A DNA stretch of 62,923 nucleotides, counting the filler, from Syncephalis fuscata S228 (taxonomy: Eukaryota; Fungi; Zoopagomycota), in NCBI GenBank assembly GCA_025786725.1. It is 5 parts of 5 records of this genome, joined end to end, with 100 filler letters (N's around TTAATTAATTAA, not from the genome) between each part and the next. Parts side by side here need not be neighbours in the genome. Positions count along the whole stretch, not along the records: positions 39,811 to 54,374 come from JAHLTZ010000229.1; 4 more parts are not named here. One strand, 5' to 3'. The position numbers and the translations under genes were made by a program. Positions 1-62,923 of this stretch are shown here, in pieces (the first letter of the stretch is position 1; each line of letters begins with the position of its first letter). The notes under the pieces are model-generated. The model worked only from the letters and a program-made list of their open reading frames with translations. It did not search any database and had not been told where the DNA came from.

Positions 1-10
1 CTTTGAATAG

Positions 11-895
11 ACCATTGGCTGAAGCAGCTTGCCCAAGCACATTCAGCGCAATTGTTGCCATTGATCCTATTGTGTCCACAGTCGACTAGTATAACAAGCA
101 GACAATATCACCAGGCCCCAATATGGTTGGAATGGTCGATAGCTTGCAGCAACAATTAGAAGCGTCGTGATACTTAGCCTAACCGGTAAGCAGCGCAACT
201 ACGTATAGTCATGAATTTTAATTATGTTTATATTAGAGAGATAGCCCGCGAGCACATTGCTGGTCGTGGCATGTATGCTGGCCGGCACAATGCTCTGCTA
301 GATGTATATATTGTGTGTAACCAATTATAACTAGCCTCACAATACACTAGCAATAATAATCAACGACCATTAGCAATATGGATTGCGCGAAATTGGTTCA
401 GAAGCACCTGTTAGTCTTAAAATGCCCCCAGACGTTGAAGCAGTAAGTATCAAAAAACCATGCAGCTTAATAGCACTGCTACCTGTCTTGGATGTATTTC
501 CCGGTGACAAGCATTTGCTATATATCAACTTTTAACATTTATCTAAAGTTAAGGTACCAGTATTAATTATGGGTGCTACCAATTCCAAAACCAAGTAAGT
601 TTTAGCTGCAGCACGGCAACAGTACTAACGATCACTCTATAGTACGCCAAATAACATTTATGATATGACCAAACGATGTGCCAATGGTAAAGCTGTTGTG
701 CTAAAGGGATTGGGACACATAATGGTACATGAAAAGCCAGATACAGTTGGTAGGCGTATATTTATGCACATTGACTAACTAATACTAATCTATATTTATA
801 ATAGTTGCGGAAATTAATCAGTTTATAGCTTTACTTGCTATTCCATCCCGCGACTTATTTATTTGCAATAGGCTATATGTGCAGCACAAGTGAAT
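11..895 (+). pseudogene. 3' part of a degraded multi-exon alpha/beta hydrolase gene
   Basis: Spliced reading gives LAEAACPSTFSAIVAIDPIV, KRRDT*PN, VKVPVLIMGATNS and GLGHIMVHEKPDTV (catalytic His region), with in-frame stops (TAG 86-88, TAG in place of expected Trp near 170, TAA near 533) and a frameshift. End approximate. Confidence 0.6.
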
Positions 896-1049
896 TAAGC
901 TGTTAATTTATTGCTTATAGTTTCATCGTTCTATTCCTTTATTATATAGTTTGCATATATTACAGTAACATTACCTATTAGCACTTATTAAAATAGCGTG
1001 GATGATGATTGTTATTAAATAATATATTACTATACAATCTTTTTATTAG

Positions 1050-2799
1050 CAATTCATTAGCACTTATGTAATTGGTGTCAAACGACTACTTTAATAGCAT
1101 TGCGCAATTAAACTAACACTCAATCTATTGAACATAATGATAAATGATGAATGACATCAATCATCAAATACTCATCATTGTAGGTCTATTATCCAGTATG
1201 CATATATCATTACAGTATGTGTTATTACTATTTATATCCGTTACTTGATTAACATTAAAACCATAACTAACTGACACGACCTAGTTTATTTATAAATAAT
1301 CTTAATAAAACAATTCAATTCATATTTATATTATTTGTTCTTCCAATATAATTCAATGAACAAACTAAGTGCGATAAGTCAATTTTTATTAATAAAAAAT
1401 TTGAAACCATACCAACAACGGTTATAAACAGCGTATAGCCAATATATAATAAAATAATAAACGTTATAATGAATACACAATATTGAACGAGATTAGCAAT
1501 GTTCAAGTTGTTGAGTATATATGCATGAGCAATGACCAGCATTAGTCGAACTTTCTTAATAATAAAGCTAGAACAAAAAGGACAACTGCAATAGCTAGCG
1601 CGTATATACTAGACGATAAAACAATAAAGAATATAAAGCATACGCGGTGCAAAGTGACGATTAGCAGTGTTAGAGCTAATGAGCATATATGCATAATCAA
1701 TGAGCAGAATTAGTCGACATTTATTAATAATAATGCTAAAACAAAAATAAAAATAGTATTGGATAAAGGAAGGCTAGGAGAGTATAGAATGATATAGAAT
1801 AGAATAAACATATAATGAAAAGAGTATGATAAGTGGTGTTGAGGTTATAGTGCATATAACGTAATGAGGAAAATAAGCATTATGTGCCAACATTTGCGCT
1901 AAGCATTTGCTTTTTTAACAACATTCGCGTAAATAATTACATATCCGCTTTATTGAACATGAAACTAAATGCTGAATAGTATCGATCATTAAAATATTCA
2001 TTATTGTATGTTCATTATCTAGTACGCATATATCATCATTACAATACTATGTTATTACTGTTTACGCTGTTTTATTTTTAGCTTTCTTTTCTATTTGCAT
2101 ACTCATTAATCCATCATGTTTCTATTTTGCTTGAACTTGTTATTACTGTGGATATCCATCGATCTGCCCTACTAGCATCAAAGTCATAGCCACATAGCCA
2201 ATTTGCATTAACTGATTTGTTTATCAAATAATAGCACGGTACATATACGCATGAGCAAATAAACGTAATGATTTAAATTTATTAGTAACCAAGCTAGCAT
2301 TAAACAAATAACAATTTCAAATAACTTGTTGATACTATACAATATAATGATATGAAGCAGAATAAATGTACGATAGACAGGTATAAATAACGCTGTTGAA
2401 ACTATAACACAAATAATGCAATGAGTGGAATGAGTAGAGCGTATTGGAACATATAAACAATAGAATGTGTCCAGTGTAATATAGAATGATATATAGTGGT
2501 GTGGAATAGAATGGGAATGATATAGATAAGTGGTGGATATATGCATACTGGATAATGAATCTATGATGACGAGTATTTGATGACTGATGTCACTCACCAC
2601 CCATCATCATGTTCAATAGATTGGGCGTTATTAAATATTAGTCATTTGTCCCCAAAAAGCAATAAGTGTGATGATGTGACGATTAAATAAAACTCACCAC
2701 TTGTCCCCATGTTCAATAGAGTGAATGTGCAGTGCAATTGCGCGAATGTTATTAAATTTAGTCATATGGCCATTAAATCATATAAATGTTAATGAATTG
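1050..2799. mobile_element. MITE-like/nested non-autonomous element with inverted ends
   Basis: 1050-1135 is a diverged reverse complement of 2710-2799; the adjacent TATTGAACAT...ATCCAGTATGCATATATC segment recurs forward at ~1950-2040 and inverted at ~2535-2650. No transposase. Confidence 0.5.
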
Positions 2800-2852
2800 T
2801 GGATAGAAAATAAATAAATAAAATATTTTTATTACAATTCGCAATTGCCAAT

Positions 2853-4439
2853 TCAAACAAGTTTGTTCATAGTCCAAATAGCAATGTCCTTGTTAGATAC
2901 CTTGACCAGCGTGTTCATATTTACTCTAACTTCGCCAGAAGTATCTTCTGCAGCAATCCAGCCAAGCTCAGAAGTATTGTCTAGATTAACTGTATAGAAT
3001 CCACCAGAAGGATGCTGAGCAATCCAGAATTGGTTAAGAACATATCCTGTATGAATCAAAGCACTTGCAACTCTGGTATTAAATATTGTTTGTTTTGTTT
3101 CCATATTAATTAGCGTTAGGTTAGTATCATCAAGAGTAACAATACAGTTATTCCTTATCGAAACAGTAGGTAGTTCATTGGAAAAAGTGCCCGAATAATG
3201 AACATATGATGAATATATATCATGAATAAAAAACACATTTTTCTGTTTAGCGCTATGGCTTTTGTTACTTTGTCCAAAAGAAAATTTGCGTATTCCGGAA
3301 GCATTGCTATTATTAGTTGTATTCAGTGATGCATTGTTTTCTGTATGATTTGTTTTCATGGATAAGGCCACTTGCCAGACCATTATAAAACTTTCGGTTA
3401 AAAAGCGCGATTGACGTGCACTGTATTTGCTAGTTTCCAGTGGTATGGATACATGTCTTTGTTCATTAATGGTACGTACATCAAGTATACTCGATTGTAG
3501 TATATCCCAGCTATGAGATGCAGATCCAAACTGCGTGCCAACACATAACGTACCCGCATACACTTGGCATGTAGTCTTGGTTGTATTGATAATTGAATAA
3601 GTATTCCACGCTGCCTCAGTTTTCACCGGTATTGGTATATTTTGTTCGAGATTTAATACATTAATTGAATATGATTCGGTGGATACTACAGGCTCTTTCA
3701 ATAGCAACCATTGATCGTGCAAGTCTACAATTTCTGTTGCGCCCTGATTGTACAAGAGCTCTTTTTTCTCTATTTGGCTAGGCTGTGTGAAATCCCAGTA
3801 GAACATAAAATCTTTAGCTACATCGGTGTTGTTGCTGCTAGCCGATCTTCCAGGGCCAGTTATTACAATAAATTTTCTGTTTAGCATACCCTTAATTAAA
3901 CTATGTGATTGTTGTGAAAAATTAGCAGACAAATCTGATATTAATAAAAGTTTTGGTGTGGGCCAATGTGCAGCAAAGTAGAGTGTATTTGTATTAGTTA
4001 AAATAAGTGTTCCCCATATATTACTGTCAAGAATACGGGTAGTTATTTGTAGATCATCATAACCTGAAGCATCTAAGATACTAAGTGTTGTACAATTGCT
4101 AATGCCATACTGCCAATTCTTTGCCAAACTAAATTGAGCAATATAGTGCTTTAGCCAATTGCTATTATTTTGTAGATTAGCAATACTATAGTCTGATACA
4201 TTCTTCTTCTTCTTTTCTAAAACGTTGTTATGCCACTCTATCCAGTCGCGTGTCTCAGTGCCATTGTAGAACCGGCTATAGAACCAGCGTTTCCAATCAA
4301 TGTCTTTTTCTTCAGCAGCACTGAAGATATTATAAAAAGCAGTAAGAAAAGGAAGCAGTGATTCATCGTCCAAATAAAAGACTACTTTCCAAAGTATCTT
4401 AGCAGGAAGACAGCATGTTGTAGAAAGTAAACGAGTCAT
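2853..4439 (-). CDS. Intronless 528-aa protein with N-terminal F-box-like motif and probable beta-rich C-terminus
   Basis: Long ORF; LPAKILWKVVFYLDDESL resembles the F-box consensus, followed by W-x-x-x-F/Y motifs. Confidence 0.6.
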   Translation of the reverse strand: MTRLLSTTCCLPAKILWKVVFYLDDESLLPFLTAFYNIFSAAEEKDIDWKRWFYSRFYNGTETRDWIEWHNNVLEKKKKNVSDYSIANLQNNSNWLKHYIAQFSLAKNWQYGISNCTTLSILDASGYDDLQITTRILDSNIWGTLILTNTNTLYFAAHWPTPKLLLISDLSANFSQQSHSLIKGMLNRKFIVITGPGRSASSNNTDVAKDFMFYWDFTQPSQIEKKELLYNQGATEIVDLHDQWLLLKEPVVSTESYSINVLNLEQNIPIPVKTEAAWNTYSIINTTKTTCQVYAGTLCVGTQFGSASHSWDILQSSILDVRTINEQRHVSIPLETSKYSARQSRFLTESFIMVWQVALSMKTNHTENNASLNTTNNSNASGIRKFSFGQSNKSHSAKQKNVFFIHDIYSSYVHYSGTFSNELPTVSIRNNCIVTLDDTNLTLINMETKQTIFNTRVASALIHTGYVLNQFWIAQHPSGGFYTVNLDNTSELGWIAAEDTSGEVRVNMNTLVKVSNKDIAIWTMNKLV

Positions 4440-4803
4440 TTTAACAAAAAATGAATAAGCACAAGGAACGATAGAATTGTAATTTAATGCTCAAATTTTT
4501 TTAATGATTTTTATAAAAAATTGATTGTGTACCAAAAAGGCCTTTCAGTTTCACTTATTATTGCCCTATTTGGCACTATGATTGATTTGACCATATTGAT
4601 TATAGCACATGCCCACACAAAACGGGTATTCTTTTACTCGATAGCTTTAGTCAAAATGGATAACAAGCCTTTAATCTAATGCTATCAAATTGGTATATAC
4701 ACACAAAACAAGCTAGAAATGACACATAATATAAAAGTAGTGTTTTATTTACAATGCAATAACATCGTTGCAACGTATTTTATAATATTAGATGTTTATT
4801 GTA

Positions 4804-5001
4804 CTAATGACTACAACCATAAATCCACATACCATCAGTTTTATCGCATGCTCCGTTAAACTCCATTCGCCTTTTATTATATGGGACCTTCTTAACTTCA
4901 CGCAGTAATTTGCCATTAGCATCTTCAAGAAACATGAAATAGCAACAGGTGCGTAGCATAGCTAAAATATCGCCACGGCGAACATCATCAAGAATAACTT
5001 G
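4804..5001 (-). CDS. Possible terminal exon of an unknown multi-exon gene
   Basis: After a GCAG acceptor reads QVILDDVRRGDILAMLRTCCYFMF...WIYGCSH*; splice-like signals continue upstream to ~5500 but I could not assemble the gene. Confidence 0.3.
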   Translation of the reverse strand, partial: QVILDDVRRGDILAMLRTCCYFMFLEDANGKLLREVKKVPYNKRRMEFNGACDKTDGMWIYGCSH

Positions 5002-6145
5002 CCTGCATAACTAATAGTGCAAGTATATCTATTTTAAATTATTTGATTCGTTACTTATTTGGCCGGATAAACGGTATACACATGGCATTTCACGCTATTC
5101 ATTTCAGAAATTCAAGTGTTTATGTGCTATACAAGTATATCTAGACCATTGCCCAAGTAAGGCTGTTCTATGATATACTCGAATTTCGATTGGTATGTAC
5201 ATCGAGTACAATGTGAAGCAGAAACAAGAAATTCTAATATTAACGATAAATCCTGCACTGGAAATCCTGAATGATGAGTCTGGTCAACCTGTTTTTCAAC
5301 CTGCTTTCATTGTTTATCCGAATGTCTTAAAACAATCTACTTACCTTGGTTGTGGTTTATTCCTGTACCTATTCAAACTTGGGGCCAACCAATGTGTAAC
5401 TATGATATCACCTTAATGTTCCTTATAGATAACTAGAATGCAGATCTTACTTAAAATAAACTGGTAATAGCATGATTGAGATTGAAACTGATCGGTTTGT
5501 TCAGACCCATCATGACATATCATTATTTAATCTTATAATATTAATAACATATTGCAATTATTTATATTTAATAACAGTAACTATTAATTAGCCACTCCGA
5601 CGTTTGATATAAAACTAGTGTAATAATAGAAATCAGTTACTCTGGGTACATGTATGATTGGCTTTTACTTGTTACAACAAGTTAGGTGTGCGTACTTTCG
5701 TCGCTAGGCCTTAGTTATGATGAATTTATTTATTTTGGGTGTATGTATGTTTGGTTTATTTGTCACAATAAATTAGGCAACATGCCATTTATCACTAGGC
5801 CTTATCTATGATGAATCCAGAATGCCATTTGTAGTAATGACACATAGGCCTACCATCTCAGCTATACATAGTTTACATTCAAGCCTTTTAGATACAATAC
5901 CGCGGATTGGAATATTGCTTAATGTTTAACCGGCTAATGCTAAAACAATCAAGGCGACAGACTAGCTACCTATTAGTAAAATAGATGTTAAGGTATAGCA
6001 AAGATGTATAAAAGGCGCGTTGAAATTCATATTTGCATTCCAACATTACAACACAACAACATCAGCTTCATCAACATCTAAACGCCTGCTCAGACAATAG
6101 CATTCAAATTAATCCCTACTCATTTATAAATCAAATTTATTCATT

Positions 6146-6694
6146 ATGAAATTCTCATTACCACTTACTGCTGTCTTACTGGCTTCCGCTGCTAGTCTTG
6201 TTCAGTCTGCTCCCGGTATCACCCAGCCAAGAAATATACGTTTGTGGTGGGCCAAGAAAAGCAACCAATGCTTACAAGTAATTGGAAAGGACCCAAAACT
6301 TTATTACAATCTTGCAAGTGGGTGCAATGATTCATACTGGACTCAAACGCCGATTCCTGCCGAAAATCCAGTTCCAACTCGTAGATACTACACACTTAAA
6401 GAACGCTTTAGCAAGAGATGCTTGGCATACGATCCAAAGCCAGGCGTTGGTGGCTATGGAACTATAACCACTGCTATTTGCAATCCAAACGCGAAAAATC
6501 AGCACTGGGAATTGCCTCAAATCAATCTTGATGACAAAACCAAAGGTGAATATAAGCTAGTGCCAAGAATTCCACGATATGGTACCGAGAAGGCTTGCGT
6601 TGGGCCTATTAGGTTTGCATTCAACGGAGCCATTGAATACAAACAATGTAACCATACTGATAGAAACGAATACTATCGTCTTGAAGTTGCTTAA
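6146..6694 (+). CDS. Secreted ricin-B (beta-trefoil) lectin-like protein, 182 aa
   Basis: Signal peptide MKFSLPLTAVLLASAASLVQSA; three subrepeats with paired Cys (NQCLQV, KRCLAY, KACVG) and QxW motif NQHW; TATAAAA at ~6007. Confidence 0.75.
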   Translation: MKFSLPLTAVLLASAASLVQSAPGITQPRNIRLWWAKKSNQCLQVIGKDPKLYYNLASGCNDSYWTQTPIPAENPVPTRRYYTLKERFSKRCLAYDPKPGVGGYGTITTAICNPNAKNQHWELPQINLDDKTKGEYKLVPRIPRYGTEKACVGPIRFAFNGAIEYKQCNHTDRNEYYRLEVA

Positions 6695-6859
6695 TAAATG
6701 CCACTATTAATTGTTATTTTTAAACTACGTCTACAACAAATGTATATAAATGAGACTATAGAAGTAATGAATATGCGATAAATAATAATATATTGTTTTA
6801 ATTATTATTGCTATCAGTAATATTAAACCAATTCAATGCAATTGGAGATCAAATAAGCC

Positions 6860-6960
6860 AATTTAATAGCATCCGTTCTATTGAACATGGTACTTGGCGG
6901 TGAATGACATTAACCATCAAATACTTGTTATCGTAGATTTCTTATCCAGTATTTATATAT
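6860..6960 (+). repeat. Further copy of the repeat family at 1050-2799
   Basis: TCTATTGAACATG...GAATGACATTAACCATCAAATACT...TTATCCAGTAT matches 1124-1205. Confidence 0.7.
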
Positions 6961-7949
6961 CCTCTGCCCAACTATATCATCGCTATTGTATACATATACT
7001 AATAAATATTATTATACGATGCATTAACCATATTTCATTTACATATACTATGGCGTGCTTCATTTACTCCACTTTGCGCCATATTCTCTATAACTTCAAC
7101 ACTACTATTTGCACTCTCCTTGCCATGTAGTCATTCTAATATTTAGTATACCATAGTATTATACAATAGCCACATACCACCTAGCAAAGCTAGCGCCAGT
7201 GCAATGATAGTGATGATATTTCCACTCATCTCTACATAGCACAGACTATATGCACCACACTTACTCATATTCTAATACTTTCATTACTTTTACCCACTAC
7301 ACTTTTCTTTCTATTTCTTATTTACTTGCAATCTGTATTCTTTATTCTTTACAATCCACAAATAATTATAATGGTAAGTAGACCCACTATATGCACGTCA
7401 CGCTTGATCTGTCTTTTCTTTCTTTCATATTGCTTGTTGTTGTTTTGCTGTAATCCCAGTGAATACTATCTCATTATTTACAGTATACAGTCTGTATGTA
7501 TGCTAGTCATCTATACTGTATGCATTCTTATTGTTGCCTATGTATGTCTCCTAATACAAGCATTGCTCTATTACCTGCTACAGCATTGAATAACATATGT
7601 ATACATGCACAATATGCATATGCTATTTTTACTATTGGGTAGTATTCATATTCATAGCGGTATGTAGACTGCGCCACACTACTCGCCAATGTCTTATTGC
7701 TATATGCTGACTCATTGCTATGGATCTTTATGCATTGTGTTGATATTGGTAGTAACTATAATAGCAACAGCTATACTGGTAGATTAATCTATCTGTTATA
7801 TGTACATATCTATGCTTGTTGTTATTGTTATGTGTATGCATTTATTTGGGTGTGGTGGGATATTGGACGTATATGTGGCCAAACGGCAACATTTGTAGTA
7901 TATTTACGTAAATTAAAATTACGAATGACTGAAACAACTGCTCCACTGT

Positions 7950-8066
7950 AACTACGTTCATTGCGCCTAGAAAGCACCGGATCCGTCCGATCTCCGAAGT
8001 AAGTTAGGCCGCGCTTCTGTAGTACTGCGGTGGGGGACCACGCGGGAATGAGAAGTAATGTAGTTT
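7950..8066 (+). rRNA. 5S rRNA
   Basis: ~117 nt; terminal helix AACTAC/GTAGTT; conserved GAAAGCACCGGATCCGTCCGATCTCCGAAGT and box C-like AGTACTGCGGTGGGGGACCACGCGGGAA. Confidence 0.88.
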
Positions 8067-8072
8067 CAGTAT

Positions 8073-8142
8073 GCGTAGTTGGTTTAGTGGTTAATTACCG
8101 CCTGCCACGCGGTAGACCGGGGTTCGATTCCCCGACTACGCA
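8073..8142 (+). tRNA. tRNA-Gly(GCC)
   Basis: Acceptor stem GCGTAGT/ACTACGC, D-arm TGGTTTAGTGG, anticodon arm ACCGC-CTGCCAC-GCGGT, T-arm GGTTCGATTCC; TTTT terminator at 8147-8150. Confidence 0.93.
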
Positions 8143-8491
8143 ATCCTTTTGCTTTTGCTGCGTCTGGAAGGTCACGTGACCTATTTAGTAAAAACTGCAT
8201 ACGCGAGCTATATACGATGCTTGGTGTTGTTTTTACTATGTTCAGTAGCGATAATTGGTGAGTAGACAAAAGTACAATATTTATTTGACTAAATTGTCAT
8301 AATTGATTGTATAAAAAAGTAACAGATATTTGATTAATTTTATTTGTATGTATATTATTATTACAATAAATATGCTGTTTCAAGTGCATTATAGAAAGTA
8401 AATAAAATCATTTGGTTTAAATATATAACATACACATTAATCCAATATATGACTATGTAAATTGTTTTAATTAGTGTTCAAAACAATAGTT

Positions 8492-10494
8492 CTATTTTGA
8501 ACCAAACTCTTTGTTAAATTCACGGCCAATCAGCATACGACGGATCTCACTGGTACCAGCACCGATCTCATACAGCTTAGCATCGCGTAAAATGCGGCCG
8601 GTATCAAAATCATTAATGTAGCCATTACCACCTAAAGAATTATATAAGTATAGTATACAGACGTGATAAATAGACCTACCTAAACATTGGATAGCATCTA
8701 GTGCAACTTCAGTGGCACGTTCAGCAGCATATAAAATGGCACCGGCACAATCCTAATTTATATAAAATTGTAAATTATTGTTATTATTGTTGTCCATTAC
8801 ACTGGTATGTATATACCTTATTGCTAATGTGGCCATTATCACAGGCACGGGCAACTGCGTATGTATAGGCTCGTGATGCACTTAGCTTTGTATACATGTC
8901 TGCAAGCTTTCCTTGCAATAGCTAACCAAATGATAAAAGTCAACTAACTATCAATAATATATTACTAAACATACCTGGAATTCGCCAATGGCTTGACCAA
9001 ACTGTTTACGCTCGTGTACATATTTGACTGTAATATCAAGGCTAGACTGCATTAGACTAGTTGTATCCAATAAAAATGTTAGCTGTGCCCTTCAAATAAC
9101 ATATGCGCTTACCCAATTGGTCCGGCCGACAACACCAAACGTTCTAGATCCAGTCCGCTCATCAATACGTACACGCCCTTTCCTTCTTGGCCAAGTATGT
9201 TTTCAGCTAATTAAGTATATAGCCAATTAGCAAGTGATTAGTCCGTGTATTTTGTAACTTACCAGGCACTACACAATTCTCAAACACCAATTCGCAAGTA
9301 TTGGAGCCTCGCATTCCAAGTTTATCAAGTTTCTGAGATGTACTAAAGCCTTTCATGCCCTATTAATGTCAATCAATTGATACGTCTATAGTTATCAGTG
9401 CCAAACTGCTAACCTTTTCTACAAGGAAAGCTGTAATACCACGTGGGCCAGCACTTGGATCAGTCTTGGCATAAACTACAAGCACATCGGCATCTGGGCC
9501 ATTGGTAATCCACATCTTTGTACCATTTAATATGTAATTGTCACCTATAATAATAATAATATTAATGATAATAATATTAATAATGTCAGTCGACAATATT
9601 ATAATATACAAATAGTTATTAATAATTACCATCACGCTTTGCCTTTAATCGCATAGAGACAACATCAGAGCCAGATGTAGCCTCGCTCATTGCTAGTGCA
9701 CCAACATGTTCACCAGTAATCAACTTCAAATGTATTAATAATTAGTTAATAAATTACAAATCTAACTACCTTTGGTAAATACTTTTCCTTTTGTGCATCA
9801 TTGGCATTACGAACAATTTGATTGACACACAGATTCGAGTGTGCACCATAACTAAGTCCAACTGATCCAGAGGCACGAGACAACTCTTCCATGGCAATGA
9901 CATGATACATGTATCCCATGCCCATACCACCATATTTCTCTAATAATATGAAGTAATGAATACACGTGGCATCATTAAGTCATATAGCCATAAAGATGGA
10001 TGATTAACTTACCTGGTGCAGTAATACCAAGTAAGCCCATATCACCCATTTTACGCCACATATCCTATTATTATCATTGTTATGGTTGGTAAGGTATTTA
10101 ATCATGCACAATCTACGACTAAACAATTACCATAGGAAATTGGTTCTCCTTATCAATAGCTAAGGCGCGTGGTGCTAATTCACGCTGAGCAAATGCGTTC
10201 ACTGCCGTTTGAAACTAACAGAGAGAGATATATATACATATCAATATGTTAATATGTTAGTATTAAATACAGTAAGGTATTGTGTATTTGTAACTTACAT
10301 CAGACTGTTCCTCAGTAAGACCAGCCACATAAGCATTATATGTGCTTGTTGCCATAGTGGCGCGGAACGATGACTAGTCCATTAAGTAATAAGTATATAA
10401 TGGCGTAATTGCCTAGTTTAATAACAACGCCTACCTGTACAGCCAGTCGGCGAAGAATAGAAGGTTGACGGCCGAAGATACGTGCTAGAGACAT
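8492..10494 (-). CDS. IVD: Mitochondrial isovaleryl-CoA dehydrogenase (~13 exons)
   Basis: Motifs [70 protein letters not shown]; Arg-rich mitochondrial presequence. Confidence 0.93.
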
Positions 10495-10867
10495 TGCTAG
10501 AGCTTGTTGGTTTGGTTAATAGTTGATTGAACAAACGAGGTGTGGGAAAAAGAAACAAGGCCTACTGTGTTGTTGACAACATTAATAAAGCCATGCTTGC
10601 TAACAATAAAACTGCAACATTAAATTACTATATAAATAATAATATCCATATGTATAAGATTTATAATATTGTACAAGTTATCTTTCAATACATCAAGTAT
10701 TTCAGGCAAGTAACGTTTTAATTAATTAATTAGTTGTTATTAATAAATAGTGTTAAATACTAATAGATTTAATCACTTTTATCATTATTATTAATTAATA
10801 AACGTAATTAATAAACAATTAAGTAATCTACAGTTGCTTTAATGTTAGCTTTTATTTATTAAAGTGT

Positions 10868-11698
10868 TTAAAGCTCGTCTCTAGCTTCATCTTCATCTTC
10901 AACTTCCTTCTCTTCTTCAACTTCCTTCTCTTCTTCATCTTCCTTTTCTTCTTCATCTTCCTTCTCTTCATCTTCCTTTTCGATATTAGCCTCGGCCACT
11001 GGTGTATCATCTGATTTCTCAGCATCAGCATCAGCATCCAAATCTTCAGCTGCTATCTTATCATCCTGAGGCTTATTACCAGCCTCGGCAAATCCTTTGT
11101 ACATTTCCTCGGCCATATCTCTTGGGAACATGGCAAAGATCTTTTCAATATCTTCCTTATTAAGATTGGCAGTTGATTCATCTTTTGGCAATGAATCAGC
11201 AATTTGTGCATACATTTCATCTGTAAGCTTAAATGGCTCTTCATCAGCCTTGGGTGCTTCTGTATTTATATCGTTTGTAGATTCATCTTCTGTCTCTTTC
11301 TCTTCGTCTTCAGCTTCCTTCTCTTCCTTCTCTTCTGTCTTCACATCTTTTTCTTCTTCCTCTTTAGTTTCTTCCTCTTCTTCTTTATCTTCTCCCTTTA
11401 CGGGTACATCTGCATTTTCCAATACAGTATCAATAAAATCTCTCTTTTCGGCACAGCCTAGACAATTAACATCGCGTTCTGTCAAAAACTGTTTTAGCTT
11501 TTTAATTGGCCATTTTGACACTTCTTCTTGCGTAAGAGAAGCAGTTGGTTTGGTTTCGGTCTCTAATCATTCAAAAACACCAATAAACAAGTTAGCACTA
11601 GTTGCAAACACAGTCTAGCACTTCTTACCTGTTGCCGACGCAGTAGACAGCACAAAAGCGGCTGTTACAAGTGTAATGATTAACGCGCGCTTTAGCAT
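10868..11698 (-). CDS. ER-lumenal acidic protein with ARMET/MANF C-terminal-like SAP domain
   Basis: Exon 11698-11629 encodes signal peptide MLKRALIITLVTAAFVLSTASA; exon 2 from 11562 has WPIKKLKQFLTERDVNCLGCAEKRDF (CxxC), Glu-rich tail and C-terminal RDEL. Confidence 0.8.
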
Positions 11699-12702
11699 AA
11701 TTGTTTATATAGTGTATATCAACTAAAGTTTCTTTAGTTGGAAATAGCCAGGCTAGCTTAGTAGATGGGAATGAAGTTAGAGCTGATGAATAAAGAAGAG
11801 CTTGGATGAGCTAGCTATCAATAAAAACTCTCATAGTTATAACTTTTAGTGCCGCTTTAGGCTTCTGGCTTTTATTTTACTTTGCACACCCCATTCAGCA
11901 AATTATTTTACGCAATCGATCGTAATAAATTGAATAATTTATTTGTGTTTAAATCATCATTCATAATAAATATTAACGTAATGTTATTGTCCATTATTAT
12001 TTCCATAAAATAGGATTGATTACATGTAATTGAAAATCATATTAGTAACTGTTATTCTAAACATTTAAATAATAATGTAACATACCATTCGATTTCTTTA
12101 AAACATTTGAAATTGCTTATTATTATTATCCATGTGTAGAAAGATTGATTAAACATTAATAGAAGTAACATGATTGCAATTCCATATCATTCTGCATTTG
12201 TTGTTATTGCATCTATGTACATCTTATATTATTGCATCTGAATAATATTTTCTATTTTCTAATATTCTACTATTGAATTTTAGGCATATTTGCGATATAA
12301 ATTAATATTAATATAATTAGTATAAAGTCGTTTATTAAACAGCTACTTTCCCTATAGCTAATCTGACTAAATAAATGGCATTTGAACAATTAAATTCATA
12401 ATGACAATATACATATCAAAGCAATAATAAAGACAACTAATTAATTACATTATTGTATTGATAATTACATATAAATTAATTAATGTTGGATGTAATATTA
12501 TACATGTTATAGCGATGAATAAGTGTTTAATTGTATCTAAAAGTATTAAGAAAAAGGTGATGAAATGGATAAATAAAAATGTGAGAGTACAATAGCCCCA
12601 AATTTCTAAACTACATCGGCTCAGTTCGCGTTTTTTTACTTGCTGTCAATTCATTTTTTCATATGCCTTTTGGGAATCGTCGCTTGTAATTCCTATATTT
12701 TT

Positions 12703-14743
12703 ATGCAATACGATCTACTTATGAAGACGGTGGTATAAGTGCTGTTTAAATACCAGCCTCTACTACAAGTTGTTATGGTGGTGCCAACAGCAGTAGAAGA
12801 CAAGCAGGCTTTATTAAATACAATGCGAAAAAGCACGACCAGAGAAGGAGAACGGGTGAGTCGTGAGCGCGTAAATCGATTTCGCGCGCAATTTCTTCAA
12901 TATGACGCGCCTCCGCCGCGTATTACAGCACCGTTAACTGAAACTATTACGCGACCTGCATCGCCAACCTTTGACGTAGCTTCAGTTGATAAACTATCAA
13001 ATAGTATTGGTAAGTAATAATTGGTTACTATTCATAGCTTTTACTAATATTTGTATTCATAGTGACGGAATCACCAACTAAGAAACGACTACCATCTACA
13101 TCGTCATTTCTACCATGTTATATTTTAAACGACGAACAGTCAATACCATGGCCATTAAAATCAGATACAACTGAATCTAACAATAAAATGGCACCCATTG
13201 AAGAATTCCCCCCAATAGAAGATATCCTATTAGGTGACCAGTTACATGAATGGACTACAACAATGTCACAACGACCATCAAATGATATTAGTGGCTCAAA
13301 TACTCATATTAGTACAAATTCAAATTCAACTATAAATACCATTGAGTTAATAGAAGATTCCATGTCAACTATTATTTCTACTGAACATCTATCGTCTCAA
13401 GAATATGCTCAAGCTATGATAGCTTCACCATCCACATCTAATGTGCAGTATCATCGGCTATTCAAGAAAGACATCAATATCCACTCCGTCAAAGAAAAGC
13501 CATATCTCTATTTCCATACACGCTCAACACATGGACCCGACATGATAATATACCAGTAGAACATACTGTTGATACAAGTATATTATATGAACCAATGCAG
13601 GATACACTGAAGAAGCGGCTAATTATCATGAATCAGAACACAACTTTATGCCACATGATAGTGAAACAGATACTATAGAACATTTACCATCAATACAAAG
13701 TTCTTCTAATCGTCGACCAAAAACAAGACGACAACCAACATCGCGCGTATTAATGGATAATTCCATTGATGAACAAGAGAATATACCATTAATGGAATTG
13801 CTCGTCGTCTTGTAGAACGAGCACAACAACAACAACAAGTAACAAAAAATTTATTACTAAATACTACTATAACAAAGACCAATAGTACATCTATATCACC
13901 AACACTATCGACACTATCACCATCACCATCACCATCTTCTAATGTACACTTTAGTAATGTTATTACGGTCTTATCAAGCGATGAAGAAGAATCTACAACA
14001 GCCAATTCAAATAATCGTCGAACAAAACGACGTATTCTTGAATCAAGTGAATCAGAAAACGAATTATTTGTATCAGACCAAGAAGAACAAATAGCAGTGC
14101 CTATTCGCTATAAAGTACCACGTAAAGTAACTGCTGGAGATCTTCGAGGAAAATTACCTGCTTCATTTATTAAAGTTAATCAATTAGATCAATGGCATCG
14201 ACGATCTACACCTGCTATGACATCTTTACACTCTAATAGAATAACACCGGTCAATACTTTTAATGAATCTGGATCTGAATTAATGCCACACACCTCACCA
14301 GTACTTCTTCCAATGGATGCACTTGATACTGTACATGAAGATGTATTTGCTAGAGATGAACCATTATCAGATCCTATTACAGCTCATCTTTCAATATCTA
14401 ATAATAACGAACATGATAACATGTCGTTAGATGAATCAATTGATCTATTAGATGATATGGAACAGCCATTGGATGATGTATCATCAAGTGATATGGAAGA
14501 CAATACCTTCCATCCTGGTTATTTTCCATTTAATAGCTCAATTACACGTAAATACACATTAAATACCAATAATAAGACTACAAGACCTTATCTCAGCCCA
14601 AACCATTAAATACACGACTTTTATCGCATTCTAAACAGCAATCAAATCCACAACCACTTTGTAAATCAACTGTAAAATATCCATCATATCAACGTAAAAA
14701 TACCACAAGTCATGTATCAACCAACAGAGCACGTAAAACATTT
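12703..14743 (+). CDS. N-terminal part of a possible Mus7/Mms22-like protein, with frameshifts, truncated by gap
   Basis: Motifs LRQRKAISLFPYT and LRGKLPASFIKV resemble fungal Mus7/Mms22 N-terminal motifs (from memory); intron ~13010-13062; frame changes near 13445, 13605, 13778, 14590. Start uncertain. Confidence 0.45.
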
Positions 14744-14843
14744 NNNNNNNNNNNNNNNNNNNNNNNNNNNNNNNNNNNNNNNNNNNNTTAATTAATTAAN
14801 NNNNNNNNNNNNNNNNNNNNNNNNNNNNNNNNNNNNNNNNNNN
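14744..14843. other. Assembly spacer (N44-TTAATTAATTAA-N44)
   Basis: Identical spacers at 25796-25895, 39711-39810, 54375-54474. Confidence 0.98.
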
Positions 14844-15251
14844 GAAAATGAGAGTTTTATATGGAAGATAACGCCAAATTTAACGACCGTTATAAAATAA
14901 TGCCATTAACTTTTAATGCTAATCCCAAAAAATCCTCAATGCTTGGAACAAGATAATTTGCATGCTAAACTATCTAAATGTAGCAATAATGAAAATCAAT
15001 ATTTTGCAATCAAGAAACAACAATGATTATTTTATATATGAAAAATAATCGTGTGTGTATTCATTTTGAGCACATATTATTTGCGTATTACGAATATAGG
15101 AATGGCGTATATTTTTTAGGCCTTTAATCAATTAAATTGAAATTTTAATTTATAAAATATAGTATCGAATGCCTACTCTTGCAAGCACTAGACAAATTTT
15201 AGAATCATTGGTTTAATCAGCAACTACATAAATATAAACACACCTAAGAAG

Positions 15252-15556
15252 GGGGAGGCGTGGTGGCCTAAACGGTCAACGCGTCTTCCCTAAAGTAGGA
15301 AAATGTTGGTTCGCCTAGTTCGAATCTTGTTTTTAGGAAATGCGTGATGGGATCCTTCCGTAGAAGAAATGGTCGATATTCCAACATGTGAGGAGAGCCA
15401 CCAACGGTTTTCAGTTGTAGATGGCAGGTTCCGCGTTGCGCGCGGATAGGTTCGAAAATGAACCGTCTATTCTCCTAGGGGTGGCAGACAAATGCTGCAG
15501 ATGCACGGTTAGGTCCTACGGACCGTTGTCTCACTTAAGCTAATAAATCTAAATCC
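15252..15556 (+). mobile_element. tRNA-derived SINE, family B
   Basis: GC-rich island; A box TGGCCTAAACGG, B box AGTTCGAATCT; (TAAATC)n tail; 22-bp TSD AAATATAAACACAC(C/T)TAAGAAG at 15230-15251 and 15557-15578. Confidence 0.85.
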
Positions 15557-15589
15557 AAATATAAACACACTTAAGAAGCTCAAGACGCG

Positions 15590-17328
15590 TTTACAAATAT
15601 TTGTTTGTACAAGCAATTAGCATTATAAAATATAGTGGCAATAAAGTATGATTCAGCTATCAAAGCTTATCAAGTTAATTTTATAAACGTAACTGCACTA
15701 TTATATAGACACTTTTGCAGTTTTATTCAATGCTATGTACAATGCTTTCTGTTTTCTGTGCATTATCTTGGTTTAATGTTGCTACTGTTTTGGCCGCATC
15801 AGCAACAACCAACTTTTCTATAAACGCAGTTTAGCTTAGCATAGCTATAATGATCTGCTATGGTTAAACCAGTAAGCCTTTGAGCTGTCAATTGTTTTCT
15901 ATTGGCTTCTGCTTTGGCTTGTTCCTCTATATTTCATCTTGCTTAACTTGTCAGAAGTGGTTTCAGAAATGTAAGCAGCACTTAGGCCTTAGATAATTAT
16001 CGGCTGATGTACAATCCACAGCCACTATGCACTCGAAATTGCTGATATTTGGCTAGAGTTTTCTGTTGTGTCTAGTTTAGTGTCTTCATATTGTATTGCG
16101 TGTAATTTATCCGATGCAATCTAGTTTACAGCTGAAAATTGATGACGAAAATGACATGTTGGAATGTTCCATTGCTCAAAAGGCTGTGATGCATCATGCT
16201 ACAAACAGTACTTATTGTATAGGCAGTTCAGATAATTTGGATTAGCCGCCATTTGAATGATGGTAGTTGCACAACATGTAGCATCATATGTCTGAATGTG
16301 ATGCATTTGTAAATTCAAAGCAATTACTACCCCATAGCAATGAGCATAGTGTCGAATGAAATGCATACATGTACCAATCAATATATTTTATAATTTAAAA
16401 AATTATAACTGGCTTATGTATGACAGTAAAAACCTGTATAAAATACCAGTTTGATATATTAAACTTGTTTTTGCATCAGTATTGTGTGTTATTTTGTATG
16501 CATGCAGATATTGAGGACTGAATCGGTAGAAATGGCAGCAAAGACATCATTATCGTTTTACAAAGCCAAATAATATACTTGTTTTTTACCAAATAGTTAG
16601 ACCATGTAACAAAAAATACAGGTTAATATGTCTATTTTTATCGCATATGTACTGGATTATGGACATTGTTACATCATTCGTGCAAATAACTAACAAATTG
16701 AAGTAAAGACCGGGCAGGTTATGCGCTATTTTGTATGTATGCAGATACTGCGGAACGAGTCATTCAGTGGAAGCAACAGAAAGACATCATTATCGTTTTT
16801 ACAAAGCCAAACAATATACTTGTTATTATCAAATAGTTGGACCGTGTAACAAAAAAAATACAGAATGATGTACATGTCTCTATTGCATATGCACTGGTCA
16901 TTGGAATTGCCGTGTCATTTGTGTAAATGCCGAGCAAATTGAAGTAAAGGCTGGACAGGTTTGAAATTAAGACCAGGCAGGTTAAAATCAAGGCTGGAAA
17001 GCATTCTATCATACTATGAACCTATTGGTACACACGTATCTCAAACTATTATTTGGATTGCTTTATTGGTTCATACTACACATCAATGGTATATCTCGTA
17101 TACTACAGTATACTAGCATTTCAGCATAGCCGTAAGTTTAAATAGCCCACAAAATATACACAACCAACTGCGATATCATCATCCCACTCTACTTCTTATT
17201 AAACACACTACTCTTCACTTTATACCAACAACACTCTACTTTTTGCTATACACACACTACCTTCCACTCTACACCAACCACACTCTACTATCTCTTTTAT
17301 TTGTTTGTCTCAACAAGTCAATATCACC
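15590..17328 (+). promoter_or_regulatory. Upstream block shared by the three microexon genes
   Basis: Alignable with reverse complements of 27083-~28490 and 46056-~47660; TATA-like box at 17137-17144 (TATAAATA at 27227-27220, TATAAAT at 46200-46194); internal duplication ~16480-16620/~16725-16860. Confidence 0.75.
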
Positions 17329-20300
17329 ATGAAGCTTTCCATTGCCGTCGTTTCCACCATTGTCGTTGCGCTTGTGGCCGTTACAACCATGGTGGATGCT
17401 AAACCAGCCTTAGTTCGTCGTGGTATGTTGCAATAACATAAATATGCCATAGTTTTATATTTACTAACAGCATTTTTAACTAATAATTATAATAGATCGT
17501 AAGTTATATTGTATGTTAACTAATTGCTCACTAATTATATATCATGTAACGTGCGCATCAACAAATAAATATCAATAGCTGGTAGGTTGCATTACATATT
17601 AACATCAATAAAACATATACTAATTATGTATCATGTATTGTATCGATCAACAAATCAATATTAGCAAATTGTAAGTTGTATTGTATATTAATTGGTTACT
17701 CACTAATTACATGCTATGCACCATGTGTATCAACAACTCAATACTAATAGGCGGTAAGCGATATTGTATATTAGTTGATTATAAATTAATTATATACCAT
17801 GTATTGTGTATATCACAACCTAATGCCATAGAGGGTAAGGTGTATTGCGTATTAATTAATTATGCGCTAATTATATATCATGTGCCGTGTATATCAACAA
17901 ATCAATACTAATAGCATGTAAGTGCTATTATATATTGACTGAGTATTGGCTAATTGTATATTATGTGCTGTGTGTATCAATAACTTGATATTAATAGGCG
18001 GTAAGTAGCATTGTATGTGCTGGCTTATAAATTAATTGTGCCATGCATTGTGTATCAATAACTGCTGTAATAGTTAGTAAGTAACACTGCATATTCACCG
18101 ACTATTCACTAATTATATATTATGTACTGTGCGTGTATCAACAATTTAATATTAATAGAAAGTAAGTAGCATCGCATATTAACTAATTACACACTAATTA
18201 TATCAATACTATGTGCATCAACAAATACTAATAGGATGTAAGTTATATTTTATATTAATTGACTATTGGCTAATTACATATTGTTTATTGCGTGTATCCA
18301 TAACTTAATATTAATAGGCTGTAAGTAGTAGCATATATTAACTGACTATATATTAATTGCTGTTTATCGATTGTACAATTATTTAATATTAATAGTTGGT
18401 AAGTGGTATTGTATATTAACTGAATATAAATTAACTATAATATTCATTAATTGCGCCAATTACTTAATATTAATAGCTAGTAAGTAGTATTGTATATTAA
18501 CTAACTATATATTAACTGTTATTTACTAATTGCGCCAATTACTTAATACTAATAGCGAGTAAGTGACATTGCATATTAATTAAAAATACATTAACTATGA
18601 TATTTACTGATTGTATTGATTATTTGATATTAATAGATCGTAAGTAGTATTGCATATTAACTGACTACCCACTAATTACATGCTATTTATTGATAATATC
18701 AATAATTTAATATTAATAGCCTGTAGGTGATATTGTATATTAACTAACTATATATTAACTGCTATTTACTGATTGTATCAATAATTTAATATTAATAGTC
18801 TGTAAGTGATACTGTATATTAGCTGACTATACATTAACCATGCTATTTATTGATTGCACTGGTTATTTAATATTAATAGGGAGTAAGTAATATTGTATAT
18901 TAACTGACTATACATTAACCATGCTATTTATTGATTGTATCAATTATTTAATATTAATAGAGAGTAAGTAGTATTGCATATTCCTTGACTGTACATTAAC
19001 TATACTACTTATTGATTGTACCAATTATTTAATATTAATAGCTTGTAAGTGATATTATATATTAATTAGCTATGCTATTTACTGATTGTACCAATTGCTT
19101 AATATTAATAGGGGGTAAGTGGTAGTGTATATTCCTTGACTGTACATTAACTATACTATTTACTGATAATGCCAATTATTTAACATTAATAGGGTGTAAG
19201 TGATATTGTATATTAATTAACTATACATTAACTATAATCTTTGTTAATTGTATCAATTATTTAATATTAATAGCTTGTAAGTGATATTATATATTAATTA
19301 GCTATGCTATTCACTGATTGTACCAATTATTTAATATTAATAGACTGTAAGTAATATTGTATATTATTTTATTTTATTTTGAAAAGCTTGTGAACCCCCC
19401 GCTGCGCATAATTAAAGAATTTGCGCTGCTTCCCACTATATTTGGGCTTTTCCAAACTTTTAACGGGTGGACTGCCACGTTTTTGCGCAAATCTGGTCCA
19501 TATAGATTTCACACGGGGTCATCTTCTTTTAAATGGTGCTACACAGCACTATTCCCTTGAATTTGATCCCAATTGTTTTTTTCCTCGACTACTCTAGCCA
19601 AGGTCTTATTTTTGGACCTACTTATTGGGTTCTGGTTTGCAATTTGTTAACTAGAGAAAACTGGAGGGAGGATTTTCCACTTAAGGATTGCTTCAAACTG
19701 AGGTTTGAATCCGAAGCCTTCAGCTTGGGAGACGCTGCCTTACCAACTGGGCTAGCAACGTCCCCCTCGTATTGTATATTAATTGACTATACATTAATTA
19801 TACTATTTACTAATTGTACCAATTGTTTAATATTAATAGGTCGTAAGTTGTATTGTGTATTAATTAACTATACACTAATCATGCTATTTACTGATGATAC
19901 CGTTTATTTAATATCAATAGGATGTAAGTAGTATTGTATATTAACTGACTATACATTAATTACAGTATTTACTGATTGTACTGATTATTTAATATTAATA
20001 GCTGGTAAGTAATATTGTATATTAATTGACTACACTAATCATGCTATTTACTGATGATACCGGTTATTTGATATTAATAGATTGTAAGTAGTATTGCATA
20101 TTAACTGACTACCCTCTAATTACATGCTATTTATCGATAATATTAATAATTTAATATTAATAGTCTGTAAGTGATATTGTATATTAATTGGCTATGTACT
20201 AATCACATGCTATTTACTGTATGCATTAATAATTTAATATAATAGGCAGTAAGTTGTATTGTGCATTAACTGAATATGCACTAACTCTATACCATGCGTT

Positions 20301-20653
20301 GTGTGTATCAATAACTTAATATAACAGAAGGTAAGTAATATTATAGGTTAGCGGACTATACACTAATTATATACCATGTACTGTATTCATCAACAAATCA
20401 ATATAACAGATTGTAAGTGATATTGTATATTAGTTGACTATGAGCTAATCACATGCTATTACTGTGTGTACCAATAACTTACTACTAATAGGGTGTAAGT
20501 TGTATTGCGTATTAACTGAATATGCACTAATTACATGTTATACGCCATGTGTATTAACAACTTAATATAATAGGCAGTAAGTAGTATTGTGTATTAATGG
20601 CTTATATATTAATTATATGACACATAATATTTTTATTTGTAAATACAGCATAA
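17329..20653 (+). CDS. Microexon-array secreted Cys-rich peptide precursor, locus 1 (36 exons, 67 aa)
   Basis: Exon 1 17329-17422 MKLSIAVVSTIVVALVAVTTMVDAKPALVRR+G; 33 3-nt exons and one 6-nt exon, each between AG and GT; last exon CA-TAA 20649-20653. Spliced mature part DPANCEACVKRCFATNPFWKTWGSYCRSDFCKDWCT. Confidence 0.9.
17499..20648 (+). repeat. Tandem array of ~80-bp intron+microexon units
   Basis: Consensus GTAAGTNNTATTGTATATTAACTGACTATACACTAAT...TTAATATTAATAG-NNN repeated 34 times. Confidence 0.95.
19367..19769 (-). mobile_element. tRNA-derived SINE, family A, in the intron after microexon 24
   Basis: Minus-strand A box TAGCCCAGTTGG and B box GGATTCAAACC; (AAAAT)n tail; 12-bp TSD TATTGTATATTA at 19355-19366 and 19770-19781. 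Confidence 0.88.
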
Positions 20654-21677
20654 TCGATGGTTTCAAGACATCAGCATTGGTAGTGCAATTGAACCACTAT
20701 TCCAATACACTTTAGGTATATATTCGGTGAAAAGCAAGACCATTTGACAACTACGCCGTCCAGTCTATTTATATATCAAGTTTTGGCCAATGCTCCGGTT
20801 TATCCAGTCTCTAATCAATGGAATCATTATTTTATCAACAAGCTTGCAATCAGTTGTCCTTATTCAACTGTGCAGACTTATAGTAATAAAACTATGGTTC
20901 CATCTTAACTATATACAATCAAATTGCTATATCTATAATCACGTTTTATTTACATCCAATAATTGACAACTATTAATCAACTAGTTAAATTAACAAAAGA
21001 TATTTGTCATTCAAACAGCAATTTTAAATGTAAATATTGTAGTGATACATATGACAATAAAATCGAATGCATTTATTTCCAAAGATATCATTGTAAATAA
21101 AATCACATCAAATGAGAATAATCTAATAATAAGATGAAGACCAATACTTTATTAAAAGATAGGTAATCGTGTGCGCACTCATATCGAGCACATATTATTC
21201 GCGTATTACGAATATAAAGTGGTGTATACCTTTAGACCTATATAGCTAGTAGCTAGGTATAACGTTATAATGCAGAGAGAAAGGATGGGTCAGATTATAG
21301 AAAGAGATTGATTGATAGAGCGAGAGAAATAAACGACCGAGGAACAAAGGAATAAGAGACAATTGGAAATAGTGAAAGATATAATGATATAAGTCATATT
21401 GGGCCATTTAAAAGGAAAACAACATGCAATTACACTGTTTTTTTGTGTTGCAACTAATGTTTAAGTAAACAATGACCAATGACATTTCAAAATTTGGTGC
21501 TCATAATAGTAAAAAGATGAAAAGACGTTTAAAATAATACTATCGACAATGATTCCCAATAGTAAAGTGTAATAAGGACTTGTAGACATGTCAATATTAA
21601 TGTTGGTTATAATATGGCATTATCGTCATCATTATCATAGCAATATTGTTTAAACAAAGCTTAACAAAACGAATAAC

Positions 21678-22915
21678 TCACTGCCATATCTGCTGACTGA
21701 TATTGCCACGAATATGGTTAAAAAAAGCGGTATCTCGTTGGATGCGATGCTGTTGACATATTTGATGCTCAGGCATAGGCGGTAATCGACCCATATCCAT
21801 ACTACGCATAGGTTCGGTAGTAGATATTTGAAGTTCTTGGAAGGAAGGTAGTACAGGAGAGAGCATATTAGACGAATCAGCATTACCGTTAAGTGCCATT
21901 GCTGTTGGCATTAATAGTAATAGTGCCGGCATTTGCATCGCCGGTGGTTGTGACACTTGTCTCGTCTGTAGACGAGAAAGTTGGTCTAGCTCATCGTGAT
22001 CATGATCGATATCCGGATTGCCAAGATTAGGAGCTGCTATGGTCGTAGTAGGTTGAAGGTTGGCCGGAGCAAATAGAGGTGCGCCTACAATAGACTCCGG
22101 GAACATTGGAAGGTCTATAAACAAAAATATTAATTATAAATAAACGCAAATAACAAATTAAATAGAAATGCAGATGTCGCCATTAAAGTTGGTTACATCA
22201 TACAAATATCAACGTTGATAAGATTATCAACATTCATACCAATACAATAATCTAAATAATCAAGTAACGTACCTTCCGTTGGTGAACCAAAAGCCTCGGG
22301 AGACCAAGAAAGATCAGGAAGAGAAGGTGACGTCTCTGGATTATTATAACCAGTATTATTGGCATCTATACTATTAGGATAACCAGCAGGAGCTAGTATG
22401 CTGTGATTGTTGTGATTAACAACACTTGCCATATTGGGCGTTGATGGCAGCACTAGTTGTTGTTGTTGTATGTGTGTCGGTGTTGGCATTAAGCCAATTG
22501 GAGATGCAAATCCGTTAGCTACACCAGCCATTGATGGTGACAAGCTAGCTGGAGAGTTTTGCTGCGATGACAGCGATTCTGGCGTTTGCACTCCAATTGG
22601 CTGTTGGACTTGGCCTTGCGTTTGCGTTATAAAGTGCTGCGGAACGGGCATAGGCGAGAAATACGACGCTGCCTCATCACCATCAGACTCTGGAGTGGGT
22701 GGCATCATTAAGGCATCGCTGTTTAGGCCAGCCGATGGCATGACCATGGATCCCATTAATGGGTCCTGCTCAGCAAACATTGGCTCAGAGTCTGGCAACT
22801 CTGGGAACCATTGTAGGCCGGAATCAGGGGCTGGATAGTCGGCGTCCAGCGCCTCAGGGAATAGAACATCGTCAAGCTCCGGTTCAAAAAAGTCCAGATC
22901 GGTTAAAGCAGCCAT
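21678..22915 (-). CDS. Pro/Gln/Ser-rich hypothetical protein, 359 aa, 2 exons
   Basis: Exons 22915-22273 and 22114-21678 join in frame through a GT-AG intron; no recognised domain. Confidence 0.75.
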
Positions 22916-25900
22916 TACAGGGGTTGTTTGATTACAAGGTGTAATGGATGTATTAGGAAACAGTTTGTTTACTAAGTTGCCTAGTCACGCGCCGTATACG
23001 GTTGAGGCGCGTTCTATTGAAACGAACGGACTTGAACACTTAATAAATTAAATGATTGCAATGACTAAAAGATGATTTGCCGTTATTCGGTATATTGATG
23101 TTTTCATTCACTATTTGTATAGAGATAAACTACTATGGACAAGTAGTGTGAGCGCAGCGCTGGAAATGGCCGATCACAACCAGCGGCGTTAAATAAACTA
23201 TTGTTTACGGCGGCAGCTGTAAAATAAACAGAAAAGGTAAGTAAAGCAATATTGATGCAGATATCAGAGCCAGGATGTTAACAGCCTTAAATACAGTATT
23301 TAAACAGTAGTAAAAAAACAAAATGGATGGTAAGCCACGGTAAAGTTTGTAAGTCACGGCAGTGGCAGCGGCACTAGTAGTAGCAGCAATGGCGGCCGTG
23401 GATAAAGCTTACGAGCTAACTTGCAACAATACGAATACAATGATTTTTGCACAAATAAAATGTGTAGAATGGCATAAACAAGCCAATACAGCGAATAAAA
23501 AGAAATAAACAGGTCAAATAACGACGCCTATCTCGTTTGCTTAAATAAACGTTCGCCAATAAAAATACTACACAATCGAAGTATATCAAATAAAAAAGAA
23601 TACGCCTAGCTAAAGACTAGAGCGTATATAAATATTGCCACGAGTAGAAGAGATGGTTTCACAGAGAAATAAATAAGGGTGTATGGAGAGATAGCTGTAA
23701 ATAGGCTAGGAATTGCAATATCAATGCCCGGCTAGTTTACTCACCCGCAGTGTGCAGTAAGACTTGTACGCAAATGAACGGGCTGGACAACACAGATACC
23801 AAGATACTGAAGGGTGGAAGGTATCAGTAGTAGTAGTAGTAGTAATAGTAGTACTAGTAGTAGTGAGGGAGGACTGGCTTCACGTACAGATGTTGCTTAT
23901 GGACACAGCCAGACAAGCGAGTGTTGAGCACAAAAGACTAAAGAGTATGTAAGAATGCCGCGCGAAGGAGTGTCAGGACGCGACACACGCGTAGAGGTGG
24001 TCGCTACACAGTCAGTTGCGGGCAAAAAAAGGACTTTTAATTACTACTGCCAGAAGTGAAAACAGAAGCAAAAGGAAAGAGTGAGGAGCAAACGAGGCAT
24101 GGCAGCAAATGGGTGTGTTATTGTAGAATTTGTGGGTCAGGTGGCATGTGTGTGTGTGTGGCGCAAGGTCCAATGAAATTTTATGCTAGTCATTCTGTAT
24201 CAATATTATTTGTATTCCGTTGTGTGGTTGAACATACGGCCTATCTATGCTAAAGCTTACCTGTCTTACTTGCGCATCTACGAATGCCAAGGCCCTGTAG
24301 TCGTAATGGACGGGGTGCCGTATAAACTTGGCAGGCAAGAGCTTACGCGAATGTTATGTATGTAGATATGTTTAATCCATACTTTGTATTTGTGGGCACG
24401 TCAATGATTTGAAACTAAATATAGACAATGTGTTGAGCCGAAAATAGATGACTCATTCACCGATTAGTCATCCCTGGTTGGCTGGATAGGGAGACAGCTT
24501 AGATTGTTGCCATTGCTTTCAAAGTTGTAGTGTTTATATACGTTATATTACCTTTGACTATAATTATTAAAAAGTGGATAGTACATTAATGGTTTGAATG
24601 TATATTCTACATTATTGGTTTATATAATAATTGGTTACAGAGTGTGGTAATGATAGTGGTAATGACGTTAATATTGGTGTATATGATGTTTTGTTTCAGT
24701 ATAGTTTATACCATAATGACAAGTTTGTTGCTGCTATTAAGATGATAATAATAACTGCTCTAGATATTTAATATTATTGTCTATTAATGATTATGCATGC
24801 TGATAATCATAGTAATAATAATCATATGATGTAAAGTCCAATAATCATGAATTACTTTATGAATGACACTGTTTTTTGTTGCTGCTATACTATCTGTAAA
24901 TCTTAATTCGGTTTACTTAATCATATTCAAATATAAATACTATATTTTTGTCATTAATATCTATGCTCTTTATTTAGCTATTTACTTGAATTTATATTTA
25001 TTTATACTTTAGCAGAATAATAAAATGAATACTTCCAGCGTCCTAATTTACAGTTACACTTTTAGCACAGATGAAAAGCTTTATAAATAGCAGTTGTCTA
25101 ATTGCAATTATCACCAGTTAACAGAAATGCCAATACATTAAGCCAAAAGTTGTAAATATTGCAAACGTCTTTACACATTTAGTTAATATATATATATATC
25201 AATTCTAATAAATGATTATTGTAAAACTGACTAGAATGACACTATTCCACTCGACGAAGGGTATAAAAAAGCTTTTAAAGTATACAATATAAACGTTTAT
25301 TGCTGTAAGTCTTAAGAGACAATGCATATTTAAATGTGACTGGCTGAGTGTATACAGCCAGAGAATGCTTAGTTAACAACTAGTTGCAAATTCCGATGCC
25401 GACTATAGTACCGGTTTAGTATAAGTAACACAATAATGAAAATGTTGATGCAATATCGCATTAAATACTATAAACAACACATCAGTGCTTTTCTGATGAG
25501 AGAGATTGTTCGGCAGTAAGCGTAATGAAAAAAGAAAGACAATTATAATCAGCTAGTTGTTGCACTAGCAATTGTACACATAGAACAGTAGCTGTGATGG
25601 CCAAACTGCCAGGATAGTCGCTGAACAAGTTCGCAGCACCATTAAAGCAGTATAACTTGCTACTGTCGAGATTTAATAATAATAATAATAATAATAATAG
25701 TTTATGCAATCTCATACTGTGATCCATAGCAATATATAAATATCATTGATTAATAGAATAATGGATATTAAGTAAAATTAAAAAAATTTATTATTNNNNN
25801 NNNNNNNNNNNNNNNNNNNNNNNNNNNNNNNNNNNNNNNTTAATTAATTAANNNNNNNNNNNNNNNNNNNNNNNNNNNNNNNNNNNNNNNNNNNNAATAA

Positions 25901-25918
25901 AAATAAATAATATACAAT

Positions 25919-26319
25919 TCCACGGGAAACGTTGCTAGCCCGGTAGGTAAGGCAGTGTTTCCCAAGCTGAAGATTCCGGATTTAAACAGAGGTTTAAATC
26001 AATCCTTAAGTGAAAAATCTCCCCAGTTTTCTCTAGTTAACAAATTGCAAACCAGAACCCAATAAGTAGGTTTGGAAACAAGACTTTGGCTAGAATAGCC
26101 GAGGAAAAAGCAATTGGGGCCAACTTTAAGGGAATAGTGCTGTGTAGCACCATTTAAAAGAAGATGGCCCCGTGTAAAATCTATATGGACTAGGTTTGCG
26201 CAAAAACGCGGCATTCCATCCGTTAAAAGCTTGGAAAAGTCCAAATATAGTGCGAAGCAGCGCAAATTATTTAATTATATGCAGCGGGGGCTCACAAGCT
26301 TTTCAAAATAAAATAAAAT
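25919..26319 (+). mobile_element. SINE family A, second copy, in the intron after microexon 8 of locus 2
   Basis: Full-length homology to the reverse complement of 19367-19769; (AAAAT)n tail; TSD AATAT(A/G)CAAT at 25909-25918 and 26320-26329. Confidence 0.88.
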
Positions 26320-26338
26320 AATATGCAATGTCACTTAC

Positions 26339-27082
26339 CAACTATTCCACCCAGTTATTGATATACACAATACACGATATATAATTAATTTATAAATCAG
26401 CAACATACAATGCTACTTACCACCTATTATTAAATTATTGATATATACGATACACGATATGTAATTAATCAATGTTCAATTAATGTAAAATATAACTTAC
26501 ACACTATTAGTTTAAGTTATTGATATACGTGGTGCATAGTATATAATTAGCTCATAATCAGTTAAAGCAAAATACAACCTACCAACTATGGCATTGAATT
26601 GTTGATACACATAATACACGGTATATAATTAATGTCTAAGTTAACAATATATAATATTACTTACGGCCTATTAGTGTTAATTTGTTGATACACATAGTGC
26701 ATAACATGCAATTAGTGAGTAATCAATTAATATACAATAAACTTACATTCACCTAATGTTAATTAGTTAATGGATGTAGTACATGGTGCATAATTAGTGT
26801 ATGTTCTATTGATATGTAATGCAACCTACCAGCTATGATATTTATTTGTTGACGCACACAGTACATGGTATATAATCAGTGGGTAATTAGTTAGCATACA
26901 ATATAACTTACGATCTATTATAATTATTATTTAAAAATGCTGTTAGTAAATAAAATATTATGATATATTTATTGTTATTGCAACATACCACGGCGAACTA
27001 AAGCTGGTTTAGCATCCACCACGGCTGTATTGGCCACAAGAGCCACGACAATGGTGCAAACGACGGCAATAGAAAGCTTCAT
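26339..27082 (-). CDS. Microexon-array peptide precursor, locus 2 (3' end lost at contig end)
   Basis: Exon 1 27082-26989 MKLSIAVVCTIVVALVANTAVVDAKPALVRR+G; microexons ATC, CTG, GTGAAT, GCC, TTG, TGT, GTG, TTG give DPGECLVCV. Confidence 0.87.
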
Positions 27083-28978
27083 GGTGATATTGATTTGTTA
27101 AGACAAACAAATAAAAGAAATAGTAGAGTGTGGTTGGTATAGAGTGGAGAGTTGTGTGTGTTTAGTAGGAAGTAGAGTGTGATGATAATACTGCAGTTGG
27201 TTGTGTATATTTTGTAAGCTATTTATACTTACAGCTATGCTGAGATGCCAGTATGCTGCAGTATACGAGATATACCATTGATGTGTAATATGAACCAATA
27301 AAGCAATTCAAATAATGGTTTGAAACGTACGTGTACCAATAAATTTATGGTGTGACATCATACTTTCTAGTCTTGATTTTAACCTGACCAGCCTTTACTT
27401 CAATCTTCTCGGCATTTACACAGATGACGCGGAAATTCCAACGAGCAGTACATATGCGATAGAGACATGCGCATCATTCTGTATTTTTTGTTACACGGTT
27501 TAGCTATTTGGTGAAAACAAGTAAATTGTTTGGTTTTGTAAAACGATAATGATGTCTTTGCTGTCACTTCCACTCAATGACTCGGTTTTCGATATCCGCA
27601 TGCATACAGAATAGCACACAACACTAATACAAAACAAGTTTAATGTATCAAACTGGTATTTTATACAGGTTTCTACTGCCATACATAAATCAGCTGTAAT
27701 TTTTAAATTATAAAGTGTACTGATTGGTACATGCATGCATTTCATTCGACACTATGCCTATTGTTATAGGGTAGCAATTGTTTCGAATTTACAAATGCAT
27801 CACATTTAGGCATATCATGCCACATGTTGTGCAACTGCCATCATTCAAATGGCGGCTAATCCAAATTACCTGAAATCGACTATACAATAAGTACTATTTG
27901 TAGGATGATGCATCACGGCATTTTGAGTAATGGAACATTCCAACATGTTATTTTCGTCATCGGTTTTTCAGTTGTAAACTATATTGCCTCAGATAAATTA
28001 CACGAAATACAATATGCAGACACTAGACTAGACACAATAGAAGCTTTAGCCAAATATCACCAATTTCGAGTGCATAATGTCAATGAGTCGCATATCAACC
28101 GGTAATCATCCAAGGCCTGTGCTGCCCACATTTCTGAAGCCACTTCTGACAAGTCAAGCAAAATGGAATATAGAAGAACAAGCCAAAGCAGAAACCAATG
28201 GAAAACAATTGGCAACTCAAAGGTTTACTGGTTTAACCTATAGCAAATCAATATAGTTATGCTAAGCTGAACTGTATTTATCAAGAGTTGGCTGTTGCTG
28301 ATGCGGCCAGAACAGCAGCAACGTTAAACAGAGAGATGTAAATAAAATTGAATCAATAAGTTTAGTTTGTAAATAACTTATCATTGTCACTATAGCTTAT
28401 AATTCTGGCTGTTTGTACAAATAGATATTTACAATCACATTGTAATCTTTTACATACCATTGGATTGAGCGCGTAATATTTATATAATCAAGTCATTTTT
28501 GCTTTGACTTCCACGTTTTGATTCCTCAAAGTAAAATTTGTTCCAATTGAAGTCATGCGGTTATGCACAACATACTGTTTGATTTCATTGAAATATTTGA
28601 GGCTAATTGTTGTTGTTGTCAGCCATGCATAGAAAGATTGATTGAATATTAATAAAAGTCGTATGATCGCAATTCCATATCGTTCCGCAATCGTTGTTAT
28701 TGCATTAATATATACATAATATGTACCATTTAATTTTTAACTTTTAATTTTGATACTTGCTAGTTGATTTAAATAAAATGCATTATTATATAATACACTG
28801 TGTGTGATTTAACATTATTATACAATTTAATTGAATTTATTAGCCATTTAGTATAATTTGTGGTTAAAATAACTATTTTAATCATATTTAATTTATTGAG
28901 CATGATGATGGGTGATGAATGACATTAAATATCAAACTGTAATGCTTTTACTGTTTTCTTGCCACTAATTATCTTACT

Positions 28979-29986
28979 ATGGAAGGCGATTTACCAATTC
29001 AACGCAACTTTGTGTCCCAAGACACATTGGATGAGCAGCGGCGGGCAAGAGAAGAGGAATGGCGCAAGGTGCATGCTACTGACGGAGAAGGTAAAGCAAT
29101 AGACTATATTATACAGTCGGTACTGGAACAATATGCAGCAAGGGTCATTCTTACTTTCACGCTAAAATCTATGAGCTGACTGTACGTTTTCTTGTAATAC
29201 GTAGTTCCTCCGATGGAGGAGGCGCCATATGATCCGCGTCCTTTGTACGAAAAGCTACAGGAGCAGCGACAGAAAAAGGAGGATGCTTTTCAAGAGGCAA
29301 CACGTTTGGGTCAGTAATCTGCGACCAGGACAGCATTTAATCTACTAGGCAGCTAATAGATTATTTGTTAATAGCGAATCTGGTACATCGGTTAGATGAT
29401 GAGGAAATCGGTTTTTTACAATCAATTCAATCGGAGGAAACCGCAAAAGAACAAGAGAAACGAGCACAGGAGAAAGTAGAGCTAGATGCCTTTCGTAGGC
29501 AAGTTTTATTTATTAAGAATACTTGTCATTATGTCTTATGATATGTTAACTTATAGGGCTCAAGCAACAGCTACAGATACTATAGCGCCTATACTGCCAG
29601 TCAGAGATACTAAAGAACAGGTAAAGACGACCAGTTTACTGCCATCGACTACACAGAAGGAATCAACGGCATCTATGCCAAATAATAAGTCACGTATAAT
29701 TTCATCTGACCGACAGCGACAACTATTAGGCAAAGCAGTTATACGTAAGCGACCTTTTTCAGCCGTAAATACTGATACGTCGGCTAAGAAAGAGGGCAAA
29801 TCTATGGTAACCACAAATGAACCACCTACTAAACAAGCAAAACAAATACCAACATCATCAGAATCAACAAATACAAAAAAAGCAGCAGCAACAGTATCTA
29901 AATCCGTACCAAATAATCCACTGATGTCGTTAGTCGCTTATAGTGATGATGATAGTGATGATGATAGTGCCAATTCAGATAACTAA
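28979..29986 (+). CDS. FAM192A/PSME3IP1 (Fyv6/NIP30) family nuclear protein, 4 exons
   Basis: FVSQDTLDEQRRAREEEW, YDPRPLYEKLQEQRQKK, LDDEEIGFL, C-terminal LVAYSDDDSDD. Confidence 0.88.
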
Positions 29987-30180
29987 CAGTTTGCTCATTT
30001 AATAATAAAAATTAATTCATTATCATAGTAAATAGAATGTAGAGTATGAGTATCATGATTATGTGATGTTGTTCATGATTTATTTTGTTAAAAACGTATT
30101 AAACTTAATTTCTTTAAAAAAGTTTTTATTGTTTGAATCAAAATATAGTGGTATGAATAGGAGCAGCAATATCAATATCT

Positions 30181-30313
30181 TGAGCCTGTCAGTCAATATT
30201 TATAAACAGTCGAGTTTAATTTATTAATAAATGGAGTGTAAATGATAAAAGTCAATCTACCCAACATGTAGGTACATCATAGAACAGATTAATAGTAAAT
30301 AAATAAATGCATT
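30181..30313. repeat. Dispersed ~133-bp repeat; reverse-complement copy at 43289-43421
   Basis: TGAGCCTGTCAGTCAATATTTATAAACAG...AAATGCATT matches with few substitutions. Confidence 0.85.
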
Positions 30314-32022
30314 AAAAATAAAAGTCATTTGACATTAAAAACTACTCATTATCATAAAGCATGTTTATTATTAAAGTAATAAAACATGGTCATGTTCTAG
30401 AAGATGTAACAATAAACCAATAATTTAAAAGAATGAATAAACAATGTAATGTCAATGCCAGCAGAAACATGCACAGTATATTCAGTACAATGGCCAGTGG
30501 TGAGCCAAGGCTTTCTAATTTCTTACCACCTATTATTATAAGAAAGCAAACTGACACTGTTGCATTACCATCATAATTAAATTATAACATTTATTAACGC
30601 TAATATTGAATATTAAAAATAGAGCTGATTGGTTAAGACTGGCCAATTCAATTGAAGTTGATATAGCGCCGCCTCAACAAATAGTAATTCTCAGTATTAA
30701 AAACTGATTGACGGTTTATTATTTAAATTATTAGTATAGAACATGTTTATTATTAACGGCAATATGAAAATACACAATATATACAGTGTAATAGCTAGTA
30801 ACTCATCAATACCTTTTATTATTCACCCCTTCCTACTTCAAGAAAGCAAATTGGCACCGTTGCGTTAATACAGTAATTAAAACATAATATTTTATTGTAG
30901 CATAAAACATTGTTTAATCTTAATGTCTAATAATAAACATCAAACACTGAAAATAATGTGGACCAGCTCAGCTTTGTTTAATTTATGTGAAGTTGGCATA
31001 GCATTATTTCAATAAACCATACTTTCTCAGTATTAAAAACTAATTGACGGCTATTAGCAAAAATTAAATTGTGGATCACATTAGCCGGATAATATGGGCA
31101 TAATATCATGAGCGTAATAGTGGTAACAATTACAAACTTATTATAAACGATATAAATTTATATTGTATAATAATACTTGGCCAAACTCTAATACTAATGT
31201 AATTGTTATTGGCTAATTCAACGTTGCTTTTTAACTTTAAATATGTATAATAAATAGCTGATTATTTTTATTAACTGTAAACAATAAATCCTTAATAGCA
31301 ATTGCTCGATCGATTAAGTTCCCTAAGCTTGAATCGATTGAATTAATAAAAATAGTAATTAACTTCCGACGCACCAATCAATTACCAGGTAGTAAAAAAA
31401 CCTGTTTTGAATAGAGCAACAACGATAACATGTAAACTATACAGAGCAAATAGGTTCAACAAAGCTCAGCTCTCTCCTTCCTTCCCTTCTGCTTATTATT
31501 CATATTTAGTTGCTTTAAAACAACGACCGTTCTCTGGTATATTATACCACTATCGACCCTGCACCTTTGTGTTCATTAGTCTCGTATATTCATTTTTGCT
31601 TTTAAAGCCTACGTCCATCACTACTATTATTGCTACGGTCATCATCTTTTATCGATAATAGGTGACCCGTGTTCTTCTTTCTATCCTTCTATCTATTCCT
31701 GTGTGTGTAGTACCGTTGCGTGACGATAAACATTTAAACGTCCTTTGTTTACTGTTCAGCAGTGGCAATTACTTTATACCATCTTGTAAGTGTATGATTT
31801 TATTTACTGTCTATTTTATTTAACAACTTTGTTCAATAGATACGCAGCTAAACGTTGTGCACGCAAAAGCAGCGCAAGTACACACGTGATATTGCCACAC
31901 TGCTAAATAGTGTGAACAAGAGTTTGTTTATCCAGTTATAGGGGAGTAGCTGTGATAACGAACAATAGCGGCCACTTAATTCGTCGGGGTGATTTGGGCG
32001 GATCCACGTATCCATTGTGAAC

Positions 32023-35000
32023 ATGTCGAGTTCTGCCAGTATTGCCGAGTCAGTGCCGCCGTCTCCGGCGTTTGGTTCATCGTATACGGCATTTCCAACC
32101 TCTTATCGCTTTGAAGATAACTTTTGGTCACCAGGCGGTCTTCACGATGGCGATATAACCGATTACCGTATGGGATTGGATGTACTTTATCAAAAAATGC
32201 AGCAGGGCTGTATTGAATGTGAAGATATTGCAGACTTTCTTCGACAGCGCATCGGTATCGAAGAACTCTATGCCAACAAGCTTAAAGAATTGAGTGCACT
32301 TAAATTGAATCCTCAGGGATTTGGTCGTGATGATGGTGCATCATTACGGCGAACATTTGAAAATGTAAAATCAGAAAGCGAGCAATTGGGACATTGCCAT
32401 CGCCAATTAGCAGACAATATTACTGTGATGGTATTACAGCCATTGATGAGGTTTGCTGAAGATCACCAACGGCGTGTACGTGTGGGTATGGAGGAATTAA
32501 ATGGATCAGTGCGTGATTTTGAGAAACAGGTAAGCTAAATTTATTTAATTAACATTTGTTTAATATTTAATTATTTAATTAACTATATTATATTATTATT
32601 TAGATTGATGTACTTGATAGAGCCCATGATGATTATTTAAATAAATGTGAAGTTGCCGATCATGCCGAGTCCGTGGTCATGGCAGAGAAGTCACGTCTTC
32701 ACGATGTCGACTATATGATTGAAAATCCACGAACGGCCTTTGTTCGTCTTGGACCACTTAGCTTTTCAACTGAGCGCGATTTAGATGCCTTCCTAGGTCG
32801 ACTGCAACAGAATATACCAATGGAGGATGTACGCTACTCTTTATTTGGCGTATATCGGCATTCAGTAAATGGCGAATTACTCGCCCAATGGCTACTGCAA
32901 TCCTGCCGTGACCATTTAAAAACACTTCGTGCAGCCGAAGAGGTAGGCCAAGCCATGATTGATAATGGCTATTTAAAGGTAGTAGGTATGGGTGGCACTT
33001 TCCAGGCCCGCCCCAACTACTACTACCAGTGGCGTCGATTGGCCGCTGATCCTGACGAAGAAGAGCATCGTAAACTGCGGGCCGTGGCCGATGAAGCCGA
33101 CGATGTTTATCATCAAGCAGTATCGCGCGTTGAACAGTCCCGTATGCTAGTGGAACAGCGTCTGATGTCCTACTATAATGCGATGAACCATGCCGAACGC
33201 GAACGTATTGAAGAAGTACGGTCAGCTTTTACTAATTTGGCCGTAGCATTATCAAATGTCATGACCGTCACTCAAGCGGTATGTGATCGTATGGTCGTCT
33301 ATCTGGAAGCAATGCGTACAGATTTCGACATGCAATACTTTGTACAACAATACCGTACCGGTCCCTATGCACCACGCCCTATGGTCTATGAAAGCTACTA
33401 TCATAGTCCTGCATCAGATCAGATATTCGGTATATCCATTGAAGAACAGGCCCGTGTATCGCAGACAAAGATTCCGCCATTTGTGGCCAAATGTTTAAGT
33501 TTGATTGAAAAGGAGCTCCACGCACTACCTGATGAAACTAAACAGCGTATGTGGATTGCACCCTTACAATTACCAATTATTCATCGATTACGTGGCAGTG
33601 TTAATACTGGCCAGCCAGTTACACTTAAACAATTACGACAATTTGATCTTAATACGGTTGTGGGAGCATTGCGTTTATACTTAATGGAACTGCCCGAATG
33701 CCTGTGCACCTATAATTTATATGAACCCGTAAAGGCACTTTATCGCAAGAGTGGCGACAATATTGATGCACGTTTTGTTGCATTACGTAGTATGTTAACT
33801 ACTATGCCTACAGCCAACTTCCATACATTAAATCGAATTGTAAGCCATTTATACAAGTAAGTAAATATAGTAAATTAATAATGATAATATAACAGCTACT
33901 AATTAATAATCTATTTATTAACTAATCTATTTTATTTATCTAGTTTGGCCTTATCAACATCGGCTGATGATGAATATCTAGCTTCACTTGGTATGTCACT
34001 GGGTCCAAGTTTCTTACGACCAGAACATATGACACGCGTCAATTTCCACGACCGACATCCACAACGACTTGTACGTGATTTAATCACCGCCTTTAGACTT
34101 ATCTTTTCACCTACACATCGCCATTCAATTGTATCATTAAGCGAGTACAATTTAAATCGTGATTCACAAGATCTATCGACACTGGCCCCTAATGTTCGTA
34201 AACGTATTCAAGAAGCAGTGGCCAGCCATATGAGTGACCGTAGCTCTATCAATTCAGATACACAATCAACTCGTAGTCCATATGATGCTTCATTCACTGA
34301 ATCTAATATGCTGACTGAAGAGCTACTCAGTTCAGAGCCAGTCGACATCGATGATAGCGATAACCATTCAGTATCAACTTCATGGGATTCAGACAACGAA
34401 GAAATGATATCTAAAATGACTGAATCACAAGCTACTGAATCACTTGATATGGTGGCTATGATTAATACTGTAAGCTCTAGCAGTATTATGGAAATGGAAG
34501 CAGAAGTAACGACTACAACAACTGATGTAGCCATTAAACGAAGCATGAGCAGTGATAGTAACCGGGATATTGAAGCCAGTCTACCTGTGGTACAAGCACG
34601 CGATATTTCACTTACTAATGTCGATCTTAGTTCACCGGAAACTGTTCAACGTTCGCAGCTATCCAGTATTCCAGAAAGCCGTAGTATCATTGAAGAAATG
34701 AGCCTTGAAACGACCACTATTGACGAATCAGCCGATATACGTCGTGAATCTGCCCACTCATTCCAAAATGACATCAATTATGATCCAGAAGAACCTATTA
34801 GTCGGGAAATATCCCCTATTAGCTATCAATATGAAGAACATAGCAATGAGCATAGTTATCAGTATGAAGAAGATACAAAGGATGGCAATACTACACCAAA
34901 ATCATATTCTGGACAAGTAATAGCTGGTACAGCCATTGCCGCTGCTTCTATCACCGTGGCCATCAACCATTTACAAGATCCATCATCTCTTGAAGAACCA

Positions 35001-38000
35001 TCACCTAATTCATCCGATGATGAGTCTGATGAAGTACGCCAAAAGAACAGAGAAGCTGCCTTGGCCGCATTAATGGGATCATTTGGTAATTCACGTAGCA
35101 ATAATGATGGTGAAAATGACTCAGAGACTGAAAGTGAATCAGAATCACATAATCCATTAGAAAGTGTTTTATCACCCACATTCAGTATTTATGAACGGGC
35201 TCGTTTAGCTATGCAGAATAAACAACAACAGCAAGAAGAAGGCGATGAAGATGCCGATACTACTCAAATGGCTGATACATCTATTGCAGTTACGGTTAAT
35301 AATTACGAAGAGGAAGAACTCAATGCCATGCAATTCACACCTACTAGTGCTGGATTAGTACCTCGATTGGAATTCACTATATTCGAACCTGATCATAGCA
35401 ATAGCAATAGTGACATTGAAGATATGGACTTTGACCCAGAAGGTGATGCCTATCAGGAGAATGATATCGATGATGAATTACCTGATACAACAGCACCATC
35501 TACCGAACTTGTTCGTACATCATCGGCGGCATCTTCCATCTTATGGTTCTCTGATAGTGAATCAGGAGAGGATGATGATTTAGAAGATGAATTGGATGTG
35601 GAAAGTACAACAGAAATTGCCGATATAGTAGCTCGTCAAGATAGTCCAGATAGTGCGGCCACTTCATTATCAGAGGCTGAACCAGTCGTTCAAGCTATTG
35701 TAGACACACTAAGGGAAAAGGCTCTTAATGAAGTAGATGCCAATGATAGTCCAGTAGATTCAACTGATGTAAATGGATTACGTGATATCGATATTACTAC
35801 AAGTGATGTTTGTGAACGTGAACTAACAGTGGATACAGTTCAGACAGTAGATATAACGGAGACAGCAACAATTACCGAATCATTAAATAGAGAGATTCTA
35901 TTTACTGAACAAGTAGATAACACTATTGATATCACAACTAGTGATCTATCTCAATCTAGCAAGTCTGGGCCTTTAATCAGCGGTTTTATTAATGAACAAG
36001 AGGTAAATACTATTTCTGAATCTATAGTCACCAATATTATAGAAGAAGTAGTTATGAAAACTGACACTATCATATTAAATGATACGGTCAAATCAACGGT
36101 TGAACAAGAAGATGAAGATGAAGATGAAGATGAATATGAATATGATAGTGACAGTGATAGTGACAACATTGTTTCAACTTATTCGATTAAATCAATATCA
36201 GCTGTATCTACCACAGTGGCTATTACAGATAAAGAAATCAATAACGATGATGATGATGATGAGCCTATTATTACATTATCCAACAATAATAGTACCGATG
36301 AAGTAAATTTATCTACTGATACAGAACAGCAACCACCACCTAACGTGATACCGCGCAAGTTAATATCATTCCCTGATGTGTTATTTGATATGGATGAAGC
36401 ATATGAAGAAGTTAAACGGGAAGCTGATAAAGTAGCTGATGAAGTAGTTACAGTAGCAGTTACAACGGCTATTACTTCAGTAGAGAATAATGTTTACGGT
36501 ATTCATCGTGAGACTGAATTGGATACTAAATTAGACAGATCTGTCGATATTGCTCATTCACATTCAATTCAATCAAGTCAATTAATGGAGATTGAAGAAG
36601 AAGAAGAGGATGCGAACGATACACTAACATTGAATGATATTATTGGTGCTAGTGTAGCTCATATTGAATCTGAAGATAATGCAGTATTAAAAGTAACAGC
36701 ACCATTAATAATGATTGAAGAGGTAGCTACCACATCTACTATTTCTATTGATGAAGAGTTTGTATTAGAAGATACTATTGCATCATCGACTACTATTATC
36801 GATAAAGAGTCTGTAGCAGCACTAGATGAAGTGATGACAGCATTTGAACTCTCTATTGAAGAAGATAAATCAGTACTTGATGAAGTCATTACAACATCGG
36901 GTGTTGTTATTGAAGAAAAATCAATTGCTGAAGATGTTATTGCAGTATCAGAAGTTGTTATTGAAGCTTCTGAATCAACGTCAGTACTTGATGAAGTCAT
37001 TACAACATCGGGTGTTGTTATTGAAGAAAAATCAATTGCTGAAGATGTTATTGCAGTATCTGAAGTTGTTATTGAAGCTTCTGAATCAACATCAGTACTT
37101 GATGAATTTATTACAACATCGGATGTTGTTATTGAAGAAGAATCCGTTATTGAAGTTGTTACAGCATCTGAAGTTGTTATTGAAGCTTCTGAATCAACAT
37201 CAGTACTTGATGAAGTCATTACAACATCGGGTGTTGTTATTGAAGAAAAATCAATTGCTGAAGATGTTATTGCAGTATCAGAAGTTGTTATTGAAGCTTC
37301 TGAATCAACATCAGTAATTGATGAATTTATTACAACATCAGATGTTGTTATTGAAGAAGAATCTATTGCTGAAGATGCCATTGCAGTATCAGACATTGCT
37401 ATTGAAGCTTCTGAATCAACATCAGTACTTGATGAAGTCATTACAACATCAGATGTTGTTATTGAAGAAGAATCTATTGCTGAAGATGTTATTGCAGTAT
37501 CAGAAGTTGCTATTGAAGATTCTGAATCAACATCAGTACTTGATGAAGTTATTACAACATCAGAAACTGTTATTGAAGAGAATGCCATTGCAGTATCAGA
37601 AAATATCATCGAAGAAGAATCTGCATCTTTATTAGAAGAATTAGTTGTAGCATCAACTACGGTTATTGAAGACGATAAAGAATCATTATCGGAATCTACT
37701 ATTAATGAATCTGAGATAGTATCAACGGTAAAAGAAATAATTACAACATCAGATATTGTCATTGAAGAAGAAAGATCTACTACATCTGAATCGATATCTA
37801 ATATTACTATTGAAGTAACAGAAGAGACTGTCACAGCAGCCACAACAATCATAGTAGAAAAAGAAGAGATATCAACTGTTAAAGAACAAGCTATTCTTAT
37901 GCCCACACCTACTTTCCCTGATGAAGATATGCTGGCTATTGAACAAGAAGCTATTCATACTCGACTACCTGAATCAGACAGCGAACAAGAAGATGACTAC

Positions 38001-38939
38001 GAGAATGAAGACGAGGACAATGACGGCTTTTCATTATCAAATAACTTGTTAAATATGAGTATCTCCAGTGATCCATATGTTCCTTTATCTGATAGTGAAG
38101 ATGAATTAATTAACGCTTATTCATCTAAACGATCAGATCAACATGATGAAGATATCAATACCGATAATGAAGATGATGACGATGAAGATGACATTATAGA
38201 ATCAGATGTTTACACAATGACACGTACTATTATATCACCACCATCTCCGGCATTGTCATTTGATGATGATGATGATGATGTTAACAAAAAGATCATTCAT
38301 ATCCGTGCATCTAATATGGATTTGCTTAAAGTGGATCAATTTGAAGATGATGCTACATTCTCGGATGTACCAAGTGATGTTGATGAGCCGATTACTGGAC
38401 GTATTTCACCTGCTTCATCATTTATGGAAAAGCTTAGTTTATTGGCAAATGCCCATCCCCCAACAAATACCGTGGTGATCGATGATGGTATAAGTGACAC
38501 TGATACTGAGAAGGCTGAAGTAGAAGTAGACCAAATGGAAGCTCGACTTAAAGCTCTACTCCATCGATCTCATTCGCCAGTTGATGATCCAGTAACAGTA
38601 ATTGAAGAAGTGGCATTGTCTACTGATCAATTAGAAGTAGATGGGGAAGAAGAAGTTACTGAAATAACAACTTCAGTATCAATGGTGGAAAACCTAAAAA
38701 TCACGACTTCATTGGATGAATTGTTGATATTACAGCACCAAGTATCCCCTCACGATATACCGCTACCACCTAGTCCATCAGAGACATCTGATGATGATGA
38801 TAATATTGTAGATAGTAATGGCAATAGTCATAAGATGAAGGCTATTGATGCCATCAAGTCGTCATTATTGACATTATCTAGTGTTGATTTGGATAGTACA
38901 ACACCACCACCAGTAGGAAAAGTAGAACTGCCACTATAA
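32023..38939 (+). CDS. F-BAR + DEP + RhoGAP protein (Rgd2/Rga8-like) with very long acidic tail, ~2251 aa
   Basis: Exons 32023-32529, 32604-33856, 33944-38939 join in frame; FEDNFW and FLRQRIGIEELYA (FCH), GELLAQWL...GQAMIDNGYL (DEP), QIFGISI, LRLYLMELPECL, LGPSFLRP (RhoGAP). Confidence 0.9.
36870..37600 (+). repeat. Coding tandem repeat, 111-bp (37-aa) unit, ~6.5 copies
   Basis: SVLDEVITTSGVVIEEKSIAEDVIAVSEVVIEASEST units start at 36870, 36981, 37092, 37200, 37311, 37422, 37533. Confidence 0.95.
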
Positions 38940-39097
38940 TATAGTATATATATAATAGTATATATATAGGTGTGTGTGTGTGTGTGTGTGTCTATAGCCA
39001 TGTTTTCATTAGTTATTGATTATGTGTATTGTTTATTTTATGCGACTGTTATTATATTAATCTACTTAGACATGCACATAATCATTCATTTATTCGC

Positions 39098-39131
<34 letters not shown>

Positions 39132-42100
39132 GTTAAATCTATAGGCCCTTCTCTCTTTTAAAAGTATATTGTTGTTGTTCAACTATGTGGAATGGGTCAA
39201 TTTTAACATTTAATAAAAATAATTATTATCTTTATTAAACTTGTATTTAGCCTGTATTTGATAATGGCTTGGTCATATCTATAGATTTTGTTATATTAAT
39301 TCTATTTTTGCTATTAATATGATAGTATCAAAAATAAACATGCGCATATAATACAATGGTATATTTGACTTGGTTTTGATTATTAGTATGATTTATTATT
39401 GAAACTGCGTTTATTATTGATCTGCCTAAGCAGTAGTTGTGTTTAATTGATACTTCTGTATTTGGAACATCATTATTACTGCATGTTATGTCGAATAATC
39501 TTTGTTATTTTTGCCGAAATAACAATTAAACGATTAGAATATTCTTATGTTTATATTTGATGAATCACAGGTGATTTCATGAGTGTATTTTTGTAGATAT
39601 CGGGATTAAACTAAATTAGATTATTTAGGCAGTGCTAATACTCAATAAGGTAATCACAAATAGGCACTCCGACCTTTGTACACAAGGCTTTATATGCAAA
39701 GCTGTGAGCTNNNNNNNNNNNNNNNNNNNNNNNNNNNNNNNNNNNNNNNNNNNNTTAATTAATTAANNNNNNNNNNNNNNNNNNNNNNNNNNNNNNNNNN
39801 NNNNNNNNNNCTTTCTACTTTGCTATACTGCAGTTTGTAGATAAGTAGATTGCCATGTGCATCGACCATGGCCTTTTCATAGTTTAGCAACACGTCGTTT
39901 CTCCGATTCGTTGACTACTTTTCGAGTAATAATTATTTAACATGCTTACTCTTCTGTGTTCACCTGCACCGACACGCGCTTACCCGCCATACTGCCCCAT
40001 CCATGCGATGCGGATAACGATGGTAGCAACACTGGCCTTGTTATTGTTAGTGCGGTAATCGCCATTACTACTACAACTACTACAACAGCAAATGCTATCA
40101 TTTCATCCATGTGCTTTTGCGTTAATTCAAACGATAGCCATTGAGCGATAGCCATCGCCACAACAACAAAAACTTGTAATTTCGCGTGTCATCATACTTT
40201 CCGTTTCATCTCGGTCTCTTCTCCTCCTTCTATTCACGTTTTTACTTGATATTGCTTTTATTGATCCGGTCGAGATTCCTTTTTGTTCTTGGCTCTTTTT
40301 CTTTTCTTTCTCTTATTTCTCTATCTGTTTATTTCCACTCACCTCCACTGAATAGTTCGCCTGTACCGACAGTCGTCACGCTTTATTTGACTGTACATCC
40401 TACGTGTACAACGCGTGTACTAGCACTTGTCTAAATAACCTTTCGTTATTCATAGTCAACGGCCTATTCATCCTTACTATTCCATCGGCTTGCTCTTCCA
40501 TAGTTGCCTGTTCCGTGATTCGTGTCACCATCTTTTGAAATTTTGGTGCCACGTTTAGTATTTCCCTACTTTTTTTCTATCATTTGAAAAATTTTCCGTT
40601 TACTGCTTTTCTCCTAACAACGGCAGCCATTACCATCATCACATAAAAAATAACAAATAACAGATAACAGCTACAACAATAGCAGTGACAGTACATCAAT
40701 AACCATAACAACACCCTTTTAGCCGTCCAGACAAAGTGATCTATTAACACCTTTACATAACTATATTGACTGTGTGATTTTACTAAAACTATTGCACTTG
40801 TTACCAAGTTATTATTTTGTTCACTTTGTGCCGCATCGCTTATCCGCGGCTATTCTTAGCACCGTACTAGCTAACTTTTGCAGTTTGGTTTCACCGTGTC
40901 TTCAGCCTTTTTTCCTTCATTATCTACAGGTATTCCTTAGCTTGCGTGCGTTCGTGCATCCGTACTTGTGTATCCTTCCTCTCTTTGCTCCCATTATCTT
41001 TTTTTGTTTTTTTTTTTTTATTTTTTATTATCTATCACTTCTGTGTTTGTTTCTTGCTTACTTATCAGTACCTTTGCTTTTTCTCCTTCCTCTCTCTCTC
41101 TCTGCACCTCGACTTGCCACGTTTTCTTAGCGGTTTCCTTTTGTATAAAAGGACTGAAATATTAGCGTTGGCCGTTTGTCCACGTTTAACCTATTCGCCA
41201 TTACCATTGACCGACCTTTCACGTACGCATTGTTCACTGCTAACCATAGTGTTATTTGTTTGAGTAACCATTGCTGACGCGTACATTGCTTCATTTATCC
41301 GTTTTTATCATTTCTATCTTAATACGTTTTCTTGTTACGTACAATCTTTGGCATTTTATTTTCAGCTTTATTCAAACGTCATCACACGTGAAATTCATTA
41401 TAATAATTTCTACTAAAAACCGGCCAACAATTTGCATTCTGATCCCCTCATTTGGCACAGAAAGCAACGAAAACGACGGACGATCTGACCACGCGGAGAA
41501 TTTGATTTGAACACACACAGCACACAGCACCAATAACAACACCATCAACAACAACATCCTTTGCTGGCGATCATTGAGTTACCGAAACAAGACTTGTTCA
41601 CCTCCTTTGCTTTCCATCTTCAGCCTTACCTTGAACTCTGGTACTGTCATTATTCCTATACAACGCCGAGCCTCCTTTTCCATTCTATTAAGGCTACTTT
41701 CAACTATCTGTGCTGTTGTTATTGTCACCACCACCATCATCATCCTTCTCTACTCTGGTTATTATTATTACTATTATAATATTTAATCTAGTCGTGCTAC
41801 AACATCCGCATCGATTTGATACGCTTTATTTCTACAAAGTTGCCGCACCGTTTTTTCAGCTTCTATCACGTGCTGTTGGTGCGTGGTGCGCAGGCGTACA
41901 TCTGGCTAAGTTGTATTTGACGCTTTATTGGATTAATTTCCTAATAGCACGCTTGCTTGGCCTGGTGCTATCAATTTGAACTTTGCTTAGTTTGCCTTTA
42001 TTTCTATCGGTATCAGTATATTTACACTAGCAAATAAGCCCACCTCTTTGTAATTTGGCAAGCATTCGTCATTCTTTAAACCTTAATAGCTCGCCACCGT

Positions 42101-42334
42101 AATTCTATTGGTGTGTACGTGCACTTGCGCGCGTGCCTGTGTTGGTCGTTATTAGTTCATAATACGCTTGCTTCCCCCTTGACAGCGGCTCATATTGTTT
42201 CTACTTCTTGTCGTTCTTTTTCATCTCAAACGACGGCATTCCTTTTCGTTAAAACTTACTCATTGGTCGCAACTTGCATTGCATATTCACCTATCTACAC
42301 CTAATTTCTAAAGTTATATTGAATAGTTTGTACA

Positions 42335-42528
42335 ATGTCGCTCTTTGGTCACCTACGACGCTACATAGTGCCAGCTTTGCGGTTAACACGGTTCATGGTT
42401 GTTTGGGGCTCTATCACGGTGACACTTTGGATACTCGCCTTGCCTGTTATTGCTCGCGAAGTATTCAAAGGTTTATTACGTCGAAATGCTGCTCGTAATA
42501 CACAGCCGTCTTCTACACAGCAGCAGCA

Positions 42529-42560
<32 letters not shown>

Positions 42561-42931
42561 AGCAATCACCACCGTCACAACAACAACAACAGCAACAGCA
42601 GCGACGATCACCAACATCACCAAATCGTCGTTATGCTACTGCAGAAAATCGCTCAGCAGCACGACAGTCCTATAATGATAATACAGGTGCATCTTGGTCA
42701 CGTTCCAGCTCTAATGACTCTACCAATGGTCATTATTATCGAACATCCACCTCATTTACTAACGAAAATCTAGCTAATGGCCGTACTCATACTACTACTG
42801 CTAGTCATCGATCGGGCCGTCGTACACCGCCCAAATATACACGCACCCAAGTACCACCTTCTCCTCCGCGTAGTACATCGCCTCCTCAGCCACGAGTTCA
42901 TAATGTCTCGCCTAGTGGATGGCATATGTAA
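42335..42931 (+). CDS. 198-aa protein with N-terminal hydrophobic segment and poly-Gln tracts
   Basis: ATG-initiated ORF, TM-like FMVVWGSITVTLWILALPVI, CAG/CAA repeats, Ser/Pro/Arg-rich tail. Confidence 0.65.
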
Positions 42932-45132
42932 TTAAGGAGTAATTATAGCAACATTTATATACTTATACATGTTTGCAGATATGAATATGTCATTTGCATA
43001 TGAAATGGATTTTTCCATTTTTAAATTTAATGGAACTTTACTGTTTGTCTTAAATCTTGCTTAAAATATTATTAGTGCTATGTTCAATTGATTATCGGAG
43101 TAGATAGGATGCGCGGATATATGTGCAACGATGCAATCCAGAATGGTAAAAATATATCTTAGCGCTCAATAAATACTACTTTTATCCAGACTTACGAAAT
43201 AATCAAAATACTTTTTATTATGTTAATTGTTACTAAATATATGTTTTATAATAATGAATAGTTTTAATGTCAAATAACTTTTATTCTCAATGCATTTATT
43301 CATTTACTATCAATCTGTTCTATGATGTGCCGACATGTTGGGTAGATTGACTTTTATTATTTACACTCCATTTATTAATGAATTAAACTCGGCTGTTTAT
43401 AAATATTGACTGACAGGCTCACATCTCACAATCTACGTCATCACACTTTCCTTTCTCTTTCTTCACACTTGGCAGCATATATCCATTACATATACTTGTA
43501 CACTCTATATATACTAATTAGATAGTGTTAGTAGTTGACTAGCTACTAGTCAAGTACAAACACCTTCTACACTATGTACTTGGATTGCTCTTTTGTAATC
43601 TGACCCCTTTTTATAAATCACCATTGCTCTGATTATTATTACTGATACCTTTACTAACACGGTAAGTGCATTTTTTTGGTTATAGTATGTTATGTCGCGT
43701 ATATTCCGCCACAGTAATTGTATAAAAAAGCTGTACATACGCACAGTAGCAATATCAGCAATAATACTAGTATAATTTCTGAATAAGCCTTTAGTACCAG
43801 TTTAACAATATGATCTGCTACTGTTCTTACTACTGTACGTGTACAGTTGCTAGCGCAATTGCTGTGTTAATTATATGTGCTGTTATTTCTTGGCCGATTG
43901 CCTTTTTTTGCTCTATTCCAGTATTTGAATAATTTCATTTATCAGTATTTCTTGTTAAGCAGCAATATTTGTATGGCGTTGTGTTAAACTTTTTATTTCT
44001 GCATTGCTTTTCTTGATCTAGTACTGTAATTAGCATCAGTTTTTATGAAGAATTATTGCAGTATATTTTTTTATAGTACATACTACTGGCCCATATATAA
44101 GACGCGTTATTTTTAACTATTAAGCAGATATTACTATATTTTATTCAATAAAGTATATTCGCAATAAAAGCATAGAAGAAATTACACAAATTGCAGCGTG
44201 TTTATGGTGTGCATTTCAAAAAATTACTTTTATTATTAAATAAATTACTATATTTTCTTATTCAATTGCTTGATAATAACATTCGCAGTTAATAACAATC
44301 CACCACGCCTAAAATTATCAGATAATAAACTTTAACTTTTTTGGTTAAATTATTTGGCATTTGCTTAGCTACCACTTTTACGGCTATTATGTCGCGTAGA
44401 TTTAAAGATATTAGTATAGCTGCCTGTACTCATATTGCTGTATTTAATTTAAATAATAAAGACTTTTTTAAAAAATCAATCTTAATACACACTAACAATA
44501 TTGTCGTAAGTCTAAAGATAAGAATATGTCTTAGATTGCTTTGCATAGATATATTAAGATACTTGTGTAGTACACGCTCACTGTAAATACATACATGATT
44601 TACCCATCTTATAATAAAGTATTGGTCTTCACTCTATTTTATTTTATTAATTAGTTGGTTGTCTTTTCATGACAACGTATTTGTTTTGTTAATTTATTTA
44701 TTTTTATAGTATTCTATGCTTTTTTGCCATGTTTTATTAAAAAGTGCCTTTATTCTAATTTCAGTATACTATTATTTGGCTATATGATAATGATAGCTTT
44801 GCTACTATCCATACCAATCTATGTTTATAGCTTACACGATATAATTATAGATATAGCAATTTGATTGTATATAATTAATATGGAACCATAAATTTATTAC
44901 TATAAGCTTGCACAGTTGAATAGGAACAACTAAATGCAATCTTGTTGGCAAAATAATGATTCCATTGATTAAAGACTGGATAAACCAAAGCATTGGCCAA
45001 AACTTGATATATAAATAGACTGGACGGCTTATTTGTCAAATGACCTTGCTTTTCACCAAATATATACCTAAAGTGTATTGGAATAGTGATTTGATTGCAC
45101 TACCAATGCTGATGTCTTGAAACCATCAATCA

Positions 45133-46055
45133 TCCTGTATTTACAAATAAAGATATTGTATGTCATATAATTAATGCATAGCTAGTCAATATATAATGGT
45201 ACTTACAGCCTATTATTATTAAGTTATTTATACGCATAATACATGGGCATAATTAGTGCATAGTCAGTCAATATATAGTACAACTTACACTCTATTAATA
45301 TTAAATATTTATACGCATAATACATGATCATAATTAGTGCATAGTCAGTTAATATATAATATTACTTACTGACTATTAGTATTAGGTTATTTATACGCAT
45401 AATACATGGTCATAATTAGTGCATGGTTAGTTAATATATAATGCAACTTACTAGCTATTATTATTAAATTTTTAATACATATAGTAAACGATACATGATT
45501 AGTGTATAGTCAGTTAATATATACTACAACTTACGCCCTATTGGTATTAAGTTATTCATACGCATAATACATGGTACATAATTAGTGCATATTCAGTCAA
45601 TATATGATATAACTTACAGGCTATTAATATTAAGTTATTTATACGCATAATACATGGGCATAATTAGTGCATAGTCAGTCAATATATAGTATAACTTACA
45701 ACCTATTAATATTAAGTTAGAAACATGCATGATACATGGTACATAGTTAGTGCATAGTCAGTCAATATATGATATAACTTACAACCTATTAGTATTAAGT
45801 TATTTGTACGCATAATACATGGTACACAGTTAGTGCATATTCAGTAAATATACAATACAACTTACGAGCTATTAATATTAAGTTAGAAATACTGTTAGTA
45901 AGCATAATAATATGATATATCTACTGTCATTGAAACATACCACGGCGAACCAAAGCTGATTTATCATCCACAATGACTGGTTTAGCATCCGCCATGGTTG
46001 TAGCGGCTATCAAAGCCACGACAATAGTGCAAACAACGGCAATGGAAAGCTTCAT
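45133..46055 (-). CDS. Microexon-array peptide precursor, locus 3 (11 exons, 47 aa)
   Basis: Exon 1 46055-45941 MKLSIAVVCTIVVALIAATTMADAKPVIVDDKSALVRR+G; nine 3-nt exons CTC GTT GTT CCT GGC CTA TCA AGT GCT; last exon GA completes TGA. Mature ARCSWPIKC. Confidence 0.9.
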
Positions 46056-48036
46056 GGTGATGTTGATTTGTTAAGACAAACAACTAAAAGAAATAGTAGT
46101 GTGTGATTGATATAAAGTGGAGAGTAGTGTGTGTTTAGTAATAAGTAGAGTACGATGATGATATTGCAGTTGGTTGTGTATATTTTGTGGGCCATTTATA
46201 CTTACGGTTATGCTGAGATGCTAGTATACTGTAGTATACAAGGTATACCATTGATGTGTAGTATGAACCAATAAAGCAATTCAAGTGATGGTCTGGAATG
46301 CACATGTACCAATAGATTCATGGTTTAATAGGGTGCTTCTAGCCTTTACTTCAGTCTGCCTAGTCTTGATTTAACCTATCCGGTCTTTACTCCAATCTGC
46401 TAGTCATTTGCACGAGTACTGTAATAGTGTTTATAACCCAGTATATATGAGATAAAAATAGACATATTAACTTGTATTTTCTGTTACACAGTTTGACTAT
46501 TTGGTAAAAGCAAGATACTGTTTGGCTTTGTAAAAATGATAGCGGTGCTTTTGCTGCCATTTCTACCGATTTGGTTCTCAATATCTGCATGCATACAGAA
46601 TAACATACAACACTGATACAAAAACAAGTTTAATGTATGAAACTAGTATTTTATACAGGTTTTTACTGCTATACATAGGTCAGTTGTTATTTTTAAATTA
46701 TAAAGCGTATTAATTAATTTTATGCATGCATTCCATTCGACACTATGCCCATTATTATGGGGTAATAATTGTTTTGAATTCACAAATATATCGTACCCAA
46801 GCATATCATGCTACATGTTGTGCAACTACCATCATTCAAATGGTGGCTAATCTAAATCACCTGGAATCGACTATACAATAAGTACTGTTTGTAACATGAT
46901 ACATCACAGAATTTTGAGCAATAAAGCATTCTAACAAGTCATTTTATCAGTTTCAGTTGTAGACTAAATTGTATCGGCTAAATTACACGCAATACAATAT
47001 GCAGACACTAGACTAAACACAATAGAAAGTTCTAACCAAATATCAGCAATTTCAAATGCATAGTGACTGTGAATTGTATATCAATTAGTAATTATCCAAG
47101 GTCTAAGTTTTGTTTGCATTTCTGAACCACTTCTAACAAGTTAAGCAAGTTGGAATATAGAAGCACAAGCCAAAGCAGAAATCAATGAAAAAACAACTGG
47201 CAACTTAAAGGCTTACTGGTTTAACCTGTAGCAAATTATTATAGTTATGTTAAACTGGACTGTGTTCATCAAAAGTCGATTGTTGCTGATGCGACTATAA
47301 CAGCAGCAATGTTAAACCGAGATAACTCACAGAAAACAGAGAGATGTAAATATAATTGAATTAACAAGTTTAGTAGGCAAATAACTGATTATTGTCACTA
47401 TAACTTATAATTCTGGCTGTTTGTATGGATAGATATTTACAATTAAATTGTAACTTCTTATATACTTACATTTACACGATCACCAACTAAGCCTACTATT
47501 ATAAAGCTTAATTTAACTACTTATTAAAGCAGCTAATATTCTGCATTATTGCAATAATAGAAAGACATATTAATTTTATTTATTGAGCATTAATAAAAGC
47601 TGTATAACTATATATTAAAACAAAATAAAACATTAGATTGAGTGTGTAATATTTATATTGTCATGAGTCTAAAGATAAAAATATGTCTTAGGTTGCTTGG
47701 CACAGATATATTAAGACACTTGTGTAGTACACGCTTACTATAAATAGATACAAAATTTGCCCATTTTATAATAAAATATATTAGCTTTTTAGTTTTGTCT
47801 TCTAATTAGTGTTATACAGTTTATTCAGTTTATTATAGTTAAACTATGCTAATGATAAGCGATAAGGAATAAGTTTACTTTCAAACCAATGTTAACTAAT
47901 TGACATTTTGTATTTTACAAGTTAGGTTTAGTAAATATTGAATATCAGCATTATACAATAGCATCAGAATAATTTGTCGTTTAATCATTTAAGCTACATA
48001 GCTATAATCAGAGCTATAACAATATAAAGATGGTCT

Positions 48037-48768
48037 TTATATTTGACCGGATAAACTAAGCGATTCAATAACTATAACAGCAATAAGAAGCGATACAACG
48101 CCTACAACATTGACAATTCCCCATCGTTTGCTTTCCTTATGCTTTGAGAATGTCCAAAAAGCGCCAATGACCCATAGTGGAGGTACTAAAAATCCAAACA
48201 TAAATGTGAACATTGGGAATGGGTGTCGTCGCCAAAAAGACTTCTTATGAGCAATTGCTACTTGTATATCTTGAAAGTCGCTTGGCGTTTCTTGCTGATA
48301 CATTTCCTTGTGGTACATTTCTCGTCTGTTTAGATCTGAGAAATTATTAGAATAGCTTTCTGAATATGGATCGGCTATGTCACCATAGAAGTAACGGCCT
48401 TGCACGTGCTGTGCTGGAACAGCAGGAGCTGGCAACTCTGGCGCATAAGGCGGCGGCGGTGGTGGCGGCTTAAAATGGGTATTTTCTGCGTACTTGGGCG
48501 TCACCATCTTGAGCGTCTTGTCGTACGCGTTGATTCCGAGGCCTATATTCGCGGATGACGGCTCAGCAACTACTTGCGAATAGAGTCGTTTTCGATATGT
48601 ATCATGGCTTGGCGTGCTACCTTCCCTACCACGACCATTATTTTCCTCGCCATCAATTCCTTTTGGTGTTGTTCGTCGCTTCTTTTCTGTGCCTTCAAAC
48701 GTACTCATGTCGGCGATATGGGCTTTAGGCGTTGTGTAAGTATTACCTTTATCGAATGTAGATGTCAT
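48037..48768 (-). CDS. PY-motif protein with C-terminal TM hairpin, 243 aa
   Basis: PPPPY; FMFGFLVPPLWVIGAFW...RWGIVN. Confidence 0.8.
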   Translation of the reverse strand: MTSTFDKGNTYTTPKAHIADMSTFEGTEKKRRTTPKGIDGEENNGRGREGSTPSHDTYRKRLYSQVVAEPSSANIGLGINAYDKTLKMVTPKYAENTHFKPPPPPPPYAPELPAPAVPAQHVQGRYFYGDIADPYSESYSNNFSDLNRREMYHKEMYQQETPSDFQDIQVAIAHKKSFWRRHPFPMFTFMFGFLVPPLWVIGAFWTFSKHKESKRWGIVNVVGVVSLLIAVIVIESLSLSGQI

Positions 48769-49526
48769 GGTTTTATGGACTAATCAATATTATTGTAATA
48801 AGAAATAAACAAGGAGAGATGACATCGTTTATAATAAATCTCTGACATTTTGGAAATTTGTAGTTGATGTTTCAAATTTATGATGCACGACAAATTTTTG
48901 AATACAATACCCGATACTACTAAAGTAATATATATATATATATATATAATTGAGATGGCTGTACTTAGGTTGCTTTTAGGCAAAAAATACTATATAACAA
49001 TATTTTTAAAAAAAATAATACTTAATTCTTGAAAGAAATACAAAAAGATTATAATTAGTTTTATGAAAATGGGGTAAACAATTAACTTTATGTTTAAACC
49101 AATGCGTTTATTATCATTACCTTAATTGTAATAAATGATAAATTATTATGGAAATAAATTAACAATTACATCATGTAGTCGCGCATAATATGCGATTAAA
49201 AGCTTTAGTTATTTTTTATTGCTAAAATGATTTATTAAAATCCAATTATTTTTACGTAACTAAAAAAACACCTAAAGTATGGTAAAATGCATCTAATTCT
49301 TGAACGTAAAAAGAATTAAATAATTTATAATTACCACATTTAATAATATTAATTACTACATTATCTAAAATGGTAATGTAGTGTTTGGAATGGAATTGAG
49401 TAATAAACAAATTTTCATCACATTTTATTATACTTCAGGTGTTATAATGACTTCAGTATAATAAATCATCTAGTCGACACTAAACAATATTGCTGGTTAT
49501 TAATTGTAAAATTGGTTAGCATTGAC

Positions 49527-50694
49527 TTACATTGCCGCAATTATTATAGCTAAAAGTATAACGGTTAGAATGTTAATGGCACACATATATGACCAGTATC
49601 TTTCTCGGGGGATTTTGGAGCGTATCCAAAACAAACCAAATACCCAAAGCAATGGAAAGAGCCACCCAAAAAGCCAGAATACCATAACAAGAGGAATTGT
49701 TGTATTGTTTGAAATTGAAACTGTATCTCCTTGTCGTCTCCAGCGGCTATCACGGAGCGCCTCTTCATCTACTGGATCCTCCACTATGGTAAACCTTCCA
49801 TGAGAAGCCACTGTGTATGTGCCTGGAGGCAAGCTTGTGTACACGGGACTTGGAGTGTAGCCCGGCGGTGGTAGCTCGGGACTATACGGCCGATTAGTAG
49901 TTTTTGGTGGCGACAAGTGATAATGATACTCAGGAGGTGGAAACATAGTGGCTTCTGAGCCTGTGTTGCTATTCATAGCATGTGCTGGAACTGAAGCATC
50001 AGGTTTTCTGATGTGACTATGTCGGTGAGGAATAGCAGGAAGTGAATTTGCATGACTATTCACGTTATTTAAGTCTGTATATTGCATTGAAGTGCCAATG
50101 TTCGACGTATGACCTGTGGAGTCATCGTGGCCATTCTGACGCTGTGTACTTGTAATCATATACGCCGGTGGTGGCGACCCACTACGTGAAATTTCACTTA
50201 TATTGGTATTGGATTGGCGAGCAGAAGTATGTTCATTAAGTGATCCAGTGTCTGTTGTTGGCTGTCTTGTTCTTATAGCTACATTACTAGTTGTTTGCTA
50301 TCCAATGAAATTAAATTTAAAATATATAGTTAGTATTTTACTGCTGTCTAATTATAACAAATTGCTTTTAGCTTAATATACTTACTTCGGGTTGACCATG
50401 TACTACTTGAGGGACATTATCGATGGAATTGTCATGTTCACTGCTTTTATCGGATGATGATTGTTCTGAAGAGGCCCTTGATATTATATCAAATTGGCTC
50501 GAATCGCTGCTATGTGATATAGCTGAATTCTCGATTTCTGCCACAGCCTGACTATTAACAACTTTTGGCTCGGGAGCCTCCAAGTTAACATTGAGAAATC
50601 CATTTTTGACTTGAGACGATATAGAGGAACTTGATAATGTAGAATCTTCTTCCTGCTCATCAGGCGACCTCTTGTATTCACTGTTGTTATCCAT
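49527..50694 (-). CDS. PY-motif protein with C-terminal TM hairpin, 359 aa, 2 exons
   Basis: Exons 50694-50386 and 50297-49527 join in phase 0; PPPAY, PPPEY, PPPGY; FWLFGWLFPLLWVFGLFW...YWSYMCAIN. Confidence 0.8.
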
Positions 50695-51395
50695 TGCGTA
50701 TCAAAAACTAAATTTAAAAAAATACAAAGTAAAAGCAAATAAAGTTAAACAATGTCTTGTTACATTTTTGCTTCATCTACCGTCACACCTTTGTTTCACT
50801 TATTGTCGCATAACTTACTAGAAAGCCTTAAATTACTTGCTCAAATGTAAATACTAAATGTTTAGATAGGTACCATAAGAAAAATATAGTGCTTATTTGC
50901 TCAATAAAATAACAACAGACTATATAATAAAATAAGTTGTGAGTTCAAAATGTTTGAAAAATAAAATAATATTGCGATAATTACAAATACTTTTGTCATG
51001 AAACATGTCTCACGTACAGCTATCTAAGGCTAAAGTTTACGTATTCTTAATTTTGAGTTTGTAATTATTAACAAATAACAAACTAGATTATACATTAAAA
51101 TAAGGAAATAATTATTTTATTAGCATTTGCTAATAAAACTTTCAGATAAAATTGCCATTATATCGTGTTATAATCATACCGCTCCTTTGTCATTAAAAAT
51201 TGAATAGCCATAGCAAGAAACTATATGAATAATTTGGTTAATTTGTTTTAAAAAACAACATTAGTTTAAAACTTACCTTCAATACCATGGCAATAGATGG
51301 CTAAAATTCTTACTAGTCAGCCTTCAAAACTACTTTGATTAACTGCCATATCTTTAAAAAACATTAGCCAAATAAATCGGAAGCCATTTACTAGC

Positions 51396-52013
51396 CTACC
51401 TGATGCCGACGACTATTGAGACGATAAGCGATGACAACGCAAAACAAAAGTTGATCCAGGCCCAAAAGCGCACACGCGAATGGCGAGAAGTTAGCCAGTA
51501 ACTGCCGATAAACCATAGGATAGGAAAGCAGAAACCAAAGATAAACAGCCAAAAGGTTACCGGCAAGCCACAGCAGCTGGGAGCTGATCCTCTTGCGCCT
51601 GGATTTTCATCTGGATCAAAACCACGCGCTTGCTCCAAATTATTGGGCGTGTTTTCTAACACTACCATCGGCGGTGCCACATGTCCCTTTTCCTTTATAT
51701 AAACACCTTGTTCTTTGCTAGCGACAACTGGCATTGTAAATGGATGTGTATCTTTTTCTTCGTGTACTTTATCTGGATAGAAAGGTGCAGTATATGTATA
51801 GTTTTCTGAGGTGGCTGCATGCTCATTGTCCTTGGATGACAGTTTACTACCATGATCTTCGGTTAAACTGACTTCATCCCAAGGCAAGTGCTTTGTATCC
51901 GATTCCAGTGGTTCTGTTTTATCGATTGCCAAGTATTCATCAACAATCTCCTTTCCCTTAGCAGATTTATTGCTTGGCGCACCAGACGATAATGGGACCA
52001 TAGGAATTGACAT
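51396..52013 (-). CDS. Membrane protein with the same C-terminal TM hairpin, 205 aa
   Basis: CCGLPVTFWLFIFGFCFPILWFIGSYW...FWAWIN. Confidence 0.8.
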   Translation of the reverse strand: MSIPMVPLSSGAPSNKSAKGKEIVDEYLAIDKTEPLESDTKHLPWDEVSLTEDHGSKLSSKDNEHAATSENYTYTAPFYPDKVHEEKDTHPFTMPVVASKEQGVYIKEKGHVAPPMVVLENTPNNLEQARGFDPDENPGARGSAPSCCGLPVTFWLFIFGFCFPILWFIGSYWLTSRHSRVRFWAWINFCFALSSLIVSIVVGIR

Positions 52014-53260
52014 TTCACGCCAAGGCTATAGCTACTGCTGCTAGTTGAATATTTTTATGAATGATCAAAATAGCTGCTAAAATAGAGGTGTTTTTTTGTA
52101 TATATTATATCTGGATATTATGAATAGCAGCTGATTTAATGTTGCTTTAGTGATAACTGACTTGCAGCTATACGAATTTAATCCATAGAAAATGTGATAT
52201 TGGGAGAGTGACAGTAAACAAAGATTGTACAAGTCAATTATAAAAGCTATTTGACGCCACCAGTGCGCAAATACAACAATAACAAAGATCTTGGTTTAAA
52301 AGCGACAAAAGAAAATAGCAAAAGCAGAATATACTAATCCAGCGTTTAAATAATTGTCGACAAGTAATTACTGACTGCCATGCCATTTATGAATATTTTG
52401 GCGTGGCGTCTTTAGTTTGTGACGCACTAGATCGTTGCATTGCGTCATTTTTGAGTATATTTTGTATATTAAATTATCAATTATACAACGAAAAAATAAA
52501 GGTTGTGAAATATTTATGATGTTGTAGTTGCTATGGTTTTCAATTTAGTAGAGATTTTACATGTTTATATTATTTTATTTACAAGTCTGTTGATATAAGC
52601 GCATTTACTTCATTTAGAATTACTTCTATAAAACTTAATTTTACTAGTACTAAATTTTTAATACTGGAAATACTAATCAACTGCTATTTCACTAAATAGT
52701 GGCGATAAAAGCTTGAAACTATTGTGAATGTATATGGTGTTTGTAGTAGTATTTTTGCAGCTATTTTAAAAATGACAACGTATGGCAATAACACACCAGT
52801 TGATCGTATAATAAAATATGCATAACATTATTCTGTAGCAACAAAGGCACTAAAGCTATTGTGCAAATGGCTTGTATAGCTGAATAAGAACAATAGCGGC
52901 AGCATGGCCATTGATGGCCAATAAGTGCAGCAGTGGCAACACTTGGCTGCCATCAAATGTTATTGGTGCCCATCAATATCTAGCTAATTCTAATTTAGTT
53001 GACGAATACCAGCAAGCGGAATAAGAAGCAACAAATTATTTGACGTCTTCCTATCGTGTTGGACAGTTTGCCACATCTTGACATTCATTATACCATTTAC
53101 TCGCTTGTTGCCGATATTCCTACTTTATATAAGCTTGCACATGTGTGTATTTATTATTGCCAACATTATTAGTATTCTCCAACTGTAACGACAGCACTCA
53201 TTGCTATTAGTGTTATTTAAACAGCATTTTAAATTTGGAATAGGCGGCGCTGTCGTATTT

Positions 53261-54352
53261 ATGCCGACGCAACTTTACACAGCTCCTTATCTCTTTTTCC
53301 TCCTCTATCTACCTTCATCTTGCAGTCATCAAACGTAGCAAAGTGCAGTACACTTGTTTTTTGGTACAAGATATTGTAATTCCATTCAATTCAGCGTGAT
53401 ATTCAACGATGCGATTTGCCTGGAGCTTGATAGGCATCGTTTTCCTTATCATAGGCAATATTGTATACATACAAGGCGAGGTGACTCTACTGGTAAGTAT
53501 AACAACGATAGTGTTGTATACTGGCTTACCAACAATGATTTTATGATGTAGGATTCAAAACAACGATATACAGTAAGTGACCATAATCAGCTGAATTATT
53601 AGTTAACGAATATTTGTATGAAATTAGTCGTGTAGTGCTCGATTTGGAGGAAGATTGGTGGCATCTTATGCACCACGCGATGTCACTCAAGACAGTGGCT
53701 GGGTGTGGTCCTTTTGGAACAAGCTACTAAATTACCACACCAAAGGCATTTTATTAAGTAGAAAGCTGATACGACAGCTAGAATACCAGATAGAAAAAGC
53801 CATAACAGTAGCTTTTACTTCGCGTCTAATCATTTATGAAAATACCACAACCGGAAAAGATATAAAAGAAACAACTGCAGTTGATAATCAGTTTCAACAA
53901 GAGGACGATACCACCTCATCAGACCATTCGGCTACTTCATTTCCACCCCCCAGTCCAATTCGTCTATTTACTAGTGTTACAGGCCCGATTGTTCCATTTG
54001 AACTTGTTCAGCGAGGCAATCGGCGTGGCTGTCATCCAGTTACGCCATCAGAAGTTGATAAAATGCTAATGGAAAACAATATATCTATCGAAACTCGCTT
54101 TTCCAGCGATGAAGCGATAAAAACCAATACGTTTAGCGCTGGCTATTTATCAACTACATCAAGTGATAATAATAGCGAGCCTATCGACAAAATACCTTCA
54201 CTGTTGGATACTCATGGATGGATAGCATTAATAGAACGTGGTAACTGTGGTTTTATAGAAAAAATACGTCACGCACAAACTGCTGGCGCTTCAGCCGTTA
54301 TTATCGGCAACCATGAAGGCATTGGACTGATATATCTCTTGATTGCTGATGG
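53261..54352 (+). CDS. 5' part of a PA-domain protein (possibly PA-TM-RING E3 ligase), truncated by gap
   Basis: WIALIERGNCGFIEKIRHAQTAGASAVIIGN is a PA-domain signature; start and upstream exons uncertain. Confidence 0.65.
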
Positions 54353-55519
54353 TAAGCCCAATTAAAATTTTGATNNNNNNNNNNNNNNNNNNNNNNNNNN
54401 NNNNNNNNNNNNNNNNNNTTAATTAATTAANNNNNNNNNNNNNNNNNNNNNNNNNNNNNNNNNNNNNNNNNNNNAGTTTATACGACTAAAAGTATGAGTA
54501 AATGGGTTTCTCGCCTATTAAGATTGATACCATATGGTATATTACAGTGCGTATATGTTGTACTGGGCCCCAATACTAGTTTATACAAGGTCTCAAATAC
54601 GCTAATTGGATAATAAGTTTATGGGTACTATTGCTATGCGATATGTTCTATGAATTATAAAGCTTGTATTTATTGCAGACTACAGGGCAAAACATAGGTG
54701 AGTTAAATTATTTTGATTTGTTAGCCATATAATAAAGATTGGCATTATAGCAAATGAATAGAATTATGTAATATACTAAAACTATACCCTATATTGTTAA
54801 GATTATCAGTTAGGCAATAGGTTGTAAATACTTGTGATAATGCTTAATTTTAATGCTGAATGTACAAGACATATTGTATAATTGTTGCATCACATTTAGT
54901 ATCTTTCCAAACGTGTGCAGAATGGTAAATTTAGGTTACTAGTAAATTGAAATCAAAATGTGTGCAGATATTATTGAGTTTATTTATAAAATTTTAAAAC
55001 GTGAAATAGTTTATATTATTCTTTTGTACAATTAATGTTGGTATCAAGTGTTTTTACATGCATTTGTAGTCCGTTGCTTAGCTGATGATTTCTAACAATA
55101 TATAATATGCTTTTTAATACATTATACATTTCTCGTCATTTTGCTATAATGCTGATCTTTATTTTATAGCCAACAAATCAAAAATAGCTAATTCGCCTTT
55201 GTTTGCCTTGTATTATGCACCAAATACAGGTTTACTGCGGATAGATCATGTCGCGTGACAGTAATACACGCATGTTTATTGGCCAATTAGCCTACTCGAA
55301 AACTTGTATAGACTAGCATTGGAATGCCAGCATAACATACATTTACTGCAATATATACCATGGCATCGGCTTCTAATAGGCGAAACCCCATTTACTTATT
55401 TTTCTTAGTCGCATATAATCTTAAACTTGCAATAGTTATCCAACCTCTTAATCTTTTATTATTCTTATTATTATCCAAATAAGATATCTTGTTTATAATA
55501 TATAAAATCAACAACAACA

Positions 55520-56533
55520 ATGCCATTTACTGATGATAGTGAAGGTGTAAACCTCAAGCGACTGCATAGTATTGCAAAAGAATGGAATACAACTATTGAT
55601 TCGCTTGGTACTATACCATTATACGATTTTTACATGAAAGTTACTGATGATATCCATGAACAACGCGATCGATTATCGGCTACTCAAATGCAAATAGTAT
55701 TGTCAACTGCAGTAATGTATGTATCTATACACAACTGCATTACTGCCGGCAGAATGATCATAGCACGACCAAATACATTAGCTGCATGGTGCTGTTTGAT
55801 TCCATCTTTTGTAGGCATTTTATCTGCGATATTCGTTGCAAATGAGATGTTAGGCGGTTCAGCGACTTGTCGAGACACCCTGGTGGTAGCTTTGGTTGGA
55901 ATGGTCCTTGTTAATCCATGTAACAGCTTGGTTTTACTTCAAAAAACATACTTAATACTTTCACGTCCAAAATGGATTATATGCATTGGCATTCCAATTA
56001 TACTAGTCCAACTAAGCTACATAAGTGCTCTTTTCTATAGTATATTTACTTACGAGCCAAAATTCGGCTGCATAGATTATTATCCAAAAATATTTATATG
56101 GTATTGGTTTTCTATTTCTATGCCTGGTAACATACTGTTTTCTGTCCTTTTTAGTCGGATTGCACTAAAACAATACAGGCTTTTTGGATCGGACATGTGG
56201 AAACGATTGGCACGCGATGGTTTACAAATAATGTCCATGACTGTGCTGTGCAATACTATATGCTCTGCGGTCATTGCGTTCCGAATTGGAGAAAACAATT
56301 CTGAACTATTCTTTACTGTAGACTGGTAAGAAATGCTACTATATGCTGCTAAATACACTAACTTATGAGTTTATAGGATAGTTGTTGCTACATTATTAGC
56401 CAAACATTGTGAAATAATGCGCAGAACTGGGGGCGAATCAAATCGGCCCAGGACCGAATATATGTTTGGTGTATCACAGATCGCAACCGTGGCTTTAGTA
56501 CCAGAAAATGATAGTTTGGGATATAAAATATAA
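55520..56533 (+). CDS. Multi-pass (about 7 TM) membrane protein, 2 exons
   Basis: Exons 55520-56325 and 56377-56533; repeated hydrophobic helices, loop Cys pair, WKRLARDG motif. Confidence 0.8.
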
Positions 56534-57679
56534 ATCGCTTTTTATATATCGTAAGAATTATAATTAAATTAATAAGCGGTAGCAACTATAAATGTATATA
56601 TTTAAAATATAATGTACGAAAATTGTTAATCTTTAGTTTTTAGAGGCTATTCACTTATCTAGACATTTTTGTGTAAATGGAGACTAACATTATAAACAGG
56701 ATTAAAAACATTTAACATAATGTTATATTGTAAACCATAAACCGGACAATACGCTATAAATACGCGTGAGAATGCTTAGTCTCAACACTGGACAACACAG
56801 AAGATATTGTATGAATAATTACACGTTTGAGCAAAATGTTAAATTAAATGCATTGGCTTATATTGTCACAATAGGAGCAGCGCTGGGACGTATCAAGCCA
56901 ACACTGGATATCTGATAAAATAAACTAATAAAAAGACACTTGAAAGCTAAGTAAAATAATACTAATGATTTTCATTGATAATGAAAAATAATGAATATTT
57001 ACATTAGTTAGTTAAAGCGGTAAAATGTCTTTTAAGTACCCATGCATTTGTTCGCGTCGATCGTTGACACGAATACTTTGTTTGTGTTACATCATAATAT
57101 TCCCTATATCGATTAATACTGAAAATATTATTATATAAACTACGAATAGTTTTATTATGTAAAGTGTTAAATTATTTATGTTGTAAACATAATTAACTAA
57201 TCGCAAAATGAGCACTGATACTAATTATCATGCCGACAACACAATTTGATAAATATTCAGCAAGCATTGTGGAGTCATGCAATTATAAATATTATCTTAG
57301 TAGCTTGCAGAATTAATATTCAAAGTATCATATAAACTGTGACGATAGTAGCAACTCTAACACACAAATTAATTACATTATTCCTACTATTATTATTATA
57401 CTATAAGTATCAAATTAGCGTATAAATTATTTTATTAAGTAGAATATTTATTACATTTGAATTACTCAATATACATATTCATTTGAAAAAACCTTTTATT
57501 GTTTCAATCACAATTGCGCATCCAATTAATGCAAGTTGGGCGACACATATGATTATAATCGAAATCAACTATTACAATACCAAAAGATCAAACATAGCAT
57601 CGTCAACTCAGCTACTGTTATCATTTCAATCAGTCCCATCATAACAATAAGCGCACAGATAAACAAAACTAGCGAGTAA

Positions 57680-58398
57680 TTATTTCTTGCCGCTCTTGCC
57701 ACGGCTTGATGTACGCTTTCGCTCTTCTTCTTCACGGATCAGCTCTGCCGCTAGTCGCTCGCGTTCCCGATCGGCCCGTTCCTTCTCCTCTTCTTCCGCT
57801 TGTTGCTGCTCTTCACGTTCTCGTTGCTCTTGGAGCGCTTGTTCATTTTCCTGTTCTTTTTGCATTTCCTCCATTTCACGCTGCTGCTCTTTCTGTCGCT
57901 CGTGCATTACCATTTCCGATGCTGTCTGGAAGATTTGCTGGCCCCAGCCTTCTTTTAGACGATTAGCCTCCTGGACAACCTCCATCAACTCTAATTCCAT
58001 TTCGTCTTCAGCCGCTTGGAACTGATTCCAAACATCTTCGCCAATCTGGCCACTTTTAACCAAAGTGCTAAGCGAAGGCTTTTGCTCTCGCAACTCATAT
58101 ATACGACCAACATCCTCCATGGCGCGGCGCACTAGTGCGGTCTTTAAATCAGCCTCAGAGGCTTCGGGCTCTTGTTCTTGCAAATCATAATACTGTTCAC
58201 GCGTTTTGTGTTCAGGAAACCAGCCTTCTGCCACTCGATTTACTGGCCGTGCGTAATAGATAAGGTAAGTTAGTTAGCATTAGATATGTTGTCACTTTAG
58301 CACTTACCAGTGGCTTTACGCTTGTGATAACAGTAAGCAAATGTGCCAAATACAACCGCCAGTCCGGTCATATACGCAGAAGCAAGTCCTAGAGACAT
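57680..58398 (-). CDS. SEC66: Sec62/63 complex subunit Sec66 (Sec71)
   Basis: Exon 58398-58308 (N-terminal TM) plus 58242-57680: WFPEHKTREQYYDL, LKTALVRRAMED, EVVQEANRLKEGWGQQIFQTASEM. Confidence 0.9.
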
Positions 58399-59372
58399 TG
58401 TGCAGTGATCTTAATGCAATAGTTTGATGAGTCGAGTCGAATAGACGCCAGTAGAAGGTAGACGAATGCGCAAAACAAAAGAACAAAAAGTAACAAGGGG
58501 ATTGATAGCTATGGCTACAAACATAAACAGTGCTCTATTGGAACTGAGTGCGTACCATGTGTGGTATAGATTATGTGTGGCGAGAGCTGATTGGGGAAAT
58601 GTCCTCATTCCCACAAGTGTTTATTAATGACTGCCCAGTCAGATCAATACGATGAAGGGCCTTGTCTATTGACATGTCACAACTAACAACCCGTCGATGA
58701 TGAGTGGGAGCTAAACGCATAGCTCGTATCTGCAGTAGTGATACTGTAGATCGGTGTCCTGGTTATTTATTTAATCTGGGTACGTGTGCGCGAGGAGTGT
58801 TCGCCCCCAAATACCACCTTTTTACGGATACTCTTACTCCTATCTGAGCGGTGTTTTATAGTTATAATTTAAATAGAACAAGAAACAATTGATAGATAAC
58901 AATGGATTGGTGCAGTTGTATATAAATTGCATTACATGTGTTAAGTAGACAGGTATGCAGTATTGTGTTTTTATTTCAACTACGTAATATAGGTGATATA
59001 GATTACTGCTTATCAGTAATAGTCAAACAAATAAAATCGCTTAAACTGCATAAACTATTGTAGCAATAAATAGAAATGCAATTTATTTATCATAAATAGT
59101 TTGTATAGTTGGAGACACTATTAATAGCGTAGATCATTAATTATAAACGAACAAAATAGTGGTAAAATATGATTAGCACACAATTTTAATGAGTACCGTT
59201 TTGGACAGTATAGACACTGCCAACAACTGTTCATAAGTAATATCTCCTTTTCCCATTTAACACCAATTTACTTTTGTATAAATTAACAATGCATTTAAGC
59301 TGTAAGTACGCTTGATCTTTAAACGCCTTTTATAAGGCATGATAGATGTTTTATATTAACCATTTCAATAGC

Positions 59373-61359
59373 TGCCGACTACTACATTCACAGTCTGCCC
59401 GGTCTTCCTTCGAATGTAACAATTCGACAATACTCGGGGTAATAGGACACCAGTCTGCAATTAGAGTCACTGCGAACTAACAAAAGTCTAGGCATATTCC
59501 TCTAGACGACCAGCATGGAACAAATTTGTTTTTTTGGCTGGTAACAAAACAAGAATTTCAATCTAAAGATCGCTTGGTATGTTAGAACGTGCTATGTTAT
59601 CAATCGGCTAATAAACCGGCTATTTGTAGGTGATATGGTTTAATGGAGGTAAGCTACAGTTGTTAATAAAATGTCAAATACAAAGTGTTGAGCTTATTAT
59701 AGGTCCAGGATGGTAGGTGTTTACTTATTGTTAGGTAGACAAACAAATACTGACAATGGTATGGATATACAACGATAAAGTTCAAGGCAAGTGTTATTTA
59801 ATCATATTAATTGATTTAATTAACCTGTGGCAATATCAATGATACAGTATGGATGGTGTGTTTATGGAAAATGGCCCATATCGACCCCGAAAAGATCTTC
59901 AGCTTGATATTAATCCGTATAGTTGGCACAAATATGCCAGTGTTTTATTTGGTAAATAGATTGTCATGCCATCATTAATGAAAACTAATGACAATGATAG
60001 TGGATCAGCCAGTAGGTACAGGATTTAGTTATTCTGAGAGTAAAAGCAACGTACACGATCTTCCAAGTGTGGCAAGAGATATGCGTCTATTTCTTAAGAA
60101 ATTTATGCAAATATTTCCCGAGTATAGCAATAGCGAGGTAGTTTGGCAAAATGACATGATTTAATGGCAGGCATTGATTGATTGATTAGATATACTTGGC
60201 CGGCGAGAGTTATGCAGGTGTATATATTCCGTATATCGCAAAAGAGTTGGTAGATGCTAGCGAGAAACCAAATACCGACTTTAAAGTAAGAGCAAAATGG
60301 TTATTAATAATTAGTATTAACATAAAAGTTTAGGTAAATTTAGCAGGATTGGCCTTAGGTAATGGCTGGATCGATAGTTATACGATTGTAAGAGTTGCAG
60401 AAACAAAAAAAGTTATATACTAATAATGGATTTATACGCTAGTATATGAGCTATGTTGAATTTGCTGAGAAATATAACTTAATGAGCGGCGAAAGTTTGG
60501 TAGGTTAACCAATAGAATGGTGATAAATGTTATTTATTAGCCATATATATATATATTGTAGGAACAAGCCAAACAGTATACCAAAGAATGTGATTTAGAA
60601 TATAAAAAGTATGGCGAGAAAATTAAATATGATAAATGTGAAAAGATATTTAGTACAATTCTTGATTCATCAATTCAAATGTATGTAATGTCATTTATCG
60701 ACCATTTTATATCATTATTAATCCATATATACTAGTGACAAGGCTGGCAATAAAACATGCTTGAATATCTATGATAAGCGATTGCGCGACCCATATCCGC
60801 AGTGTGGTATGGCGTGGCCTCCTATTCTGCCGTATGTTTACTCCTACTTGAAGGCAAGTATTAGAGTAGTTTATTCGTGTATCTGAATGTATTAACAATG
60901 GCTAGGACACAGCGTAAAGATGTAGTAAAAGCAATCCATGCTGAGAAAAAGCCTACCGAATGGATTGAATGTGATAATACCGTTTTAACCTCTTTAGAGA
61001 GGGATAGAAGCAATTCTTCTCATCTGGTAAGCATAACAATAACGATAACACTAGCAATAGTAGAACACAGAGTGTCATATTTAATTTAATGCTATTTATT
61101 ATTAGCTTTTACCAGATCTGTTAAAGAAAATGCGAGTGCTATTTTTTGTGTATGTTTTAGTAATATTAAGCTTCTATAACTGACTTTTATATTTATAAAT
61201 TGTTTTTATTTTTATAGAGGCGACGAAGATACATTATGTAATCGTATAGGACTAGAACATACCATTGAGCGCATGACGTGGAATGGTAAAAAAGGATTTC
61301 AGGTAAAATGATTAATTGTAATTATTTTAAATTACTACTACTACTACTACTACTACTAC

Positions 61360-61390
<31 letters not shown>

Positions 61391-61944
61391 TAGAATACAC
61401 CTCAGTTCTTTTGGAAAATTGAAAATAAATCTGTTGGCTTATGGCAGGAGGATCGTAATGTTACCTATGCCCGTATATTTCATGGAAGCCACATGCTGGC
61501 AGTTGACAACTCACTCGAAGCATTCGATATGATGAATCGGTTCATGGGTATAGAAAATACATCATTAGCATCTGAAATATTAACTGCTGTAAGCATTGTG
61601 TCTAGCATAATTGAATATATTATTTTTAACAATTTAATATAGAGCGCGGTAATTTCAAAACTAGAACATAACAAAAATGGAGAATCCACGGGTACAGTGC
61701 AAGTATTACAGACAAGCATTTTAATTATTCTGTATTAACAATCAAATATGCGTTTAGTGCCAATCTGTTCTGGGTAGTTGGTGTTATAGCAGTGCTGGGT
61801 CTGTTTGCCACTTATTTTGTTCATCGGCAACGGCGTAGATCAGCGAGAAAGCCAGTGATAGAAGAGGAAGCACTTATGTTTTCGTCAGAGCTCGAGCCAA
61901 TCCGAACAGAATCAAATGAGCCGGAATCATTGCACGATAATTAA
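59373..61944 (+). CDS. KEX1: Kex1-like S10 serine carboxypeptidase with C-terminal TM (many exons; true start upstream, not resolved)
   Basis: DYYIHSLPGLP, WFNGGPGCSSMDGVFMENGP, DQPVGTGFSY, AGESYAG (Ser), GDEDTLCN (Asp), GSHMLAVD (His), TM LFWVVGVIAVLGLF. Confidence 0.85.
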
Positions 61945-62184
61945 TATATTCGTATATATACACACATATATATATATTTGAACATTGGTGAATAACTACA
62001 CTGATTCGTGCTTTTAACTCTTTAAGCATCAATCTTTACTATAAATTAATTTATCAAAATTATAAAGTTAATTATGATGATTTTTACTTAGTAGCACATG
62101 CAAGACTTGGAATAAAAGTGGGCAATGATTATTGTTTGAGAATGCAATTAATATTTTGTTCAATAAATACACCCAATAAATGGA

Positions 62185-62866
62185 TTATTTTCTAGAATTA
62201 GCGTGACGAGTGTAGCGCGGATAAGTGTGACGATACATAAGACGCCATACTTCCCAGCGTGCCTCCTCGAACATGTTTGGACTCCAGTTGTTTTCACGTA
62301 CACGCTCATCAATTGCATTTCGCATTCGGTGGGGTATATTGACTTCCAGTGGGGCACCATTTTGAAGAAAAGCCTCGTAAATCTTGCTCAGTTCCTCGCG
62401 TGTTTGGGAAGAGCAATGACGTCGTGTATGATGAGTACCTTCCATAACACTACGACAACGGTCGTAAAAAAGCGGATTTTCTACACTAAATTCACTCACT
62501 GCAAATCCACAAAACTATATTATTGTGCCAAATTGTTAATGACTATTGATTATATAATGTCCCATTTACCTTTTCAAAGTCATTGGGACGATGAAGAATA
62601 TCCATAAACCCGTCTTCAGATGTTGGGTCTCTTAAAAGATAGGTAAATGTCCAAACAACAGCCGTGGGTGAGATGACCGTCAGAAGGTGACCAGCCACCA
62701 AATAGAAGGCAAGCCAGTTGCCTAATGGCTGTATTGCCTCAACATGTTTTCGAATTAGTGGTGACGTAGACATTACTAATTGGAATAGCGATAGAAAAGC
62801 ACCGACTACCACAGTGGCACAAAGCTCAACGAACAAGCCATACGTGTCGGCTGAACGATAATAAAT
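62185..62866 (-). CDS. 3' part of a multi-TM protein with C-terminal RGS domain
   Basis: Exons 62866-62570 and 62514-62185: TM helices, then FEKFCGFAVSEFSVENPLFY, IYEAFLQNGAPLEVNIP, FEEARWEVWRLMYRHTYPRY. Confidence 0.85.
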
Positions 62867-62923
62867 CTAGTATAAATTTATATTTGTTTAACTTAAATGT
62901 AGCAGCGTATCTGTTTTACTTAC

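Follow-up and report, generated by a model that had tools for sequence, protein, structure and literature searches.

In the truffle Tuber melanosporum the NACHT-ANK (nank) genes are described, in the passages of PMC4986451 and PMC9815663 that cite Iotti et al. 2012 (Fungal Biol 116:261), as containing dozens of 3-bp, codon-sized mini-exons, alternative splicing of which diversifies the C-terminus of the protein. As far as these passages go, fungal spliceosomes are therefore able to join strings of 3-nt exons. Codon-sized exon arrays as such have already been published. They were previously described only in truffle immune-receptor genes, and a literature search on tandem 3-nt exons, Syncephalis micro-exons and micro-exon-encoded fungal peptides found none besides this Tuber precedent.

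The micro-exon genes (MEGs) of Schistosoma encode secreted proteins whose signal peptide lies in a normal first exon, and most of their coding region is made up of very short exons (about 6-36 nt) with lengths that are multiples of three; the frame is thus preserved when exons are skipped, which varies the product, and the introns do not repeat a single unit in tandem. Precursors of the conotoxin and defensin type have a conserved signal and pro-region followed by a hypervariable mature peptide with a cysteine framework, which changes rapidly between relatives. Precursors of the alpha-factor type usually contain several copies of the mature peptide within one exon, and we know of no micro-exons in Kex2-processed peptide genes of this type.

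The window analysed here is a stretch of 62,923 nucleotides from Syncephalis fuscata S228, joined from five parts, of which positions 39,811 to 54,374 (the piece referred to below) come from contig JAHLTZ010000229.1. On the minus strand of this piece, in the region 45133-46055, lies what is probably an unannotated Syncephalis gene for a small secreted pre-pro-peptide, the mature part of which would be encoded wholly by tandem 3-nt exons in 83-nt units. New in Syncephalis, in comparison with the truffle genes, are the secreted cysteine-peptide precursor, the use of phase 1, the occurrence in another phylum and the presence of very different arrays between near-identical flanks.

Structure of the nine-unit gene

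On the minus strand the gene is compact; it is unannotated, and its modelled product is a small secreted pre-pro-peptide. Its features, in the order of transcription, are as follows.

46194..46200, minus strand: TATA-like box TATAAAT, about 140 nt 5' of the ATG, read directly; putative promoter element
46095..46150, minus strand: 28-nt direct repeat, two copies with CACACACTACT, in the 5' leader/promoter region (TRF period 28, 2.0 copies, 78% matches)
45941..46055, minus strand: coding part of exon 1, 115 nt, ending ...CGC CGT G before GTATGT; phase 1
45869..45940, minus strand: intron 1, 72 nt, GTATGT...TACTAAC...TTCTAAC...TAG; kept in JAHLTZ010000055.1, including TACTAAC
45866..45868, minus strand: micro-exon 1, CTC, as AG-CTC-GTAAGT
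45783..45785, minus strand: micro-exon 2, GTT, AG before and GTAAGT after
45700..45702, minus strand: micro-exon 3, GTT, AG before and GTAAGT after
45618..45620, minus strand: micro-exon 4, CCT, AG before and GTAAGT after
45535..45537, minus strand: micro-exon 5, GGC, AG before and GTAAGT after
45452..45454, minus strand: micro-exon 6, CTA, AG before and GTAAGT after
45370..45372, minus strand: micro-exon 7, TCA, AG before and GTAAGT after
45289..45291, minus strand: micro-exon 8, AGT, AG before and GTAAGT after
45207..45209, minus strand: micro-exon 9, GCT, the final T being the first base of the stop codon
45210..45865, minus strand: introns 2-9, 78-80 nt each, copies of one unit, alternating with micro-exons 2-8
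45135..45206, minus strand: last intron, 72 nt, GTAAGT...ACAG; about 94% identical to JAHLTZ010000055.1
44950..45134, minus strand: last exon and 3' UTR, in which GA completes the stop codon; about 94% identical to JAHLTZ010000055.1; 3' end approximate

The TATAAAT box aligns with TTTAAAT at a second S. fuscata locus, on contig JAHLTZ010000055.1. The direct repeat, which lies just 5' of the start codon and is partly kept at the same locus, may be a regulatory element. The start codon is at 46055 in the context CACCATGA. Exon 1 translates as MK, sixteen hydrophobic residues and TTMA, followed by an acidic/basic pro-region that contains a 7-residue duplication and ends in a dibasic RR. The hydropathy maximum over ten residues at the N-terminus is 3.3, and its likeness to a signal peptide was judged by inspection; cleavage by a Kex2-type protease is likewise a prediction made by inspection. 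The RR pair, the last two codons completed in exon 1 and adjoining the predicted mature peptide, is also kept in JAHLTZ010000055.1. The 38-codon open reading frame of exon 1 belongs to no Pfam family, and a shared-word search among 5.8 billion proteins found no homologue of the leader, which counts against our reading of the gene.

As exon 1 contains one base more, the G after RR, the exon that follows is in phase 1. The joined model in this phase reads from the leader through VRR to Ala-Arg-Cys-Ser-Trp-Pro-Ile-Lys-Cys (ARCSWPIKC) and stops. Cysteines are at positions 3 and 9 of the modelled nonapeptide, and the second abuts the stop codon, which is formed by T(45207) and GA (45134-33); another in-frame TGA follows directly. 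This agrees in every exon coordinate, from 45866 to 45207, with the preliminary description, which had also given ARCSWPIKC, ending on Cys, as the product. The count of nine units holds only insofar as this tandem repeat, whose units 4 and 9 are 97.5% identical, was assembled correctly.

Canonical signals are found in all ten introns: each is GT...AG, contains a branch-point-like CTAAY and leaves the exact 3-nt spacing. Introns 2-9 all run from GTAAGT to TAG and all contain CACTAAC or CACTAAT, and in most of them a second TAAC is present about 15 nt before the 3' end. Such splice signals are normal for this genome, since the two introns (59 and 55 nt) of a nearby PA-domain RING gene also have the form GTAAGT...TAG; that gene includes one exon of 21 nt.

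Conservation within the unit

Tandem Repeats Finder reported the array with a period of 83 nt, 8.7 copies and 82% matches. A pattern of three GTAAGT donors and two AG-N3 exons at intron-sized spacing occurred seven times, against none in 100 shuffles. No copies of the intron unit and no second array were found elsewhere in the piece.

The pairwise identity of the three exon columns is 0.21-0.29 (mean 0.26), the value for unrelated bases, and that of the 80 intron columns is on average 0.86. Among the 83 three-column windows in the unit, the exon columns have by a wide margin the least identity. Averaged over pairs of units, divergence is 72% in the triplets versus 14% in the introns, and even the closely similar introns 4 and 9, with two differences in 79 positions, are flanked by triplets that differ at three of six (Fisher P 0.002). 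This conservation profile places the triplets under a regime different from that of the rest of the unit; a neutral minisatellite behaves otherwise. For the nine-unit copy alone, the open frame and the two cysteines are not distinguishable from chance by shuffling (P 0.06-0.28).

A longer array at the syntenic locus

Contig JAHLTZ010000055.1 of S. fuscata (L122) runs colinear with the piece to either side of the gene, with flanks that are 93-97% identical. The promoter, 5' leader, exon 1 and intron 1 of the nine-unit gene all align with this locus, and identity is about 94% over the last intron and the 3' region. The leader is the same except that it is 21 nt shorter and does not have the 7-residue duplication. 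As it is short by exactly this length, the duplication in the window (DAKP-VIV-DDKS), pointed out in the preliminary description, is real. A shared leader, related intron units and a shared 3' region are also what the preliminary description had noted for its locus 1.

The array between these flanks is much longer. It comprises 33 micro-exons, 30 of 3 nt and three of 6 nt, the latter with the acceptor AG shifted three bases upstream, and it is also in phase 1. The joined model gives 37 residues after RR, starting DPEQC and ending KQYCL, with six cysteines and no internal stop; the frame stops at the second codon of the last exon, and the peptide ends Cys-Leu-stop. Each of the six cysteine codons spans a junction between an exon ending in T and one starting with GC or GT. 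When the order of the exons was shuffled the frame was open in 5% of cases, at least six cysteines were present in 0.03% and both were found in 0.01%. The probability of a frame without stops and with at least six cysteines is thus about 1e-4, and nucleotide shuffling gave about the same value. Family members, according to the preliminary description, should have neither random stops nor a missing cysteine pattern, and this expectation was borne out here. Its view that one scaffold yields different peptides through the number of units is also sustained by the pair, whose modelled peptides differ in length and cysteine pattern: nine units and a two-Cys nonapeptide at one locus, 33 micro-exons and a six-Cys 37-mer at the other. 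The annotation of JAHLTZ010000055.1 has no gene at the position of the array, which counts against our reading of the locus as a gene.

Despite the near-identical flanks, the two modelled mature peptides are unrelated. The window units are 86% alike among themselves versus 71% to the JAHLTZ010000055.1 units, and the nearest neighbour of every window unit is another window unit. Only the unit of micro-exon 9 (GCT) is clearly orthologous to a unit of JAHLTZ010000055.1. The array has therefore been turned over or homogenised within each lineage, the triplets staying different. When S. plumigaleata and S. pseudoplumigaleata were examined at the syntenic position, neither the array nor the leader was found, and this too is counted against our reading.

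Insertions of about 0.5-0.9 kb are present in two introns of the long array (L122 13112-14001 and 14495-14994). They have a similar starting sequence and the same position in the unit, and may represent a small mobile element, either inserted into a unit or duplicated along with one. With two of its introns carrying insertions, the JAHLTZ010000055.1 copy is perhaps itself damaged or impaired. Part of one insertion resembles a tRNA by eye; ARAGORN found no tRNA in it.

Codon-sized exons in Tuber and in metagenomes

An array of 3-nt exons is present in the Tuber magnatum gene at 3001-5658 of PYWC01000113.1 (L121). Its joined triplets start M-R-R-E-L-E-F-L-L-R, which resembles the tail M-R-S-E-L-N-D-L-L of a T. 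melanosporum transcript-variant protein (P0082). The public T. magnatum model (P0071) does not join the 3-nt exons and ends by reading into the introns of the array, from which it follows that annotated truffle NACHT-ANK proteins have wrong C-termini. The T. magnatum array extends into an assembly gap.

When the generic array pattern was scanned over metagenome contigs, at least 120 contigs matched. Among the matches listed, about 48 are chains of at least five units with variable triplets and better conserved introns, and these arrays have about two stops in about 500 triplets in frame 0 and many in frames 1 and 2. The introns are 95% alike in L008, L027 has more than 30 units, and L051 is an old array with diverged introns in which the 3-nt spacing is intact. 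Several arrays (L050, L027, L120, L041 and L081) are in frame after NACHT, winged-helix or ankyrin open reading frames. Homologues of the L027 open reading frame are Pezizomycete proteins, including Tuber entries named 'NACHT-ANK domain protein transcript variant'. Neither blastn nor tblastn matched the nine-unit gene to any of the 120 array-bearing loci among the matches listed.

Among the metagenomic loci listed, L109 stood out when they were screened for a hydrophobic exon 1 leading into an open frame. At 4450-5500 on its plus strand a signal-peptide-like exon 1 is followed by 3-nt exons CAT, GGG, AGG, AGG, GAT...CCC, CCC, AAA, CCC; the introns are not copies of one another, and the locus, which is unrelated, adds a second example in which one-codon exons may contribute to a secreted product. 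Identical triplets or runs of them (45 GGA; AAT, GAT and CTT three times each; runs of TAT and CAT) are present in L013 (18-3180, plus strand), L106, L063 and L085. These arrays look like snapshots of local unit duplication that is followed by change of the codon at single bases.

The Syncephalis gene shares with the Tuber NACHT-ANK genes the tandem arrangement of a short canonical intron and a 3-nt exon, found here as nine AG-NNN-GTAAGT units. In both, the introns are far more alike than the triplets and the array is a source of variation in a fungal protein. In Tuber the host protein is large, intracellular and NLR-like and the array encodes its C-terminal tail, whereas in Syncephalis it would encode the whole mature part of a secreted precursor of about 47 residues, and no NACHT or ANK open reading frame lies upstream on the same strand. 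Triplets of the Tuber type, and those of the NACHT-linked metagenomic arrays, are whole codons in phase 0, but the Syncephalis triplets are in phase 1 and the codons straddle the junctions. The intron sequences are unrelated, and Tuber belongs to the Pezizomycetes whereas Syncephalis belongs to another phylum, the Zoopagomycota. On these comparisons of sequence the Syncephalis arrays are probably of independent origin.

The likeness to Schistosoma MEGs is one of design only: an exon for a signal peptide, here a predicted one, comes first, and symmetric micro-exons supply the coding region of the mature part. Those are flatworm genes with no sequence relationship to this fungal one, and the exons here are of 3 nt (apart from the three of 6 nt in JAHLTZ010000055.1). 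The gene differs from conotoxin- and defensin-type precursors in that their mature peptide is encoded in one ordinary exon and varies by point substitution, whereas in the Syncephalis model there is a residue per repeat unit and the length is set by the number of units. A signal peptide (predicted in the model), pro-region, dibasic site and short mature peptide are common to the model and to Kex2-processed peptides of the alpha-factor type.

Alternative readings of the locus

The gene family may be real and the nine-unit copy nevertheless contracted, collapsed or decaying, in which case the array might be skipped as one 806-nt intron (...VRRG-stop) or its product might be functionless, and ARCSWPIKC would be accidental. 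We consider this rather unlikely, though several points speak for it. The coding signal of the nine-unit copy alone is not significant, and the syntenic locus contains as many as 33 micro-exons. The frame survives however many 3-nt exons are skipped, and a direct splice from exon 1 to the last exon would meet a stop immediately. Units as similar as those with 2/79 differences invite unequal crossing-over or collapse in assembly. Against decay, all ten introns retain GT...AG, CTAAY and the exact 3-nt spacing, and triplets saturated with differences between introns that are 86% alike are hard to obtain by neutral decay. The cysteine directly before the stop also counts against decay, the long version ending similarly in Cys-Leu-stop. 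It is much harder to regard the locus as a non-coding minisatellite whose unit happens to resemble an intron, which is not spliced into codons and in which any function would lie in the repeated RNA, for instance as a host gene for small RNAs. The array is certainly a tandem repeat and tandem snoRNA-carrying introns exist in other organisms, but it is precisely the three bases between AG and GT that vary, the relative with 33 micro-exons retains an open, cysteine-rich frame in the phase of exon 1, and at both loci the array comes after an exon that resembles a signal-peptide exon and ends in a dibasic pair. Nor do the introns contain a significant RNA fold (z -1.3 to +1.5 versus shuffles) or a box C motif, and Rfam gave no family at threshold, the sole hit being mir-454, whose 24 bits fall short of the gathering score of 60. 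A snoRNA or small-RNA host gene was rejected on the basis of this sub-threshold hit and of folds no better than those of shuffles; we regard the minisatellite reading in general as very improbable.

A conserved hormone- or pheromone-like ligand with a single disulfide, as put forward in the preliminary description, would be in keeping with a small predicted secreted peptide that has a dibasic processing site and cysteines as its third and ninth residues, and Kex2 processes the precursors of peptide pheromones in fungi. A conserved ligand is difficult to reconcile with a mature part that is unrelated at JAHLTZ010000055.1 although the flanks are 93-97% identical, and with the lack of the array at the syntenic position in two congeners; that part of the description is not upheld. 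There are also no repeated mature copies as in alpha-factor-type precursors and, to our knowledge, peptide sexual signalling is not established in the fungal group of Syncephalis. This role therefore seems improbable. Syncephalis belongs to the Zoopagales (Zoopagomycota), and Zoopagales fungi like it are obligate parasites of other moulds. This lifestyle, the replacement of the mature part between near-identical flanks and the cysteine framework of the long copy all favour an effector- or toxin-like role, and a fast-evolving effector, toxin or defence peptide would fit better than a hormone or pheromone.

Proposed route to the peptide

The preferred reading, a secreted pre-pro-peptide gene with its mature part in codon-sized exons, suggests the following route. 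The gene would be transcribed from the TATA-containing promoter. Each 83-nt unit would act as a 3-nt exon with a canonical short fungal intron of 80 nt, and every codon, including each cysteine codon (T/GY), would be made only on the joining of neighbouring exons. As a 3-nt exon is too short to be held by two spliceosomes, the introns would be removed sequentially, most likely 5' to 3' with transcription and by intron definition, each splicing step adding three bases to the upstream exon. The pre-pro-peptide would then enter the secretory path and a Kex2-type protease would cut after RR, releasing ARCSWPIKC, the two cysteines of which may be closed to a loop by one disulfide. Skipping of any subset of the exons would keep the frame and, in phase 1, each skip would remove one residue and recode its neighbour, making a diversity of isoforms possible. 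Gain, loss and homogenisation of units in the array, with the triplets kept different, would account for very different peptides from this locus in close relatives.

More tentatively, we can envisage an as yet unseen Syncephalis family in which each residue of a mature cysteine-peptide has its own repeat unit, which arose independently of the truffle NLR arrays and which, through gain and loss of units, homogenisation of the introns around differing triplets and perhaps exon skipping, supplies modular, strain-specific and possibly combinatorial peptides usable against host fungi. Members could be listed by a simple periodic pattern together with the leader exon. If the gene is spliced as modelled, codon-sized exon arrays would be a recurring fungal route to hypervariable proteins and not a truffle curiosity, serving here for a secreted peptide of a distant phylum, and the locus would be an extreme test case for splicing, with ten introns 3 nt apart and codons and cysteines that exist only at junctions. 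It would also explain why annotation misses such genes, with nothing called in S. fuscata and a T. magnatum model that enters the introns, and would suggest that mycoparasites possess effector-like peptides of a class so far hidden.

Genomic neighbourhood

The PA-domain RING E3 ligase gene (53410-54365, plus strand) has a signal-like start and is cut by the edge of the piece; the sole match in a search with its PA-domain open reading frame was a Syncephalis pseudoplumigaleata RING ligase (49% identity). Another open reading frame, at 42335-42931 on the plus strand, contains a long polyglutamine tract encoded by CAG/CAA repeats (TRF 42517-42620), and its Pfam hits are weak and of low complexity.

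Three tandem single-ORF paralogues of 243, 210 and 205 residues lie on the minus strand at 48037-48768, 49527-50159 and 51396-52013. They belong to no Pfam family and have in common a C-terminal membrane segment, F-G-x-x-x-P-x-L-W-x-x-G-x-[FY]-W. In an exhaustive HMMER search the 243-residue open reading frame (48040-48768), near the array, was 97% identical to S. fuscata KAI9591346.1, with more distant relatives in S. plumigaleata, S. pseudoplumigaleata and Thamnocephalis. For the three paralogues together, relatives were found in Syncephalis species and Thamnocephalis only.
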